A stretch of DNA of 64,000 bases from a virus. Position numbers and translations under genes: made by a program. This document shows, piece after piece, positions 1 to 64,000 of this stretch; the stretch's first letter is position 1, and every line of letters begins with the position of its first letter. Below the pieces are notes generated by a model. That model did not search any database, was not told the origin of the DNA, and saw only the letters and a program-made list of their open reading frames with translations. The DNA is taken from positions 2,699-66,698 of IMG/VR virus record IMGVR_UViG_3300017991_005544. One strand, given 5' to 3'.

Positions 1-2
1 AC

Positions 3-479
3 GAAGAATACATCGAGCCCCCTGGTTATAACAAGGTCCGGGTCGTCGGGTTCGACGAAGGCATCAATACTGCAGATAAAGACATCATCCTGGAACTCGA
101 GAACGGCCAGTGTGTTGCGGCAGGTCAGGAATTCAGCCTTCGGGTCTACACCGAGCCCTTGAACCTGATGTACACGTTCGACACGACCATCGGGACCTTT
201 TGGCACGTCGGTGAATACACCGAGGAAATCAGTGAGACCATCTTTTTCTCAGAGGGTCGTGGGACCGTAGAGTATCCCATCACCAATCTATTGAGTGCAG
301 TATGGCATGGAGATGATCTTGGGGCAATCACGTGGGAGGTTGGATACAGGAACATCATTTCGGAGGTCGAAAGCTTCGGGGTTCTTGACGTGACCTACAC
401 CACCACCTACAATCTCTACACGTGCCTGATCCTTGAGATTGGAGGGGCCGTCTTGTTTGCCGAGGAGGACGTTGTCTGA
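3..479 (+). CDS. 5'-truncated putative virion/tail protein
   Basis: Frame is open from the window edge (EEYIEPPGYNKVRVVG...) into ORF 159..479; its stop overlaps the next start (TGATG). Confidence 0.5.
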   Translation, partial: EEYIEPPGYNKVRVVGFDEGINTADKDIILELENGQCVAAGQEFSLRVYTEPLNLMYTFDTTIGTFWHVGEYTEEISETIFFSEGRGTVEYPITNLLSAVWHGDDLGAITWEVGYRNIISEVESFGVLDVTYTTTYNLYTCLILEIGGAVLFAEEDVV

Positions 480-1255
480 TGGCTGATCGTGAAAAAGCAT
501 CTCTCGAGGTAACGGTATCGGAATACTGCGATGCTGAATTGATGAGCATCTGCGTATTGGTGATGGAACTCGATGATGAGTACAATGCCGGAAAGTCGTG
601 CTTTTCGATAGGTGAGGATGCTTACTACCGCATCTACGGGAATGTTGATTATACCAGCAAGTCGACTCTCGGGACCCCAAGGAGGGATTCTGCCGGTGTA
701 GGCGAGACCATCGAGGATGAATACGTCATTTTCTCGAGTTGGATCGGGTCGGCATCGAAACCAATCAACTCAATCCTCAACTACGAATGGGTTGGCAAGT
801 CTCTCGGGACAGTTCACAAGGTCAAGGGGACCAATTCCCTCACGGCAGACAGATCAAAACATGATGGCTACGGAGTCATCAGGCTCAACTACACGACCAG
901 GTATGACCGATGGAAGATAAGCAGCCCAGAGGAAGCCGATGTGGTTGTCTATGCGCTTGGAAAACCTCCATGCGAAGATACGAGCGCAAGTCTCACGATT
1001 GAGTTCCGAGAAAATTGTGCTGAGAGTGAGGATAACTACGTCACCCTTACGTTCAAGAACTATAACACAGGTGAATTGATTGTTGGTGCTTCCGTTTGGG
1101 TCGATGGAGTCTATCGAGGACTGACCAATAGTCAAGGCAAACTGTATCTTGGCCTCATGGCTGGTGGCACCCATACGGTTAGGGCAACGCATCCGAATTA
1201 TTCACCGACGCAGGCTGATTTGCTTGGTAATGATTATTTTGTTGTTTCGGGGTAA
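479..1255 (+). CDS. Putative virion protein with C-terminal PEGA/carboxypeptidase-regulatory-like domain
   Basis: C-terminal GASVWVDGVYRGLTNSQGKLYLGLMAGGTHTVRATHPNY pattern; coupled operon. Confidence 0.55.
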   Translation: MADREKASLEVTVSEYCDAELMSICVLVMELDDEYNAGKSCFSIGEDAYYRIYGNVDYTSKSTLGTPRRDSAGVGETIEDEYVIFSSWIGSASKPINSILNYEWVGKSLGTVHKVKGTNSLTADRSKHDGYGVIRLNYTTRYDRWKISSPEEADVVVYALGKPPCEDTSASLTIEFRENCAESEDNYVTLTFKNYNTGELIVGASVWVDGVYRGLTNSQGKLYLGLMAGGTHTVRATHPNYSPTQADLLGNDYFVVSG

Positions 1256-1261
1256 TTGAAA

Positions 1262-2167
1262 ATGGCTCTATATACGGTAGGCATGTGCCCAAAACCATTG
1301 ATCGATGATTCTGTCGAATATGAATCAAGGAACAGGTCCATATCGACATCTAAGCATGACGATCAGGTGTACGTCACGGTCTTCATGTGCCAAAATGGTC
1401 ATGAATGCCATGAAGGTCTTTTTGTTGATGTGAAAATGTGCCCTCTTGCTGAGACGTGTGGTTGTGGATACGAGGCCTCAAACCTTCGGTGGTATGACAA
1501 TGGTAGCTGCGGCATCACGTTTGAGTGGCGCAATCCTGATAGATGTGTGCTTTACAAGATTGCACTTAGACGAATGGGCTGGTGGGACATAAACTGGGTT
1601 CTGAAGTATGATCATTTGCGTTCCGGGACTGATCCTAACTTACCGATCTACCCTGATGGCGATCCAAGAAACAATGAGGGTTGCCGTGACTGCGGGATCG
1701 GTGGTGAGGATGAGGCCCATGAGCCAGGTTCTGAACTCATTTATGAAACCCAACTGATGGTTCCGGGTCAACTCTACCGTGTGAGTGGCTGGTTCGACGA
1801 CCAGAAGTGCGGTGGGCGAGAAGTCGAAGTCCCTCTCGGGTACATCGTGTATCAGACCACGGGTTTGTCGAGTGGAAAGATCTCATCCATCATCTCCACC
1901 AATCCCCCGAAGTATGCAGTAGACCATTACATCAGGAGCAGCGGAGAATTCGGATACGGTCTGGTAACCAAGAATTATTTCTCTGTTGACTACTATCCTT
2001 GGGAAGTCGGTGATCCCGTCATGTTGGTCAAGATCAATACTCAATTCCCGTGTACAGGGGGCGGATATGGTTGCACCATTGATGACGGTGACGTGGCCCA
2101 GGTGGATGACGGTGGAAATGATGGAGATTACTTGATTGTTCCGTATGAAGAAGTGGAGGGGAGGTAA
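1262..2167 (+). CDS. Hypothetical protein, probable tail/baseplate region
   Basis: Long ORF in a tightly packed operon. Confidence 0.5.
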   Translation: MALYTVGMCPKPLIDDSVEYESRNRSISTSKHDDQVYVTVFMCQNGHECHEGLFVDVKMCPLAETCGCGYEASNLRWYDNGSCGITFEWRNPDRCVLYKIALRRMGWWDINWVLKYDHLRSGTDPNLPIYPDGDPRNNEGCRDCGIGGEDEAHEPGSELIYETQLMVPGQLYRVSGWFDDQKCGGREVEVPLGYIVYQTTGLSSGKISSIISTNPPKYAVDHYIRSSGEFGYGLVTKNYFSVDYYPWEVGDPVMLVKINTQFPCTGGGYGCTIDDGDVAQVDDGGNDGDYLIVPYEEVEGR

Positions 2168-2168
2168 A

Positions 2169-4169
2169 ATGGCAAAGTACGATCCACTACACAATCAATG
2201 CAAGGTCCTCTACGGTACTGCCAAGGTACATACGTCAAATCCATTTCCAGCAGCGGGGCAGATCAAGGTATTGTATAAGCCCGATGACGATTCTCCTGAA
2301 CTTGAATATACTGTCCCGTTCAAGTATCACTGTCCTGGTGGAGATGAAGCCATCAACGGTTCTGAAGCTTTTGCTCCGAATGATGTCGTCGTGGTTGAGT
2401 GTAATGAGAACAATGTGCCACAAAGAGTTGTCGGTCACTATGATGGTGCTGAGCGTTGCAATATCGTCTATGCAGTTGCCTGGTTTGATAGCAATTACAT
2501 AAATTTCAAGTGGAACGATACAAACAGGTGGTTTAACTGTTGGGATGCTGTCAGAGATAAATATTATGAGTACGGCATCGTGAGCCATTTTAATGGCTTT
2601 GCCGGTACTGTTTCAATCCAATATGCCGATGGGTATCCATACAGGTGTGTCATTTGCCTTGAATTGATGCCAGCCTACCTGGGAGATTTGGCAGGATATT
2701 ATTTGCTTGGTCGGTATTGCTTTATTGATGTGATCATTGACCCTGATGATAACTATTCCATGACTCATGAGGTTTACTTCTACGGGTTGTATAAGCTTTA
2801 CGATGATTACCCTTATTGGGAAACCTTTCAGAATTATGGTTGTACCGGACAGTCAAAACCACTAGAGGCAGAGGACGGTTCGCTTGATGGTGATTGTGGG
2901 ATCGCCTATGCTTGTTATGGTTCTAAATCATATAACTGTGAATGCACCTGTACTCAGAAGGTTGCTGGTTTTTATACTGAAGGTCATTATTGCCCATGCG
3001 ACTGTACGGAGGCAGACTGTTGCTGGACAAAAGATGATTATTGTACCAATGCGGGTTGTGGTTGGTCTCCTTTATTTGGTTGTTATGGACCGGAAGGTTA
3101 TTCTGGTTGCTGTTGTCTTCAGGAAGTCTGCGCCCAATCCCCTGGGGAAACAACATGCAGCCAAAATGTGGACTGTGAGAACTGTGAGACAGAACCCCTG
3201 CCTGTCGGGACTTATGCAACGGCCAATGAAACCGAAATGCCAAAATGTATTTTAGCTGGTGCTCGTTATTATGCCAATACAGATACCACATACGGAATTT
3301 ACGTAGGGGTTGATTGCGGAGAAGCAGTGTGCTGTCCAGACGGTTGTGGTACGCCTTCATGCATCGTCGATACACAGCATAAAGATATCCTTGCTTGCGT
3401 ATTTCAGTTGACTCGTGATTTTGGTGTTTGGGAAAAAGACATAGATGAGGTCGCAGCAGATCCAGCATGGAACGGGTTATCTGATATTGGTTCGCCTAGC
3501 AGTACAATTTCTACTGACCCTGCTGATTCATGGTATACGTACCTTTGGCCTGGTTCTGCCCCAGATGGTTGTACTCGTGGGCGGAGTTATCGGTATCAAT
3601 TTATACCCCAAAAAATGATTGGAGACGGCAAGTGGATCTATAGATACGTCAGAACAGTGGTAGAAGATTTAGAAGACCCCCCAGGGTGTGAATGCACTGA
3701 CACAGATATTGACTCTCAGGATAATGTTTTGGTTGGATTTACATACAATTTTCCTGGGATACCAGACGGAGAAGACGAAGACAGTGGTGATTGGAAGATA
3801 TTGCAAAACATGCTAAAAGGGAGTCTGGAGTCATATGTAATTTCGTGGGTATATGGATCTAGCATGGATCACTTTAGAAGCACCAGCCTTTTAGGCGAAA
3901 ATCTTCCATTGGTAAGTGGTCTTGCTGCTCCGCTTGATTACCCAGATAGAACAGGCGTTTTGATATCTGACATAAACAATAGCGGCTTCACAATCAGCAC
4001 TTACGGTGGCAAGGTCAGGGCTTATTCCGGTTTTGAAACGGTCGTACAGGATGAGGTAACTAAGGTTCAGCCTGTAGGGGAACATCTTTACGAATGGACC
4101 GTTGGTTTTGCAAATCCCAATGTTCTTCAACGAAACATCTGTTTAATGGTTTATCAACCGCCAACATAA
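2169..4169 (+). CDS. Large Cys-rich protein, possible tail/receptor-binding protein
   Basis: GGAGG RBS; central Cys-rich tract; AT-richer than neighbours. Confidence 0.5.
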   Translation: MAKYDPLHNQCKVLYGTAKVHTSNPFPAAGQIKVLYKPDDDSPELEYTVPFKYHCPGGDEAINGSEAFAPNDVVVVECNENNVPQRVVGHYDGAERCNIVYAVAWFDSNYINFKWNDTNRWFNCWDAVRDKYYEYGIVSHFNGFAGTVSIQYADGYPYRCVICLELMPAYLGDLAGYYLLGRYCFIDVIIDPDDNYSMTHEVYFYGLYKLYDDYPYWETFQNYGCTGQSKPLEAEDGSLDGDCGIAYACYGSKSYNCECTCTQKVAGFYTEGHYCPCDCTEADCCWTKDDYCTNAGCGWSPLFGCYGPEGYSGCCCLQEVCAQSPGETTCSQNVDCENCETEPLPVGTYATANETEMPKCILAGARYYANTDTTYGIYVGVDCGEAVCCPDGCGTPSCIVDTQHKDILACVFQLTRDFGVWEKDIDEVAADPAWNGLSDIGSPSSTISTDPADSWYTYLWPGSAPDGCTRGRSYRYQFIPQKMIGDGKWIYRYVRTVVEDLEDPPGCECTDTDIDSQDNVLVGFTYNFPGIPDGEDEDSGDWKILQNMLKGSLESYVISWVYGSSMDHFRSTSLLGENLPLVSGLAAPLDYPDRTGVLISDINNSGFTISTYGGKVRAYSGFETVVQDEVTKVQPVGEHLYEWTVGFANPNVLQRNICLMVYQPPT

Positions 4170-4181
4170 GGAGGTAGGACA

Positions 4182-4616
4182 ATGGAAGAACAAACGAACA
4201 AAGTAGTGGAGACCATTGAAGACAGCATGCTTGGAATCGACTTCACCATTGATGATGGCTATTTATCGAACATAGCCATAAGGCACAAATCAAAAGAAGA
4301 CATCGGAAGGCTGGATCTTTCTGATAAAGCAGCCCTTGTCAGGTGGCTAACGCAAATAAGAAGTGGATTGCTTCAACAGTTTAGCAATCAGCCAAGTGAA
4401 GTTTCCAACATCATGTTGAGTCCAGATGTGGAAGAAAGAGTAAAGGATTTAAAGTGCTCTGCTTGCCAAGGCGAGCTTGTAAAAAAGAAGGCTTGCTGTG
4501 GGCAACCTGGTGATGTGTTTCGATGTACGAAGTGCGGTCGTAACTACAAGCCCATGAAGGACCGTCCAAGAAGGATCCCGCCGCCTTCACCACTTACTCA
4601 CCCAGAAGAGGGGTAA
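4182..4616 (+). CDS. Zn-ribbon protein
   Basis: CSAC...CTKC motifs; strong RBS (AGGAGG). Confidence 0.55.
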   Translation: MEEQTNKVVETIEDSMLGIDFTIDDGYLSNIAIRHKSKEDIGRLDLSDKAALVRWLTQIRSGLLQQFSNQPSEVSNIMLSPDVEERVKDLKCSACQGELVKKKACCGQPGDVFRCTKCGRNYKPMKDRPRRIPPPSPLTHPEEG

Positions 4617-4622
4617 CGACCA

Positions 4623-4934
4623 ATGATTGATGTATTGTGTATCAGGGGCGAGGGAGACAAAGAGGCATCAGAGATCCAGGACGATCTCATCCCGAGTGAG
4701 TACCTTGCCAGGGTCAGGGGGACGAACTTCATCAATGACAACTGGTACAAGATCCACTCGAGGGTCCTGGCCGTCCCGTTCAAGAACAACGTGACGATCG
4801 GCAGGAAGATCTCGGTCTATGAGAGCAAGCTGAATATTGTTGGCATCCACATCGTGACAGGGCATTCCATCACGATCAGCAAGGACGGAATTTGGTCCAG
4901 GGTGACGGTCGAACAGCACCAGGAGGGTTCATGA
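4623..4934 (+). CDS. Hypothetical phage protein
   Basis: ORF coupled in operon. Confidence 0.5.
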   Translation: MIDVLCIRGEGDKEASEIQDDLIPSEYLARVRGTNFINDNWYKIHSRVLAVPFKNNVTIGRKISVYESKLNIVGIHIVTGHSITISKDGIWSRVTVEQHQEGS

Positions 4935-5218
4935 TGGCGAGAAAGAATCTCATTGGCTTCATAAAGAATACCTCCAAGAGGGTTGCGATCGACAACGTGC
5001 AGGATGCCACGATCTTCTCGGTCAATGTCGACGGGACCTATGACCTTAGGCTCAGGAGCGGGGCCATCAAGAAGAACGCAATCAACTTGAGGCCCGAAGT
5101 GAATTTTCACATCGGAGACGTTGTGAACATCAGTATGGTTTCTGGTACGAAAGAAACGGCCAAGATTCTTGGCAGGAGTACGAGAAGGCAGAAAGGACAA
5201 GTCATCGTATACGTGTAG
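4931..5218 (+). CDS. Small beta-rich (OB-like) phage protein
   Basis: AGGAGG RBS; ATGA overlap. Confidence 0.45.
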   Translation: MMARKNLIGFIKNTSKRVAIDNVQDATIFSVNVDGTYDLRLRSGAIKKNAINLRPEVNFHIGDVVNISMVSGTKETAKILGRSTRRQKGQVIVYV

Positions 5219-5229
5219 CGAGGTACGTC

Positions 5230-6195
5230 ATGAAAGTAGAACTGATCAATTTGCCATTCAGCCAGGTTTACCACCGGCGGCTCGACCCGCCTCTGTTTTT
5301 GCTTCAGCTGGCCCCCATCCTGGAGGGCCAGGGATTCAGCGTCAGGATCAACGACCTGAATGGGCTCGACAAGAGCCAGTGGTGCTTCGGATACTGTGTT
5401 GCCTACGTCCTGTACGTCGACAACGACAAGCATGGTGATTCCAAAAGGATCGCCACCACCTGCCGTGCCGTGAACGACACGGCCATCATTGTGGCCTGCG
5501 GTTCGGGCCCTTCGAAGAACGTGACCCGGTTCGTCAACGATGATCTCTTCGACGTGGTCATCCGGGGCGAACCCGAGATCGCTATCAACAACTTCCTCTA
5601 CGATTACCTCAACCCCAAGAAACAGGACCGGCCAAAGGTCTACAAGGCAGAAGTCAAGGATATCAATACCTTACCTCTCCCCTCGAGAAACTTGGTTGAC
5701 ATGAATGGCTATTACCGTAAACTGGACGGTAAGAAGGCCACGATGGTCCTGGGGAGCCGGGGAAGCCCATACCGGCCCACCTGGATGTGCCAGGGGCACA
5801 AGGTCTTCACGACCACCAGGATCATGAACGAGATCAACTCGATCCACACGGCCTACGGGGTCCGTGGCTTTTTCTTTGGAGACGAGGCCTTCTGTTTCGA
5901 CAAGCAACGGTCCCTCAGACTTGGGCAACTCCTCAACGAGAAAGGGTACATCTTCGGATTCAATGACAATATCGATAACGTCGATATTGAGCATTACAAG
6001 AGGCTGAGCGAACTCGGTTGCAAGGAGATCATGCTCAACCTCTTTGGCAGTAAGAGCACCTCGTTTGTCGACTCGATGCGTTCCAAGATCGAGGAAGACA
6101 CGGGCATCAGGGTAATACTTCGGAAGGAATCGAAGTACAGTAAGTCCCACGGTAAGAGGGAGGTGACACATGGAAGTAAGGGTTCCGAGTCTTGA
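5230..6195 (+). CDS. Cobalamin-binding/radical-SAM-like protein lacking the CxxxCxxC motif
   Basis: B12-binding-like N-terminus, DVVIRGEPE, LPLPSR; SRGSPYRPTWM in place of SRGCPxxCxFC. Confidence 0.7.
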   Translation: MKVELINLPFSQVYHRRLDPPLFLLQLAPILEGQGFSVRINDLNGLDKSQWCFGYCVAYVLYVDNDKHGDSKRIATTCRAVNDTAIIVACGSGPSKNVTRFVNDDLFDVVIRGEPEIAINNFLYDYLNPKKQDRPKVYKAEVKDINTLPLPSRNLVDMNGYYRKLDGKKATMVLGSRGSPYRPTWMCQGHKVFTTTRIMNEINSIHTAYGVRGFFFGDEAFCFDKQRSLRLGQLLNEKGYIFGFNDNIDNVDIEHYKRLSELGCKEIMLNLFGSKSTSFVDSMRSKIEEDTGIRVILRKESKYSKSHGKREVTHGSKGSES

Positions 6196-6898
6196 TTCTG
6201 GTGTAGCCGATAGGGTCAGCATCATTATCCCGACCTACAAGCAATTGGGATTCGCCAGGGCCTGCATTGAGTCAGTCCTGGCGTACACCACCTATCCTGA
6301 TTTCGAAATCATCGTGACGGATGATGCCAGTGGGGTCCCGCCTCTCCTGGCCTATCTTCGAGCCATGGCTGATGCGGGAAAGATCAGGCTCTTTCTACAC
6401 AAGGAAAGGGGCCAGGTCAAGAACGTGATGAAGGTCTTCCCGGAGTCAACAGGCCAGTTCATCTGCTGGATGAACGATGACATCGAAATCCCGGAGGGTC
6501 AAGGCAACTGGCTCAACATTTTGGTCCAGGCCCTCAAAGATAATCGACCGGCAGTCGCCTCCGTCACGCCCATCATGTACCATGGCAGGGATAGGAAAAC
6601 GATCTATTGGGCCGGGAAAAAGATGGAGAACTGGAAGAACAAGTATCATGACCATCTCCACGAGCCCTTTGGGAGCCCAAGGATCCCGACCAAGCCTGTC
6701 GAATGTTGTTACAACACGTTTGGTTGCTGCTTGACGTGGCGTAAGCTTGTCGAGGTTGTGCCGCTTGGATTCAAGGCCACCCACTATGGAGTTGACTCTG
6801 AGTGGTGCTTCAGGATCAGGAGGGCCCTCGGGCTCACCCACTACATGATCCCCGATACCTACGTGTATCATGCCAACATCTACAACAGGAGAATCTGA
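6170..6898 (+). CDS. Glycosyltransferase family 2
   Basis: VSIIIPTY...EIIVTDDAS...WMNDD motifs. Confidence 0.85.
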   Translation: MEVRVPSLDSGVADRVSIIIPTYKQLGFARACIESVLAYTTYPDFEIIVTDDASGVPPLLAYLRAMADAGKIRLFLHKERGQVKNVMKVFPESTGQFICWMNDDIEIPEGQGNWLNILVQALKDNRPAVASVTPIMYHGRDRKTIYWAGKKMENWKNKYHDHLHEPFGSPRIPTKPVECCYNTFGCCLTWRKLVEVVPLGFKATHYGVDSEWCFRIRRALGLTHYMIPDTYVYHANIYNRRI

Positions 6899-6899
6899 G

Positions 6900-7490
6900 A
6901 TGGTGATCTCTGATCGATACGGATTCATCCTGATAACGCCTCCGAAGACGGGCTCTGAATCGCTCAAGCGACATCTCGAGAGGTTTGGGTTCCGTGCCCC
7001 ACAAAACATGTATAGCGCACACATGGTCCCTGGCGAGATCGTGAAGAAACCGTATGTCGGGATTGACAGATGGGATCAGTACATGAAGGTCTGCTTCATT
7101 AGGAACCCGTGGGACCGATATGTTTCGTGCTACCTGTACCTTAACCGGCATCGGGTTAGAGCGTGGGGCCAGACGGCCTTCGGCAGTTTCGAGACTTTTC
7201 TTCACACGGGTGGTTATGAGGCGATGCATTTGTCTGAGTTTTTGTTTTGGCCCAACGACACCATGTGTGTGGATTTTGTCGGGAGGTTCGAGAGATTCGA
7301 TACTGATGTCATGCATCTGTTTGATAAGCTTGGAATCCCGAGACCCCCGAGAGTAAGGCATGACAACAGGATAAACCATCCTGACCGCAAGCCATATCAA
7401 GAGTACTACACGGAACAGTGGATGATTGATGTTGTGGCAGAGCGGGAACAGAAATTACTCAGCGTCCATAACTACAGGTTTGGTGATTGA
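6900..7490 (+). CDS. Sulfotransferase family 2 protein
   Basis: PPKTGSES (PAPS loop), FIRNPWDRYVS, DFVGRFE. Confidence 0.85.
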   Translation: MVISDRYGFILITPPKTGSESLKRHLERFGFRAPQNMYSAHMVPGEIVKKPYVGIDRWDQYMKVCFIRNPWDRYVSCYLYLNRHRVRAWGQTAFGSFETFLHTGGYEAMHLSEFLFWPNDTMCVDFVGRFERFDTDVMHLFDKLGIPRPPRVRHDNRINHPDRKPYQEYYTEQWMIDVVAEREQKLLSVHNYRFGD

Positions 7491-7491
7491 T

Positions 7492-8094
7492 ATGATTGTG
7501 TCTGAAAAGCATAGTTTCATTTTTCTTGCCGTCCCTCATACCGGATCTTCTACGATCCAGAGGATGTTGGAGCCGATCCATGAAGGGTGGCACAACTTTG
7601 AAGAAAATAATCACATTACCCCAGACAGGCTCAGAGGCCATTCCGATATCATGGGCCTGTGCAAGTGGAACTGGTTCAGAAAGATCTGTTTCGTCAGGAA
7701 TCCGTGGGATCGATATGTTGCGCTCTTCATGTATGCCAACAAGCTGCATCGTCAAGCCGACAGGCCTATCTACGAGACCTTTGGCGACTATGTGGCGAGC
7801 GGTGGCTACGAGGGAATGCATCACCACGAGTTCCTTCTCCACCGTGAAGGCACGATGGCAGTGGATTTTATCGGCAGGTTCGAGAATATCGAGCAAGACA
7901 TCAAGAGGATGTATCGTTTCATTGGGTTACCCGAACCCAAAGAGATCCCCCATTTCAATAGATCAGAATACAACAACAGGCGGCACTACACCGAGTACTA
8001 CCAAAAATGGATGGTCGATGCTGTTGCCTCCAGGGAAAAGTACGTGATCGAGAAGTTCGGTTACGTATACGGTCAGGATGGAGAGTCAAGATGA
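7492..8094 (+). CDS. Sulfotransferase family 2 protein (paralog)
   Basis: VPHTGSST, FVRNPWDRYV, DFIGRFE. Confidence 0.85.
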   Translation: MIVSEKHSFIFLAVPHTGSSTIQRMLEPIHEGWHNFEENNHITPDRLRGHSDIMGLCKWNWFRKICFVRNPWDRYVALFMYANKLHRQADRPIYETFGDYVASGGYEGMHHHEFLLHREGTMAVDFIGRFENIEQDIKRMYRFIGLPEPKEIPHFNRSEYNNRRHYTEYYQKWMVDAVASREKYVIEKFGYVYGQDGESR

Positions 8095-8738
8095 GGATTC
8101 ATGTTCTTTGTCCGTTCTACAGGGTCCATTTTGCCAAGACTCTGCTTCATTACTTCAGGCCAGAGAAGATCGAGTATTACCCGATTGTGGCCCCCAAGGA
8201 AGACATACTGTTCGAAGAAGATTGGGTCCATTCCGTCAGGGTCAAGGAGTTGAAGCCGGGGGAACAGTGCTTGAGGAAATTCAACGATTTCATCGAGACC
8301 CAAGAGATCTACGAAAACGATTACTACGGGTTTGCATGCGACGAAACCGTATATGAGCCAGGATTTTTCGATATGCTGAGGAGGCAGACGGCCAAAATCG
8401 TTATGTGTTCATCTTATCGTGGGGATTCGGTCCCGAGAGATGGATCAATGCCACATCCTGCAACTCCTCTCATCATCAAGGACCAGAGAGACATCAGAGC
8501 AGGACACATCGGGCTTGGTCAGTACTTCGTGACCGGAGAGATCCTCAGGCTCGTCAGGTTCGGAATCAATAGCTCTTGTAGCGATGGGCATTTTGCCGAG
8601 ATGTTGAGACAAAACTTTGACGGCATGATTGCCTTTCTGCCGAACTGGTTTGTGTTTGCCAACTACCTTCAGCCCGGAAGGTTCACGAGAAAGGAAAGGT
8701 TTTTGAAACCCCATTGGGAACTGCCGAGGTACGTATGA
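8091..8738 (+). CDS. Glycosyltransferase-like (GT-A fold) protein
   Basis: IHVLCPF, YYGFACDE, SDGHFAE; cassette context. Confidence 0.5.
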   Translation: MRIHVLCPFYRVHFAKTLLHYFRPEKIEYYPIVAPKEDILFEEDWVHSVRVKELKPGEQCLRKFNDFIETQEIYENDYYGFACDETVYEPGFFDMLRRQTAKIVMCSSYRGDSVPRDGSMPHPATPLIIKDQRDIRAGHIGLGQYFVTGEILRLVRFGINSSCSDGHFAEMLRQNFDGMIAFLPNWFVFANYLQPGRFTRKERFLKPHWELPRYV

Positions 8739-9703
8739 AACGGATAAGAGAGAAACGAGTACCGTTGGGCCCGGCCCTGCCGTTGAGCACTCCGTTCGTG
8801 ATCAATGTGGATCCGGCTTCCTCCTGTAACCTTAGCTGCCGGTATTGTTTTCATGCCGAGGAAGAGCGCATGCCAAACAAAGGGGTCATGCGGTTCGGGC
8901 TCTTCAAGAAGGTCGTGTCGGATATCAAGGAGTTCGACAAACCCATCAAGACCCTCCGTCTTTATGCGTTTGGCGAGCCCCTTCTGAACCCGTGGTTTGC
9001 CGAGATGGTCAAGCTTGCCAAGCAAGAAGGTGTAGCGGAAGACATCGATACTACCACAAACGGGACCATCCTGAACCCGAGGCTCAACCGGCAGATCATC
9101 GAAGCCGGGATTGATAGGATCAACATCTCGGTCATGGGCATGAATGCTGACCAGTACGAGAGGTTCAGTCTGTACAGGATCGATTTCGAGAAATTCGTCA
9201 ACAACATTGCCGACCTCTACCACAATCGTGGCGATTGTGTCGTGTTCATCAAGATCAACGGAGATGCCATCAGTCAGGACGACCAGAAGAGATTCATCGA
9301 CACCTTTAGCCCCATCAGCGATGGGATTGCAATTGAGCACATCATGGACTGCTGGCATGACTTCGACATGAAGGGTGTCGAGCGAAATCGTGAGGTCGGC
9401 GTGTATGGTCAGCCGCTCACCAGGGTTGAGGTCTGTCCCTACATTTTCTACTCGTTCTGTGTCAACTTCGACGGGCAGGTGAGCGCATGCTTCCTGGATT
9501 GGAACAGGAGGCTCTTGGTTGGCAACGTCGAGGAGAATAGCCTGAAGGAAATCTGGAATGGTGACGGTCTCAAGACCCTGAGGGCACTACACCTGACGAA
9601 GAAGCGTTCAATGATTCCATCATGTAGGAACTGCAATCAACTGGAGGCCGGTGAGCCGGTCAACATCGACAACCTTGCGGAAGAACTGTTGAGGAAACTA
9701 TGA
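8735..9703 (+). CDS. Radical SAM/SPASM-Twitch domain protein
   Basis: CNLSCRYC, GEPLLNP, C-terminal CPY...SAC...GNV...CRNC. Confidence 0.9.
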   Translation: MKRIREKRVPLGPALPLSTPFVINVDPASSCNLSCRYCFHAEEERMPNKGVMRFGLFKKVVSDIKEFDKPIKTLRLYAFGEPLLNPWFAEMVKLAKQEGVAEDIDTTTNGTILNPRLNRQIIEAGIDRINISVMGMNADQYERFSLYRIDFEKFVNNIADLYHNRGDCVVFIKINGDAISQDDQKRFIDTFSPISDGIAIEHIMDCWHDFDMKGVERNREVGVYGQPLTRVEVCPYIFYSFCVNFDGQVSACFLDWNRRLLVGNVEENSLKEIWNGDGLKTLRALHLTKKRSMIPSCRNCNQLEAGEPVNIDNLAEELLRKL

Positions 9704-10890
9704 GATGTCCTGTCTGCCTGAATGATGTCCACGAGATCCTGTTGAGGCTCAAGTGCGGTAACCTGGATGGCTCGAGTCTTTATGATCCCGCCATGGTGGT
9801 GGGGTGCGCCAGGTGTGGTCACGTTTTCAACCTGCTGGCTCCTGATCAGGTCGCTGGCCTGGCCCGGTACTACGAGGATGAGTATTCCCTCAACAATGTG
9901 TATTCCCCCAACAAGACGGGAGATCTTCCCGGCAGCATGAACCGAAATTCTTGCACCAGGTACGAGAATCTCTTCGGATTCATCAAACAGTACCTCGGTA
10001 AGGACGACAGGATCCTGGATGTCGGGTGTGCGACCGGGGGGTTCCTTGAATTTCTCAGCCTGAATGGATTCTGGAAGCTCCACGGGATAGAGCCATGTCC
10101 TCATTATGTCCAGATTGCAGGCAAGAATTCGTTACTGAGCATTCAGGTCGGGGTGGCCGAAGATATCAAGTACAGCGACAACGTGTTTGATTTCGTCGTG
10201 GCGGATCAGGTGTATGAGCACCTGGTGGATCCTGCTCTGGCATTTGCCGAGGCCGCTCGTGTCATCAAACCTGACGGGTATCTTTGCCTGAGTGTGCCGA
10301 ACGCTTCCCTCTATGATGACCACATCTTCGATTTCTACTGGTTTCTCATGAGGGAGCATGTCCAGCATTTTGACCTGCCACACCTGTCGGCCATGGCGAT
10401 CAAACATGGGTTCAGGCTCCTGGATGCCAGGACCACGTTTTCGAACATGACGAGCGAAAGCACGACCCTCCCGGCCCTGACGGCAGTCTTCCAGAAAAAG
10501 AATCCGTTGCTCGGGTCGGTCGAACTGCACACCGGCCTGGTCGACAGAACCAAGGCCTACGTTGGGTTCTGCTACAAAGCCCTCGATCTGAGGCGTTGGC
10601 TCATCCGGGATCTTGCCGTACGGCAGACTCCCGTGTATGTGTACGGGATCTCGAGAGAGTTTTTCTACATGTGGGAGAACACGAGCCTGAGGGAGTGCAA
10701 TGTCCTGGGCCTTGTTGACGATACTGTCAGCAAGCAGCTATACTTTACGCATGACGGCAAGAAGATCCAGAGCAGCAAGGTCCTGAGGAATTCGAAAGAT
10801 TCCGTCATCATCACGGCCACGGCACACATCAGGACCATCCGAGATCGGCTGAGGTCACTGAACCACAAGGGGAAAATCATTGAAATCTAG
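9700..10890 (+). CDS. Class I SAM methyltransferase (sugar C-methyltransferase-like)
   Basis: N-terminal CxxC, ILDVGCATGG, VYEHL, SVPN. Confidence 0.85.
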   Translation: MRCPVCLNDVHEILLRLKCGNLDGSSLYDPAMVVGCARCGHVFNLLAPDQVAGLARYYEDEYSLNNVYSPNKTGDLPGSMNRNSCTRYENLFGFIKQYLGKDDRILDVGCATGGFLEFLSLNGFWKLHGIEPCPHYVQIAGKNSLLSIQVGVAEDIKYSDNVFDFVVADQVYEHLVDPALAFAEAARVIKPDGYLCLSVPNASLYDDHIFDFYWFLMREHVQHFDLPHLSAMAIKHGFRLLDARTTFSNMTSESTTLPALTAVFQKKNPLLGSVELHTGLVDRTKAYVGFCYKALDLRRWLIRDLAVRQTPVYVYGISREFFYMWENTSLRECNVLGLVDDTVSKQLYFTHDGKKIQSSKVLRNSKDSVIITATAHIRTIRDRLRSLNHKGKIIEI

Positions 10891-12166
10891 GCTCAAGATC
10901 ACTCACTTGACAGTACATATGGGCGGAGGCATCGGTTCTGTGCTGTTCAACTGGATCAAATCAGATCATCAGAATGATCATGAAGTCCTGTGCCTGAGCT
11001 ACAACTACTACAACCACTTCGATCCGTCCATCGTGAAAGAGAACATGAGGACCCGGTATCTTGAAGTCGCAGAGAGAGTGGTCAAGTCGGATGTCGTGGT
11101 GGTTCACTTCTGGAATCATCCCTATCTGTTCGAGTGGTTCGTCAAGGCCGATATCCCGGATTGCCGGATGTGCATCTGGTCTCATGTGTCAGGGCTCAGT
11201 GCGCCCTACGTGTTTTCCGAGAAGCTGGTCGATTTTTCTGATGCCTTCCTGTTTGCCTCCCCCATCAGTTTCAAGACCCCGGAGATCAAGGCATTGCCCA
11301 AGAGGCTGATGAACAAGACAAACTACATCTGGACCACCGGCGACATCAATGAATACATGTCGATCAAGCCGGTCCCACACGATGGGTTCAACATCGGGTT
11401 TGTCGGGACCCTTGACTACTCGAAGCTCCACCCCAACTTCATCGACATGTGCAGCCGGATCAGGATCCCGGATGTCAAGTTCATCATGATTGGCGGCGGG
11501 TGCGATGCCGAGAGAATGAAGCAAGAGGTTGAGGCCAGGGGGCTCGACTCGAAGTTCTTTTTCGTCGGGGTCATCGAGGACATCAAACCCTATCTCGCCA
11601 TCATCGATATCTTCGGTTATCCCCTGAACCCTGATCATTTCGGGACCTGTGAGCAGGTCCTGGGCGAAGCCATTGCGGCTGGTGTGATCCCGATCGTGAT
11701 GAAGAACCCGGCAGAGGAGTACATCCTGTTCAGGATGCTGTCTGATTTCGTGTGCCGTGACGAAACCGAATACGTCAGGAGCATTGAACGCTTCTACCGT
11801 GAACGGGAACAGTACTCTGACTTCATCGATTCCATGAGGCACGAAATCGCCAGGCTTTACGATTCTGACAAAATGGTTAACGATTGGTGTACGGTTTTTG
11901 AGACAGTTATGAGACATCCCAAGAGAAAGCGAGTCTGGACCATCTCGGATGAACGGGCCAGACTAGGCGGCTACGGCATCTTCCTCGAGTCATTGGGGCC
12001 GTACGGCAGAATCTTTGAACACGGTAGCGAGGAAGAAATCAGACGACTGCTTGATTCAAACCTTCAGTGGAAATCGCTCAGCAAGGGGAGCCCCATCCAA
12101 TACCTCGAAGCCTTCCCGTACGACCCGAGGCTCCAGAGGCTGGTCGATCTAGTGAGGAAACCATGA
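10880..12166 (+). CDS. Glycosyltransferase family 4 (GT-B)
   Basis: HMGGGIG, IGFVGTL, EQVLGEAIAAG. Confidence 0.85.
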   Translation: MKSRLKITHLTVHMGGGIGSVLFNWIKSDHQNDHEVLCLSYNYYNHFDPSIVKENMRTRYLEVAERVVKSDVVVVHFWNHPYLFEWFVKADIPDCRMCIWSHVSGLSAPYVFSEKLVDFSDAFLFASPISFKTPEIKALPKRLMNKTNYIWTTGDINEYMSIKPVPHDGFNIGFVGTLDYSKLHPNFIDMCSRIRIPDVKFIMIGGGCDAERMKQEVEARGLDSKFFFVGVIEDIKPYLAIIDIFGYPLNPDHFGTCEQVLGEAIAAGVIPIVMKNPAEEYILFRMLSDFVCRDETEYVRSIERFYREREQYSDFIDSMRHEIARLYDSDKMVNDWCTVFETVMRHPKRKRVWTISDERARLGGYGIFLESLGPYGRIFEHGSEEEIRRLLDSNLQWKSLSKGSPIQYLEAFPYDPRLQRLVDLVRKP

Positions 12167-13248
12167 AGACGGTTCTTTACATATGTGGGGCCGGTCGAGG
12201 CCGGTACGAAGACGATGTGGCGTACATGAGGCTGATGGAGTTCATCTTTGAGAACTATCGTGGCGATATCAAGGTGAAGCTCCTGAGCGTAAATGGTGAC
12301 AAGAAGATCACGGAGTTTGCGAATCTGTACGACTTCTATCTGATTGGTGGCGGAACCTGCATAACCAATAGGTTCCAACCTTATGCCGACCAGATAGCCG
12401 TCTCGTTGAGTGAGTTCGATCTCCGGTACGGATTTTTCGGCGTGAGCACATACCTCGACCCATTCCCCGGCCCCCAGAGGACAAACCTCAGGAGAGAGAA
12501 GAACGCTCTCCTACGGGCTGAATTCTTTTCCGTCCGGGATTCAGCATCCGTCAGGTTCCTGAACGCCTGGCTTGGCACCAGCGAGGGACCTGAGCTTGAC
12601 ATCGGGGTTTGTCACGACCCTGGCCTGACCGTGAAGCCCAGGGATGTGCATAACATCGGTCTTGATTGTACCGACTGGCACGAACGGGTCATCGGGATCA
12701 ATCTCCAGTACGGTCAGGACGACTCATTCGGAACCATTCGGATCGACCGGAAACAGTATCTCCGCCGGTTCACCGACTTCATCCAGAAGTTCAGATCGTC
12801 CTACACGTTTCTTCACGTCCCGTTCAACGACACCGACACCTATCACGATCGGGAACTCGAGAACCATGGGGTCATCTGCCTGCCCTACATGACCCCCGAC
12901 TATACCGCCGGGTTCGTGAGCCTCTGTGATTATTTCGTGGGGACTCGACTTCACGCAGACGTAACGGCCACTGCACTCGAGGTCCCGTTCATCCCGCTCT
13001 GCGGATCCGAAGCCAACTACCAGTTCCTCGAACACATCGGATTCAGCCACAGGGACATCGTTATGCCAGATGATGTAAGCAACGGGATCGTGTTCCTGGA
13101 GGATGAATTCATCAAGCTCCAGAACAACCAAAATAGGTTGTCCCTGGCAGGACAACTGAAAAAGGTTGTCCAGGGGGCCCGGCAGGACTACAGGTCCGAA
13201 GCCCACAGGTTGTGCCGGTGCATCCTGGAGCAAGACCTTGACATCTAG
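12163..13248 (+). CDS. Polysaccharide pyruvyl transferase family protein
   Basis: IGGGT, FSVRDSAS, DPG, GTRLHA, VPFI motifs. Confidence 0.85.
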   Translation: MKTVLYICGAGRGRYEDDVAYMRLMEFIFENYRGDIKVKLLSVNGDKKITEFANLYDFYLIGGGTCITNRFQPYADQIAVSLSEFDLRYGFFGVSTYLDPFPGPQRTNLRREKNALLRAEFFSVRDSASVRFLNAWLGTSEGPELDIGVCHDPGLTVKPRDVHNIGLDCTDWHERVIGINLQYGQDDSFGTIRIDRKQYLRRFTDFIQKFRSSYTFLHVPFNDTDTYHDRELENHGVICLPYMTPDYTAGFVSLCDYFVGTRLHADVTATALEVPFIPLCGSEANYQFLEHIGFSHRDIVMPDDVSNGIVFLEDEFIKLQNNQNRLSLAGQLKKVVQGARQDYRSEAHRLCRCILEQDLDI

Positions 13249-13328
13249 AGGCCATCACGGGTAAAATGGGCCATCTATTTTTTTTGGGACTCCCAAACCA
13301 ACAGAAGAAGTAAAAAGGAGGAAGCGTC

Positions 13329-13799
13329 ATGACGAACAGAAAGGTGCTGGTGTTGATGATTGTCCTGTTGATGGGGGCACTCGTGACCGGGTGCTCGAGT
13401 TTCGTGAAGAACACGTACTCGACCATCGATACCGTCAGGATCTCGGTCGATACAGCCATGAAGGTGTCGGCAGATCTTTACGACCGGGGAATCATCGGAG
13501 ACGAAGAGAAGGGCAAGATCCTGGAGATCCATGCCAAGTACAAGGCGATCCACATGTCTACTTGCGAATTCCTCAAGATGTACAAGAACCTCTCGGATAA
13601 AGAACAACAGGAGGGGATCAAACTGAAGATTGAGGATGCTGTCCAGGCCCTGCTGGCCCTGTCGATCGAATTGACCGATATTGTCTCAGACTACCTGAGC
13701 CGTGATGCGACCGGATTACTGATCGAGGAGTATGGTGGCCGTCTGGCCCGTGAGTTTGCACGGAACCAGGCCTTCGCCGAACGGATGCTTTTGATGTAA
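13329..13799 (+). CDS. Lipoprotein
   Basis: Signal peptide with lipobox VTGC. Confidence 0.7.
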   Translation: MTNRKVLVLMIVLLMGALVTGCSSFVKNTYSTIDTVRISVDTAMKVSADLYDRGIIGDEEKGKILEIHAKYKAIHMSTCEFLKMYKNLSDKEQQEGIKLKIEDAVQALLALSIELTDIVSDYLSRDATGLLIEEYGGRLAREFARNQAFAERMLLM

Positions 13800-13893
13800 A
13801 TCACCGGGGGTGGGGAACAGTCATGAAATTCAAGACACCCAACTGAAGCAAGCGCCCCGTCCCCGGATCATTTCAACCACAAGGAGAACGCCA

Positions 13894-14079
13894 ATGGATG
13901 AAAAACTCAAATTCGCATCGGTCATTCTCGAACTTCTCAACGAGTATGGACTTCCTGCGGTCCTGTCGATCATCAAGGCCTGGGAGATCGAGGATCCGAC
14001 CCTCGAGGACATCGAGGCCCTTCGAGATGCCGTCCCGGATGGCGAGAGCTACTTCCCGGACAGCCCCGAGGACGACTAA
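13894..14079 (+). CDS. Small acidic hypothetical protein
   Basis: AAGGAG RBS. Confidence 0.55.
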   Translation: MDEKLKFASVILELLNEYGLPAVLSIIKAWEIEDPTLEDIEALRDAVPDGESYFPDSPEDD

Positions 14080-14112
14080 GAGTACATTTTTGTAACAGAA
14101 TGCCCTGAAATC

Positions 14113-14160
14113 AAGAAAAGCCCCTCAGAGCCACGACAATCGATTCTGAGGGGCCTTCTC
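14113..14160. terminator. Hairpin between convergent transcription units
   Basis: GCCCCTCAGA/TCTGAGGGGC 10-bp stem with A-rich and pyrimidine-rich flanks. Confidence 0.6.
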
Positions 14161-14307
14161 TATTTATGGCTACCCGACATCATGTGATGTGGACTTTTCA
14201 TCAAATCGGGGCGGTCTCGTGAGCCAGCCCAGGCCGGTCAGTACTGATCATCCCGGAAGAAGCGGTGCCAGGTGCCACACCGGGGGCAGGCCCAGAAGAG
14301 TGATCCA

Positions 14308-14538
14308 TTATGGAACACTGGTCGGCAGGCTACCTTGCAGCCTGGGCAGGTCCTGGGGTCCCCTTTGATGGAGTTCTCGGTAGGCTTTCTTGAGGGCCTG
14401 GTATCGGCCTCGGGCACAGTCGTAGGCCAGGAGCTTCGTCCCGGCTTTCGTGAAGTAGTAGATCCTGTCTTTTTGGTAGGCATTACTTGCCTCCCGCCGG
14501 GCGATCCGGCGGAGTCGTTTCGCCACTTTTCCCCTCAT
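14308..14538 (-). CDS. Small basic phage protein
   Basis: MRGKVAKRLRR..., GGAGGAG RBS. Confidence 0.5.
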   Translation of the reverse strand: MRGKVAKRLRRIARREASNAYQKDRIYYFTKAGTKLLAYDCARGRYQALKKAYRELHQRGPQDLPRLQGSLPTSVP

Positions 14539-14967
14539 TGGTCTTCTCCTCCATGCATTTTTTGCAGATGTCGTACCGGATGGCCTTGTCCTTGGCCCTG
14601 CACCGGCATCCTCCCATGTGGACCCCGCAGATCCGGCACTCGATACGGTAGTGTTCACTCATCTTTTCCCTCCATGAATTCCGTGATCGGTACGGCTCGT
14701 TTCTTTGGTTTCTTCACCTTGGCCGGTTCTTCTGGAGGCCCGTGGCTGATTTCACCTCCGTAGATGGTGTGCCACCTTCCATTGACGTTGATCCTGAATT
14801 TACCGTCGATCTTCTGGATATCCCCCTCGTAGGTCACCGGGGGGGTTGCCACTGGAGCGGCTTTCTTCGGGACGGGGGTGTCGGTTGAGTTATCCCCGGA
14901 TGCTCCGAAGAACCGTCCCATCCTTTTGGCTACCGGATACCACGGGTCATATAACCTCAAGAATCGG

Positions 14968-15447
14968 TCAAGCTCCTGTCCCATCCTGGTTCCTCTTTGC
15001 CAGTCTTTTCCTGAGCTTGGCTGTCTCTGACTTGTGACACGGCACACACAGGGTCCTGTAGTTCTCGAGGCCGCAGTGGCCCCCGCCCTCCGATACAGGT
15101 ATGATGTGGTCGGCCTCCCACCACTCCCTCCAGACATCCGGGAATCCCCTGTCCATCATTTCGGCCAGGAATTCACCACGCTCCCGTATGGCCCGTTTCT
15201 TCAGGATCTTGGTGTCGACCCCGCAGATTGCACAGACCCCCTTGTCTCGTTGGCCTACCCGGTATGCCGCATGTGATGGATTGCACCTGATCGAGGCCTC
15301 ATCCACACATTCGTCACTGCACCAGGTGCGCCTGCCCTTCGGGACCTGCTGGCCGCAGTACCGGCAATACCGTTCCCCGTTGGGCCCCCTGGGCCTGTAG
15401 GGGTAGGCATCATACATCGAGACCGATCGTTTGTGCCGGTTACCCAC
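14968..15447 (-). CDS. HNH endonuclease
   Basis: CAICG...WEADHIIPVSEGGG...NYRTLCVPCH. Confidence 0.85.
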   Translation of the reverse strand: MGNRHKRSVSMYDAYPYRPRGPNGERYCRYCGQQVPKGRRTWCSDECVDEASIRCNPSHAAYRVGQRDKGVCAICGVDTKILKKRAIRERGEFLAEMMDRGFPDVWREWWEADHIIPVSEGGGHCGLENYRTLCVPCHKSETAKLRKRLAKRNQDGTGA

Positions 15448-16111
15448 GTTGCAACACCCCCTTGATGCCTCCTGAGGGGCATTCCGGGCACATCATGAGG
15501 CCGGACGGCACGGGTCCATCATGTTCGAATTCAGCCCCGCACTTGGGGCACCAGAGACGTGTCGTGGTCTTGACGGGAGGGACCAGCTTGCAGATCTCTT
15601 CGTAGTCGGCCCGGTCAGCACACTCACAGATCCCGACGGCATGATCACAACCTCCCGTGACCTCGAAGCACCGCTCGTAAAAATCCCTTGCCTTCTCCAG
15701 GGCCTTCTCGAGCGCAATGGCGATCTGGCCGGTCCAGTCGAGGCAGGTCTTGGTCTCTTCGAGTTCTGCTTCTGCCTTCCTCAAGGACTCGATCGTCTTG
15801 AGGAGTCGTTGTCGGATCATGTCACCTTCGTGCTCGTGGATGGTCCGGCCCTCCCCCTTCACGACCTTGACCTGTCGGTAGATCTCGTCTCCTCTCTCGA
15901 GGTCGCATCCGGCGTTGATGTCACCGAGAGTCCTCATGACCTCACCATGGATGTCGAGCATGTTCCGAAAAGTATCGAGCATCCTGATGGCCTTGTCACG
16001 ATCCACGGTGGGCCAGGCCCGGTGGGCGCAATCGAAAAGGAATTGCTCGATTTCGCTGTCGATGACATCTCGTTCGGCCTGCATCTTGGCCTGATACTCC
16101 TGGTCAGTCAT
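15440..16111 (-). CDS. Hypothetical protein with C-terminal Zn ribbon
   Basis: Coupled ORF; CPKC...CPEC. Confidence 0.5.
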   Translation of the reverse strand: MTDQEYQAKMQAERDVIDSEIEQFLFDCAHRAWPTVDRDKAIRMLDTFRNMLDIHGEVMRTLGDINAGCDLERGDEIYRQVKVVKGEGRTIHEHEGDMIRQRLLKTIESLRKAEAELEETKTCLDWTGQIAIALEKALEKARDFYERCFEVTGGCDHAVGICECADRADYEEICKLVPPVKTTTRLWCPKCGAEFEHDGPVPSGLMMCPECPSGGIKGVLQRG

Positions 16112-16524
16112 GATTCTGCTCCCATGAAATCAATGATATTGATGGTTTTTCGTTCTCCGGCTGGATGCTTTCTGTGCGTGACTCTCTTGAGGGTACAGAT
16201 GAATTCCTGGAATTCAACCAGACTCCCGTCAAGGAGAAGCTTGTGGCATCTTTCATATTCTTCTTGTGTCGTGAGTCTTCTGCCGTCGTTGAATGCTTTC
16301 CCTGCTTCGTGCTCTTTCAAGATGTTTTCAATGCACACGTTTAGGTGTACATCGAAAACATCACGAAGGGAAACTCGCATCGACCCAAAATCGTGGTATG
16401 GGATTTCCATCTTTTCGACACGATCGTATGCTTTGGCAAGAATATCGGAAGTTTCTTTTGTGTCCTGCTGATCAAGCATCTTGACGTAGTTCGGGATCTT
16501 CCGACCTCTCCACGTTATGCTCAT
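16108..16524 (-). CDS. Hypothetical protein
   Basis: RBS and ATGA overlap. Confidence 0.5.
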   Translation of the reverse strand: MSITWRGRKIPNYVKMLDQQDTKETSDILAKAYDRVEKMEIPYHDFGSMRVSLRDVFDVHLNVCIENILKEHEAGKAFNDGRRLTTQEEYERCHKLLLDGSLVEFQEFICTLKRVTHRKHPAGERKTINIIDFMGAES

Positions 16525-16560
16525 CGAGCATCTCCTGGGGGGCTTTCGCCCCCCCTTTCT

Positions 16561-16929
16561 TTACTGGTTGAACGTCATGCATCCTGTAGGCGGATCGGGC
16601 GGAGTATGATCAAATGTGGCTTCTGCCTCGTTTGAGCGGCCACTCTCGTTTCCTGCGTGATCATATGCGGTGGCTGACCAATAGAATGTTCCATCCGGGT
16701 GGTCTGGATCGAACATCCACCGATTTGTACCGGCAGGAATCGAAACGGCAAACGTGAGGCCCTCGTAGTTCCCTGGTGTGGTGGTCTCGTAGATGTAGTA
16801 GCCTGCCAGGTCAGGCTCTGTGTTGTGATCCCACGTGAGACCGTCGGGGTTGTAGATTTCACCACCCTGCCCCATCACCAACGGAGACATGAGCAGTACC
16901 GCCACCATCGCCATCATGATCTTTTTCAT
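16561..16929 (-). CDS. Secreted fibronectin type III-like protein
   Basis: Signal peptide; LTWD...DLAGYYIY...ATAYDHAGNES. Confidence 0.75.
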   Translation of the reverse strand: MKKIMMAMVAVLLMSPLVMGQGGEIYNPDGLTWDHNTEPDLAGYYIYETTTPGNYEGLTFAVSIPAGTNRWMFDPDHPDGTFYWSATAYDHAGNESGRSNEAEATFDHTPPDPPTGCMTFNQ

Positions 16930-16960
16930 TCTGCTTTCTCCCATTGTCTTTGTGGGTTAA

Positions 16961-17186
16961 CTACAGTTTCTCGACATCGATCGTGACCGTTACTCTGACC
17001 CGGTCAAGATCTGTCTGGCCGAATTCGTGTTCGGCATCCTTCTTTTTCTTGATGATCGCTTTCTTGAGACCAGCACGAAGCTTCTTGGGATCAAGGCCGC
17101 ATTCCTCGAGAGTGGATGCCTCTTTTTCGCCTGCCGGTACATACCCGGTCTCACTGATTCTCTTCATTTTCTTCCTCCTGTTCATG
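16961..17186 (-). CDS. Hypothetical protein
   Basis: Small ORF in operon; start uncertain. Confidence 0.35.
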
Positions 17187-17474
17187 GTTGCTGATTTTTT
17201 CGACCACGTCGATAGCAAGTGCCGATTCTATCACTTCGGCCCATGCGTTATCAAGATCATGGTCGGTCCAGCCCTTGCAGTCAGGCAGGGTCCTGAGAAA
17301 ATTCCTGACCTTCATGCCCTCACGGAAGTGGACCGGCCACGGGAGCCTGCCGGTCTTGAAGACTGGAGATACTGTGCCGTATTTTTCCTTGTATCGCTTG
17401 AAATGAGCAATACCGTCCGGTCCCAACCACTCGACAACCGCCTTCATGATTTCTCTTGTGATTTTCTGGCCCAT
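17151..17474 (-). CDS. Hypothetical protein
   Basis: AGGAGG RBS. Confidence 0.55.
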   Translation of the reverse strand: MGQKITREIMKAVVEWLGPDGIAHFKRYKEKYGTVSPVFKTGRLPWPVHFREGMKVRNFLRTLPDCKGWTDHDLDNAWAEVIESALAIDVVEKISNHEQEEENEENQ

Positions 17475-17493
17475 GGGCTCCTCCTTTTTGGTT

Positions 17494-17820
17494 TCAGAAC
17501 GGTATATCCTGTTCGTCGTCGAGATCAGGCATGTAGTCGTCCATCTTTTCCCTTATCCTCTCCGCCACTTTGAACACGACCTTCTGGAAATCCTTCGGGA
17601 AGGTCTGCTCGGGGCTCAGGACGTAGTTGTAGATGTAGTTGTAACCGGAGGGGTCCTCCAGAATATCAGAGAGTCTGTGCCCAACCCAAGATCCGAACAA
17701 GAACAGGACATCTACAATTTTACCATCTTTCTTGATGATCTTGTATTTGCCATCGAACCTATTCTTGCTCGTCTCCTCCTTCTCCGTCTTCATCTGTTCC
17801 AACATCTTCCGTACGTCCAT
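17494..17820 (-). CDS. Hypothetical protein
   Basis: ORF ending DIPF. Confidence 0.5.
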   Translation of the reverse strand: MDVRKMLEQMKTEKEETSKNRFDGKYKIIKKDGKIVDVLFLFGSWVGHRLSDILEDPSGYNYIYNYVLSPEQTFPKDFQKVVFKVAERIREKMDDYMPDLDDEQDIPF

Positions 17821-18112
17821 GATCCTGTCCTTTCTTCATTCTGAAATTGATAAATTGCATGAGGGTCATGCCTTTCTTTTCGGCAAACAAAACATTCATC
17901 CTGAGGGTCGTGATGTTATGACCAAGGACTTCACATATCCTGCGGCACGAAAATTCACTATCAGGTTCATAGTCATCATCGAAGATCCAGGCCCTGGCAA
18001 GCTCTTTCTGCTCTTTGGCTGTTTCGGTTTTGGCTTTACTCAGATATGCCTTGATCTCGTCCTTCAAGCACCTGATGAGCAAGCTTTGGTAATTTGTGAG
18101 AAAAAGGGCCAT
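17759..18112 (-). CDS. Hypothetical protein
   Basis: ORF in operon. Confidence 0.45.
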   Translation of the reverse strand: MALFLTNYQSLLIRCLKDEIKAYLSKAKTETAKEQKELARAWIFDDDYEPDSEFSCRRICEVLGHNITTLRMNVLFAEKKGMTLMQFINFRMKKGQDHGRTEDVGTDEDGEGGDEQE

Positions 18113-18113
18113 T

Positions 18114-18842
18114 TCACCGTATCCTGTATTTTTCAGCCTCAGTGGCGAACTCGATTGCTGTCTCGCCCTTCTCGATCAAAAGGTTCACCGCAATCTTCGC
18201 TTCCTTCTGGACAAGATTGCAGTATCGATGAGGGTTTGCCTCGAATTTCTTCTGGTCATCGAACTCCGTGATGCCTGCCATCGTGTTCAGCACCTTGATG
18301 ATAGCGTCACCGATCTTGACCAGCACGACAGCGTCGGCTTCGTCTGAGGACTTGGTGTCTATCTCGTACCTTCTCAGAACCTCCTTCATGATGTGATCTT
18401 TGTCCATGGCTCCTATGAAGGACTTGATCTGGGATGGAGCCACCTTGATCAACGGGATTCCGGCCTCCCAGATCAGCATCATGATGGCTCCGTGCATTTC
18501 TCCTGCCTTCTCCCGGCCAAACTCGGATCCAAACGAGTAGTCTTCCATCATGACCAGCAAGGGCTCGGATGCGTCGAGTTCTGCTCCGACCCAAGCCTGT
18601 ACTTCCACGACCTTGGAGAATCCCTTGAGCCGGGTCACGGTCGAATGCGTTATGGTGACGGGCTTCTTGTTGTTGTCGAGGTTCATGGTCTGGAGGGCAA
18701 TGCCCGGCTTGTTTCGGCCAGGATCCAGGCCCATGATCATGCCGAGGTCTCGTTTCTTGTCAAGGGCCTTCCTGAGCCTCGAGGCATTCTTGAACAGAAG
18801 CTCGGTTCTGTCTTCTTTGAGCAATCGTTTCTTAGCCATCAT
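18114..18842 (-). CDS. ruvC: RuvC-like Holliday junction resolvase
   Basis: MGLDPG, MMED, PSQIK, DEADA catalytic motifs. Confidence 0.8.
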   Translation of the reverse strand: MMAKKRLLKEDRTELLFKNASRLRKALDKKRDLGMIMGLDPGRNKPGIALQTMNLDNNKKPVTITHSTVTRLKGFSKVVEVQAWVGAELDASEPLLVMMEDYSFGSEFGREKAGEMHGAIMMLIWEAGIPLIKVAPSQIKSFIGAMDKDHIMKEVLRRYEIDTKSSDEADAVVLVKIGDAIIKVLNTMAGITEFDDQKKFEANPHRYCNLVQKEAKIAVNLLIEKGETAIEFATEAEKYRIR

Positions 18843-20700
18843 CTTCTCCCCAGGAGCACTTGACCTTTGACCTGCCGTCCTGAAGCATGACCAGGATCCG
18901 GTGATCAAAGAGCTTCTTCGACTCCCTGTCGTTGGTCACGAGGAGAATTTGTTGCCCATCGAAAATTTCTCGCATGAGTTTTACGATCTCCTCATAACCC
19001 TTCACAGACAAATCCTTGCCAATCTCGTCAAACAGCTTGAATCTCATGTCGTCCCCCGACACCATCATGAGACCAAGCCGGATGGCCTTTTCGATTCGGT
19101 TGCGCTGGCCTCCACTGTACAGGTCAAAGTCCTTGATCTCGTCGTTCTCGATGACATCGATCGTGATCTCGGTCTTGACCGTGCCCTTGGTCGTTTCCTT
19201 CTCGGGTTCAATATAGATCGAGATGGATCCATCCGTGAGCTTGTGGATGTATTGATTTGAATACGACTGGAGCTTCTTGATCAGGTCCACGATCAAGTCA
19301 CCCTCGGCTCCCTTGGGACTGAACTGTTCATTCCAGAATTTCAGGACATCTCGATTCGTGACGGCTCCCTGCTTGTTGAACATGACCTGGACCAGTTCCT
19401 CCGATACCGCCTCGAGATCCTCCTGGGCCTTGTCCAGGGATTTTTGGATTTCTTCACGAAGCCGACTGAGGCTTTTCTTCTTGTGATCAAGGTGTTCGAG
19501 GTCCTGCAAGACGGCCTCGTTCTCTTTGAGTTTGTACTCGAGACTCTTGACCCTGTCCTTCAGGCCGGATCGTTCCTCAAGCTTCTCGTTGTACTTGCTC
19601 CTCAGGTCTTCCAAGGTCTTGAGGTCCTGCCGGGCCTTCTTTTCTTCCTCGATGGCACTTTCCGGCGGGAACGGTATCTTTCGCCGGACCCGGTCGATGA
19701 CGGTATCATCCACGGTGGTGGCACACATGGGGCATTCACCTGACTCATCGAGCTTTCTGATGTCTCCTTCGATCTGTTCCCGGATCGTATCTGTCCTGGA
19801 GATCTCCCGGATGGCCTTCTCGAGCCTTTTCTTGGGCTCTGTGGCTTCAGCATGGCTGATCTTCTCACCAAGTCCTTCGATCTCGGCAGACAATGCCTTG
19901 ATCTTTTCGTGAGTCTTGTCGATGCTTTCCCGGAGGGGCCCCTCGTCATGCAGCTTGCCCCTTATGGTCTCCATTTCCTTGTCGGTGGCCTCGACCTCCT
20001 GGTTCTGCTCCTGCTCGAAATTCTCGAGCCGTTCCCGGTCTGTTTCGACCCGGTGCTTGGCCGTCGTCTTGGCGTTCATGAGGGATTCGACAGATCCTTC
20101 GATCCTGGAGAGGCTGTTCTCGGCATCCTTGAGGTCAGGACCGATAAGCTTCCTGGCTTCCCGCAGATGGAGGATCCCGGCGATCTGGGCCAGGATTTCC
20201 TTCCGCTTGCTGTCGGCCACATAGACAAAATTGGTCTCCCTGGAATCCCCGTACAGGATGCAGTTCTGGAACGTGAGCCACTCGACCCCGATGATCTGAT
20301 CGATCTTGGGCTGCATGTTGCGAGGCCTGCCACTGAAGGTCTTGTCTCCAACATTGACCGTTACGGTCTCGGCTGACCCGGTACGTTTGCGGGAAATGGT
20401 GAACTCACCACCAAGCCGGGGAGAATAGAACATGACCTCAAGCAGCGTGTTCTTGCCGAACGGGCCAATGATGTTTGCTGCCTTTTTGCGAAGCACCTCC
20501 CCATACAGGGCATACGAAACCATGTCGAGGATCAGGGTCTTGCCGACGGCATTGGTATCAAGAACCGGCTTGTCCAGATTCCGGCCTTCGATCCCGATTA
20601 TCCCCCTGGTCGGCAGTGTCAACGACAGGTTCTCGTACGTGACGAAGTTCTTTGCCTTGATCTTCCTTACGATCATCTTGTTCCTTTCCTTTCTTGCCAT
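18832..20700 (-). CDS. sbcC: SbcC/Rad50 (gp46-like) recombination ATPase
   Basis: NAVGKT Walker A, coiled coil, CPMC zinc hook, YSGGQ signature, LFDE. Confidence 0.9.
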   Translation of the reverse strand: MARKERNKMIVRKIKAKNFVTYENLSLTLPTRGIIGIEGRNLDKPVLDTNAVGKTLILDMVSYALYGEVLRKKAANIIGPFGKNTLLEVMFYSPRLGGEFTISRKRTGSAETVTVNVGDKTFSGRPRNMQPKIDQIIGVEWLTFQNCILYGDSRETNFVYVADSKRKEILAQIAGILHLREARKLIGPDLKDAENSLSRIEGSVESLMNAKTTAKHRVETDRERLENFEQEQNQEVEATDKEMETIRGKLHDEGPLRESIDKTHEKIKALSAEIEGLGEKISHAEATEPKKRLEKAIREISRTDTIREQIEGDIRKLDESGECPMCATTVDDTVIDRVRRKIPFPPESAIEEEKKARQDLKTLEDLRSKYNEKLEERSGLKDRVKSLEYKLKENEAVLQDLEHLDHKKKSLSRLREEIQKSLDKAQEDLEAVSEELVQVMFNKQGAVTNRDVLKFWNEQFSPKGAEGDLIVDLIKKLQSYSNQYIHKLTDGSISIYIEPEKETTKGTVKTEITIDVIENDEIKDFDLYSGGQRNRIEKAIRLGLMMVSGDDMRFKLFDEIGKDLSVKGYEEIVKLMREIFDGQQILLVTNDRESKKLFDHRILVMLQDGRSKVKCSWGEDDG

Positions 20701-21068
20701 CCGGTTTCGGCGGAGGCGGAGGGGCTTTAACCTTGGGCCCATGAACTGATCCTGACTTCATCGTCAGGCTGAGGTAGAGTTCCGCTACCTCCTTGGCGCA
20801 CCCCTCATGGACCAGCTGCTTCCGCTTGGTCCTGACGAACCTCGAATCCGTAGGGACTGGTTGCTCGCACAGGGGGCACTGGTTATAGAGTATCTCTGAC
20901 ATTCTTCTCTCCTCGTTTCTTGCGTTCGACCTCGATGCGTAGCTGGCAAAGGCCGCAGTGCATGTTTCTCGAGATACAGAACTCAATAAAACTCGAGCCA
21001 CAGATCTTACATTCACGTGTCTCGCATTCGTACTTATTTTTTTTCTGTTCTTCCTCCATGGTGCTCTC

Positions 21069-21365
21069 CTATTGGCACGGGATAGAAGGAACAAGAATCG
21101 TTTGCCATTCGAGTACCTCTTTCGTCAATATGAGGTACTTGTCGAAACAATAGTCAACGCCTTCTTCACAGCGGTAGGAAAGCCCAAGGGCCTTACAGAT
21201 GTTTCGGTCATTGCACTCGTTGTCGCACATGATTGTAAGGTCCCCCTCGGGCATATCGAGGCCGAGGAATTCGCAGATTTCGGCCCTGCTTGCAGGGTAT
21301 GGACCCTTCGAACATGCCGTCAATACCATTGTCGTGATGACGAATACCATGATGATTGTTCTCAT
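21069..21365 (-). CDS. Small Cys-rich lipoprotein
   Basis: Lipobox LTAC. Confidence 0.55.
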   Translation of the reverse strand: MRTIIMVFVITTMVLTACSKGPYPASRAEICEFLGLDMPEGDLTIMCDNECNDRNICKALGLSYRCEEGVDYCFDKYLILTKEVLEWQTILVPSIPCQ

Positions 21366-22495
21366 TTCTTGTCCTCCCTTGCTCTTCGTAGGTACTTGAC
21401 TCCAGCCTCATACAACATCTTCTCCGGTAGTTCGGTTTCCTTTTTCTTGATGATCCTCTCGACAAGCTCTTCGTCGCTCATCAATCTGGTAACGAACATG
21501 TCCTCGACCTTAGGGATGGAGCACGTGATCGTAGGGTTTGCCAACATGAGCTTGATGGGTGAATATTCGTCGATGATCTTTTCCTTTAATTCATCAAGGT
21601 TGAATCCCTCGACAAATTCTTTTGTGCCGATCATCGAGATCCTGATGTACCCACCCTTCGTGAGAGCATCGTAGTCGGGGCCACCGGCACGGCCCTCGAC
21701 GATTCGGATCACGTGGAACCTGGGACATTTGATCGGCTTCGACGTGATCGTCTTCTTGACCGTGTCGACGATGTGGTACGAGGGGGTACTGCCCTCGTCC
21801 TTGAAGCTGTTCTGGATCAGGCTTCCGGTGTAGATGCCGCCATCAGGCAGGTATTGGGTTCGGTGGAAATCACCCATGATGCTGATGTTGAAGTTCTTCC
21901 CGATGATCCCGGCACTGTCGAACCAGACGGCAGGCACACCATACGTGCAGGCAATCGAGTTGCTCATCAGCATGGTCTCGACCGGCTGGTGGCCTACAAA
22001 GATCCTGGTGTCTGTTTCGGAAGCTTTCAGGGCCTTCCTGATGTCGTCGAACAGTTCCTGTTGCAAATGATGATAGTCGAACAGGCAAAGCTCGAAGTCA
22101 TGGCCCACCGACACGTTCATCCACTTGTGACCACAAGGGGGCGTGATGAGGGTTGGCGTTGCTGCATGTTTGAATCCCATCAGTTCGGCCAACCCTTTGA
22201 TCACAGCGTTTCCTTCCTCATCGACCTCGTGATTTCCAGATATCATGAACAACTGGACATCGTGGTCCTGGGCCATCCTGACGAATTTCTTGAAGGCTTC
22301 CATTTCCCTCGGAGAAATATCGATCCTGTCAAAAATGTCGCCTGCAACGACAACATGATTGATGTCTTCTTCCTTGCAGACAACCATGACCTGATTCATG
22401 GCCCCCATCAGTTCATTCTGGAGCCGGTCGTTCGTCTGGCTCGAGTACGGGATGTTGTCAGATATGTGGATATCTCCGATCGCAATGAGTCTCAT
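21362..22495 (-). CDS. sbcD: SbcD/Mre11 (gp47-like) metallophosphoesterase nuclease
   Basis: GDIH, AGDIFD, SGNHE, GDFH, YTGS. Confidence 0.9.
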   Translation of the reverse strand: MRLIAIGDIHISDNIPYSSQTNDRLQNELMGAMNQVMVVCKEEDINHVVVAGDIFDRIDISPREMEAFKKFVRMAQDHDVQLFMISGNHEVDEEGNAVIKGLAELMGFKHAATPTLITPPCGHKWMNVSVGHDFELCLFDYHHLQQELFDDIRKALKASETDTRIFVGHQPVETMLMSNSIACTYGVPAVWFDSAGIIGKNFNISIMGDFHRTQYLPDGGIYTGSLIQNSFKDEGSTPSYHIVDTVKKTITSKPIKCPRFHVIRIVEGRAGGPDYDALTKGGYIRISMIGTKEFVEGFNLDELKEKIIDEYSPIKLMLANPTITCSIPKVEDMFVTRLMSDEELVERIIKKKETELPEKMLYEAGVKYLRRAREDKK

Positions 22496-23556
22496 ACAAT
22501 TATCTTCCTCTGTGAGGGTGATGCCAGGATCTTGGCAACCTTCTTGCTGAAATCCTTGTCTTTCTCGTACAGGTTCTTGATCCCCTCCTTGCCCTGCCAC
22601 TTGCCAAGATCATCATGGCTGTACCAGGAGCCCTTGACGGTTGCTCCATAATGTTCCAGGAGAGTGTCGGTGAGGCTCGTGTAGTAGTTGAACCCAACCC
22701 CGTACTTCACCTCGACTTCAGCTGCCTGGAGCGGAGCCATGCACGAGTTTTTGGTCGTGACAAACTTGTCGACATCAGCATACTTGATGTCATCCTTGTC
22801 CTTGAGGGTCGAGATCCTAACAGATCTCAATCCGACAGAACAATGGTAGCGGAGGGCATCTTCGGCCAGGAAGGTCTCGTTGCTCCCCCTGGTCCCGTAT
22901 CCCATGTTAATCTTGGATTTGATCTGGCAGACGAACAACACGCATACACATGTCTTCCCCAGGACCGGCGTGATCTTCCTCATGGCCTGGGAAATGAGCC
23001 TTGCGTGTTCGCCCTTGCCGCCCTTACCATACTCTTCCGATTCCATCTCGGCCTTGGTGGCGATACTGGTACTGTCGACCACCACGATGATCGGGATCCT
23101 GCTGATTTCTTTCTTGAGCGTGGCCTCTTCCCTCAGACCCTTCACGATGTTGATTGTGTGCTCGGTTGTCTCAAGCACATCCTCGAGTGACTCGGGGGCG
23201 GAGTAGAAGAGTTCATCGATGTTCACGCCGATCCTTTGAGCGTAGAGGCGATCGATCCTGTACTCACCGTCAATATAGCAGGCAACGCCACCTGCTTGCT
23301 GAACCTGGGCGCAAAGATGAAGACAGAGGGTTGTCTTTGCAGAACCTGGCTTCCCGCTCACAAAGCAGACCCTGCCACACGGGAAGCCCCAATTGCCATC
23401 AATGTCCTTGGCGATTATTCGATCAAGCGATGGCGCACCTGTCGAGATGCATTTCAGCACAAGGCCGTAAGAGGCATGTTTGCCAAGGAAGGTGATGTCT
23501 TTCTTCTTGGACAGGCCGGTCTCAAGCCTGTCTCTCATTTCCTTCGAATTCATCAT
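22492..23556 (-). CDS. recA: RecA/UvsX-like recombinase
   Basis: ISTG..LD, GKPGSAKTT, YIDGE, VVDS, ARLISQAMRK. Confidence 0.92.
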   Translation of the reverse strand: MMNSKEMRDRLETGLSKKKDITFLGKHASYGLVLKCISTGAPSLDRIIAKDIDGNWGFPCGRVCFVSGKPGSAKTTLCLHLCAQVQQAGGVACYIDGEYRIDRLYAQRIGVNIDELFYSAPESLEDVLETTEHTINIVKGLREEATLKKEISRIPIIVVVDSTSIATKAEMESEEYGKGGKGEHARLISQAMRKITPVLGKTCVCVLFVCQIKSKINMGYGTRGSNETFLAEDALRYHCSVGLRSVRISTLKDKDDIKYADVDKFVTTKNSCMAPLQAAEVEVKYGVGFNYYTSLTDTLLEHYGATVKGSWYSHDDLGKWQGKEGIKNLYEKDKDFSKKVAKILASPSQRKIIV

Positions 23557-24767
23557 TCGTCCTCGTCTTCGTCCTTGGGCTTGCCTTCCTTCGCCATACG
23601 CCTGAGGGTTGCCTCGAGATCATCGTTATCTTTGGAGGCTGATCTCTTGGGAGGAGGGTCATCATCGTCGTCGTCATCTTTTGCTTTTTTCTTGGGCGGA
23701 GGATCGTCATCGTCATCCTCATCCTTCACAGCACTCCTCTTGGGAGGTTTCTCGTCTTCTTCGTCATCCTCCTGTTTTGCTGCCGAGCTCTTGGGCGGGG
23801 CTTCATCTTCATCGTCTGATGATCCCTTCCCTTCTGTCTCGACCTCGCAGACATCCGAATAGTCGCACTTCAGGCATTTCTCTTCATCGTCATCGTACTT
23901 GCCGAAGCACTTGGGCTTGTCTTCGTCCCCGTTCTCTCCCTCGGCATCCTCGGTCGGGACACCCGTCATGAGCTTCTTGACTTCATCCACGCTCTTCGGG
24001 ATGCTCAATTGACTCAGATCGATCAGTCCTTCGCTGATCCTGGCCGCTACCTCATCAGGGAACTTGACCTTCTCACCGAATTTGACTCCAGTGTAGTCGG
24101 TGTTCAGGACTTCCTCGCCCTTCCGCTTGAATTGGAGGGGGTAGAACCCTTTCGGGTTGGTCACGTCGATGCCCTTATTGAGGAATTTCTCGAGATTGTC
24201 CTCATCGAAGAGTTGTTCCTTGATCTTGGGGCCGAACGAGAAAACAATGATCCCTTCCTCGCAGGAATCGATGTAATCACACCGCTTGCATCCTCTGGCC
24301 TTGCGGGTCTTCGTGTCTTCCTCGTCAGGATAGTCGAGGAAGCAATCCGGGATCGTGACCTTCTCGTCGTCGCCAAGCTCCAGCAGGGGCTTCATGTTGA
24401 TAACGTTCCAGTAGAACCGCTGACCTCGGCGCATCCTCGAAGCCTTCTTCTTGTCACGCTCTTTGCCGGTCCCATACAATTCCTTGATCTCGACGCACTG
24501 AGGGCAGTCATTGATCGGTTCCTTGCCGGTGGACCGGCGGCACATGAAGTCAGTCTTGCCTTCAGGACCGCAGTTCCGGTGCTTGCCCCTCTTGACGTAC
24601 GGGATCCCTTCCATGTTCTCATGGGCCGGACACAAGTAGAGGCAGTTCCTGCCGACCTCGGGCCTGTAGAACCCGATGTCGCCTCGCTCCTGGCGTTTCT
24701 TCCTTTCTTCGTCGTCTTTCTTCTCTTCCTCAATCATGCCTTTGAGTTTTTCAACATCTGTGCTCAT
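23553..24767 (-). CDS. gp32-like single-stranded DNA-binding protein
   Basis: Zn ligands (H..C..CPQC), RFYWNVI, very acidic repetitive C-terminal tail; next to RecA. Confidence 0.7.
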   Translation of the reverse strand: MSTDVEKLKGMIEEEKKDDEERKKRQERGDIGFYRPEVGRNCLYLCPAHENMEGIPYVKRGKHRNCGPEGKTDFMCRRSTGKEPINDCPQCVEIKELYGTGKERDKKKASRMRRGQRFYWNVINMKPLLELGDDEKVTIPDCFLDYPDEEDTKTRKARGCKRCDYIDSCEEGIIVFSFGPKIKEQLFDEDNLEKFLNKGIDVTNPKGFYPLQFKRKGEEVLNTDYTGVKFGEKVKFPDEVAARISEGLIDLSQLSIPKSVDEVKKLMTGVPTEDAEGENGDEDKPKCFGKYDDDEEKCLKCDYSDVCEVETEGKGSSDDEDEAPPKSSAAKQEDDEEDEKPPKRSAVKDEDDDDDPPPKKKAKDDDDDDDPPPKRSASKDNDDLEATLRRMAKEGKPKDEDEDE

Positions 24768-25273
24768 GTTTCGTCCTCCTCAAGAACGGGTGTACGGTTG
24801 GACTTCCTTTTGATTGGGAAACTCTTTTTTGCCATGTACTCCGTGTCTTCTCCCAATTCTGGATATTTCCTGATATCATTCCTCTTGACCTCAAGAAGAT
24901 AGGAGGCTCGTTTGAGAGCCCCGAGATGGCCCCTGGCGATTGCTAAGTCTCTTTTCTTCATGTTGATGATCTTGGCCTTTTTCCGCCATCCTGGGAGCCG
25001 CTGGATGGCCTTCGTGATCTTTTCTTCTCCCTTGCCGATGATCTTCCTGATTTCTTCATCCTGTTCTGCCACAAAGACTTCAAGGTCCGATTGGGCCTCA
25101 TCGAGTTCAAACTCGAGTGAAGCCGCCACCTGTTCCAGGAGGTCGATCTTGGAGGCCATCGTGTTCAGAGCGTTGTACGTGTCGGTCAGATCCATCGCCT
25201 CGTCCATGTCGATCACGTAGGTCTCGCCGCCACGCTCGAATTCAAACGTCAGGAAGTCCCGCAGAGAGTTCAT
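24764..25273 (-). CDS. UvsY-like recombination mediator (helical)
   Basis: Coiled-coil protein adjacent to SSB/RecA. Confidence 0.4.
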   Translation of the reverse strand: MNSLRDFLTFEFERGGETYVIDMDEAMDLTDTYNALNTMASKIDLLEQVAASLEFELDEAQSDLEVFVAEQDEEIRKIIGKGEEKITKAIQRLPGWRKKAKIINMKKRDLAIARGHLGALKRASYLLEVKRNDIRKYPELGEDTEYMAKKSFPIKRKSNRTPVLEEDET

Positions 25274-25608
25274 CCTCTCCTCCCGGTATCTTCATCGTGC
25301 TCTTTGTTGAGGTGGAATCCCATCTTGAGCCACGTGATGTAACAGTAGGTGGCAATCTTGAGCAGATCCTTTTCACGCTGGAAGTTCTTGAACCGGCCAA
25401 GATACTTCTGCATGGTCCCGAGGATCCAGTCGACCCCGGTGGATCCAGGCACGAATTCGCAGATGACATCTGTCTGTTCCTTGGTCCCGTCGCCTTCTTG
25501 TTTGTACTTGTCTCCGCCATGCTCGAATTGATTGCTGATGAGTTTGGCGAACGTCTCGAAATGCTTCCTTTTTATCTCGACGTTGGTGTTGTGAATCTTT
25601 CTTTCCAT
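25270..25608 (-). CDS. DUF3310-like protein
   Basis: GTMQKYLGR...KDLLKIATY pattern. Confidence 0.5.
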   Translation of the reverse strand: MERKIHNTNVEIKRKHFETFAKLISNQFEHGGDKYKQEGDGTKEQTDVICEFVPGSTGVDWILGTMQKYLGRFKNFQREKDLLKIATYCYITWLKMGFHLNKEHDEDTGRRG

Positions 25609-25609
25609 C

Positions 25610-26365
25610 CTAGCTCCTCCTTAGTTTTTCTCTGATGTCTTCAAGTGATGTGATGGTGATTGCCTTCTTTCTCTTCTTCTCGATTATCTCGACCTTCGGA
25701 CCAGTCCTTACTCGAATTCCTTCTACGTTGCTGTCTGGTGCAAACATGGCATCGCCCCCGCCACCAAACTGGATCATGACGAATCCGCCCTTCGGAACCG
25801 TTTCGGTGGCGATCCCGACATACCTTGCTGTTTCATCACCAGGCTCTGCCGGTCTTACGGATCCGCATTCATCAAGCACGACAAGCTGGCCCCCTTTGAT
25901 CGCCTCTGAAGTCACGAATGATTTGAGTGCCGCACCATATATGGGAAGAGATTGGTTCTTGGCAACATCGAAGATTCGTTTGAGAGTATGGTCATGTTCC
26001 ATGGCAACCGTGAAGAAATTGTAGTCGGTCTTCTTGCTCGTGGTAAATCCTATGTACGGGACTTTTTCAATTCTGGAAGCTATTCCATGAAACATCTCGA
26101 AAAGGAAATCTTCTGACCTGTATGGTCGTTTCTGAACCATCTCGAGACGTGTGATGGATCTGTTGCCAAGCACGATCTTGGCTCCAGTATGATCAGTGAA
26201 GTATACCCTAACTTTTGCTTCGCTTTTGTCAAAGGCTGTCTCTGAACTCATCCTGACACTTCCGGCATTGGTCCTGAGCAACTTCCACACGTAGACAAGG
26301 TGATTGAACATTTCACCAGGAGCATGTTCATGATTCAGATTCGTCAAGAGCTTGTACGTCGGCAC
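25610..26365 (-). CDS. Hypothetical protein with a capsid-cement (DUF2190)-like segment
   Basis: EAIKGGQLVVL...VGIATETVPKGGFV. Confidence 0.4.
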   Translation of the reverse strand: MPTYKLLTNLNHEHAPGEMFNHLVYVWKLLRTNAGSVRMSSETAFDKSEAKVRVYFTDHTGAKIVLGNRSITRLEMVQKRPYRSEDFLFEMFHGIASRIEKVPYIGFTTSKKTDYNFFTVAMEHDHTLKRIFDVAKNQSLPIYGAALKSFVTSEAIKGGQLVVLDECGSVRPAEPGDETARYVGIATETVPKGGFVMIQFGGGGDAMFAPDSNVEGIRVRTGPKVEIIEKKRKKAITITSLEDIREKLRRS

Positions 26366-26713
26366 TCACGCATCCCCTTCTTCGGGGGTGAATCCATACC
26401 GTTTGCTTCGTTCACGAAGTCCCCGTTCGTACTCAGCGACACGCTTGATCCTGGCCTGCCGCTTGTTCCATTCACGTTTGTGTTCAGCCGGGATACCACG
26501 GTTAGCCACGAGCTTGCCGATCGTCAAGTCATCAGTGTCGTCGATGCCGGTCAGCTTACCGTCTCCGGCCCGGACGGCCCCAGGGGCCGAGATTATTTTC
26601 CGGGCTAACCCGCCACAAACCCGACAAACCTCCTGTTGTTTTCCGCTGACCCTGGAGTAGATCTCGTTGACCTTGCCGCAGTTTTCACACCTGAACTCGT
26701 AGATGGGCATCAC
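26366..26713 (-). CDS. FmdB-family zinc-ribbon protein
   Basis: MPIYEFRCENCG...CRVCG...KIIS. Confidence 0.85.
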   Translation of the reverse strand: MMPIYEFRCENCGKVNEIYSRVSGKQQEVCRVCGGLARKIISAPGAVRAGDGKLTGIDDTDDLTIGKLVANRGIPAEHKREWNKRQARIKRVAEYERGLRERSKRYGFTPEEGDA

Positions 26714-27366
26714 TTCCTCCTCATCTGTTTTATCAGGGCTTCCCTGAATTCTTCCACGGTCTTGCCGCTCACGACCTTCTTGACCGCCGGTGCCGCCACA
26801 ACCTCTTCGGACATGTCCCTCATGAGATGCGAGGAAGTATCGTCGACCGGAAATGGAGTCAGGATCAGCGTCATGCTCGGAAAGGCTTTGTGAGCAGAAA
26901 AACGGTCCATCTTGACTCTGTAGCCGATCCTGTAGTGAGCCACATAGCGAACGAATGCCGCAACCTCCTTGGGGAGGAACCCGATCATCTTGGGGGCCAT
27001 TATCTCGTTACCGTCATTGTCCTGGACGTATCCAAAGACTTTGATGGCGTTGGAATCGAAGGGGTTGGCTTTGTCTCGCTTGAGGCAAACCATCACGTCA
27101 GCCTTCATTTTGGTGGACTTGCCCTTGAGTTCTTGAAACACAAAGGGCCTGCCTTCCAACGTGGTCCCCGCCACCTTCGATTCAAACACGGGCAAGCACC
27201 CACGATACTCGATGATCTCGAATCGTGGCTTCCGATTGGGATGCTCGTCATGAGGATTCTGACACGTGATGAATCGCTTGTTTTCTGGGTCGAAGGTGAA
27301 TCCTGGTGGGAGTGATGGCTTCTTAGCCGGATCGACCTTCCTGTCCCGGAGGTCTTCGTACTCCAT
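26710..27366 (-). CDS. HIRAN domain protein
   Basis: KVAGTT...RDKANPFDSNAIKV...IGFLPKEVA. Confidence 0.75.
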   Translation of the reverse strand: MEYEDLRDRKVDPAKKPSLPPGFTFDPENKRFITCQNPHDEHPNRKPRFEIIEYRGCLPVFESKVAGTTLEGRPFVFQELKGKSTKMKADVMVCLKRDKANPFDSNAIKVFGYVQDNDGNEIMAPKMIGFLPKEVAAFVRYVAHYRIGYRVKMDRFSAHKAFPSMTLILTPFPVDDTSSHLMRDMSEEVVAAPAVKKVVSGKTVEEFREALIKQMRRK

Positions 27367-27378
27367 CTTCGGCTCCTA

Positions 27379-30300
27379 CTAGAGTTTCTTGATCCTGTTT
27401 ACGTGGATTGACTTGAGGTCCCGCCATTCCTTGTATGTACCGACAACCAGTATGATGTCCCCATCGTTCGGTACTCGTTTCCTTCTCTGGAGTTTCTCGT
27501 ATTCTTCGTTCCAAATGTTTACGTCGATCGAACCGTCGACATCGGAAAGTTTTCCTTTGAGGTATGGTCCCCGCTTGCTCTGTAGGGTTCTGAGGTTTGA
27601 GATTTGCCCAACCGCAATCACTTCGCTACCTGATGCACAACATGTTATCTCACCAACACGGGTCATGTCAAGCGATGATTTGCCATATGTGTCAAAATAG
27701 CTGATTGTTTGAAAACCGAGATGGTCTGTTTTACTTCTCTGCCAGTCGGTCTCCTGGAATTCATCGTACCGGGGGTCGTAGCTGCCCTTCTTTCCTTCGG
27801 CGTTTCTTAGCTCATACATGCGTTTGATGAGATCGAGGGGCTCCCCGAACTGCCGGAGGCACCCCGACAGGATCACGGCCTCCATCCTGGATTTGTTCAG
27901 CTGCCGCTTGTCAGACCGCTTGTAGAAATCGTCGAATGAACTGTAGGGCTGGCCCTTGATCAGGTTCGTCAGGGCTGTTGGGCCCAGGCCCTTGATGCCA
28001 GACAATGACCACACGATCTTGCCGTCGTCGATGATGAAGTTTTTCTTGGATCGGTTCACATCAGGCATGACGAATCGGACCCCGTACTCACGCTTGGCGA
28101 CGAGCCTGACTTCGGAGTACTTGTCATGATCCGAGAAGTTCAACAGGTTGCAGAAGAATTCTTCCGGGAAGTTCGTCTTGAGATACATGGTGGCCCAGGC
28201 GACAAGGCCGTATCCACTGGCATGAGCCTTTGGAAAACTGTAGGCTCCGAACTGCTCGATCTTTTCCCACATGGTTTCGGCGGCTTCCTGGACCTCTTCA
28301 CCATGAAGCTCGACGGCCTGGCTGATGAACTTCTCCTTGAACGGAGCGATGCTTTCCTTGCCTTTCTTGGCCTTCGAGACCTTCCTCAATTCTTCGGCTT
28401 CGACCGGCGTAAATCCAGCGAAATACATCGCAATCATCATGATGTGATCGTTGAAGATCGGCATCCCGAGGGCATCTTCCATGACGGGATCGATGGTCTT
28501 GTGGAGCTTCTCGATGGGCTCATGGCCGTGTTTGCGCTTGGCATATGAGACCTGGGCCCCCATCGAGAGGGGTCCTGGCCGGTCGATCGCACAAAGGTTC
28601 ACCACGTCACTGAAACAGTCTGGCTTCACATTCCTCACGATCCTGGTGATGCCGGGAGCATTCAGCTGGAATACCCCGAGAGTCTCGCCTGCCACGAATC
28701 CCTCGATGGTTTTGGGATCGTCGAACGGTATGTCCTCGATCCCGATCTTGATGCCTCGAGTCCTCTCGATCATCCTGATGGTGTCGGCCACCACGTTCAG
28801 TGTCTTGACTCCCAGGATGTCGAGAGCCATGACCCCGTAGGTCCTCAGGTCTTCACGGCCCGTATGCGACCCTTCCCATTGCGTACAAAGGACCCGCTTG
28901 GTTTTATCCTGGGGGCTTGCTTGACTCCTGATGGGGAGCCATTCGTCCATGTGTCCCGGAAGGATGACGACCGACGCAGGGTGAATCGAGGGGCTCTTTG
29001 GAAGCCCAACAATAGGTCTGACATACTTTTCAACCCATTCTTTGTTTGCATCGTACCACTCCTTGAAGGCCGGTTGGTTCTTGATGGTTTCCTCGAGTGA
29101 GATGTCCCCGCCCTCCTGTTGGGATGCCCGTTCCATCATGGCGGTCAACTCGTTTATTTTTTTGAAGCTGAACTGATCCAATCGCTCTTCGAGTTCTTTC
29201 CGTTCGGTCGGGTGAGTAGTTTTCTCGAGCTTGTGTTTGATCTCGAGGCCCTCGACACGCCCCATGTCCTTGATGGCGGCTTTCCACATGAGTCTACCGT
29301 AGCTGCCGACATTACAGATCAGGCTCTCACCGTACTTTTCTTTGAGGTACTGGACCGCCTTGGGCCGCATTTCACGTTCCATGTCGATATCGATGTCAAC
29401 GTCAAACATACCGATCTCGACTCGGGCCGGACTGATGAACCGCTCGAAGAGAATGTGGTGCTTGACCGGATCGATGTGGCCGAACTTGAGCAGGTAGCAA
29501 ACAAGACTTCCGTTTGCGCTCCCTCTGATCATAATGAGTTTACCCTGGCCCCGGATAAACCTGACGAGATCCTCGACGATCAGGAAGTAGTCGATGGCTC
29601 CCATCTGGATGATGTCGTTGACCTCTTTTTTCAGTCGGTCCTCGTAGAGCGGAATACTCACGCTAGGGTTGGCCCTGACGAACTCCCTGAGGGCATCGAC
29701 ACAGATGTGGATGAAGAAATCTTCCTTGGTTTTGTGTCCCTTGTATTCCGGGTGAGTCGTGTAGTCGAACCTTGGGATATGAGCATCTCCGGTCTTGATA
29801 TGGTGGTCGCATTTTGCGGCCACCTCGAGGGTCCGGGTCATGGCCTTCTTGAATTGGTTGTACGTTATGTCGGGGAAGTATTCTTCTCGAGCCTCATTGA
29901 GTTCATCCCAGGTCTTGAGCCAGATGTCTTTGGTCTCGAAGTGCCAGTCGACATTTCCGGTGCTCAAGTGCAGCATTTTCTCGTGCAGAATCCAGTCTTC
30001 CTCGTTGATGTAATGCACATCATTCGTGATGACCAACGGGATGTCCATACGGTCGCTGAGGGTGATGAGGCCCCGGTTGACTCGTGTTTGAAGGTTCTCA
30101 CCACCCACATCGACATTTATCAACTGGATCTCAAGATAGAAGTCATGGCCGAAAAGATCCTGGTATCTGGTGGCAGTATCGATGGCGCACCTGAAATCTT
30201 GTTGGGCTATCTTTCCGGCGACAATTCCTTTGGCACACGCACTGAGTGCCACGAGCCCCTTGTGGTGTTTCGAGATGAAATCAAAATCGATCCTGGGCCG

Positions 30301-30642
30301 GTAGTAGAAACAACGCCAGGCCTCGTTGTTGATTTTCATCAGGTTGCGGTATCCCTCTTCGTTCTTGGCAAGCAGGACGAGATGAAGTCTGTCATCCTTG
30401 CCTTCTTTCTCAATCCTGTCGGGCACCACGTACAGTTCAGATCCGTATATCACTTTCGGGCAGTTCTCGATGTTCTTGGATTCAATTTCAGCTGGAAGAT
30501 GACTCGCCATATTCCCGTGGTCCGTCAACGCTATTGCCGAGATCCCCTTGTCTCTCGCTGCCTCGAGAAGCCGCTCGGGACTGATCACACCATCAAGCAG
30601 GCTTGCCGATGTATGGCAGTGCAGATGAGCAAATGCCTTCAT
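27379..30642 (-). CDS. dnaE: DNA polymerase III alpha subunit (family C)
   Basis: PHP motifs HLHCH, TDHG, NDVH; RGSA, FERF, DIDID, GVFQ, YSFPKAH; C-terminal OB fold. Confidence 0.96.
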   Translation of the reverse strand: MKAFAHLHCHTSASLLDGVISPERLLEAARDKGISAIALTDHGNMASHLPAEIESKNIENCPKVIYGSELYVVPDRIEKEGKDDRLHLVLLAKNEEGYRNLMKINNEAWRCFYYRPRIDFDFISKHHKGLVALSACAKGIVAGKIAQQDFRCAIDTATRYQDLFGHDFYLEIQLINVDVGGENLQTRVNRGLITLSDRMDIPLVITNDVHYINEEDWILHEKMLHLSTGNVDWHFETKDIWLKTWDELNEAREEYFPDITYNQFKKAMTRTLEVAAKCDHHIKTGDAHIPRFDYTTHPEYKGHKTKEDFFIHICVDALREFVRANPSVSIPLYEDRLKKEVNDIIQMGAIDYFLIVEDLVRFIRGQGKLIMIRGSANGSLVCYLLKFGHIDPVKHHILFERFISPARVEIGMFDVDIDIDMEREMRPKAVQYLKEKYGESLICNVGSYGRLMWKAAIKDMGRVEGLEIKHKLEKTTHPTERKELEERLDQFSFKKINELTAMMERASQQEGGDISLEETIKNQPAFKEWYDANKEWVEKYVRPIVGLPKSPSIHPASVVILPGHMDEWLPIRSQASPQDKTKRVLCTQWEGSHTGREDLRTYGVMALDILGVKTLNVVADTIRMIERTRGIKIGIEDIPFDDPKTIEGFVAGETLGVFQLNAPGITRIVRNVKPDCFSDVVNLCAIDRPGPLSMGAQVSYAKRKHGHEPIEKLHKTIDPVMEDALGMPIFNDHIMMIAMYFAGFTPVEAEELRKVSKAKKGKESIAPFKEKFISQAVELHGEEVQEAAETMWEKIEQFGAYSFPKAHASGYGLVAWATMYLKTNFPEEFFCNLLNFSDHDKYSEVRLVAKREYGVRFVMPDVNRSKKNFIIDDGKIVWSLSGIKGLGPTALTNLIKGQPYSSFDDFYKRSDKRQLNKSRMEAVILSGCLRQFGEPLDLIKRMYELRNAEGKKGSYDPRYDEFQETDWQRSKTDHLGFQTISYFDTYGKSSLDMTRVGEITCCASGSEVIAVGQISNLRTLQSKRGPYLKGKLSDVDGSIDVNIWNEEYEKLQRRKRVPNDGDIILVVGTYKEWRDLKSIHVNRIKKL

Positions 30643-30926
30643 TCCTTACCACACTCTCCTTTCTTACCGCACCCATTGCATACGTGATCATGATTGGGCC
30701 CTTCTGCTTCCCACGTGTCAGTTCCGTTTTCACTGTTGACGTACTCTTCGAATCGTTTCCAGAACCTGTACTTTCTGAATTCCTTGCTGCCCTTTTGTGA
30801 GATCAGACAGGCGATAACGCCGAGGAGCATGAGGAACGCCTTGTCTGTTGCCCACAGGAGGCCTGCCACACAGATCAGGATTGCCACGATGAGCCATACG
30901 AGAGGTTTCAGTGCCTGAATGTTCAT
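30639..30926 (-). CDS. Small membrane protein
   Basis: Two hydrophobic segments. Confidence 0.5.
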   Translation of the reverse strand: MNIQALKPLVWLIVAILICVAGLLWATDKAFLMLLGVIACLISQKGSKEFRKYRFWKRFEEYVNSENGTDTWEAEGPNHDHVCNGCGKKGECGKE

Positions 30927-31387
30927 TTCATTTCTCCCTTCTCCAACAGGTTGCTAAGGTGAGTCCAGATGTCTTCGGCAAAAGCATAGACAAACTCATA
31001 CTTCGATGCCTTGTCTTCTTCTTTGTCCAGCTTCCTGTGATGAGGTTCCATCCAGTGGCCTAGTTCGTGAACCAACACGGCCTTTATTTCTTTCGGTTTT
31101 GCGTTTTTCCTGAACCACATGTGGACTTCTTTCGACTGGAACCTGTAGAAGCCCCAGACTCCTCTTTTGTTGATGCTTTTGATGGCATCTTCAAGCGGAA
31201 ATTCCCATCCCTTACCATCTGGGGTGTGACCAGAAATAACTCCTTTCTTTTTGAATTTTTCCGTTTCACTAGCGAACTCCAACAGGATGCTCCGGGCCGT
31301 CGGCCATACCACAAGCGTCATGTTGACAGGAAGATCCTTACTGCCTTCGATCTCCTGAGTAAATTCGAGTGTATAGCCTTTTCTCAT
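30923..31387 (-). CDS. HExxH metallopeptidase-like protein
   Basis: VLVHELGHW. Confidence 0.55.
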   Translation of the reverse strand: MRKGYTLEFTQEIEGSKDLPVNMTLVVWPTARSILLEFASETEKFKKKGVISGHTPDGKGWEFPLEDAIKSINKRGVWGFYRFQSKEVHMWFRKNAKPKEIKAVLVHELGHWMEPHHRKLDKEEDKASKYEFVYAFAEDIWTHLSNLLEKGEMK

Positions 31388-31773
31388 CTGGATTTCCTTG
31401 GATTTCTCATTCCTCGCATATCCCACTTTAATCTTTCAGCTTCTGATTTTGTTCTTTTCAATCCTAAATCTTTCATTACGTTTTCGATTTTTCTTTTATT
31501 AACTTTTAAGATTTCTGAAATGTGTCTTATTGAGTATCCTTCTTCTAGCATTGACTTAACATCACTTCCAAAAATCTTAACATTTTTCTTTCGTGTAAGT
31601 TTTCCATGTATCCCTCTATGATATGATCCAGAACAAATAATCAAATTATTATGATCATTATTAAAAGGATTTTCGTCTATATGGTGAATCTCTTCATTGG
31701 ATTTTAAGGCCCTACCAAGTATCTTGGGGCCAATGTATCTTCGAATTTTTGTGTGGGATGATCGTCTTTTCAT
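31384..31773 (-). CDS. Free-standing HNH homing endonuclease
   Basis: EIHHIDENPFNNDHNNLIIC...H...H plus C-terminal HTH; very AT-rich. Confidence 0.85.
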   Translation of the reverse strand: MKRRSSHTKIRRYIGPKILGRALKSNEEIHHIDENPFNNDHNNLIICSGSYHRGIHGKLTRKKNVKIFGSDVKSMLEEGYSIRHISEILKVNKRKIENVMKDLGLKRTKSEAERLKWDMRGMRNPRKSR

Positions 31774-31785
31774 ACGTGATTATTC

Positions 31786-34713
31786 CTAACTACAATCACT
31801 ATATCCGCAGTTCCTACAGGTTGAGCATCCGCCCTGTTGCTCGATGGGACCTTGGCACTCTGGGCATGCCCCCCTGATAGGAGTCTGCTGTACAGGGTGT
31901 TCCTTCATGAAGACGCTTTCCAGGACTTGAGCGACTCCATCGGCACAGGATAATACCTTGTTGTTTCCCATTCCTCTTGGAAGATGACAACTGATTCCTC
32001 GAAGCTGTTTCACGATATGTGACGGGTGGACCCCGCTCCTCAGAGCGAGAGAGACCATTCTTCCCATGGCTTCGCTTTGGCTCGATGCACATCCTCCTGC
32101 TTTACCGACCCTTGTGAAAACTTCGAATGGCTTCCCATTGCCATTCCAGTTGATCGTGACGTACATGGTCCCACAGCTTGTCTCCACCTTTTGCGTCAAG
32201 CCACTGAGGGCCTGAGGTCTGACCTGAGGTTCGTGGGTATCCTCAGTATCGGGCTTTTTGATTTCAATCCCCTTCTCCAACACTTGTTCCTCCCGGCTCT
32301 TGTCCCGATAGATTGTGATTCCCTTACATCCTGCATTGTAAGCCGTCCTGTATGCATTGATAACATCCTCTACAGTTGAGTCACGAGTCATGTTTATCGT
32401 TTTGCTTACCGAATTACACGTGTAGGCCTGGAATGCCGCCTGCATGTTGATGTGCCACTCCGGGTCAATCTCATGCGAAGTTTTGAAGATGGACCTGATT
32501 TTTCGGTATGTGTCTCCACCATCAGGTAGCATGGGCAAATAACCGGCTTCGATTATTTTCTGTTTGAGTTCCGGCCTTTCAATCCATTTGACCCGGTCAA
32601 GGTGCTCGACAAGATCTTGGTTGAAATACTCAAACTCGGCCCCGTCAAGAACATTCATCTTCCTGTACGCAAGTGCGAACAAAGGCTCGATGCCGCTCGA
32701 GCATCCGGCAATCATACTGATGGTCCCGGTGGGCGCAATGGTCGTGAGGGTGGCATTCCTTCTCTTGTTGATCATGAGCTTGTCTGCATCATACAGTTCG
32801 AACGCATCGTACTGGTTTGCAAGCTCTTCACTCCTGATGATTGCCCTTGTCTTGATCGTTTCCATTACGGTGCAGGCCAGCTTGACGGCCCCTTGACTCT
32901 CGTACGGTATCCCCATCTTGATCAGAGCATCGGCCCATCCCATGATACCGATGCCAATCTTCCTGGTCCTCATGGTTGTGTCTTTGATGGTTCTGGTAGG
33001 AAACACATTCACATCGATGACGGAGTCGAGAAAATCGACAATTGTCTCGACAGTACTTTGCAGGTGACCGAAGTTGATTTTGCCATCATCCATGATGAAC
33101 CGGGTGAGATTGATACTGGCAAGGTTGCAGGATTCAAACGGCAGGAGAGGCTGTTCTCCGCAGGGATTTGTTGCTTCAATTTCTCCCAGGGGAGCCAGTG
33201 CCGTGTTGTTGATCCTGTCGATGAAGATGATGCCTGGATCTCCCGTGGTCCAGGCTTCTGTGGCGATCATCTCGAAGACCGTCTTGGCATCGAGTTCGGT
33301 TTCGACTTGCTTGGTCCTGGGGTTGATGATCTTGTATGTGGTGCCCCGCTCCAGGGCTTCCATGAATTCATCCGTGATTGCAACCGACGTGTTGAAATTG
33401 TTGAAACTCTTGCCGTCGTGCTTGCATTTGATGAAATCCAGGATGTCGGGGTGATCGCAATTATGAACAAAAACCCCATTGGCTGAAAAATTATGGTATT
33501 CAGCTAATGAAATATCATAAACCTCTTTAGCGACCCCAAATTCCTCAACCTTAATGACTCTATGATTACTTATCCGACGGTTTTTGTTCCATGGTGTTTT
33601 ACCGAGTTTAGCCTTTGCCATTTTTTCTTTCCATGCTAAGGCCTTGTCAACACCATAAACTTCTTCAAGTGTTTTTCCTTTTCTCTTTGATGATTCTATT
33701 TCTCTAGCTACGTTGAGATTGTCATTGTGTTTTTTTGCATGATCTGATCTAGTCAAAACTTCTATGTTTGATGGATCATTATCAAGATAATCTTCATTTT
33801 TGTGATGAGCATTTAACTCGTAAGAGACATTGAATCCAAGGATGTCTCTAGCAATAGCTCTATGCTCAAAAATAGCCTTGCCTCCGCTGCACTTTATCAG
33901 CCTTCTATGGTGCTTGCCATGTTTTCTTATGCTCTTAAAAAAGGCCATCAGACTATCGCCAAGTATCAATGATGATGCTTCCTTGTATTTCCCATTGCTC
34001 AACATGAATCTGTGATCGGGAGTACAATCGACAAAATCATCATTATCAAACCAAACCCTCACCATTTTCCTATTTGTATCGGACACAAAAATCCTTTTGG
34101 CCTTTGTAATGTGGATTTCTCTAGTGTTTGGATCGCACGAATAAACATAAGGCTGTTGTCCGACCAAATCTTTTATTTTGATTTTGCCATTTATTGTGTT
34201 GATCAAGGTTTCGCCATCAAGGCAACGCAAAACAGCCATGTTGGCTCCCCGTCGTTTTCCTCCCTGTTTGATCGTTTCGGTCGTGGCGTTGAAGACCTGC
34301 ATGAAACTAAGGGGGCCCGAAGAGATTCCATGGGTCTTCTTCACGATGTCCCCGGCAGGCCGGAGCCTCGAGAATGAAAAGCCGGTTCCGCCACCGGCCT
34401 TCTGGACCAGGGCCTGGGTCTTGGCCGCATCCATGATGCCGGTGATCGAATCAGGGATCGGGATCACAAAGCAGGCACTGAGCATACCGAGGTCAGTTCC
34501 GGCATTCATCAGGGTCGGACTGTTCGGCAGGAACTCGAGGTTTCGCATTGCCTCAAGAAACCGATCCATATCTGTCCCGTTTCTGGCTACAGACTTCGCA
34601 ACCCGGAGGAACATTTGATCAGGATCTTCGACGATTTCTCCATCATCGTTTCTCAAGAGGTATCGTCGTCCAAGAACACGAAGGGCCGTGTCACTGAGGA
34701 TGGTGTGTGACAT
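31786..34713 (-). CDS. nrdJ: Class II (AdoCbl-dependent) ribonucleotide reductase containing an intein
   Basis: FLPNSPTLMNAG, GGGTG, TNPCGEQ, TIAPTGT, SSGIEP, C-terminal TSCPD/Zn domain. Confidence 0.95.
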   Translation of the reverse strand: MSHTILSDTALRVLGRRYLLRNDDGEIVEDPDQMFLRVAKSVARNGTDMDRFLEAMRNLEFLPNSPTLMNAGTDLGMLSACFVIPIPDSITGIMDAAKTQALVQKAGGGTGFSFSRLRPAGDIVKKTHGISSGPLSFMQVFNATTETIKQGGKRRGANMAVLRCLDGETLINTINGKIKIKDLVGQQPYVYSCDPNTREIHITKAKRIFVSDTNRKMVRVWFDNDDFVDCTPDHRFMLSNGKYKEASSLILGDSLMAFFKSIRKHGKHHRRLIKCSGGKAIFEHRAIARDILGFNVSYELNAHHKNEDYLDNDPSNIEVLTRSDHAKKHNDNLNVAREIESSKRKGKTLEEVYGVDKALAWKEKMAKAKLGKTPWNKNRRISNHRVIKVEEFGVAKEVYDISLAEYHNFSANGVFVHNCDHPDILDFIKCKHDGKSFNNFNTSVAITDEFMEALERGTTYKIINPRTKQVETELDAKTVFEMIATEAWTTGDPGIIFIDRINNTALAPLGEIEATNPCGEQPLLPFESCNLASINLTRFIMDDGKINFGHLQSTVETIVDFLDSVIDVNVFPTRTIKDTTMRTRKIGIGIMGWADALIKMGIPYESQGAVKLACTVMETIKTRAIIRSEELANQYDAFELYDADKLMINKRRNATLTTIAPTGTISMIAGCSSGIEPLFALAYRKMNVLDGAEFEYFNQDLVEHLDRVKWIERPELKQKIIEAGYLPMLPDGGDTYRKIRSIFKTSHEIDPEWHINMQAAFQAYTCNSVSKTINMTRDSTVEDVINAYRTAYNAGCKGITIYRDKSREEQVLEKGIEIKKPDTEDTHEPQVRPQALSGLTQKVETSCGTMYVTINWNGNGKPFEVFTRVGKAGGCASSQSEAMGRMVSLALRSGVHPSHIVKQLRGISCHLPRGMGNNKVLSCADGVAQVLESVFMKEHPVQQTPIRGACPECQGPIEQQGGCSTCRNCGYSDCS
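33460..34224 (-). mobile_element. Intein (255 aa) with HNH endonuclease in nrdJ
   Basis: AVLR|CLDGET...TPDH...FVHN|CDHPD; internal HHKNEDYLDNDPSN; AT-rich. Confidence 0.92.
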
Positions 34714-34742
34714 CTTTATTCTCCCGATTCCCCGCTTATTGC

Positions 34743-35093
34743 TTAATTGATCGGTATGTCTTTTCCGGCTTTTCTGTATTGTTCCACGAGGGCCGCTTCA
34801 TTGATGGCAGGGTTCTGGAAGCCGCAGACGAGCCCTTCCTTGAACATCCTGTCCTGAAGCTTCACCAAATCTACCATGTTCATCAAATTCAATGCAAGTG
34901 ATTCTCTCTGCCAGGCCAAGATCTTCAAAAACTTTCTAACGAGAACAATGACCTTCACCTTTTTCTTGAAGGCAGCGAACCCGGTGATCTTTTCTTCCTC
35001 GCAGATTTTGGTCCCGACCTTCCATGCATTGATGAGTCTTTCGAGCTTGCCCATGCCATCATGAACAATGATGCCGGTGTCAATGGTATGCAT
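34743..35093 (-). CDS. Hypothetical protein
   Basis: ORF in operon; start uncertain. Confidence 0.4.
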   Translation of the reverse strand: MHTIDTGIIVHDGMGKLERLINAWKVGTKICEEEKITGFAAFKKKVKVIVLVRKFLKILAWQRESLALNLMNMVDLVKLQDRMFKEGLVCGFQNPAINEAALVEQYRKAGKDIPIN

Positions 35094-35409
35094 CCTTGAT
35101 CTCCACGATTTCGGTTTCAAACCAAAATCTCATCTCTCGACCATCCTCGGTTTCGATCGGAATCGATCCCTCACGCATGAACGTGAGGAACTCGGCCTCA
35201 AATTGTTCTGCATCCTGTTTGTCATTGAACGTGAGAGAAATGTAACGCCGCCTCGGCCATTCAGAATAGATGATCTCGAGGCTTCCTCCGTGTTTGCCAT
35301 CGTCGAAGGCCCTGGGGTAGTGACGGAACGCAATCTCACTGGCTACATCAAGGGAAAGGATGTGGAATCTGTCTCCCGCCTCGGTCCTCAGGATCATGAT
35401 TCTTCTCAT
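35080..35409 (-). CDS. Hypothetical protein
   Basis: Coupled ORF. Confidence 0.5.
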   Translation of the reverse strand: MRRIMILRTEAGDRFHILSLDVASEIAFRHYPRAFDDGKHGGSLEIIYSEWPRRRYISLTFNDKQDAEQFEAEFLTFMREGSIPIETEDGREMRFWFETEIVEIKDAYH

Positions 35410-35702
35410 CGGTCTGATTTCCTCTTGATCTTGTATTGGGCCAGCATGATCACGTCTGTCGGCATGATCTGGATAGCATATCCTTCCCGGTCAATCAGGT
35501 AGCTGCACCGCATCGAGAACTTGTCTTCAATGATCGGTCTCCACTTTCTCGGGACCTTCCGGTATCCTGATTCGACGTGGCAATAAGCAGATTTGCTGAC
35601 CCCCATCATCTTGGAGGCCTTATCCACGCTCATGCCGCTTGAAAGCCTCAGGGCCTTCAATAACGTGATGCAGAGAGAAGCCTTTTTTGGTGCTCGGTCC
35701 AC
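35406..35702 (-). CDS. XRE-family HTH protein
   Basis: LKALR..SGMS...ASKMMGVSKSAYCHVESG. Confidence 0.75.
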   Translation of the reverse strand: MDRAPKKASLCITLLKALRLSSGMSVDKASKMMGVSKSAYCHVESGYRKVPRKWRPIIEDKFSMRCSYLIDREGYAIQIMPTDVIMLAQYKIKRKSDR

Positions 35703-35718
35703 GGATCACCTTCCGCTA

Positions 35719-36270
35719 TCATTCATCCTTGTCGAGGTCGAGAGCGTTGGACAGCATGATGCAGCAGAGCGTCCCGAGATCCACGATTCTCTTGAGGGCC
35801 CTGACATCATCCATGTTGAGTTCGAAGCTGACACCCGGCAGCGTGATGCTCTTTTTCTCGCCAGACACACGGGGGGTGCTTTTCGGCTTGGCCTTCGGAG
35901 GCTCCGGTTCTTCTTCGGGCTCGGTCGGTTCCGGTTCTTCTTCTGGTTCGGTCGGTTCCGGTTCTTCTTCGGGCGATTCGTCGGTCGATTCTTCTTCAGG
36001 CTCTGCCTCGGGTTCTGCCTCTGGCTCCGTCTTTGCCTTAGCCTTCGGCTTCGTCTCTTCTTTTTCTTCCGGCTCCTCAGGAGGCAGATCAGCCTTCAGA
36101 CTTTTGGCAAGCTCCTCGGTTTTCTTTTCGCATTCTTCGGCGGCTGCACAGATCTTGCAGTCATCATCGGTGGGCTCAAACTGGCCGAAGAGCTTGCAAC
36201 TGATTTTCTTGGCGGGTTTCTTGGTTTCTTCCTGGGGGGTCTCTTCTTCTTCACGTCTCTGTCTTGCCAT
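35719..36270 (-). CDS. Acidic Glu/Pro-repeat protein
   Basis: EPEPTEPEE repeats; AGGAG RBS. Confidence 0.65.
   Translation of the reverse strand: MARQRREEEETPQEETKKPAKKISCKLFGQFEPTDDDCKICAAAEECEKKTEELAKSLKADLPPEEPEEKEETKPKAKAKTEPEAEPEAEPEEESTDESPEEEPEPTEPEEEPEPTEPEEEPEPPKAKPKSTPRVSGEKKSITLPGVSFELNMDDVRALKRIVDLGTLCCIMLSNALDLDKDE
35904..35990. repeat. 27-bp coding tandem repeat
   Basis: CCGGTTCTTCTTC-containing unit, about 3 copies, encoding EPEPTEPEE. Confidence 0.7.
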
Positions 36271-36302
36271 AATCGTACTCCTTCTTGGTGGGATTATCTG
36301 GC

Positions 36303-37301
36303 CTATTCGGTCATGATACCTTTTAGTTTTGATCTTGTCGAGTATAAATCGGTGACGGTCCTTCTGGCCCCCATGAGCCTCAGGAACTCGTCATCCGGGA
36401 TGGAATCCGGGTCTTGGTCTTCCTCCTGGATGACCGCCACCGACAATACCTTACCCTCGATGAACTTCATGTTTTTCAAATGGCGTTTGAATCCTGACTC
36501 CCCTACATCCCCGTCCAACATGAACGTGATCTCGGGGAACCGGCATTCTGACAGCAGGAGGGCTTGATTTCGGCTCAAAAACGAGCCCAACAGGGCAACC
36601 GAGGGGTAACCCCGCCCCAAGACCCTAAGGCAGTCAAAGATGCCCTCCACGACCACGAGAGGCCTATTCTCGAATTCCTCGGGCCCCTGGGTATTCATCC
36701 GGTCGTACCAGTAGATCATCCGGTCGTTCATACCGCCCGGCGGATTCAAGGTTTTGGGCTTCTGACCCGTGGCAGAATAGGCCACAAAGCTCCTGTTCCC
36801 GTCACATCGGAACGGAAAGATCAGCCTGCCGTTGTATTTGCCCCCGTTGCAGACCCGGATGCCTGCCCGGAAGGCCAGGCCGAACGGGACCTGCCGGTCC
36901 TTCAGGAAAACCGGAAATGCCGATTCCGAAATGAGCTTCGAGGTCGGAGGCGGCTGAATCAAGATCTTCATCCCGAGGGTGTTCTGGAGTTCGTAGTGGA
37001 ATCCCTCGACGCTCTTGAGATGTTCCTTGATATCCTCGATGACCGGGACATCCGGCATCTCCTCTTCCATGAGCCTCTGGGCTTCCCTGGCGGTCGTCTT
37101 CCTGACGATCGAGACCAACACGACCAGGTTTCCAGTGACACCACATCGATGGCAGATCCACAGGCCGGTCCTCGTGTTGAAGTACAGGTGATTGGTCGGA
37201 TTGGGGCACTCAGGATCCACGCAATCCATGATGACTTCGTCCGAGTTGGTCGGCTTGTAATCAAGCCTCAGGCGTTTCAGAATCGGTAACAGGTTCTTCA
37301 T
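36303..37301 (-). CDS. DNA primase (Zn finger + TOPRIM)
   Basis: C..C..H...CHRC; VVEGIFD, LLGS, MLDGD, DPD. Confidence 0.88.
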   Translation of the reverse strand: MKNLLPILKRLRLDYKPTNSDEVIMDCVDPECPNPTNHLYFNTRTGLWICHRCGVTGNLVVLVSIVRKTTAREAQRLMEEEMPDVPVIEDIKEHLKSVEGFHYELQNTLGMKILIQPPPTSKLISESAFPVFLKDRQVPFGLAFRAGIRVCNGGKYNGRLIFPFRCDGNRSFVAYSATGQKPKTLNPPGGMNDRMIYWYDRMNTQGPEEFENRPLVVVEGIFDCLRVLGRGYPSVALLGSFLSRNQALLLSECRFPEITFMLDGDVGESGFKRHLKNMKFIEGKVLSVAVIQEEDQDPDSIPDDEFLRLMGARRTVTDLYSTRSKLKGIMTE

Positions 37302-38976
37302 TTTGCTTCACCCACACCGTGAGTCTGCCGTATCGTGATTCAAACAAATCGATGACTTCGCCTTCCTTCAGGTCAGGTTCTGTCTCTTCCACCAGGTGAT
37401 AGGTCGGGAACCCTTCGAAGACCTCCATGATGGCCGGTCGATCCAGTTCGCTTGACAAATAGCTGGCCGTGAAACTCGAACGCACTGCGTTCGCTTTTCT
37501 TCCTTTTAGGGTCGGGGCATCACCAACAAAGATGATGAGCTTTCCGCCCGGTCTCAAGTATCTGTCGGCCCGGAGCACAAAGTCTCTGAGATCGTCAGGT
37601 GTGTTCAGAGCGAAACTACAGACGATGAAATCGAGGGGGTTATCCTGTTTGAATTCATCACTGAAGAAATTCCCCACTTCATCTGGATCCATCATGGGGT
37701 CGACATCGATCTTCTTTATGTCGATGTCTTCAGGATACCGATGATAACCACAGCCGACATCGAGACCCTTGCCCACCATGTGTTTCTTCACGACATCGTA
37801 GACTTGATGAAAGATGCTGCCCATCATGCCTTTGATTTCCGGGATGCTGACTCCCTGGACCTTGTTCATCAGGTACTCGACGGCAAAACAAATCTTCTGT
37901 GGGTCGAGCAATGAGAAACAAGGCGATGGGTCCCCCTTGGGGCACGGATCACTATCGTGGACAAAACAAGGAGCACATACCGGGCATGCGTTCAGGCCGA
38001 TGGCATGGTGGTAGTACTTCATCCTGAGGACTGCCGGGAACGGCCCGTAGAGACCAATGACCGGCACCCTCAGGCCCCCGGCGATATGGATCATGGCACT
38101 GTCCGGTGCGATAATAACGTCACAATGACTCGCAACAGCCATCGAGGTCTTCAGACTCATGGCATTGGCAGGCCCATCGATGATCCTGTTCGGTGCGTTC
38201 TCTTTGAATCCCTCGACGATCGGCCCCGTAATGTTTACCTGGGCTTCAGAACCAAACAACACGATCTTGATCTTCTCATTCCTCATCAGCATGTCCATCA
38301 CGTCGATGAGTTTCTGGTATGGGTAGGTCCTGATCGGGGTACTGGTTGCGATCTGGATACCGATCAGGATGTCTTCCTTCGTGACCTTGTGTCGTTGTAG
38401 GAATTCTTCGGCGGATTTCCTTTCAGGTTCCGTGAGGAAAACATCAGGAAGTTTCTCTCTGGCCGGGATCTTGGTGAAGTCAAATCCAAACTTGTTGAGA
38501 AACAGGTCATAGGCATTCAGTTGTTCGGCCTTCGGATTCCCTTCGATGATTTGTTCGAACATGAGGTGATAGTCGACGCTCTCCAGGAGACTCTGGTCGA
38601 GAGGGAGTTGATGCAGGAAATCGATGTAGAAGACATCCTTGTAAAGATCCATGTATTTCCCACCAACCGCAACATGAAGCTTGCAGTCAGGATACAGTTT
38701 TCTCAGCAACCGAAGGGGTGGCATCATGAACATGAGATCTCCAATGCCGCCATGTCTCCAGACCAGCAAGGATTTCCCATTAAGATCCTGGCCTCGATAC
38801 TCGTTATAGTACCTGCCGAGTCCATGGATCCTGTTGATGTGGGTCGGCATGAGCTTCGAGAGTTGCTGGACAATCATCTCGTTCACCAGGTAGAATTTGC
38901 CGGGCTTCAGGGCCTTGGCCCAGGGAGTGCCCCGCTCCATCACGATTCCTTCACGTACGACCTCTATGAATTTCAT
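37261..38976 (-). CDS. GT9 (heptosyltransferase-like) glycosyltransferase fused to a methyltransferase-like domain
   Basis: GGIGDL, DSAMIHIAG, GLYGP, C-x-PC; C-terminal LDVGCG...LRPGG. Confidence 0.85.
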   Translation of the reverse strand: MKFIEVVREGIVMERGTPWAKALKPGKFYLVNEMIVQQLSKLMPTHINRIHGLGRYYNEYRGQDLNGKSLLVWRHGGIGDLMFMMPPLRLLRKLYPDCKLHVAVGGKYMDLYKDVFYIDFLHQLPLDQSLLESVDYHLMFEQIIEGNPKAEQLNAYDLFLNKFGFDFTKIPAREKLPDVFLTEPERKSAEEFLQRHKVTKEDILIGIQIATSTPIRTYPYQKLIDVMDMLMRNEKIKIVLFGSEAQVNITGPIVEGFKENAPNRIIDGPANAMSLKTSMAVASHCDVIIAPDSAMIHIAGGLRVPVIGLYGPFPAVLRMKYYHHAIGLNACPVCAPCFVHDSDPCPKGDPSPCFSLLDPQKICFAVEYLMNKVQGVSIPEIKGMMGSIFHQVYDVVKKHMVGKGLDVGCGYHRYPEDIDIKKIDVDPMMDPDEVGNFFSDEFKQDNPLDFIVCSFALNTPDDLRDFVLRADRYLRPGGKLIIFVGDAPTLKGRKANAVRSSFTASYLSSELDRPAIMEVFEGFPTYHLVEETEPDLKEGEVIDLFESRYGRLTVWVKQNEEPVTDSETPEA

Positions 38977-38978
38977 CG

Positions 38979-39437
38979 TTACCCCCTCAGGATGACTGGT
39001 TTCTTGAAGTTCTTGAATTCGTCAAGCGTATTGGGCCTTCTGGGGACCCCGACGTTGAACATATCGATAATCAAGTGACCCTGCATGCGGCCATTCTTGA
39101 CGACCCCGACAACTTCCTCGTAGTACCGACGGTGCTCATCGAGGAATTGCTCCTGAGTGATGAGCTTCATTTCCTTCAGGAGTGTCTGGAGAATAATCTG
39201 GTTTACCCGGAGTTCCTCGAGTTCCCCTTTGAGCTTGTGGTGTTGGTTCAGTCCCTTTAGCTCTGCGTACCGGACCCGGCGTTCGTAGTGCTCCTGAAGC
39301 GCAGCAAGCACAGGCCTCATGGCAGGCGGGACCCGAACTCCCTCGACTGGATTGAAGTCGTCCTTCTGTTTTGCCTTCTTGACCATGACGGGCCTTTTGA
39401 TCTTCCCGCCCTTTCTACGATTCTTTCCTCGTGCCAT
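38979..39437 (-). CDS. Hypothetical protein
   Basis: Coupled ORF. Confidence 0.5.
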   Translation of the reverse strand: MARGKNRRKGGKIKRPVMVKKAKQKDDFNPVEGVRVPPAMRPVLAALQEHYERRVRYAELKGLNQHHKLKGELEELRVNQIILQTLLKEMKLITQEQFLDEHRRYYEEVVGVVKNGRMQGHLIIDMFNVGVPRRPNTLDEFKNFKKPVILRG

Positions 39438-40726
39438 TATGATTTCTCCAAGAACTGCATGTTGCCGAAGTTAGAGACGAGAGGGATCTCCTGGTTCTTC
39501 TCTCCATCCCGGTTCTTTGCCACCATCAAGACAAGATCTTTCGACTGAGGATCCAGTTGATTCAGGGTCAAGACAATGTTCAGGATCCTGGCCTTATCGT
39601 AGGACTCTGACAGCCCTTCTGCGTATGCCTTTCTTCTCATGTATTCTTTTGCCACCTGATCGGCTGTTAAGAGCGGGAGTCTCCGGGCCTCTGCAAATGA
39701 CTTGAGATCCCAATAGACCTCGGCCTGATCCAGTCGATGCATTTCCTGCTTCTTGATCGGAATCATGATGCCAGCGTGGTCGATGATCAGGAAGTCAGGG
39801 ATGAATCCCTCAAGCTCGAGGTCTCGCAAGGCCTTCTCGATCGTCAGGACCGTCGTTCTCCGGGCCATCGTCTTCACTATCTTGAGCTTGTTCTTCATGA
39901 GCTTCCTGACTCTCTCGACCCGATTGTTCAGAATCTCGAGTTGCGTTGGAGTCATGTCATACCATTTGAGATCATCATACGGGATTTCAAGAATTGAACT
40001 GTCGTACCGTTGGAGCAGCATCTCCTCAGTGTCTTCGATGACCACATGGCAAACATTTTTGCCATCCAGAACGGCTCGTCTGCCCCAATACATCAACCCA
40101 ATGCTTTTGCCGATGTTTGTAAGGCTTGCCAGCGCACATGACTCACCTGGCCCGATCCCTCCGATCACCTTGTTGAGACTCATCCATGGCGATCTCACAT
40201 ATCTGTTTGCCTCGGGGGTTTCTTTCCTTTCCTTCCTTGTTTCCTGCCGTTCTTCCCACCCGTCGATCCAGTCGGTGATCTTGTATTCCTGATCCCCGAT
40301 CTTCAGGTTGATGGCGGCATGAAGCTGATTGATAGCGTCCTCAACATCGTGTTGCTCGAGCCTATCGGCACTCCGGTCCAGGATTTTTGCCATCTCTTGC
40401 CGCCGGGCGAAATTCTTCAACTCGTCGATGGCGTATTCCTGGGTGCTTTCATCCAGGACCTTCCGGTAGATCTGCCGGAGCAACCTGACCCACCGCTCCT
40501 TTTCTTCCTCATCGATGTCTTTGTTCTTGGCAAGCTCGATCTTGTAGTACGAGAAGATTGGGCTTGCCTTGTATCGTTCGTGGTACGACAGGAGCTTCCT
40601 GTAGGCCCACTTGAGATGAGGCGCACCGAAGTGCTCAGGCTTGATGATGTCCTGAACCTTCGGAATCTTCTCTTTATCTGAGATCAGTGCGACCAGCACA
40701 TCTCTCTCGAGTATCTTCTTGCTCAT
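39437..40726 (-). CDS. dnaB: DnaB-like replicative helicase
   Basis: TNIGKS Walker A, IIDH, TADQ, VAKNRDG. Confidence 0.88.
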   Translation of the reverse strand: MSKKILERDVLVALISDKEKIPKVQDIIKPEHFGAPHLKWAYRKLLSYHERYKASPIFSYYKIELAKNKDIDEEEKERWVRLLRQIYRKVLDESTQEYAIDELKNFARRQEMAKILDRSADRLEQHDVEDAINQLHAAINLKIGDQEYKITDWIDGWEERQETRKERKETPEANRYVRSPWMSLNKVIGGIGPGESCALASLTNIGKSIGLMYWGRRAVLDGKNVCHVVIEDTEEMLLQRYDSSILEIPYDDLKWYDMTPTQLEILNNRVERVRKLMKNKLKIVKTMARRTTVLTIEKALRDLELEGFIPDFLIIDHAGIMIPIKKQEMHRLDQAEVYWDLKSFAEARRLPLLTADQVAKEYMRRKAYAEGLSESYDKARILNIVLTLNQLDPQSKDLVLMVAKNRDGEKNQEIPLVSNFGNMQFLEKS

Positions 40727-41613
40727 AGGCTATCTGTGATCCTGTTGAAGTACCGTTTTTTGGTACTCTTGGGGATTGGCCTCTTGGTGAACACGATGCC
40801 CATGTTGTGGTTGCAGGCAGTTCCGTAGAACGAGGCTCCATACAGTTCCACCAGAGCAGGTTCATTGTGCTCGGCCTCAAACACATAGATCGTGACCTTC
40901 TCCTGGGCTCCACGTGCCCTGAGCCAATAGGAGAGTTCACCACAGAATTCTCGGCGCATCCGGTGCTCATTGCCGATATCATCAATGACGAGAAAGTCGA
41001 CATTTATGATCTCGTGGAACAGAGGCGATTCATTCCCGTGATACAGCATTTCGGCCAGCATGAAGAACGGCACGTAGTGGACCGTGTACCGGCGCATCGC
41101 AACCTGAGCCGCCAGGTATTGAGCCACAAAGGTTTTGCCTGTTTCAAACTTGCCAAAGAAATTCATGCCGATCGAATCGTGTTTCATGGATGGAAACTTG
41201 CCAAGGTAGACGTTGAGAAAATGACCGAGGTCGTATGATGCATTTCGCTCGATAAACCTCACTTCTCTTGCCAAAATGTTTTCTGGCCCGTACTCCAGGA
41301 ACTGAAGGGGTACGTCACCGATCAGGAGGGCCTTCATCACGTCGAACCGCTGGTAGCATTCACAAAGACCATAAGACACGTTGTCCTGATTCTCGTCGGT
41401 GGATTTCATGAATTTCGTTTTCCGCCGGAGACGGATCTTGTTCTTGTATTCATCGATGTCAGCGAGGCCCACGGAGGCCGGAATACTCTTTTCGATCTCG
41501 AGAGATTCCTTCTGATCCATGCCCGAACCTTTGCAGAATTTACAGGACCGGACTACATCGTTGTAGGCCCTCTGGACCTCGCTCTTGCGGCGTTCTGATC
41601 TTTCGCCTTCCAC
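40723..41613 (-). CDS. DnaC/IstB-like helicase loader ATPase
   Basis: GKFETGKT, LVIDDIG. Confidence 0.75.
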   Translation of the reverse strand: MEGERSERRKSEVQRAYNDVVRSCKFCKGSGMDQKESLEIEKSIPASVGLADIDEYKNKIRLRRKTKFMKSTDENQDNVSYGLCECYQRFDVMKALLIGDVPLQFLEYGPENILAREVRFIERNASYDLGHFLNVYLGKFPSMKHDSIGMNFFGKFETGKTFVAQYLAAQVAMRRYTVHYVPFFMLAEMLYHGNESPLFHEIINVDFLVIDDIGNEHRMRREFCGELSYWLRARGAQEKVTIYVFEAEHNEPALVELYGASFYGTACNHNMGIVFTKRPIPKSTKKRYFNRITDSL

Positions 41614-41966
41614 TAGACCTTCCCCACTCGGCTGATGTATTCCATGATCGTTTCCTCGGTCTCATAGACGATGGGCAACCCGAGGGCAATCCCGAGGTTC
41701 CGTTCGAGGTTTGAACCTTCACTGTCTTCCCATTCAGGAACCATCACGACCTTGTCGGCAGTTCTCTTCAGGATCTCGAGATCCGCTTCCATGATCCTGT
41801 CACAGAGATCGTCATCATCGACCATCTCACAGTTCTTGTGAGGGCATATGACCCCATACCCTAGCCGCCAATACTTCATGGCGACAGCCTCGGCCCTCAG
41901 GATGTTACGCCTGACACCGTTGTGGGTTTTGGCCCGGTAGGGGCCCGAGATATAGACAATCTCCAT
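41613..41966 (-). CDS. DUF4406/nucleoside deoxyribosyltransferase-like protein
   Basis: VYISGPY...WEDSEGSNLE. Confidence 0.75.
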   Translation of the reverse strand: MEIVYISGPYRAKTHNGVRRNILRAEAVAMKYWRLGYGVICPHKNCEMVDDDDLCDRIMEADLEILKRTADKVVMVPEWEDSEGSNLERNLGIALGLPIVYETEETIMEYISRVGKV

Positions 41967-41977
41967 GGCCTTCTCCT

Positions 41978-42229
41978 TCAGTCAACGTCACCGTTTTCGA
42001 CGATTTTCTTATCCTCGTAGGGAACAAGAAATCTTCGCCGGATCTCTGCCGCCGCCTCGTTCAATTCAGCAATGAAGTCCCGGTAGTTTCTATATCCGGG
42101 GACAATCGTCTCCCTGCAAAGCTTGAACAAGACGTAGTTGAGTCTCCCGTCTGGCCTGACATCATTCATGATCATGCAGTCGACAACCTGGTCGAGTTCA
42201 GGACGTTTGTATTGCTCTACGTAAGGCAT
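41978..42229 (-). CDS. Conserved small phage protein (MPY...GRLNY family)
   Basis: MPYV...GRLNY...EIRRR...PYEDKKIVENGDV. Confidence 0.65.
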   Translation of the reverse strand: MPYVEQYKRPELDQVVDCMIMNDVRPDGRLNYVLFKLCRETIVPGYRNYRDFIAELNEAAAEIRRRFLVPYEDKKIVENGDVD

Positions 42230-42765
42230 AGCTTGCCCTCCTTGATAAGGGGCTTGATCGTCTCGTACGTGATCTTCTTCTCCGGGTAAAGCTCGTTGTA
42301 TTGGCTGAGCGTGTAGAGCTTCGGAACGAACCGGCTGCAATCCCGGATCATGAACTTGATCTTGACAGGGCAGAGGAAAACATCACGGTCCTGGTCGCTC
42401 AAGATCTTGTGGAACGTGAGGCCGTTGACTCTCAGGACATCGTCATCATCGGTGTCTTCGGTTGGGCTCTCCTTCTTCAGTTCGCCCTTGGTTTTCTTGA
42501 AGTCAAGGAACCTACCGATCTCCCCTTCCGAGGCAAGGATCCCGACGAAATAATCGACGCTCGATCTCTTGCCGACATCTTTGATCTTCTTGAGCTTCTT
42601 GTAGCAGAAATCAACGTAGTCGATAACGTCATCCTCTGTGAACGTGAGCTTGTTCATCTTCCTGGCAACAACCTTAATCTTCTTCATGGAAGCATCTTTC
42701 GGCTTGGCGATGTAGAAGACCCGGATCTCTGCCAGGAGCGTTTCCATAATCTCTGAGAATTTCAT
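42217..42765 (-). CDS. Hypothetical protein
   Basis: Coupled ORF. Confidence 0.5.
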   Translation of the reverse strand: MKFSEIMETLLAEIRVFYIAKPKDASMKKIKVVARKMNKLTFTEDDVIDYVDFCYKKLKKIKDVGKRSSVDYFVGILASEGEIGRFLDFKKTKGELKKESPTEDTDDDDVLRVNGLTFHKILSDQDRDVFLCPVKIKFMIRDCSRFVPKLYTLSQYNELYPEKKITYETIKPLIKEGKLCLT

Positions 42766-43517
42766 GTCGACACTCCAAACGGGATCCTGTAGATCCCTTC
42801 GTTTGCCAAGATCTCGTCCGACGCTTCCCTTAGGTACGACGAATCTCCTACATCATTTTGAGCCAGGTCGATGAAGTGATCGTAGATGTGCAGGCCCTTC
42901 GACATTGCCACCAGGGCCCCGTCATAGATCGGTCGACCCACCAAGCTCTCGATGTATTCGCCACACAACTCCTTGAGTAGCTGAAGGCCTCCGAGGTTCT
43001 CTGGCATCCCGGCAATCAAGTCCCATGACCGGAAGTAGACAAAAAAGTGGAGTTCGTCGTTTTTCAGACGCATGTCGATCAGCCGGAGACATGGCGGATG
43101 TGTGAATCTCGAGGGGTCACCGGCTCCCTTCCCGAGGCTGATGGTGGCCTGGTTGCAGCCACCTTGACCATTGGCGAGAAGTTCGCAACAGTGGGCCCAG
43201 GCCGGTTCGATCCAGCTGGCATACTTGTACTCGTTGTATTTGCCCTCCAGATCATCCAGGCTTGAGTTCAACAGGTAGTCACGGAAGTAATCCTTGATCC
43301 TTTGACCCGAGGTCGGCGTGAGGCTCGGGGTGCTACAGGCCAGAGGTCTGGTGCTTGGGCATTGGATCTGGATCGTGACCAGATCGAATTCCCTCCTGAA
43401 TTGCCCTTCATACTCGCCCTTGTCGATGATGTAGTCTTCACCGAGGGCGAGGCAGGCCCGGATGCACCGGAACCAGGCCTCCTGGATTGTCATTCCTTTG
43501 ATGATCACGTGGTTCAT
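42762..43517 (-). CDS. thyA: Thymidylate synthase family protein
   Basis: PPCLR, FRSWD...GMPEN, LHIY. Confidence 0.85.
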   Translation of the reverse strand: MNHVIIKGMTIQEAWFRCIRACLALGEDYIIDKGEYEGQFRREFDLVTIQIQCPSTRPLACSTPSLTPTSGQRIKDYFRDYLLNSSLDDLEGKYNEYKYASWIEPAWAHCCELLANGQGGCNQATISLGKGAGDPSRFTHPPCLRLIDMRLKNDELHFFVYFRSWDLIAGMPENLGGLQLLKELCGEYIESLVGRPIYDGALVAMSKGLHIYDHFIDLAQNDVGDSSYLREASDEILANEGIYRIPFGVST

Positions 43518-43528
43518 GTTGCTTCCTC

Positions 43529-44089
43529 CTAGAGGCCGAGGGGGTATGGATCATCCTCGAGGGATTTCCAAAAGCCCCTCACCCTGTCCCAGGCTCGTCC
43601 CAACAGGTTCCTTGCCTTCAGATCTCTTGCTGGCGGCAAATATACTCCGCCCACCGGAACCAGATCGAGAAGCTCGCACTCCTTTGACGTGAGCTTCGGC
43701 CTGATCTGAATCATGTTGTTGATTTCATTCTCCCGGAGGAAATCCTGGACTTCCTTGGGGAACCGCTCGTGCTTCTCGATCTTGAGATGCGTCCGGTTGT
43801 ACTCGAGGGCATGCCGGGCCCGTTCCTCTGCAATACCACGACCGGCTCGCTTGGAACGCCTGGAAGCATCCTCGTCTACCATGTTGCAGATCGAGACCCC
43901 TCTGGACCAGGCACCTACCTCCGGGATGTACTTGACACATACGGTCACGACCGGAAACAGATTCACGGTCTTGATCTGATCGTTCCCCCTGTTTTTCGAC
44001 CGCCTCGTATCAGGCAAAGCCATTCTGATGTGGTAGAATTTCGTGATCACATCCTTGTTCTCGAGGCTCCTTACTCTCATGGGTTTCAT
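43529..44089 (-). CDS. Hypothetical phage protein
   Basis: RGVSIC...GRGIAEERA pattern. Confidence 0.5.
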   Translation of the reverse strand: MKPMRVRSLENKDVITKFYHIRMALPDTRRSKNRGNDQIKTVNLFPVVTVCVKYIPEVGAWSRGVSICNMVDEDASRRSKRAGRGIAEERARHALEYNRTHLKIEKHERFPKEVQDFLRENEINNMIQIRPKLTSKECELLDLVPVGGVYLPPARDLKARNLLGRAWDRVRGFWKSLEDDPYPLGL

Positions 44090-46671
44090 GACTTGCTCCT
44101 TTCGTCAAGGTGAACGATGAAGCCGGGCTCCATCTTACAGGTCTTGATCCGGTTCTCCGTATGCTTCAAGACATACTTGTTTTGGCGATCAATGAAGTCG
44201 TGGATGTAAACGTGGTGGGGAGTGGAGGTATCGACATCACCTTCTTCCACTGGCTTTCGCAGGACTCTTCCAATTTGCTGCACAAAGCTTCTAACGCCTT
44301 CGGATTCGTAAACGGATTCTCCCCCTCCAAGGGCATCAGCCTTGACGAGTACGTCACATGACGGTATGTCAATTCCTTCGTTGAAGATCTGGGATGCAAT
44401 GAGGATTCGGATGTCGCCTCGTTCGAATTTCTTCTTTCCTTTTTCTCTAACGAGCTTGCCCTTCCCTCCATGAAGGTAACCAAGTTCACGATCATCGATG
44501 CCCCTCCTCCTCAGCATGGTCGACAGGATCTCACCATGTTTGATGCGGTTCACAATCACGAGAATCTTGTTGTCTGTTTCGTTGTATTGTTGTTCCACGA
44601 CCTTGACGATGGCCTTGTTCCTTGCGGTACAGTCAACGATCGAGTTCGTGTAGAGTTCCTGGAAGCTGCCACCTGTAATCTCTTCATTACTCCCTTTGTA
44701 CTCGTGAAAAAATACATGCGGAATGCTGAGGTAGCCATCACGTATAAGGTCACTGGACGTGACCTTGAACTTGATGGCCCCACAGACACACTCGAGATCG
44801 AGGTTGGCACTCCCACGATCCCAAGGGCTCCCGCTGAATCCATGATGGTACTGTTTGTTATTGCAAAGTCGGACGATTCTTTTCCAGGTTGCTGATTGAC
44901 TGTGGTGGCAATTATGAGTGAGCAATCCGTTAGCTATGAATGAATTGGACCCCACTGAAGTAAAATCAGAAACCGTTTCGCCTTCTACGTTTTCGATGGT
45001 TTTGATCCTGGTCAAAATATAATCATCATTGTTGTACCTGATGGTTCCGTACGGGATTGTCCCTTTATTTCGACCAAGGTCGTTGAATGATTCACGATGG
45101 AAATCAATTAGATCCAAAAGATCATTTGCATTTTTATTTCCAATAGAAATTCTATGTTGATTGTTGTGTTTCACGTTCTTTTTATCTACACAGATAGAAG
45201 TCGAGTGGATTCCAAACTTCTTAAGCAGAAGCTTGAATTTTTCAGAGAACACCTTTGATGTCGAATTTACATGAATCCTAATGGAATCAACTTTGTATTT
45301 TCCAATAACGCATAATTGAAGGGATACATCTCCATCACACGAAATAAAAACATTAATGAATTCCCTAATTGACTCGAGAGACGAATAAAAAACATCATCA
45401 GGGATGTCAATTTTATCCGACTTCTTCCCATTTGGTATTAAATATTTTTGATTCAACAACTCTTTCAATCTCTTTGATTGGATCCAGATGGTCGTGTCGT
45501 TTCTACCGTTTGTAGAAATTTTAACATCAGATGGATTTTCTCCAAATGCTTTAATCCCTTTCTTGAAGAGATTGATAATGAATTTTTTTGATGGCTTCGA
45601 AAAAGAAATCTTTATTCTACTACCCTTGGTATCGAGACATCCATCTGCTAAGATCAATGCCAGAAATGCTGCCTGGTCCTTTGTCAATTGTGATTTCGTA
45701 GTGTGTGGGATTTTCACTGGCACTAAGAATCTGTGAATCTTTTTATTCAAATCCTTCGATTTTATTTCGACTATTTTTGTTTTGGCCTTACATCCTGGGA
45801 CAATAGCCCCTACAAGATTCAGATGGTTAGAAGAAGTGATGATGGTGGAAAATTGAGTCTGTATTTTCAAGTTTTTGCTTGAATATCTTTCGAACTTGTC
45901 AGATACGATTCCACCAAAAACTCTATCTTGGTTTTGGATGTCTTTCAAGTATTTTACACCACCATCTTCCAATAGAATTAACGAATCCAATGTTAAACAT
46001 TCATCGCTCACTACGTACTCGACTGACTCGAGGTATTTGGTCATATGGTACTTCGGGCTGGATGCTCTCTCGCCTTTCTTCTTGAGCTTGGCATCGATCG
46101 TCTGGACCATCCCGACACATATCTGCTTGTCGAAGTCGAGTTGACTGCCCTGGATCAGACCAACGTCAGGAAACATTCTCTTGATGGACCCGAAGTGCTG
46201 AGTCAAGATGTCTTCACGGTTGATCAAGATCAAGGTCTTGAGGCCCATGCCGCCTGCCAGGGCCCCGAACACAACCGTCTTGCCGCTTCCGGTCGCCATC
46301 GAGAACGTCATGAGCGGTTCCTGGATGCCCTTGGCGAATGCCTGGACCTGATAGGGTCGAAGCTTGTAGGGGAAGTCTTTCATCCGGTCAATGATGTCGC
46401 CAGGATCCACGAGCTTGATTTCACGCTTGTCCAGCACTTTGGCCTCATGGCCGAAATCTTCAATGATCTTCAAGAGTCTGTCGAGCAGGCCTACCGGCAC
46501 CGTCTTGTTCAGTCGGTTGTATTTGGTATTGAGACGCTTTGTCAGGACACCGTACTTGTCCTTCATCTTGACATGGTAGCCCAGGAGATTCGGGAGAGAC
46601 ATCTCGAGATCCTCCGGGAGATCTCCCACGATCTGAGCCTTCTTTTCACGCACCACAACATACACGATCAT
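44086..46671 (-). CDS. SF2 (UvsW-like) DNA helicase containing an intein
   Basis: LRPYQ, ATGSGKT, DE|CH, SGSP, EGIDIP, QQIGRVLR. Confidence 0.92.
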   Translation of the reverse strand: MIVYVVVREKKAQIVGDLPEDLEMSLPNLLGYHVKMKDKYGVLTKRLNTKYNRLNKTVPVGLLDRLLKIIEDFGHEAKVLDKREIKLVDPGDIIDRMKDFPYKLRPYQVQAFAKGIQEPLMTFSMATGSGKTVVFGALAGGMGLKTLILINREDILTQHFGSIKRMFPDVGLIQGSQLDFDKQICVGMVQTIDAKLKKKGERASSPKYHMTKYLESVEYVVSDECLTLDSLILLEDGGVKYLKDIQNQDRVFGGIVSDKFERYSSKNLKIQTQFSTIITSSNHLNLVGAIVPGCKAKTKIVEIKSKDLNKKIHRFLVPVKIPHTTKSQLTKDQAAFLALILADGCLDTKGSRIKISFSKPSKKFIINLFKKGIKAFGENPSDVKISTNGRNDTTIWIQSKRLKELLNQKYLIPNGKKSDKIDIPDDVFYSSLESIREFINVFISCDGDVSLQLCVIGKYKVDSIRIHVNSTSKVFSEKFKLLLKKFGIHSTSICVDKKNVKHNNQHRISIGNKNANDLLDLIDFHRESFNDLGRNKGTIPYGTIRYNNDDYILTRIKTIENVEGETVSDFTSVGSNSFIANGLLTHNCHHSQSATWKRIVRLCNNKQYHHGFSGSPWDRGSANLDLECVCGAIKFKVTSSDLIRDGYLSIPHVFFHEYKGSNEEITGGSFQELYTNSIVDCTARNKAIVKVVEQQYNETDNKILVIVNRIKHGEILSTMLRRRGIDDRELGYLHGGKGKLVREKGKKKFERGDIRILIASQIFNEGIDIPSCDVLVKADALGGGESVYESEGVRSFVQQIGRVLRKPVEEGDVDTSTPHHVYIHDFIDRQNKYVLKHTENRIKTCKMEPGFIVHLDERSKS
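44911..45999 (-). mobile_element. Intein (363 aa) with LAGLIDADG endonuclease in helicase motif II
   Basis: SDE|CLTLDS...LTHN|CHH; LALILADG and FISCDG motifs; AT-rich. Confidence 0.92.
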
Positions 46672-48407
46672 CAGTATTGAGTCCTTCCGTTCATCAGCTT
46701 CCTCGAGAGGCAACCATAGATGGCCGACGCTATCCTGCCGGTGCCCTGCTTGATCATGTCCCACTCGGGATAGAATTGTTTTGGTTCATCAGTGTAGACA
46801 CCGATGCCGTAGACCTCTATGCCGGTCATCTTGATTTTCTTAACGGCTTTCTTTAGCTCTTGGTTAAGGAGAGTGAAGTCGCAGTGATAACCGCAGGCAG
46901 GCATGCCGTCACAAATCACGATCAGGATCTTCCTGTCTTCTTTTCGCCGGGCCAGCCGCTGAGCCGCCCACATGACACTCTCGGGATCGCAGTTGTTGTC
47001 GTTGGGTCCAATGTTGAGCAAACGATACTTGACACTCGAGAAGTTTTCTTCGAACGATTTGTAGACGAAATGCCTGAGGGGTTCGAATCGATTGTAGTAG
47101 CTATTGTCTTCTTCGGTGAAATCTATATCCCGGCATCCATCATAGTCGGTTGTGTAGCCCGTGACCTCGAACGGTATGTGTAAGGCCTCGAGTGTTTCGG
47201 TGCAGGCAATGGCGGCTGACTTGGCCCCATGATACTTACCGTCATCCCGCATGGAACCCGAACAGTCGACCAGGATCTCGATGGCCGTGTTCATCCTCCT
47301 GCCGACGGACATTCTCTCAAAGACCCTCTTGTTGCCGCTCCGCAACGAATAGATAGCGGCCATGTCGATCTCGCCCTGCTCTGCATCCGGCAGGAAGTGC
47401 ATTCGCTTCCGGGCCATCAGGAGCGAGAACAGGCGGCTCCGCATCGATGCGATATCCTGGCTGACGTTCCGCTTGATCCCCTCATACATCTTCTTGGTCC
47501 CGCTCGTCGGATCAAAATAGGGGGATTCAACGATGTCCCGCTCGAGAGCGACCGGGTGAGGTATGTGTTCGTTCATGTCTTTCTTGTGGGATTCGAAAAT
47601 AAGGGTCTGGATCTCTTCGTTCGTGATGTCGAGTGTATCCTTTGGGATCGATTCCTTCATTTCACCAAAGAGTTTTTTTCTGGCCTTACCCTTCAATTTG
47701 TTTTCGTTCTGGCCTTCTTCTTTCTCTTTCTCCTCTTGTGGCGGAGGCTTCTCGAGCAAGTCCTTCAGGAGCTTCTCGATCTTGATGGCGTACTTGAGAC
47801 AAAGCCTTGTGCCTTTCTTCCGGTCTCTCACGATGCCGTCCTGTTTGAATTCATCCAGGATGTCGACTGCCTTGTCTGCAATGTCGGTGATGTCTTTGGG
47901 CAAGTAGTCAGTGTCGATGCCTTCGAGCATTTCGCCCATCGCCACCCCGATGCCCCACAGAATCGTACCGGGATCATTCAGGATGGCATGCTTGAACTCC
48001 TCGTCTTCCTGGAGCTTGTCCCTGATCTTGAGTCGGTTGAAGTGATACATGTTGTTCAGTTCAAGCTCGGCGTTTCGGTAGTCCTGTTTCTGAAACAGGT
48101 TGACCCTGTAGTCATCCAGGACGTTCAGGAACGAGACTTTGATGGTTTCGCTCCGCTTGTTCAGCCTGCCGTAGACCTCGAGGTCAGTATGGGCCACGTG
48201 ACCAGCTTCATGGTAGATGCAGCCCCGGAGGAATTCTTTGTACTCCTGGTATTTGTTATCCGACATGATCGGGATCAGGATCTTGCCTGGTCTGGTCTCG
48301 ACTTTCCCGTCGGCATTGTACACGACATCGACGTTGTAATCTTGGCCGAGATATCGGGCCAACGACAACAAGCCATCACATTCACGTTGTTGAAGTTGAA
48401 CCTGCAT
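46671..48407 (-). CDS. CobT-like vWA domain protein
   Basis: HEAGH, MIDAS DCSGS, VICDG. Confidence 0.85.
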   Translation of the reverse strand: MQVQLQQRECDGLLSLARYLGQDYNVDVVYNADGKVETRPGKILIPIMSDNKYQEYKEFLRGCIYHEAGHVAHTDLEVYGRLNKRSETIKVSFLNVLDDYRVNLFQKQDYRNAELELNNMYHFNRLKIRDKLQEDEEFKHAILNDPGTILWGIGVAMGEMLEGIDTDYLPKDITDIADKAVDILDEFKQDGIVRDRKKGTRLCLKYAIKIEKLLKDLLEKPPPQEEKEKEEGQNENKLKGKARKKLFGEMKESIPKDTLDITNEEIQTLIFESHKKDMNEHIPHPVALERDIVESPYFDPTSGTKKMYEGIKRNVSQDIASMRSRLFSLLMARKRMHFLPDAEQGEIDMAAIYSLRSGNKRVFERMSVGRRMNTAIEILVDCSGSMRDDGKYHGAKSAAIACTETLEALHIPFEVTGYTTDYDGCRDIDFTEEDNSYYNRFEPLRHFVYKSFEENFSSVKYRLLNIGPNDNNCDPESVMWAAQRLARRKEDRKILIVICDGMPACGYHCDFTLLNQELKKAVKKIKMTGIEVYGIGVYTDEPKQFYPEWDMIKQGTGRIASAIYGCLSRKLMNGRTQY

Positions 48408-48414
48408 GCTGTTC

Positions 48415-49461
48415 CTATTCCAGTGGCCTGACCCACTCGTGAGGACAGTGAACCTTCAGGATCTCCATGATCTTGTTCTTGTCTTTCGGGGCAGCAAAGC
48501 TCAGGATCGAAAGCTTGATCGCCTTGTGAACGAGCCCATGGTCCTCGTAGAAGTGATGATACTTGGCCCATGCCAGGAGCCGTCGCATACCAAACACAAA
48601 TTCGATCTCCTTCTGCTTCCACAGTTCCCTGAGGGCATGAGCCGCCTTCGCCATCGTCATGCTGGTGTCTTCGTCGACTTCGCACTTCTTTTGAAGCACA
48701 ACCGACTCATCCTCTGGATCCATGTAGTCCATCTCGACAATCACACTGTAGCGGTCACGAGCCGCCACGTTCATGAACTGGACCCCATGGTACATGAAGT
48801 CGTCGTCCCCGAGGCCGATCGTGTTGGCCGTGCTGACCCACCTGAAATCCGGGTGCCGCTTCACAACCTCGAGAAAAGATCTCTTGTTGGTCGGGTGATA
48901 TTGCTGAAGCGTGATCTCGCCATCACGCTCGAGTAACGGGTGGAGGGCTCCTCGAAGCTCAGGCCTCATGAAGTCGGCCTCGTCTTCCAACAGGATCTTG
49001 CCGTGGCGAAGCGCATCGGTAGCGTAACCGTCGGACCAGACCATCTTGTCTCCCTCGACGAGCCACTGGCCCACGACGGCATGCAGTCGAGTCTCTTCTG
49101 AACACGAAAACCTGATTAGCTGCCAATCCGTGATGGCCGCAATCATCATGATGAGAGAACTCTTCCCGGATCCAGGGGGCCCGACAAGCAAGATGTTGTC
49201 TTTGCCCTCGTCGCTCAGGGCGAACGCAATGGGCTCTGCCACTTCAGTGTCGAGGCTGTAGAACGGATCGACCTTCGGGATGTAGGGCTGGATGCTCTCG
49301 TACTGATCGCACCGATCCTTCCTGGTGCATTCCTTGCACGGGAGGCCTTTGATTTCTTTCCCTTCGTTGACGCAGACACCATGATCCACGAGCTTCCGCC
49401 TGCGGAGAGAGGCATGGTCAAACATGTACTCTGTTGGTCGTACTGCCGTACGTTCAGACAT
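48415..49461 (-). CDS. CobS/MoxR-like AAA+ ATPase
   Basis: GPPGSGKS, LEDE, STANT, ARDRY. Confidence 0.88.
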   Translation of the reverse strand: MSERTAVRPTEYMFDHASLRRRKLVDHGVCVNEGKEIKGLPCKECTRKDRCDQYESIQPYIPKVDPFYSLDTEVAEPIAFALSDEGKDNILLVGPPGSGKSSLIMMIAAITDWQLIRFSCSEETRLHAVVGQWLVEGDKMVWSDGYATDALRHGKILLEDEADFMRPELRGALHPLLERDGEITLQQYHPTNKRSFLEVVKRHPDFRWVSTANTIGLGDDDFMYHGVQFMNVAARDRYSVIVEMDYMDPEDESVVLQKKCEVDEDTSMTMAKAAHALRELWKQKEIEFVFGMRRLLAWAKYHHFYEDHGLVHKAIKLSILSFAAPKDKNKIMEILKVHCPHEWVRPLE

Positions 49462-49473
49462 GGTGGCCCTTTC

Positions 49474-50208
49474 TTACTTGCGAAGGTAGAGGGTGATGGC
49501 GGTCTCGAGTTTCCCGTCCTGCTCGAGAGCTTCCCTGGCACATCTGTGGTATCGTTCCTTGTCGATATCGGACGGCTTCCATCCGAGAGACAAGATTGCC
49601 TTCTTCAGTTCACGAAGCATCTCCTCGACCTTGGGGTCGGGTTCGTCTTGCTTGATCTGGACGACCGGCTTGGCCCGGCGTTTCTTCGGTATCCTGATGG
49701 GCAGGTCCTGACCGTCGCTCATCACTCCGAATCCTTGACCGGCCCTGACGGCATCCATCATGGTCAGGTTGCTCTCGTACGGATCTCCTGGCTCGATCAT
49801 GTTGGGCAACCCTTCGAAGCCCGGTTCAGCCGGTTCCCCTTTGGCGAGTTTCTCGAGGTTGTGCTCGTCGACCGTGACCGATAGGTAAGCATCGTCGTGA
49901 TCCCAACAGGCTCCCACGACAAAGTCAGTTGACTTGTGATTGATGTAGAGCATCCAGTAGCCCCGGCCTGCCACGAACAAGGTGTCGCCTGCATCCGTGA
50001 TGCCGTTGGGCCTCATCGCAACCCTGCCCTCAAGCTCCAGCTTCCAGTCACTGGTCCAGATGAAGTCGAGACTCACTCGATGGCAAATGGCCGTTTTGGT
50101 CAGGAGCATGTCCTCGAGCAACTCGATCACCCTGGGCTCGATCGCTTCCTTCAGGTATCGTTTGAAGTCGTCGTGGAAATCACTGTGGTTTCCGTTTGCT
50201 TCCTGCAT
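49474..50208 (-). CDS. Hypothetical protein with RuvA-C-like helical tail
   Basis: KKAILSLGWKPSDI...ETAITLYLR. Confidence 0.45.
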   Translation of the reverse strand: MQEANGNHSDFHDDFKRYLKEAIEPRVIELLEDMLLTKTAICHRVSLDFIWTSDWKLELEGRVAMRPNGITDAGDTLFVAGRGYWMLYINHKSTDFVVGACWDHDDAYLSVTVDEHNLEKLAKGEPAEPGFEGLPNMIEPGDPYESNLTMMDAVRAGQGFGVMSDGQDLPIRIPKKRRAKPVVQIKQDEPDPKVEEMLRELKKAILSLGWKPSDIDKERYHRCAREALEQDGKLETAITLYLRK

Positions 50209-50626
50209 GCTGGATTCCTTTCTTACGCCTGGCCTTGAGGAGTTCCTGTTCGATTAGCTCGTGGATTTCTTCGAATCGTTCACGCCACCCTTCCATCCAC
50301 CAGCCGAGAAAACCGTGCTTGCAATTGAAGTCGGCACAGTAGACCCGCTCCATGCACTTGGAGCAACCCTGGTAGGAGCCTCGTTCCGCCACGATGGCGG
50401 GATCCCGCTCCCACTCTTTGCACTGGTAGCCGAGACACATGAAGCAGGGAGGACGTTCATCACAGAGGGCACAGATAGGTTGGTGAAGGTCAACCCACTC
50501 TTTCACGGCTTCCATCCGGTTGGCGATACAGAACGGGCAGTCTGTCGTGGAGGAACACTCGATCTCGGCACCGCTGACCACGTGGAAACGCTGGCCGTCA
50601 CGAATACGGGTTACAAACTTTGGCAT
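50180..50626 (-). CDS. Cys-rich hypothetical protein
   Basis: AAGGAG RBS; multiple CxxC. Confidence 0.5.
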   Translation of the reverse strand: MPKFVTRIRDGQRFHVVSGAEIECSSTTDCPFCIANRMEAVKEWVDLHQPICALCDERPPCFMCLGYQCKEWERDPAIVAERGSYQGCSKCMERVYCADFNCKHGFLGWWMEGWRERFEEIHELIEQELLKARRKKGIQHAGSKRKPQ

Positions 50627-50639
50627 CTGTTTCTCCTTG

Positions 50640-51040
50640 CAAGGATACTGCCCATTCTGACAGATCCTCCTGGATCCTGTCAAGGGGTTTCTGGGCAGAC
50701 CCATGTTTCCAGGTCCTGGACCGGCCCGGAGGCCGGGTCCTGAGAATCCCTTGGCAGGGGGTCCTCCCGGCTCCCGGAGCCGGGTTTTTCTTGAGATGCG
50801 TTTTGTCAACCATTGACGTTGTCAATTATTTACATTGTCAATTATTGACAAACCCCGGTTTCGGGGCCCAGGCCCCGTTCCCGGCCCGGCAATTATTTCG
50901 ATCATTTCCCCCCTACGGGGGGAAATAATCTCAATATATAACGGTACGTATAGAGCGTAGCTCTTCCCCGTAGGGGAAAGGGGGCCGGAAAATTTTTTGC
51001 CCCGAATCCTCTGTGAGTCAGTTTGTAAATTATTTACCAT
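50640..51040. promoter_or_regulatory. Palindrome-dense non-coding region (candidate origin or operator region)
   Basis: Multiple GC hairpins; repeated TTGTCAATTATT and TTGAC/GTCAA motifs. Confidence 0.4.
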
Positions 51041-51049
51041 TTCGTTTTC

Positions 51050-51224
51050 CTCGGGTTCGGGTGTCTTGGGGACCTTGACTCGCTTTCACCAAGTGGGTTT
51101 CTTCCGCCTTTTGACTCGCTTTCACTCATTGGGTTTCTTCAGCCTGATGACTCGCTTTCACAGCTTGGGTTTCTTGCCGGTTATGACTCGCTTTCGTTCG
51201 ATGGGTTTCTTTGAGCCAGTGGCC
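51050..51224 (-). repeat. TIGR-like dual-repeat guide array, downstream of the gene (about 5 units)
   Basis: TGACTCGCTT at 51076, 51112, 51148, 51184 alternating with TGGGTTTCTT; exact 36-nt period. Confidence 0.9.
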
Positions 51225-51242
51225 GTGGGGCCGGGCCCCGCA

Positions 51243-52187
51243 TTACGCAACCTTGACGGTTGGTTCTACCTGGGGCCAACCATAATCCTCTGGCTTGTCG
51301 ATATCGATGTGGCCGAGGTGTTCCTGAACATACGGCTCACTCACGGGCAACCCTTTGAGCTTCCGGGCCACAATCCAGTAGTGGCAAAGGAACCGCTTCA
51401 TCATGACCCGGATGGCATCATCGTGCCGATGGCCTTTCATTGTATCCTTCCAGGCCTTTTCTACGAGTAGCCCATTATTGAGTCGGGTCTTGACTACCAG
51501 TTCGCTCTTGGAGGTCTTCTCTTTCCTCTGATCATAAATGTCCCGGTAAGGGCTCCGGCTCTTGATTATGGAAATAGCCGATCTGTACAGGGCGGTACGG
51601 AGCTTTTTATTTCCTCCTCCCGCCTTGCCTTTTTCGTATCGACTGTGAGAGGGCTTGTCGTACCCGACATACTGCCATAACGACGAAGGGTGATCTGCCT
51701 TCTCGACATTAATGTAGACCGCCAGGTAAGCTGCCGTCCCAGGCCCGAGGCTCCTGACGCACATGGTAGCATCGATGATGGGGTCGTTGTGCTTCACCTT
51801 CATGAGTCTCTTTTCGATCTCTTTTTCAGCCTCTTTTTCTTTCTTGCTGATTTTTTTCAGTATCTTCTCCAGCACTTCAATATCTTGAGGATCGAGGTCA
51901 TCGGTCTCTCGTTTGAAGGCGAGCAGCTGATTCGAAATCTTGATCCGTAGCTTCAGGTGTTGCTCCAGGATATCGATGGCCTGCTTGAGGTACTTCATCC
52001 ATTCGGGCCGCACACGCTTGATCCCGTGTATCTCCATGTGCTCGACAGGATGGAGGAGCCGGTAGTTTTCATCGTCGTAACCGCCTCCTTTAGCCTTGGG
52101 CAATGGATCTCGGTGGGTGTCGATCAAACTTGGGTCGCCGGTGTAACCTTTCTTCCTTTTCAGATCTGTTTTTCTTCCCATCTTCAT
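51243..52187 (-). CDS. TasH-like protein: N-terminal HNH + Nop/IS110-like RNA-binding domain
   Basis: DTHR...GGGYDDENYRLL...H...HG; LGPGTAA...SSLWQYVG; GNKKLRTALY; HDDAIRVMMKRFL. Confidence 0.85.
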   Translation of the reverse strand: MKMGRKTDLKRKKGYTGDPSLIDTHRDPLPKAKGGGYDDENYRLLHPVEHMEIHGIKRVRPEWMKYLKQAIDILEQHLKLRIKISNQLLAFKRETDDLDPQDIEVLEKILKKISKKEKEAEKEIEKRLMKVKHNDPIIDATMCVRSLGPGTAAYLAVYINVEKADHPSSLWQYVGYDKPSHSRYEKGKAGGGNKKLRTALYRSAISIIKSRSPYRDIYDQRKEKTSKSELVVKTRLNNGLLVEKAWKDTMKGHRHDDAIRVMMKRFLCHYWIVARKLKGLPVSEPYVQEHLGHIDIDKPEDYGWPQVEPTVKVA

Positions 52188-52544
52188 ACTCCTTTCGTGT
52201 TGTGGGTTTCTTCTACTTTGTGACTCGCTTTCACCAAGTGGGTTTCTTGCGTCCCTTGACTCGCTTCGAAACCGTGGGTTTCTTCCATTCCTTGACTCGC
52301 TTACGATCGATGGGTTTCTTTACCTCTCTGACTCGCTTGCACGCAATGGGTTTCTTCTGCTGTTTGACTCGCTTCGATGTAATGGGTTTCTTCTGCTTTT
52401 TGGCTCGCTTCTCCTTTTTGAGTTTCTTGTAACGAGTGACTCGCTTTCGAGTTGTGGGTTTCTTAGGCCTTCTGACTCACTTTTGCTTTTTGGGTTTCTT
52501 GCAACGACTGATTCGCTTTCTTGTTGTGGGTTTCTTACCTCCTT
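52188..52544 (-). repeat. TIGR-like dual-repeat guide array, upstream of the gene (about 10 units)
   Basis: TGACTCGCTT-like every 36 nt from 52221 to 52509; TGGGTTTCTT-like every 36 nt from 52203 to 52527; variable 8-nt spacers. Confidence 0.92.
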
Positions 52545-52639
52545 TTGTTCCACGAACTGAAGACCTCCTCCAGCACTCCCAACACCAGGATGCCAAAGAT
52601 GATCCAACCAAACACTTTCATGATCAGTATGATGGTCAT
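52535..52639 (-). CDS. Small single-TM peptide
   Basis: MTIILIMKVFGWIIFGILVLGVLEEVFSSWNKRR*, AGGAG RBS; stop overlaps the first array repeat. Confidence 0.45.
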   Translation of the reverse strand: MTIILIMKVFGWIIFGILVLGVLEEVFSSWNKRR

Positions 52640-52732
52640 GGCTTTTCTCCTCTAAATAATTCAAAGACGCTGTCTATTGCGATGATCAAGACCACGACGG
52701 CAAAAATCTTCACGATGATCATTTTGCCCTCC

Positions 52733-53314
52733 TTACCATTTGGTTCCGACCAGAACGGTGTGCATGTTGATCCCGACGTTCTGTTCCGATAGACCTGAGT
52801 TCGACAGGTGAGTCAGCCGGTACTCGAGCAGGACGGATCGTTTGCTCGAGGCCTGGAACCTGGCCCCGGCCCCAACCGAGGGGGTGAAGTTCAGTGGCAG
52901 GCCCATCCCTTCCACCGACATGCTGTTCCACGAGATGCCTGCCATTAGCTTCAGGTATGGCGAGAAACCCTTGACCAGCTGATACGGAAACGTCAGGACC
53001 GGCTGAGCCACCAGCAGCAGGCCGTTGCCCTCGTTGGTCCTGTAGCCCAACATGATCTCGCCCTCCAGGACGGCCCACAGGTCTCCTGCCAGGTGTCTGC
53101 CGTACAGGTCGGTGCTCAACGTCGAGAGCCATACCTCGACCTTCTCGGTGCTGGCGAACAATCCGGCAGGCTGAATGGCGAACCCCGTCATGGTCGTGAT
53201 CTCGGCTCCCTCGGCAGGATCCAGCCAGTCGGCCACGTGACCGCAGCAGGTCTGCACCGTCGTCATGACGACCACAAACATGATGACGAACAGGATGTAT
53301 TCATACCACTTCAT
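52733..53314 (-). CDS. PagL-like lipid A 3-O-deacylase (outer-membrane beta-barrel)
   Basis: Signal peptide; EYRLTHLSNSGL...NVGIN motif; C-terminal Trp. Confidence 0.75.
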   Translation of the reverse strand: MKWYEYILFVIMFVVVMTTVQTCCGHVADWLDPAEGAEITTMTGFAIQPAGLFASTEKVEVWLSTLSTDLYGRHLAGDLWAVLEGEIMLGYRTNEGNGLLLVAQPVLTFPYQLVKGFSPYLKLMAGISWNSMSVEGMGLPLNFTPSVGAGARFQASSKRSVLLEYRLTHLSNSGLSEQNVGINMHTVLVGTKW

Positions 53315-53543
53315 CGTCCTTCTCCTTCATCCTCATGATGGTTTGGTGTAGCCGGGCGGAATGCAGCATGACCTCGAGAGTGTTGTGGGCGAGCTTGACG
53401 TTCTCCTTCACCAGGTCGAGCCCTATCCAGTCTAAATCCCGTACCGCCGACTGATAGATCTCGAGCGACTGGATCGTGCCGGTCATGCGGGAGAAGTCGT
53501 TCAAGATCTCTTTGAGTTCGCCTTTCCAGTTGCGGTTGCTCAT
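53301..53543 (-). CDS. Hypothetical protein
   Basis: GGAGG RBS; MSNRNWK... Confidence 0.45.
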   Translation of the reverse strand: MSNRNWKGELKEILNDFSRMTGTIQSLEIYQSAVRDLDWIGLDLVKENVKLAHNTLEVMLHSARLHQTIMRMKEKDDEVV

Positions 53544-53752
53544 GGTGTCCTCCCGAACATCAGGATGGTCTTGACAAATAGGTCCAGGGCTTCCTCGATG
53601 GTACTGGCATCTCCGCAGTTGCGACACCTGATGAATCCGTGGTCCCCTCGATGACTCCATCGGAAGCTACACGTCCTGCACGTCACGTTCAGGATCGGTA
53701 TGCTGACGTGATCCTTGCCCTTGAGCTTTACAATCGAGTCAATCGAGATCAT
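53540..53752 (-). CDS. Small Zn-ribbon protein
   Basis: CRTC...CRNC. Confidence 0.45.
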   Translation of the reverse strand: MISIDSIVKLKGKDHVSIPILNVTCRTCSFRWSHRGDHGFIRCRNCGDASTIEEALDLFVKTILMFGRTP

Positions 53753-53764
53753 AAAATTCCTTTG

Positions 53765-53836
53765 TGGTAGGGGGAGGGAGGAATTGAACCTCCACGCCGG
53801 TCATGACCCTCGCTCTACCGTTGAGCTACTCCCCCT
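53765..53836 (-). tRNA. Atypical tRNA-like gene (8-bp acceptor stem, shortened anticodon arm)
   Basis: AGGGGGAG/CTCCCCCT+ACCA, D-arm GCTC/GAGC, T-arm GGAGG-TTCAATT-CCTCC. Confidence 0.75.
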
Positions 53837-54719
53837 ATAACAGTATTGCTCCGCTGTATTGCCAATCGTACCGGAGGTGACCGTCCGGGAAAAAGATCAA
53901 CTGCCTGAGTTCGTCATTTCTGGTCGGGTCGATCGTGAGACAATCCGAGAGACAGACGTTCTGCCCGTGGTAGTCGTACACGATGGCCCCGTGCATCAGT
54001 TCCATCAGGCGGGTGCCTTCATAATCAAGCTCGTTTTTGATTTCTTCTATCTGGGAAGGGTCGAGGGCATGATCGGCAACAAATCGGCTGATGTTGTAGT
54101 CCTTGCAAACCTCGGGTCTCTTGATGTTGCGGATCGTGAGTTGCTCGACCTTGTGGTCCTGGCACCACTGGATCATGTTCTCGACATCACCGACGTGCTC
54201 GATGTAGCCCTTGACCAACATGCAGGTGATCCTGACTGAAAAGCCCCTGTCGTGAAGTCGATCCACAACCTTGCCGAGGGGGTAGCCCATCCCATAGATC
54301 TCTGCGTTCATGGTTGGCATCCAATGAACAACCGAGAGGCAGATGGTCGTGAGGCCGTCGTGGCTCCAGACTCCCATGAATTCATCATAGTCTTTTTCGT
54401 GGGTATGGAACCGGATCCCGTTGGTCTGGAGTTCAACGAACGGGAAGTTCCAGGCCTTGAGTCTTCCGACGGTACGGCTGATCTCGACAGGGTGCAGGGT
54501 AGGCTCGCCCTTGCCGGTCAACAAGACGGTCGAGACCCCGCAGTCCTTTGCGTAGTCGCAGGCCGATTTGAACCGGCGGAAATATTGTGGGTGAGTGCCT
54601 TCGGTATCCATGCCGTAGTCCCGGATGCCTTCGTCGTGCGTCATCTTGGAGACACAAAACGGGCACCTGGCGTTACACTTGTGGTTGCCGATCACCATCG
54701 AGAGGGTCTGGATCTTCAT
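53835..54719 (-). CDS. Radical SAM protein
   Basis: CNARCPFC, TGKGEPTL, QTNG. Confidence 0.88.
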   Translation of the reverse strand: MKIQTLSMVIGNHKCNARCPFCVSKMTHDEGIRDYGMDTEGTHPQYFRRFKSACDYAKDCGVSTVLLTGKGEPTLHPVEISRTVGRLKAWNFPFVELQTNGIRFHTHEKDYDEFMGVWSHDGLTTICLSVVHWMPTMNAEIYGMGYPLGKVVDRLHDRGFSVRITCMLVKGYIEHVGDVENMIQWCQDHKVEQLTIRNIKRPEVCKDYNISRFVADHALDPSQIEEIKNELDYEGTRLMELMHGAIVYDYHGQNVCLSDCLTIDPTRNDELRQLIFFPDGHLRYDWQYSGAILL

Positions 54720-54891
54720 CGTCGAGTCCTTTCATGTTTCTTGAGTTCTTCATCGATCCTGTTCACCAGGAGCGACCCGGTGATTGCCATCAGGACGATC
54801 CCGATGATTCCGCCTTCAACGCTGCCGACCACGAGTGTTGCGATGAACAGCACCACGGCAACAGCGAAGCTGGCAAATTCGAGTGTTTTGA

Positions 54892-55455
54892 TCATGACCC
54901 TAGTGTCTCCCTTACCCCGGCCCGAACGCCTTCAAAAAGCCATCTCTTGAACTTCTCACGGGCTTCCTGGTTCTTAGGGTTTCTCAGGATATAGCTTGGA
55001 TGGTATGTCGAGATGTAGAGCATGCCGTCCCGCCGGACCCACTTGCCCCATTCGTAATCCGGGCCGATCAACGTCTTGCTCGCAGGCCTGCCGATGCAGA
55101 CCACCACCTTGGCAGGCGAACGGGTCAGCTTGTACTGGAGCCACGGGCTGCATGCCTCGATCTCGTCCGGCCTGGGATCCCGGTTGTTAGGGGGTCGGCA
55201 CTGGATGATGTTCGTGATGAACAGGTACTCGAACACCACGTCGGTGAATTCTTCCTCCAGGGTCTCCCGGAGCAGCTGCCCCGACTTGCCGACAAAGGCT
55301 TCACCTGTTTCATCCTCATCCTTGCCGGGCCCTTCTCCGACCAGGATGGCGGCGGCGGTCCTCATGTTGCCTGATCCCCATACACAAAGGTTTCGCCCCT
55401 TGTGCAGGCGGCAGGCAGTGCATTCGACATGGGGAATACGGAATGGATCCATCAC
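54892..55455 (-). CDS. Uracil-DNA glycosylase family 4
   Basis: CTAC, VGEGPG..ED, FVGKSG, CRPPNNR, TYHPS. Confidence 0.92.
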   Translation of the reverse strand: MMDPFRIPHVECTACRLHKGRNLCVWGSGNMRTAAAILVGEGPGKDEDETGEAFVGKSGQLLRETLEEEFTDVVFEYLFITNIIQCRPPNNRDPRPDEIEACSPWLQYKLTRSPAKVVVCIGRPASKTLIGPDYEWGKWVRRDGMLYISTYHPSYILRNPKNQEAREKFKRWLFEGVRAGVRETLGS

Positions 55456-55652
55456 AATCTCCCGATCTCGGTTATGATTTGCTGAAATTCCTCGTATTGT
55501 TCGTCATCGAGGCGTTCGCCAAAATGTTTGATCATGTGCAGCACCCTTGCCATCTGGGGCTCCACGATCCTGACGGCCTTGCTCGGCATCGTCACGCCAC
55601 ATTCCGGGCAATAGAGGCCACCATCCTCAGTCTGAAGGGGTATCGTGAGCAT
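55452..55652 (-). CDS. Small hypothetical protein
   Basis: CPEC; coupled ORF. Confidence 0.4.
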   Translation of the reverse strand: MLTIPLQTEDGGLYCPECGVTMPSKAVRIVEPQMARVLHMIKHFGERLDDEQYEEFQQIITEIGRL

Positions 55653-56598
55653 ACTTTACTCTCGCTTCCAGGATCCCGATAAAATGATTCTTTGCAAGCT
55701 CTGTAATTTCCTTCTGAAGTTTACCGAAGTCGATTGTGGGCCGCTTGAATTTCTTCAGGATGTCCCACATGTCTTCCGTGATGATGTCGTGATAGACGGT
55801 GCTGAGCAGCCTGCTCATGTCATCGATGGTGGCGGGTGATCCTTTCTGGTCGTGGATCTTTTGCAGAATCTTTTCGACTCGACTGTAGGTGCAGTAGACC
55901 GACGCAATCTTCATCTCGACCGCTTCCCTGGGGATCGGGCCTCCGAAGACCTTGACGTTCATCTCCCGGAATTCCTTCGCCACCAGCTTGGCGTAGGGCT
56001 GACGACCCCACTTGTTGATGAAGTCGTAGTTCTTGATCACGATGCCCTCGCCCTGGGGGTGGGCCTCGTAGTTGGTTCTGCCCACCATGGACTCGAGGGC
56101 CTCGACCTTCGGGAATGCCGTGATCACGAGGGGCCTGAGGTACGGGATCTCGTATTCCGCTATCATGGGTTCGTATTCCCAATAGGGCAGCATCCTGCCC
56201 TTGGTCCTGTCCTCAACGTCGAACACGTAGAGCTTGCCCAGGTGCTTGGATGGATAGTTGACGGCATGCTTCACGAGCCATTCACCGTAGATTCGTGCGT
56301 GAGGGTAGGACAACAGGAAGCTGACCAGGTCGTCGTTCTTCATGACGTAATCAGGGAGGCCCCGGAAGCCATCCATGATCTCGGCATCCATGGTGGCGGG
56401 GTAGAATCGGGCCACCACGTTGTTCCTGGAGGCCACGTAGATCCAGTAGCGGTCGCCCTCAAGGTTGGCCCAGGCAGAGGCGTTGGCACCATCGAGTTTC
56501 TCGAACACGTAGACCTGGCCCTCCAGGATACCGCCGACCTCATCGATCTTGTCGAGTCTTTCAACCTTCTCGTACTTTTTGAATCCGGTGTCTTCCAT
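55627..56598 (-). CDS. RNA ligase (Rnl2-like)
   Basis: EKLDGAN, ASRN, YGEW, FDV, EGIVIK, AKL nucleotidyltransferase motifs. Confidence 0.85.
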   Translation of the reverse strand: MEDTGFKKYEKVERLDKIDEVGGILEGQVYVFEKLDGANASAWANLEGDRYWIYVASRNNVVARFYPATMDAEIMDGFRGLPDYVMKNDDLVSFLLSYPHARIYGEWLVKHAVNYPSKHLGKLYVFDVEDRTKGRMLPYWEYEPMIAEYEIPYLRPLVITAFPKVEALESMVGRTNYEAHPQGEGIVIKNYDFINKWGRQPYAKLVAKEFREMNVKVFGGPIPREAVEMKIASVYCTYSRVEKILQKIHDQKGSPATIDDMSRLLSTVYHDIITEDMWDILKKFKRPTIDFGKLQKEITELAKNHFIGILEARVKYAHDTPSD

Positions 56599-56619
56599 AC
56601 TGTTCCTCCTCGGCGTTTC

Positions 56620-57054
56620 TTATTTCATTGCCTCCATGTAGGCTGATGCTCCCTCTTCCCTCAGGTTCTCCACGAGTTCTCGAGCATCCTGTTCGGTGAG
56701 CTTCTCCTCGATAATGTGAGGGAGGCTCTCGACAACGTCTTTGGATTCCTTGAGCCCGAGGCCGGTGGCCTGCTTCACGATCTTGATGATCTGGATCTTC
56801 TTTTCTCCATGGTCGGTCAACACGACTTTGAATAATCCCGATATGGTAGCGTCGATCAGGATGCCTGGATTCCGCTTGGCGATCTCGCCCAGGAGCCTCC
56901 GCATCTGAGTCTCGTCTGACCGGCAGATGATGTCGATGGCCTCACGATAGACCCGTCTCTCCTGTTCCATTGCTTTCTCGAGGTACTCGTCGAAGGACCG
57001 CTTGGATCGGTTGGATCCTTCCTGGCTGAATCTCTCGAGCGGGATCGTCTTCAT
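56620..57054 (-). CDS. Protein with ribosomal bL12 (L7/L12) C-terminal domain
   Basis: FKVVLTDHGEKKIQIIKIVKQATGLGLKESKDVVE...GA. Confidence 0.85.
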   Translation of the reverse strand: MKTIPLERFSQEGSNRSKRSFDEYLEKAMEQERRVYREAIDIICRSDETQMRRLLGEIAKRNPGILIDATISGLFKVVLTDHGEKKIQIIKIVKQATGLGLKESKDVVESLPHIIEEKLTEQDARELVENLREEGASAYMEAMK

Positions 57055-57244
57055 CGTGGCTCCTATGTATACTCACGGATCAGGTTCTTGACGGCCTGCT
57101 TGCCCTTGGTCCGGTCGTACCGGGTCCGGTCAACATGGACCTCGGTGCTCCTGGCGTAGGGGTTGCGCTGACCGTGTTTCTTCTTCTTCCTCGAGTACCA
57201 GTTCGTCTTGTTGTTCACGACATGCTCCTTGTGTTTGGAGTTTC

Positions 57245-57604
57245 TCAGGGTGCCGACTGCTGCGGTCCCTTCATGAGCCAGCCCTCGGCATCCTGGCAGC
57301 ACCATCTTAGATGTTCTTGATAGTTTTCCTTCTTGCTGAACTTCAACACGTATACCATCCGGCTGACCTTCAAGTCGATCCAGACAATGATGGTCATGTA
57401 CTTGTCACTGTACCAGGCACCGGCCTCGATCGGCCCCGGTCTGAAGCTCTCGATCGGGAGGAATCCGAACGGCACCCCCCGATCGATTCCCTCTCGATCC
57501 CGTTGGGTAATCCAGGAGAAGGCCGAGACCTGGTGAGCCTCGACCCATACGAATTCAGTCATGTTGTCCAACAGGTATTTTTCGAGGGGGTTGTGTTTCA
57601 TCAT
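57245..57604 (-). CDS. Hypothetical protein
   Basis: Coupled ORF. Confidence 0.45.
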   Translation of the reverse strand: MMKHNPLEKYLLDNMTEFVWVEAHQVSAFSWITQRDREGIDRGVPFGFLPIESFRPGPIEAGAWYSDKYMTIIVWIDLKVSRMVYVLKFSKKENYQEHLRWCCQDAEGWLMKGPQQSAP

Positions 57605-58143
57605 TTCTCCTTTGCTCTTTCCTTGCAAAGCCTTGCCAGCTTCTCGTGATGTTCGGCACTTTTCCTGTCCTGCTTGGCGGCTCTCAGGTGATATCCGGCA
57701 TTCCAGGAAAAGCTCTTGGCCTTGTCCTTCTTGAGGTATTCTGCCTTTGTCCTTTGGTCTTCCTCTAACTCTGCTTTGAGTTCCTGCCCTTTCAGGGCGG
57801 CAGCTTCTTTGCTCTCGAAGAGCCGTTCCTCGTCGTATCCGAACGGGCCGCTCCGGTAGTGGGCCTGTATGCTGCCTCCGTTGACTCGGAGTTCTATCCC
57901 GGTGATGGCGACTGGTTCCGGGTCGACGACATACTCATATTCTTTGACGGTGCCGGTCGGGGGTTCGAATCCACGAGTACAAAAGTTGCACGGGAGAATC
58001 ATCTCGTCTCCGTTGCCGAGGGTGAGCTTCACCTCTCGGTTTCCGTAGCAGATAGGGCAGGACTTCTCGACCGGCAACCAGGAGCATCGTGCATGCCATA
58101 CTGCATCACCGACCTGATATTTGCTTGGTAGTTTTTCACTCAT
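57601..58143 (-). CDS. Hypothetical phage protein (CxxC...CxxC)
   Basis: KYQVGDAVW...CPICYG. Confidence 0.55.
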   Translation of the reverse strand: MSEKLPSKYQVGDAVWHARCSWLPVEKSCPICYGNREVKLTLGNGDEMILPCNFCTRGFEPPTGTVKEYEYVVDPEPVAITGIELRVNGGSIQAHYRSGPFGYDEERLFESKEAAALKGQELKAELEEDQRTKAEYLKKDKAKSFSWNAGYHLRAAKQDRKSAEHHEKLARLCKERAKEK

Positions 58144-58381
58144 GATTCGTTCCTCCTTCATGGCCGGTCTCCTGAGCCGTGATCTCGGGCTCGAGGCCGG
58201 AAGGTTCGATCCCGACATAGAAGATATCACGACCGGCCTGCTGGTTGGCCTTCACCGTCACCTCGATCCAGTCCCTGGCCTGCTGAATTGTCTCGAACCT
58301 CGAGGACATCACGACCTTGACTCCCCCGAGGAGCAGGCCCTTGCCTGCCGTCACCGATCCTCTGAAACTCTTCGTTTTCAC
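58136..58381 (-). CDS. Hypothetical protein
   Basis: GGAGG RBS with GTG start. Confidence 0.45.
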   Translation of the reverse strand: MKTKSFRGSVTAGKGLLLGGVKVVMSSRFETIQQARDWIEVTVKANQQAGRDIFYVGIEPSGLEPEITAQETGHEGGTNHE

Positions 58382-58390
58382 TTTGGCCTC

Positions 58391-58765
58391 CTAGACTAAT
58401 GGTAAGTGTTTCATGGTCCCGATGTTTGCGATGAACCACTTCGCCATCTTGACGCTGGCCTCGTTCCTGCCATCATACCTTGACGGCTCGAGTTCTGCCA
58501 GATGCTCGAGCCACTTGACGCAAAGGCCGGTGAAGAATTGCTGAAGGGTCCGGTGCTCGCATGCCATCCCCCGGATGAACCAGGGGATCTCATCGTCATG
58601 GCCTCCGTTCAGCATCCGGGCCACCTCTTCTGCCAGCTTCTTTCCCGTTGACTGCTGGTAGAATTGATCCTCGAGTCTCCTGTCCATCTCGGACTTCAGG
58701 TCTGAGGGGAGCGTATCGTATGCTTCTCGTTCTTCCTGGGAGAGTCTCCAGTAGTGCTTAGTCAT
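58391..58765 (-). CDS. Conserved phage protein (HRTLQQ...DGRN family)
   Basis: EHRTLQQ and YDGRNEAS motifs. Confidence 0.6.
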   Translation of the reverse strand: MTKHYWRLSQEEREAYDTLPSDLKSEMDRRLEDQFYQQSTGKKLAEEVARMLNGGHDDEIPWFIRGMACEHRTLQQFFTGLCVKWLEHLAELEPSRYDGRNEASVKMAKWFIANIGTMKHLPLV

Positions 58766-58776
58766 GTCTGTTCTCC

Positions 58777-59205
58777 TCATTTTGCTTTGAGTTCTCGGAC
58801 CATCGAGGCCGGTACGAACACCGGCTCCTTGCACCAGGTTTCGCCATCATTGCAGATGCAGTAGAAGTATCCGCCATTGACCCTGGTCCGGTCGTATATT
58901 CCGTAGTGTCGTTCACCGTAACTGTTGTCGAAGTAGTGGGTCGGCTTCGGTTCGGCATTCTGAAAAGAGGGATGGATCGAGCCCCTGGCCGGTCGTCCCA
59001 TCGGGCTCCCTGGCCCCGATCGGTGAGCAATGTCTCGGGCTATCGATTCCAGGATCAAGTCATCTTCATGGCCGACAAGCTCTCGGCCCTCAGGGATCGT
59101 CTCGACCAGGTAGAATCCCTCGAGTAGATACCGGATGATTCTGGCGGAGCCACCGTCTGGCATATTCCACCTTACCAGTACTCCTGGTTTGAATTCCGTT
59201 TTCAT
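58777..59205 (-). CDS. Hypothetical protein
   Basis: RBS; SH3-like N-terminus. Confidence 0.45.
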   Translation of the reverse strand: MKTEFKPGVLVRWNMPDGGSARIIRYLLEGFYLVETIPEGRELVGHEDDLILESIARDIAHRSGPGSPMGRPARGSIHPSFQNAEPKPTHYFDNSYGERHYGIYDRTRVNGGYFYCICNDGETWCKEPVFVPASMVRELKAK

Positions 59206-59319
59206 CTCGTTTCCCTTTCGTTCGGGTTGGGTTCCTTAGGGGCGAAGAGCCCTGCCCCTTTCATCGGCACCTCTGGCCGTCGCCACTTCGGCCAGAGCGG
59301 TGGGGTTGTGCCTCCCGGT

Positions 59320-59541
59320 TCAGGGCTCTTCTTCCCACTCGGAGGCAGAGCAGTGGCTGTACTCCGCCGCCTGTGGGCTCTGGGGTTGCGTGTTCCGTTT
59401 CTTCTTGGCCTTTTTGGGAGCCGGAGGATACAGCGTGAGGTCCTCCTGGTATCCGCACTTCCTGCATCTCCAGACTTCTTTGGTCCTGTTTGACTCCGTA
59501 GAGATCCTCTTCATGCTGTTGTCGCACTTGTCACAGAACAT
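59320..59541 (-). CDS. Small Zn-ribbon protein
   Basis: CDKC...CRKC. Confidence 0.5.
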   Translation of the reverse strand: MFCDKCDNSMKRISTESNRTKEVWRCRKCGYQEDLTLYPPAPKKAKKKRNTQPQSPQAAEYSHCSASEWEEEP

Positions 59542-59556
59542 GATGCCGTTCTCCTG

Positions 59557-59844
59557 TCAGACTACGGTTGGTTCTCCCAGGATGTTCCGCCGGACAATCC
59601 GGTCAGAAATTTGCAGATTTTCAGAGGGCCGACTGAAGGCACTGAGCACGATGCTCAAGGCCTGGCCCTCGAGGCCTCGGTCGGTGCGATCTACTACATG
59701 GTGGATGGAGTTCGACTTGAAAAAAGCTTTCATGCGGTCATGGTCTTCGGGCCGGTCGATCTCGAACCAGGCGACCGACTTGCTGTAAAGGTCGTGGATC
59801 TCGACCGTGATCAGGTTGTCCTTGACGAACACGTGAGCCGCCAT
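59557..59844 (-). CDS. Hypothetical protein
   Basis: Coupled TAATG start. Confidence 0.45.
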   Translation of the reverse strand: MAAHVFVKDNLITVEIHDLYSKSVAWFEIDRPEDHDRMKAFFKSNSIHHVVDRTDRGLEGQALSIVLSAFSRPSENLQISDRIVRRNILGEPTVV

Positions 59845-60401
59845 TACGGGTTTCCCCCATTGTACCGCTGCCTGACCTCTTCTGCAAGGGCCAGTTGCCG
59901 CCGGTGCTGCCGGTGCCGCTCGAGGGCCCGGAGGGCCTGAGGGCTCGGAGGCCTCCCGGCTCTCTTTACCTTCCACCTGACCCGGTGCTCCCGGAACTTG
60001 GCCTTCATCTGGTCGTGTACTTCCCGGCCCAGGAACCGCCGGACCAGGTCCAGGTAGATCCGGCAGAACTCCCGGCCATGGGCCGCAGCGAACGGGTAGT
60101 TCTTGTCCTTGTACCCGTGAGCTAGCTCGTGCAGGATGATGCCCCGGTGCCGGGCCCAGACCGGCAGGATGAGGCTCCTGGTGCCGCCTCGGGCCCAACG
60201 GGTTCCTCGACCGGCCTTGACCTCGGGATCGATCCTGCCCCACTTCCTCACGACCCACTTGTTGCCCGTGACCTTCCTGACAAAGGCCTCGCTCGCCTGG
60301 AGGGTCGGCCCGATATAGAATTCCTGCCGGTCCAGGAGCCAGCCGTCGACCTTGTAAACTTTGCTCCGCTGGTTGTCACGTGATCTCAGGATCCTGGTCA
60401 T
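59844..60401 (-). CDS. HExxH metallohydrolase (TIGR04338/SprT-like)
   Basis: RDNQRSKVY, ILHELAH, HGREF. Confidence 0.75.
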   Translation of the reverse strand: MTRILRSRDNQRSKVYKVDGWLLDRQEFYIGPTLQASEAFVRKVTGNKWVVRKWGRIDPEVKAGRGTRWARGGTRSLILPVWARHRGIILHELAHGYKDKNYPFAAAHGREFCRIYLDLVRRFLGREVHDQMKAKFREHRVRWKVKRAGRPPSPQALRALERHRQHRRQLALAEEVRQRYNGGNP

Positions 60402-60625
60402 GATCTCACTCCGCCTGGACGATTCGTTCGCACCGATCATCGAGCCCATACAGGATATCCAGGGCAGGCCACAGGTCCAGTCCTGAGAAGACCATCTCGA
60501 GGCCCCTGCCCTCCCCCTTGGGTTTCAGGAACAACACGATTTTGACCCCTTCACCGTCCTCATAATCGATTTTCTGGCAGAGCCCGTGCCTGGTGCGCTC
60601 GACCGTCTCGATCAGCTTCGCCATT

Positions 60626-61060
60626 TTACTTGCCTCCCGCATTGTAATCGTTTGCGATCAGGGGATCCCCTCCGGCCTCGAGGCAGGCACTGAAGCACTT
60701 CGTCGCCCGGCGGCAGGCCTGGTCCAGGGCATCCTCCCGGTCCTTCCCGTAGCCGTGGAAGGTAGCGGGGGTCGTGTTGATGCTGGCCTTGTAGGTGCCG
60801 TCGTCCCTGGTCTCGATGAGGGACCAGAAGCCGTGCCACTTGACGGGATGCAGGGGGTTCGGCGTGATGCCGGTATCCTTGGTGAAGTAGGGCAGGGGGG
60901 TTGTGTCGGGGTCCCAGGAAACGGTTTCGTCGCAGATCAGGCACTGCCAGACCCGGATGAAGGTCTCGGTCTGGGGACGTTCTACGTATAGGTGATGATG
61001 CTGACAATTGGGGAATTCCATCACGACCTCCTCGGATTCTTTGAATTTAGTTGCCATCAT
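60626..61060 (-). CDS. Protein with C-terminal HicB-like domain
   Basis: IETRDDGTYKASI...GYGKDREDALDQA. Confidence 0.45.
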   Translation of the reverse strand: MMATKFKESEEVVMEFPNCQHHHLYVERPQTETFIRVWQCLICDETVSWDPDTTPLPYFTKDTGITPNPLHPVKWHGFWSLIETRDDGTYKASINTTPATFHGYGKDREDALDQACRRATKCFSACLEAGGDPLIANDYNAGGK

Positions 61061-61435
61061 GGCCGATCCTTTTCTGGTCTCAGGGGTTGAATCGGAAGGT
61101 CGGGAAGCTGGCCCCGCAGGCAGCGACCCCGCAGACAGTTCTTTGGCTTGTCCACCCTCTCAGTATCCGGGTTGCTAACGGAACCTCTCTCTCCCTTGTC
61201 ACCATAAACGGGAAGCGGTGAGGGCGGGTTTAAGCTCGCTCTATCGTTGTGGAGCACCAGCATCCGTTCCTTCCTGGTTTCCTGGTCCGGTCCTGGGAGC
61301 CCACAACCTCGGGGGTTGTGCCGGTCGCCCGGTGAGGCCGAGGTAGCGGTTGAACCTATCGGTTTGCTTCCTCGCTTCGATCCGCCTCGCATTGCTTCCA
61401 CCTCTTTTTAAGCTCCCAGGACCGGACCAGGTTTG
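61060..61435 (-). ncRNA. Candidate structured non-coding RNA
   Basis: Perfect 20-bp inverted repeat 61281-61300/61412-61431 with nested hairpins; no convincing CDS. Confidence 0.4.
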
Positions 61436-61445
61436 AGTTCAGGGC

Positions 61446-61697
61446 TTATCGGTCGAACCTGGATTCCGCCAGGCCGACGTTGTACTCGTGTACTTCCTGG
61501 CTGACGATCTCGAAGGCCTCCTCGAGGAACTTATCGACTTGCTCATCGGTGTACCGCTCGGTGATATCAACGCCCGATTCGTTCTCGATCCTCTCGAGCC
61601 AGTATTCATCGTCCCTGGTCGACGCTCCGATGATGACCATCGCCTGCTCGTCAACGTCCTGCCTTTGCACCGGGTAGATAACTTCGATATGGCTCAT
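61446..61697 (-). CDS. Small acidic early protein
   Basis: AAGGAG RBS; first gene after the leftward sigma54 promoter. Confidence 0.55.
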   Translation of the reverse strand: MSHIEVIYPVQRQDVDEQAMVIIGASTRDDEYWLERIENESGVDITERYTDEQVDKFLEEAFEIVSQEVHEYNVGLAESRFDR

Positions 61698-61735
61698 TTG
61701 GTTTGCTCCTTGTGTTTGCGGTTGCCCAAATTATC

Positions 61736-61751
61736 TGCAAGCCTCGTGCCA
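61736..61751 (-). promoter_or_regulatory. sigma54 -24/-12 promoter (leftward)
   Basis: TGGCACGAGGCTTGCA matches TGGCAC-N5-TTGCW. Confidence 0.75.
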
Positions 61752-61778
61752 AGGGGCCGGAAAAATGCTTTTTTTGCT

Positions 61779-61989
61779 TAAGTATCTAAAATCATTGAGC
61801 TTTTAGAAAAGCTCTCATCCTGGGCCAGGATCCTGGCGAAGACCGATAGGGTAAAAGATTGCCACTCTGCGGCACTTTTTGAAACAGTTTTCGTCACTTG
61901 GCAGTATTTCTAAATGACTCCTGGCCGGTCAAGGATTGACTTTTTTCGCTGTAAGTATCGATAATCATTGAGCTTTCAAAAAAGCTCTC
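61779..61989. repeat. 38-bp direct repeat pair (IHF/activator-site-like)
   Basis: TAAGTATCnAnAATCATTGAGCTTTnAnAAAAGCTCTC at 61779 and 61952. Confidence 0.7.
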
Positions 61990-62004
61990 CGATTTTCTCG
62001 AGTC

Positions 62005-62020
62005 TGGCACGATACTTGCT
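62005..62020 (+). promoter_or_regulatory. sigma54 -24/-12 promoter (rightward)
   Basis: TGGCACGATACTTGCT matches TGGCAC-N5-TTGCW. Confidence 0.75.
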
Positions 62021-62061
62021 GGTATCTTAGGGCAAACAGCAACAGCAGAAAGGGAAACGAG

Positions 62062-62382
62062 ATGAAGACAGTCAACGGAACAGTCGAGTATGATGGCAAG
62101 GTCGTCGAGATCCCCAGGTTCCTGGGATGGCTGACCGAGATGGTCCAGCTTCAGAACGGTGCGATGGTTTCCTTCCATATCGTCAAAAAGAACGGTGAGG
62201 AGAGGGTCCTGGTCGGCAAGCTCGGGGTTACGAAGCACCTGAAGGGCGGCGAATCCACGACCGCTCACCTGCCCTACCTGCTCACGGTCTTCGATATGAA
62301 CAAGAAGGCGTACCGGAACGTGGATCTCAACAGGGTCAAGGCCCTGAAGATCGACGGCATCACGTACCGCCCGGTTCCCTGA
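62062..62382 (+). CDS. SH3/WYL-like phage protein
   Basis: KKNGEER...GVTKHLKGG...TVFDMNKKAYRNV. Confidence 0.65.
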   Translation: MKTVNGTVEYDGKVVEIPRFLGWLTEMVQLQNGAMVSFHIVKKNGEERVLVGKLGVTKHLKGGESTTAHLPYLLTVFDMNKKAYRNVDLNRVKALKIDGITYRPVP

Positions 62383-62459
62383 TTCCCTGACGAGTCGGGC
62401 GACCTCAGGGTCGCCCGGCTACCAGGTGACCAGGCAACCCCAAGCATAGAAAGGGCAGC

Positions 62460-62768
62460 ATGATGGAAACGAGGCAAGTCGAGTACAACCTCCCGGCGCA
62501 TCGGATCCCCAGGATCGTCGAGAAGCTCGAGGAGACGAAACGACGGGCCGAGAAGAAGGGCCTGGGCGGGTTCATCACGTACCAGGTCGGTGAGATCGAG
62601 ATCAACACGTACCAGGATACGGATTATTTTGGCCGGGTTGTCGAGAAGGTTGTCGAGACCCGGACCCTGCTGTATGTTGCCATGACCCGCGCCAAACATC
62701 GGCTCGTGATCCCCTATGTGGTGGAGTCGGAATTCATAAGAAGAATGAAGAAATCTCTAAGAGCGTGA
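62460..62768 (+). other. Chimeric ORF: phage N-terminus fused to a UvrD/Rep-type helicase C-terminus (junction about 62660)
   Basis: Ends RTLLYVAMTRAKHRL (SF1 motif VI) with no other helicase motifs. Confidence 0.65.
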
Positions 62769-63073
62769 CTCGATTTCATGTATTCTGAGGTCTTGACCGT
62801 ATCTGTCAAAACAGTTTAGTCTAATAGGATAAGCACAGCAGAATCCCGATGATGTGACAACAAGAGAAAGGGGTCGTTGAGGGCGACTGAGTCTTGTCTT
62901 ATTTTAGCGGGTTTGGGATAATCATCACGACGCTCTAATTTGACATGGCGACTGAGGTGACCTGATGGCGGCTGTGGAAATTCAAGGTATCTGAGGTCGA
63001 CGAGAGGGTCCGCGATGGTGGAAGGACGAATCTCCATCAGAAGAAGGCGAGTGGGAGACCTAAGGAATTGGCT

Positions 63074-64000
63074 ATGACCAGGAGTGCGAAATACAAGTTT
63101 TCCGGGCACCAGACGTTCCCCTTTCGATACGGATGGCTCGAGAAAGGGGTTAGGGGTGTCGAGGAGCAGAAAGATCTCTTCTTTCTCAATGACGCGCTCG
63201 TAACGCTCGGTGTCGGCAAGAACATGGTGGATAGCATTCGGCACTGGTGCCAGGTAGCTCAGCTGGTCGAGCCCGACCAGGATGCCGGAAGAAACGCGTT
63301 TCGGAACCTGCAGCCGACAGCCATTGCGCGGAAGTTGCTCCTCGATAGAGCTTGGGATCCGTTCCTGGAGGACGATGCGTCTCTGTGGCTGATCCATTGG
63401 TTGATCGCTACGAACCCGTTGATCGGAACGGCCTGGCAGCTCCTTTTTGGCAAATACAATCGACCGGATTTCACGCGTAGGGAGATCACCAATTACGTTC
63501 ACGATTTCGCGGCGAAGGAAGGTCTCAAGGTCAGCGACTCGGTGATTGCACGTGATATCGACTGCCTCATCCGCACCTACGTGGTGGGAGGCGGATCCAA
63601 GAAACTGACTGTAGCCGAGGAGTCCTTCGCCTGCCCTCTGCTTCAGCTCAACCTTATCCAGCCGTCACCCGACGGGGAACTGTACCGCTTCGCCATCGGG
63701 CCGAAGCCCTCTTTGCCGGCTCCCGTGTTTGCCTATGCCCTGCATGAGCACTTCACGCGAAGGACGGACCGAACAGAGACAATGAGCATCCAGGAGTGTC
63801 TGTACGGCGAAGGCAGCCCTGGACAAGTATTCAAGCTTGATGAGAACAGCCTCATCGAGTATGTGGAGGTTCTTGAGGATACCATGGGGGGAAGCGTTGT
63901 CCTGGATGAGACAGCCGGTCTAAAACAGATCTACCGCCGACAGAGCTTCGATCAGGTCAAGACCCTCGACAGATACTATCGGAGAAGCAGCCAGAGATGA
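63074..64000 (+). CDS. DUF4007 family protein (SspB-like), host side
   Basis: FSGHQTF..RYGWLEKG, LGVGKNMVDSIRHW, DPFLED..SLWLIHW, DETAGL. Confidence 0.88.
   Translation: MTRSAKYKFSGHQTFPFRYGWLEKGVRGVEEQKDLFFLNDALVTLGVGKNMVDSIRHWCQVAQLVEPDQDAGRNAFRNLQPTAIARKLLLDRAWDPFLEDDASLWLIHWLIATNPLIGTAWQLLFGKYNRPDFTRREITNYVHDFAAKEGLKVSDSVIARDIDCLIRTYVVGGGSKKLTVAEESFACPLLQLNLIQPSPDGELYRFAIGPKPSLPAPVFAYALHEHFTRRTDRTETMSIQECLYGEGSPGQVFKLDENSLIEYVEVLEDTMGGSVVLDETAGLKQIYRRQSFDQVKTLDRYYRRSSQR

Follow-up and report, generated by a model that had tools for sequence, protein, structure and literature searches.

A TIGR-TasH locus with dual-repeat arrays on both sides of the nuclease gene in a tailed-phage-like genome

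Introduction

The locus examined here, in which a gene for a protein of 314 aa lies between two sets of short repeats, raises the question of what kind of genetic element it represents and whether it belongs to a known family. The first-pass annotation, made from the letters alone, had read it as a phage-borne RNA-guided system, with an HNH and Nop protein that lacks a DEDD domain, a dual-repeat array of 36-nt units with two short spacers each, and no cas genes. Every element of this reading that could be checked was confirmed. We conclude with high confidence that this is a dual-repeat TIGR-TasH system in a tailed-phage-like genome, of the same kind as SpTIGR-TasH from Salicola phage CGphi29. 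Directly established are the anatomy of the gene and arrays, the match in sequence and fold to TasH proteins of solved structure, the retention of the tested catalytic and DNA-contacting residues, and the covariation of two edge-repeat positions.

The locus is not new. The family has been known in print since 2025 and its catalogue includes this protein, as Table S1 of Faure et al. 2025 ('all TIGR systems') lists a protein that is identical to this TasH at 311 of 312 positions. Arrays that flank tas on both sides are also already in print.

Structure of the locus

The window is the whole 64-kb stretch of DNA analysed, and positions are numbered from its first letter. The features found are as follows.

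51040..51229, minus strand: downstream TIGR array, 5 units (D1-D5)
51243..52181, minus strand: tasH CDS, 312 aa from the second ATG (314 aa from 52187)
51246..51782, minus strand: Nop-type RNA-binding domain, including W246/H253 and the C-terminal Tyr/His loop
51792..52004, minus strand: coiled-coil region, two long helices (model residues 60-90 and 98-130)
52020..52136, minus strand: HNH (beta-beta-alpha-metal) nuclease domain, approximately residues 18-56 in the 314-aa numbering (D23, H25, N41, H50, H54)
52185..52554, minus strand: upstream TIGR array, 10 units (U1-U10) of 36 nt each
52189..52194, minus strand: AAGGAG, putative Shine-Dalgarno sequence of tasH, 7 nt before the ATG at 52181

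The 314-aa gene previously placed between the arrays exists as an ORF at 51243..52187 (minus strand), and its stop codon is TAA (51245..51243). The version in the protein database is the 312-aa form, which starts at the second ATG (52181). The putative Shine-Dalgarno AAGGAG is formed by the terminal truncated edge repeat of the upstream array, and reads as AAGCGAGT minus its C. It would act as the tasH ribosome-binding site.

Each array unit consists of the 3' half of an edge repeat, the 8-nt spacer A, the loop repeat AAGAAACCCA, the 8-nt spacer B and the 5' half of the next edge repeat (AAGCGAGTCA). Two alternating 10-nt repeats with an exact 36-nt period had been described on the minus strand, with approximately 10 units upstream and 5 downstream of the gene, and aligning the units in register gave exactly these numbers, with spacers of exactly 8 nt in all 10 upstream and 5 downstream units. 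Every spacer at the locus is preceded by ..CA and followed by AAG... TRF independently reported a period of 36 at 52188..52536 (9.7 copies) and 51076..51211 (3.8 copies). When up to one mismatch was allowed, AAGAAACCCA was found 24 times on the minus strand of the window and 3 times on the plus strand, and 14 of the 24 (13 exact, 1 with one mismatch) fall in the two arrays, spaced by exactly 36 nt. The corresponding figures for AAGCGAGTCA are 17 and 2, with 13 of the 17 in the arrays (10 perfect copies and 3 that differ at a single position). The composite pattern of repeat-N8-repeat (up to two mismatches) had 13 matches, all of them within the arrays, while 100 dinucleotide-preserving shuffles gave a mean of 0.00 and a largest count of 0.

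All four array ends show truncated or degenerate edges. U1 has a degenerate 5' edge, CGTGGAACAA, the terminal edge of U10 is truncated to AAGGAGTATG, the edge of D1 is 5'-truncated at its start (..GGCCA), and D5 is degenerate in both its loop (AAGACACCCG) and its edge (GAAAACGAAA). Truncated edges at array ends have been published. Three of the 15 units, the boundary units U1, U10 and D5, have a degenerate flanking repeat, leaving 12 canonical units. The earlier estimate of about 14-15 guides is to be corrected to 15 units, 12 of them canonical. Point changes are found in the edge copies near the 5' end of the upstream array. The 7-4 Watson-Crick closing pair can be formed by 12 of the 15 units, in U2 as A-U, and the A-U pair of U2 arises from compensatory changes in two adjacent edge copies.

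The TasH protein

A search of PDB sequences with the protein recovered TasH (21kl_A and 7 further entries) at an E value of 4.2e-75 over residues 16-305, and TaTasR (9mty_A) at 5.4e-24. The AF2 model (pLDDT 93, pTM 0.87) matched the TasH-tigRNA-dsDNA complex (9w04_B) with a TM of 0.88 in Foldseek. The best nine Foldseek matches were TasH chains (TMq 0.68-0.88), followed by TasR 9mty_A (0.52) and the IS621 recombinase (0.45), and no Nop5 chain was among the matches listed. The profile or structure comparison that had been proposed for the gene product gives TasH as the best match by both sequence and fold, and the Nop-type C-terminal region is borne out by the TasH and TasR matches.

The N-terminal HNH motif that had been noted (DTHR...) is present as D23-T-H25-R, N41, H50 and H54-G (314-aa numbering), and the model shows a beta-beta-alpha element. 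SpTasH, as translated from the phage record, is identical at 133 of 300 aligned residues (44 %). Its nuclease His, H54, aligns with H50 (codon at 52040..52038), and its pre-tigRNA processing residues Y289/H296 align with Y286 (51332..51330) and H293 (51311..51309). Its DNA-backbone residues R213/R218/K225 correspond to R211/R215/K222, and its base-stacking pair W249/H256 to W246/H253. All eight of these nuclease, processing, DNA-backbone and stacking residues are identical in the two proteins.

When all SpTasH residues named in two papers are considered, 12 of 22 are identical here. None of the four coiled-coil interface residues is retained (SpTasH R103/S105/F109/R120 are D/Q/V/K). The two long helices superpose on those of TasH. 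Around the tigRNA ends, 4 of 10 residues are identical and K167D, K233L, H268R, R286S, K293H and R305Y differ from SpTasH. The make-up of the active site is also not identical, because the first His of DTHR is an Asp in SpTasH (DVDR), and a segment of approximately 8 residues at the N-terminus, found in SpTasH and most relatives, is missing from this protein. The C-terminal Tyr/His loop has a low model pLDDT (57), as would be expected of a flexible loop.

In 312-aa numbering, Y284 does not vary among 42 aligned family members, and at least 90 % of them keep H48. The 11 closest members all have the processing His.

Related loci and covariation in the edge repeat

Querying viral contigs with the single protein returned no relative, but an alignment query did find relatives. 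The same array type was present in 42 of 43 usable non-redundant relatives' loci, and 18 of the 43 have arrays on both sides of tas. Arrays were called by a detector of 36-nt periods together with a unit finder that relies on motifs, as TRF alone missed many, including the Salicola array; the unit finder used consensus patterns with up to two mismatches, and divergent arrays are possibly undercounted. Prokaryotic TasH relatives were found on only 3 MAG contigs, from three different phyla.

At positions 4 and 7 of the consensus edge repeat, the combinations in 46 related arrays were C-G (24), T-A (15) and T-T (7), and C-A and T-G were never seen, though these arrays are mutually related and the combinations are not independent events.

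Genomic context

The contig is classified as a virus record, and the window contains a phage replication module (DNA polymerase, RNR, primase, DnaB, SbcCD and RNA ligase). Of the 82 ORFs called, the 74 of at least 90 aa gave no match to Cas effector or adaptation families in PADLOC at E values up to 1e-6, in agreement with the earlier statement that the window has no cas genes. The sole PADLOC row labelled CAS was a weak typeIV_DinG match (E 5.5e-7) of an 892-aa helicase. No tRNAs, which were sought for host inference, were found, and Rfam returned nothing near the gathering score for 49500..53500. No RNA sequencing run was among the runs listed as containing the stretch. The whole stretch is present in three DNA runs with one difference (51967 A>C), but these are possibly the source of this DNA and hence not independent.

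Comparison with known systems

SpTIGR-TasH (Faure et al. 2025, PMC12045711; PDB 9W02-9W04, 9VZX and 21KL) shares with the locus described here the HNH, coiled-coil and Nop arrangement, carriage by a phage, the 36-nt units and the 8 + 8-nt spacers; section 6 of PMC12045711 gives 16 nt of spacer in total for SpTIGR. Its repeats are AAGACAACCA and AAGCGAG[C/T]CA, so that relative to AAGAAACCCA and AAGCGAGTCA the edge is nearly the same and the loop is similar. However, the Salicola locus has only a downstream array, the locus here differs in that its array is followed by no canonical terminator, and the proteins differ in the DVDR/DTHR motif, the N-terminal segment, the coiled-coil interface and 6 of the 10 RNA-end residues.

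TaTasR (Thermoproteota TIGR-TasR, 9MTY) shares the Nop domain and coiled coil, and the logic of dual-repeat 36-nt tigRNAs, in which each of the tandem spacers pairs with a different strand. Its nuclease is RuvC and its spacers are 9 nt long, whereas the system here has HNH and 8-nt spacers, and TaTasR reportedly does not itself catalyse processing. Box C/D sRNPs of archaea and eukaryotes (Nop5/Nop56/58) have in common with TIGR-Tas, according to the papers, a coiled-coil dimer that carries a Nop domain, and a pair of guide segments with box C/D-like flanks. However, their target is RNA and they involve fibrillarin and L7Ae partners and a K-turn, none of which applies here, where the target would be DNA and the effector a nuclease.

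Proposed mechanism

By homology with the characterized systems, a minus-strand transcript would extend across the upstream array and tasH and then the downstream array. TasH would dimerize via the coiled coil, which is the dimerization domain in SpTasH, and its Nop domains would bind the repeat ends that flank the spacers, ..CA before and AAG.. after. The C-terminal loop with Tyr286 and His293 is predicted to cut the precursor in the middle of the edge repeat, between AAGCG and AGUCA, and the products would be 36-nt tigRNAs of the form 5'-AGUCA-N8-AAGAAACCCA-N8-AAGCG-3', their ends closed by G7-C4 and U8-G3 pairs. Approximately 12 of the 15 units would supply canonical guides. The two 8-nt spacers would then recognize a 16-bp target with no PAM, each by pairing with a different strand, and each HNH domain (His50) may nick one strand to give a double-strand break. 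PAM-independent cleavage by this TasH is inferred from the experiments with SpTasH and TaTasR, and by analogy the system would most likely be used against competing mobile elements or host DNA.

Target searches

A search for spacer A joined to the reverse complement of spacer B had been suggested as a way to find targets, and it found none for any guide in the sequences covered, namely the phage's own contig, a set of 847,444 bases and, for U8, IMG/VR. All 15 guides were compared in 8 arrangements, with gaps of 0-2, to the 66,698-b contig, in which the arrays had been masked. No match was obtained at 0 or 1 mismatch, and the 11 at 2 mismatches are at chance level, as approximately 6 are expected by our own arithmetic.

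For cross-targets, the 625 units of this locus, the Salicola locus and 56 IMG/VR loci comprised 505 distinct guides, which were searched against both strands of the 847,444 bases. Neither opposite-strand arrangement gave an exact match, and the 25 and 12 matches at one mismatch show no enrichment over the 33 and 27 of the same-strand controls. The sole exact match, of guide U5 in the same-strand (non-canonical) arrangement, was in sequence L018 and its duplicate L019, and was treated as chance, approximately 0.3 such matches being expected. An IMG/VR scan with U8, one of the 15 guides, covered both half-site orders and found 25 and 15 stretches in the two opposite-strand arrangements (approximately 19 and 12 once near-identical contigs were removed), among which there was no family of diverged homologous sites.

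Alternative explanations

In nature, the main task of the same TIGR-TasH ribonucleoprotein might not be cutting but RNA-guided DNA binding, so as to repress transcription or block replication. SpTasH cleaves at about 0.01 per min and its nuclease-dead mutant H54A still represses a GFP reporter (section 7 of 10.64898/2026.08.11.744272), and the discussion in 10.64898/2026.09.09.750476 has TasA and dead TasR acting as repressors. However, this protein keeps catalytic His50 along with the remainder of the HNH motif, and the same residue (H48 in 312-aa numbering) is kept in the relatives, which argues for selection on nuclease activity, and the guides do not match the phage's own contig at 0 or 1 mismatch. 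We regard a role confined mainly to binding as unlikely.

It is very improbable that the locus is a decaying or silent relic of a TIGR-TasH system. The three degenerate boundary units and the point changes in the 5'-end upstream edges could be read in this way, as could the outcome that neither a canonical promoter ahead of the array nor a minus-strand intrinsic terminator beyond the downstream array was recognized. Such a terminator is described in PMC12045711 as typical of TIGR arrays, and the region after the downstream array is strongly structured (z -3.46). However, the ORF is intact with all eight catalytic and DNA-contacting residues, twelve units still have exact repeats and can form the closing pair (one by compensatory change), and degenerate boundary repeats have been described as normal for TIGR arrays.

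An IS110-family transposase gene with flanking repeats has a negligible probability. The first-pass annotation had expected annotators to call the gene an IS110 transposase. In support of that expectation, PHROGs assigns phrog_4285 'transposase' (1e-31) and many homologues carry PF02371 (Transposase_20), but the database rows for this protein itself read 'hypothetical protein'. PF02371 was below threshold here (E 0.023, 15.5 bits versus a cut-off of 21.3), and the RNA-binding domain of the IS110/IS621 bridge-RNA recombinases is a distant fold match (TMq 0.44-0.47). Those recombinases have a DEDD domain, a single structured bridge RNA and transposon ends, whereas this locus has none of these and carries arrays of minimal guides instead. 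PF01548 (IS110 DEDD) gave no match even at E values up to 10, as the claim that the RuvC-like domain is missing requires, the N-terminus is an HNH fold and the flanks are 36-nt guide arrays rather than inverted or terminal repeats. The missing DEDD domain and the TasH matches refute an IS110 transposase.

Finally, that the repeats are a by-product of a repetitive coding region or of a CRISPR array is excluded by the way the arrays are built and by the recurrence of this build beside TasH genes in 42 of 43 related loci, since the ORFs that run through array parts (52320..52664, minus strand, 114 aa; 52103..52432 and 50997..51470, plus strand) do so because the 36-nt period equals 12 codons and none covers an entire array, and two kinds of 10-nt repeat with 8-nt spacers differ from CRISPR repeats of 25-36 nt (section 4 of PMC12045711). 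Nor does any of the 74 ORFs screened match a Cas effector or adaptation family.

Possible routes of array diversification and self-regulation

We suggest, tentatively and as a possibility we would not favour, that the locus preserves a record of how a TIGR array diversifies and regulates itself without acquisition machinery. The guides appear to originate from tandem duplication of 36- or 72-nt blocks and from copying between the arrays, followed by point mutation. U2 and U4 have 12 of 16 spacer positions in common, as do U9 and D4, and U5 and U6 have 11 of 16. When the 72 nt from the loop repeat of U1 onwards (52536) are compared with the 72 nt from the loop repeat of U3 onwards (52464), 58 of 72 positions are identical. 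Selection appears to keep the closing pair of each tigRNA, because the compensatory A-U pair of U2 is made from two adjacent mutated edges. In the same tentative reading, the last edge repeat has been taken over as the tasH Shine-Dalgarno sequence, and TasH, if it binds or cleaves the final unit, would block or cut through the ribosome-binding site of its own gene and so exert negative feedback.

Implications

The locus adds no new kind of system, as the family, its phage context, two-sided arrays and even this protein have been published. The correct annotation call matters because TIGR-Tas proteins, compact PAM-free RNA-guided DNA nucleases, are of current genome-editing interest. The value that remains is that of a clean natural example for two questions left open in the papers. 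One is how arrays gain or change spacers, and apparent duplication and divergence are visible at this locus. The other is whether tas and the arrays are co-expressed, and here the upstream array leads directly into the putative ribosome-binding site of tasH.

Structure of the arrays and gene

Since the TIGR-Tas family was published in 2025, several papers on structures and applications have appeared. TIGR arrays are defined by two alternating repeats of 8–12 nt, the edge and loop repeats, with short spacers (Faure et al. 2025, PMC12045711). The minus strand, read over 50700..52900, shows AAGAAACCCA and AAGCGAGTCA, both repeats of 10 nt, in alternation, separated by variable stretches of 8 nt and with an exact period of 36 nt. 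The features recovered are:

52188..52536, period-36 repeat detected by TRF, 9.7 copies
51243..52187, minus strand, ORF of 314 aa between the two arrays
51076..51211, period-36 repeat detected by TRF, 3.8 copies

Ten units in register lie upstream of the gene (U1–U10) and five downstream (D1–D5), as the first-pass annotation had estimated. Over the whole window, AAGAAACCCA (≤1 mismatch) has 24 minus-strand and three plus-strand occurrences; 14 of the 24 are array copies that keep the 36-nt phase perfectly. The corresponding numbers for AAGCGAGTCA are 17 and 2, with 13 inside the arrays. The composite repeat-N8-repeat pattern (≤2 mismatches) occurs 13 times, always inside the arrays, and had no match in 100 dinucleotide-preserving shuffles. 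Together, the repeat reading, counts, TRF, shuffles and ORF call confirm the placement at 51050..52544 of a gene between two dual-repeat arrays.

The truncated-edge rule for array ends makes AAGCGAGTCA the edge repeat and AAGAAACCCA the loop repeat, and from this assignment the predicted tigRNA is 5'-AGUCA-N8-AAGAAACCCA-N8-AAGCG-3', which fits the published A at nucleotide 5 of the tigRNA of SpTasH, the TasH of Salicola phage CGphi29. The Salicola array (AAGACAACCA and AAGCGAG[C/T]CA, with 8-nt spacers; SpTIGR has 16 nt of total spacer) is nearly identical to those found here. The boundary units are degenerate: U1 is without a proper 5' edge, U10 terminates in AAGGAGTATG, and D5 has a loop repeat with 2 mismatches and a degenerate 3' edge.

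The terminal truncated edge (52185..52194), AAGGAGTATG, is the edge repeat without its C and contains AAGGAG. A second ATG at 52181, 7 nt past AAGGAG, gives a 312-aa form, which is the one in the protein database. We infer that the terminal edge repeat doubles as a putative ribosome-binding site for tasH. Relatives with upstream arrays have a separate leader of approximately 10–60 nt after the last edge. For intragenic arrays, published work has proposed that tigRNA maturation and Tas translation are linked, and such a link may conceivably exist at this locus.

Identity of the protein

Pfam returned only a sub-threshold match to Transposase_20 (E 0.023) and no DEDD domain for the 314-aa protein, in keeping with the earlier claim that the IS110 DEDD domain is lacking. 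Searched against PDB sequences, the protein matched TasH (21kl_A and seven more entries) with E 4.2e-75 over residues 16–305, and the TasR of Faure et al. (9mty_A) with E 5.4e-24. It is 44 % identical (133/300 aligned residues) to the Salicola phage CGphi29 TasH, translated from the phage record. Among 5.8 billion proteins there were 59 matches at E ≤0.001, the best non-self match being 55 % identical. A family alignment was built from the protein and 41 of the 58 non-self matches (42 sequences); 14 matches hand-picked down the list and three distant ones were excluded. The AlphaFold2 model made from this alignment (pLDDT 93, pTM 0.87) was compared with the PDB using Foldseek, and the top nine matches were TasH chains (TMq 0.68–0.88), the best being 9w04_B, a TasH-tigRNA-dsDNA complex (0.88), followed by TasR (0.52) and the IS621 bridge-RNA recombinase (0.45).

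SpTasH residues named in the literature were mapped onto the protein (314-aa numbering; published H182 is H183 in the residue count used here). H54, mutated to alanine in nuclease-dead SpTasH (preprint 10.64898/2026.08.11.744272), aligns with H50, and the pre-tigRNA processing residues Y289/H296 (PMC13421893; preprint 10.64898/2026.09.09.750476) align with Y286/H293. The published DNA-backbone contacts R213/R218/K225 correspond to R211/R215/K222, and the stacking pair W249/H256 to W246/H253. All eight of these nuclease, processing, backbone and stacking residues are identical, as are only 4/10 residues around the tigRNA ends and 0/4 of the named coiled-coil interface residues (12/22 overall). 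The processing Tyr is invariant across the 42-sequence alignment; the processing His is fully conserved only among the 11 closest sequences, and its conservation drops under 90 % over the wider alignment, in which the column shifts.

The locus is a real, well-preserved phage TIGR-TasH system that is ordinary for its family, and the first-pass interpretation was correct. In the supplement of Faure et al., searched with three peptides from the TasH, Table S1 (sheet ProteinInfo, 'all TIGR systems') has four rows with a protein that differs from the 312-aa form by a single Leu>Arg. Hence, the locus is in the published catalogue, and has never been individually described. The underlying change, 51967 A>C, is in the published entries and in each of the three DNA runs covering this stretch, where the arrays are otherwise identical.

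Related loci and edge-repeat pairing

TasH relatives were found at 56 loci in a profile scan of IMG/VR. Arrays were sought at 52 of these loci (L001–L052) with a period-36 detector plus a motif-based unit finder, and removal of 7 duplicates and 2 short-flank loci left 43 non-redundant loci. Arrays are downstream only in 21, on both sides in 18, upstream only in 3 and absent in 1. As 18/43 have them, both-side arrays are nothing unusual in this clade, and the TIGRFinder preprint describes them too.

Consensus edge positions 4 and 7 are C-G in 24, T-A in 15 and T-T in 7 of 46 arrays, and C-A or T-G in none of the 46. This pattern agrees with the published closing pair between edge halves, the 46 arrays being related and not independent events. 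In our locus, the 7-4 pair is Watson–Crick in 12/15 units. The adjacent edge repeats AAGCGAATCA then AAGTGAGTCA (52473..52518), which precede and follow U2, carry one change each (G7>A and C4>T, respectively), and the predicted U2 closing pair goes from G-C to A-U. This is a compensatory change distributed over two neighbouring edge repeats.

One related locus (L046) has two more 36-nt-period arrays downstream of its TasH gene (3797..4153 and 5118..5740), with a quite unlike repeat (GGGG...TGCAGCTTC-like). In two sequencing runs containing this DNA (X1 and X2, with loose ends near 52224..52445), short low-depth contigs hold TIGR-like repeats with different letters, so related TIGR arrays co-occur in those samples.

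Genomic context

The source was treated as a virus record of 66,698 bases. Of 82 ORFs called, the 74 of ≥90 aa were scanned against PHROGs. Matches include DNA polymerase, ribonucleotide reductase, primase, a DnaB-like helicase, helicase loader, SbcCD-like nuclease subunits and RNA ligase, and TasH itself is labelled 'transposase' (phrog_4285, 1e-31). None of these 74 matched a Cas effector or adaptation protein, which bears out the reported absence of cas genes. Other features are:

8714..9703, plus strand, viperin-like (pVip) radical-SAM protein, PADLOC E 1.1e-13
31786..34713, minus strand, ribonucleotide reductase large subunit with an internal HNH-endonuclease-like segment (approximately residues 264–382)
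52535..52722, minus strand, two very short hydrophobic ORFs, of 28 and 34 aa, immediately preceding the upstream array
52733..53314, minus strand, PagL-like lipid A 3-O-deacylase/outer-membrane beta-barrel, Pfam PF09411, E 8.6e-15
53835..54719, minus strand, viperin-like (pVip) radical-SAM protein, PADLOC E 9e-08
63068..64000, plus strand, strong SspB match at the contig end, PADLOC PDLC02768, E 2.5e-87

SspB belongs to the Ssp system of DNA phosphorothioation and is encoded here by a phage. The HNH-like segment looks like an intein or homing-endonuclease insertion. A Gram-negative host is hinted at by the PagL-like gene, which has the same orientation as the TIGR-TasH locus and lies just upstream of it. 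Of the two very short ORFs, the second ends in a TAA that overlaps the first loop repeat, and the end of this ORF forms the U1 'spacer A', AAGGAGGT. On the minus strand, no sigma-70-like promoter and no intrinsic terminator could be recognised for this locus. Past the downstream array, non-coding 50803..51040 is predicted to form a strongly structured RNA (z -3.46) that includes a 14-bp hairpin. Within this stretch, a 16-nt palindrome, TTGTCAATTATTGACA, occurs three times in tandem (50803..50850); these copies could be an operator or promoter cluster.

Searches for targets

The first-pass annotation saw the guides as possibly aimed at competing elements or the host, and no target was found by spacer-site searches of the phage's own contig, 847 kb of related phage DNA and, for one guide, IMG/VR. 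With up to one mismatch allowed, no arrangement gave a self-target in the contig. In the 847 kb, the 505 guides pooled from all loci had no exact opposite-strand match, and one-mismatch matches were not in excess over same-strand controls. The single guide had 25 and 15 IMG/VR matches in the two half-site orders, mostly in unrelated contigs, consistent with the chance level for a 16-mer. Read on one strand, which is a non-canonical arrangement, spacers A and B of U5 together match 16 nt exactly in a related phage, upstream of its TasH gene (L018 2060/L019 2121); with approximately 0.3 expected, this is probably chance. According to a preprint (10.64898/2026.09.09.750476), natural targets of the TIGR-Tas family cannot yet be determined.

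Possible duplication of guide units

Units U9/D4 and U2/U4 have 12/16 spacer positions in common, and U5/U6 have 11/16. U9 and D4 have the same spacer B and agree at 4/8 positions of spacer A. Two pairs at ≥12/16 were reached in 0/2000 within-guide shuffles, and such similar pairs are absent from most related arrays. In addition, the 72-nt blocks that begin at the loop repeats of U1 (52536) and U3 (52464) are identical at 58/72 positions. This non-independence of units and the likeness of the 72-nt blocks point to duplication of units followed by divergence, and suggest that the arrays grew via duplication, including copying between the two arrays, and then point mutation. Duplication with divergence touches on how TIGR arrays acquire spacers, a question raised in the literature (including preprint 10.64898/2026.09.09.750476).
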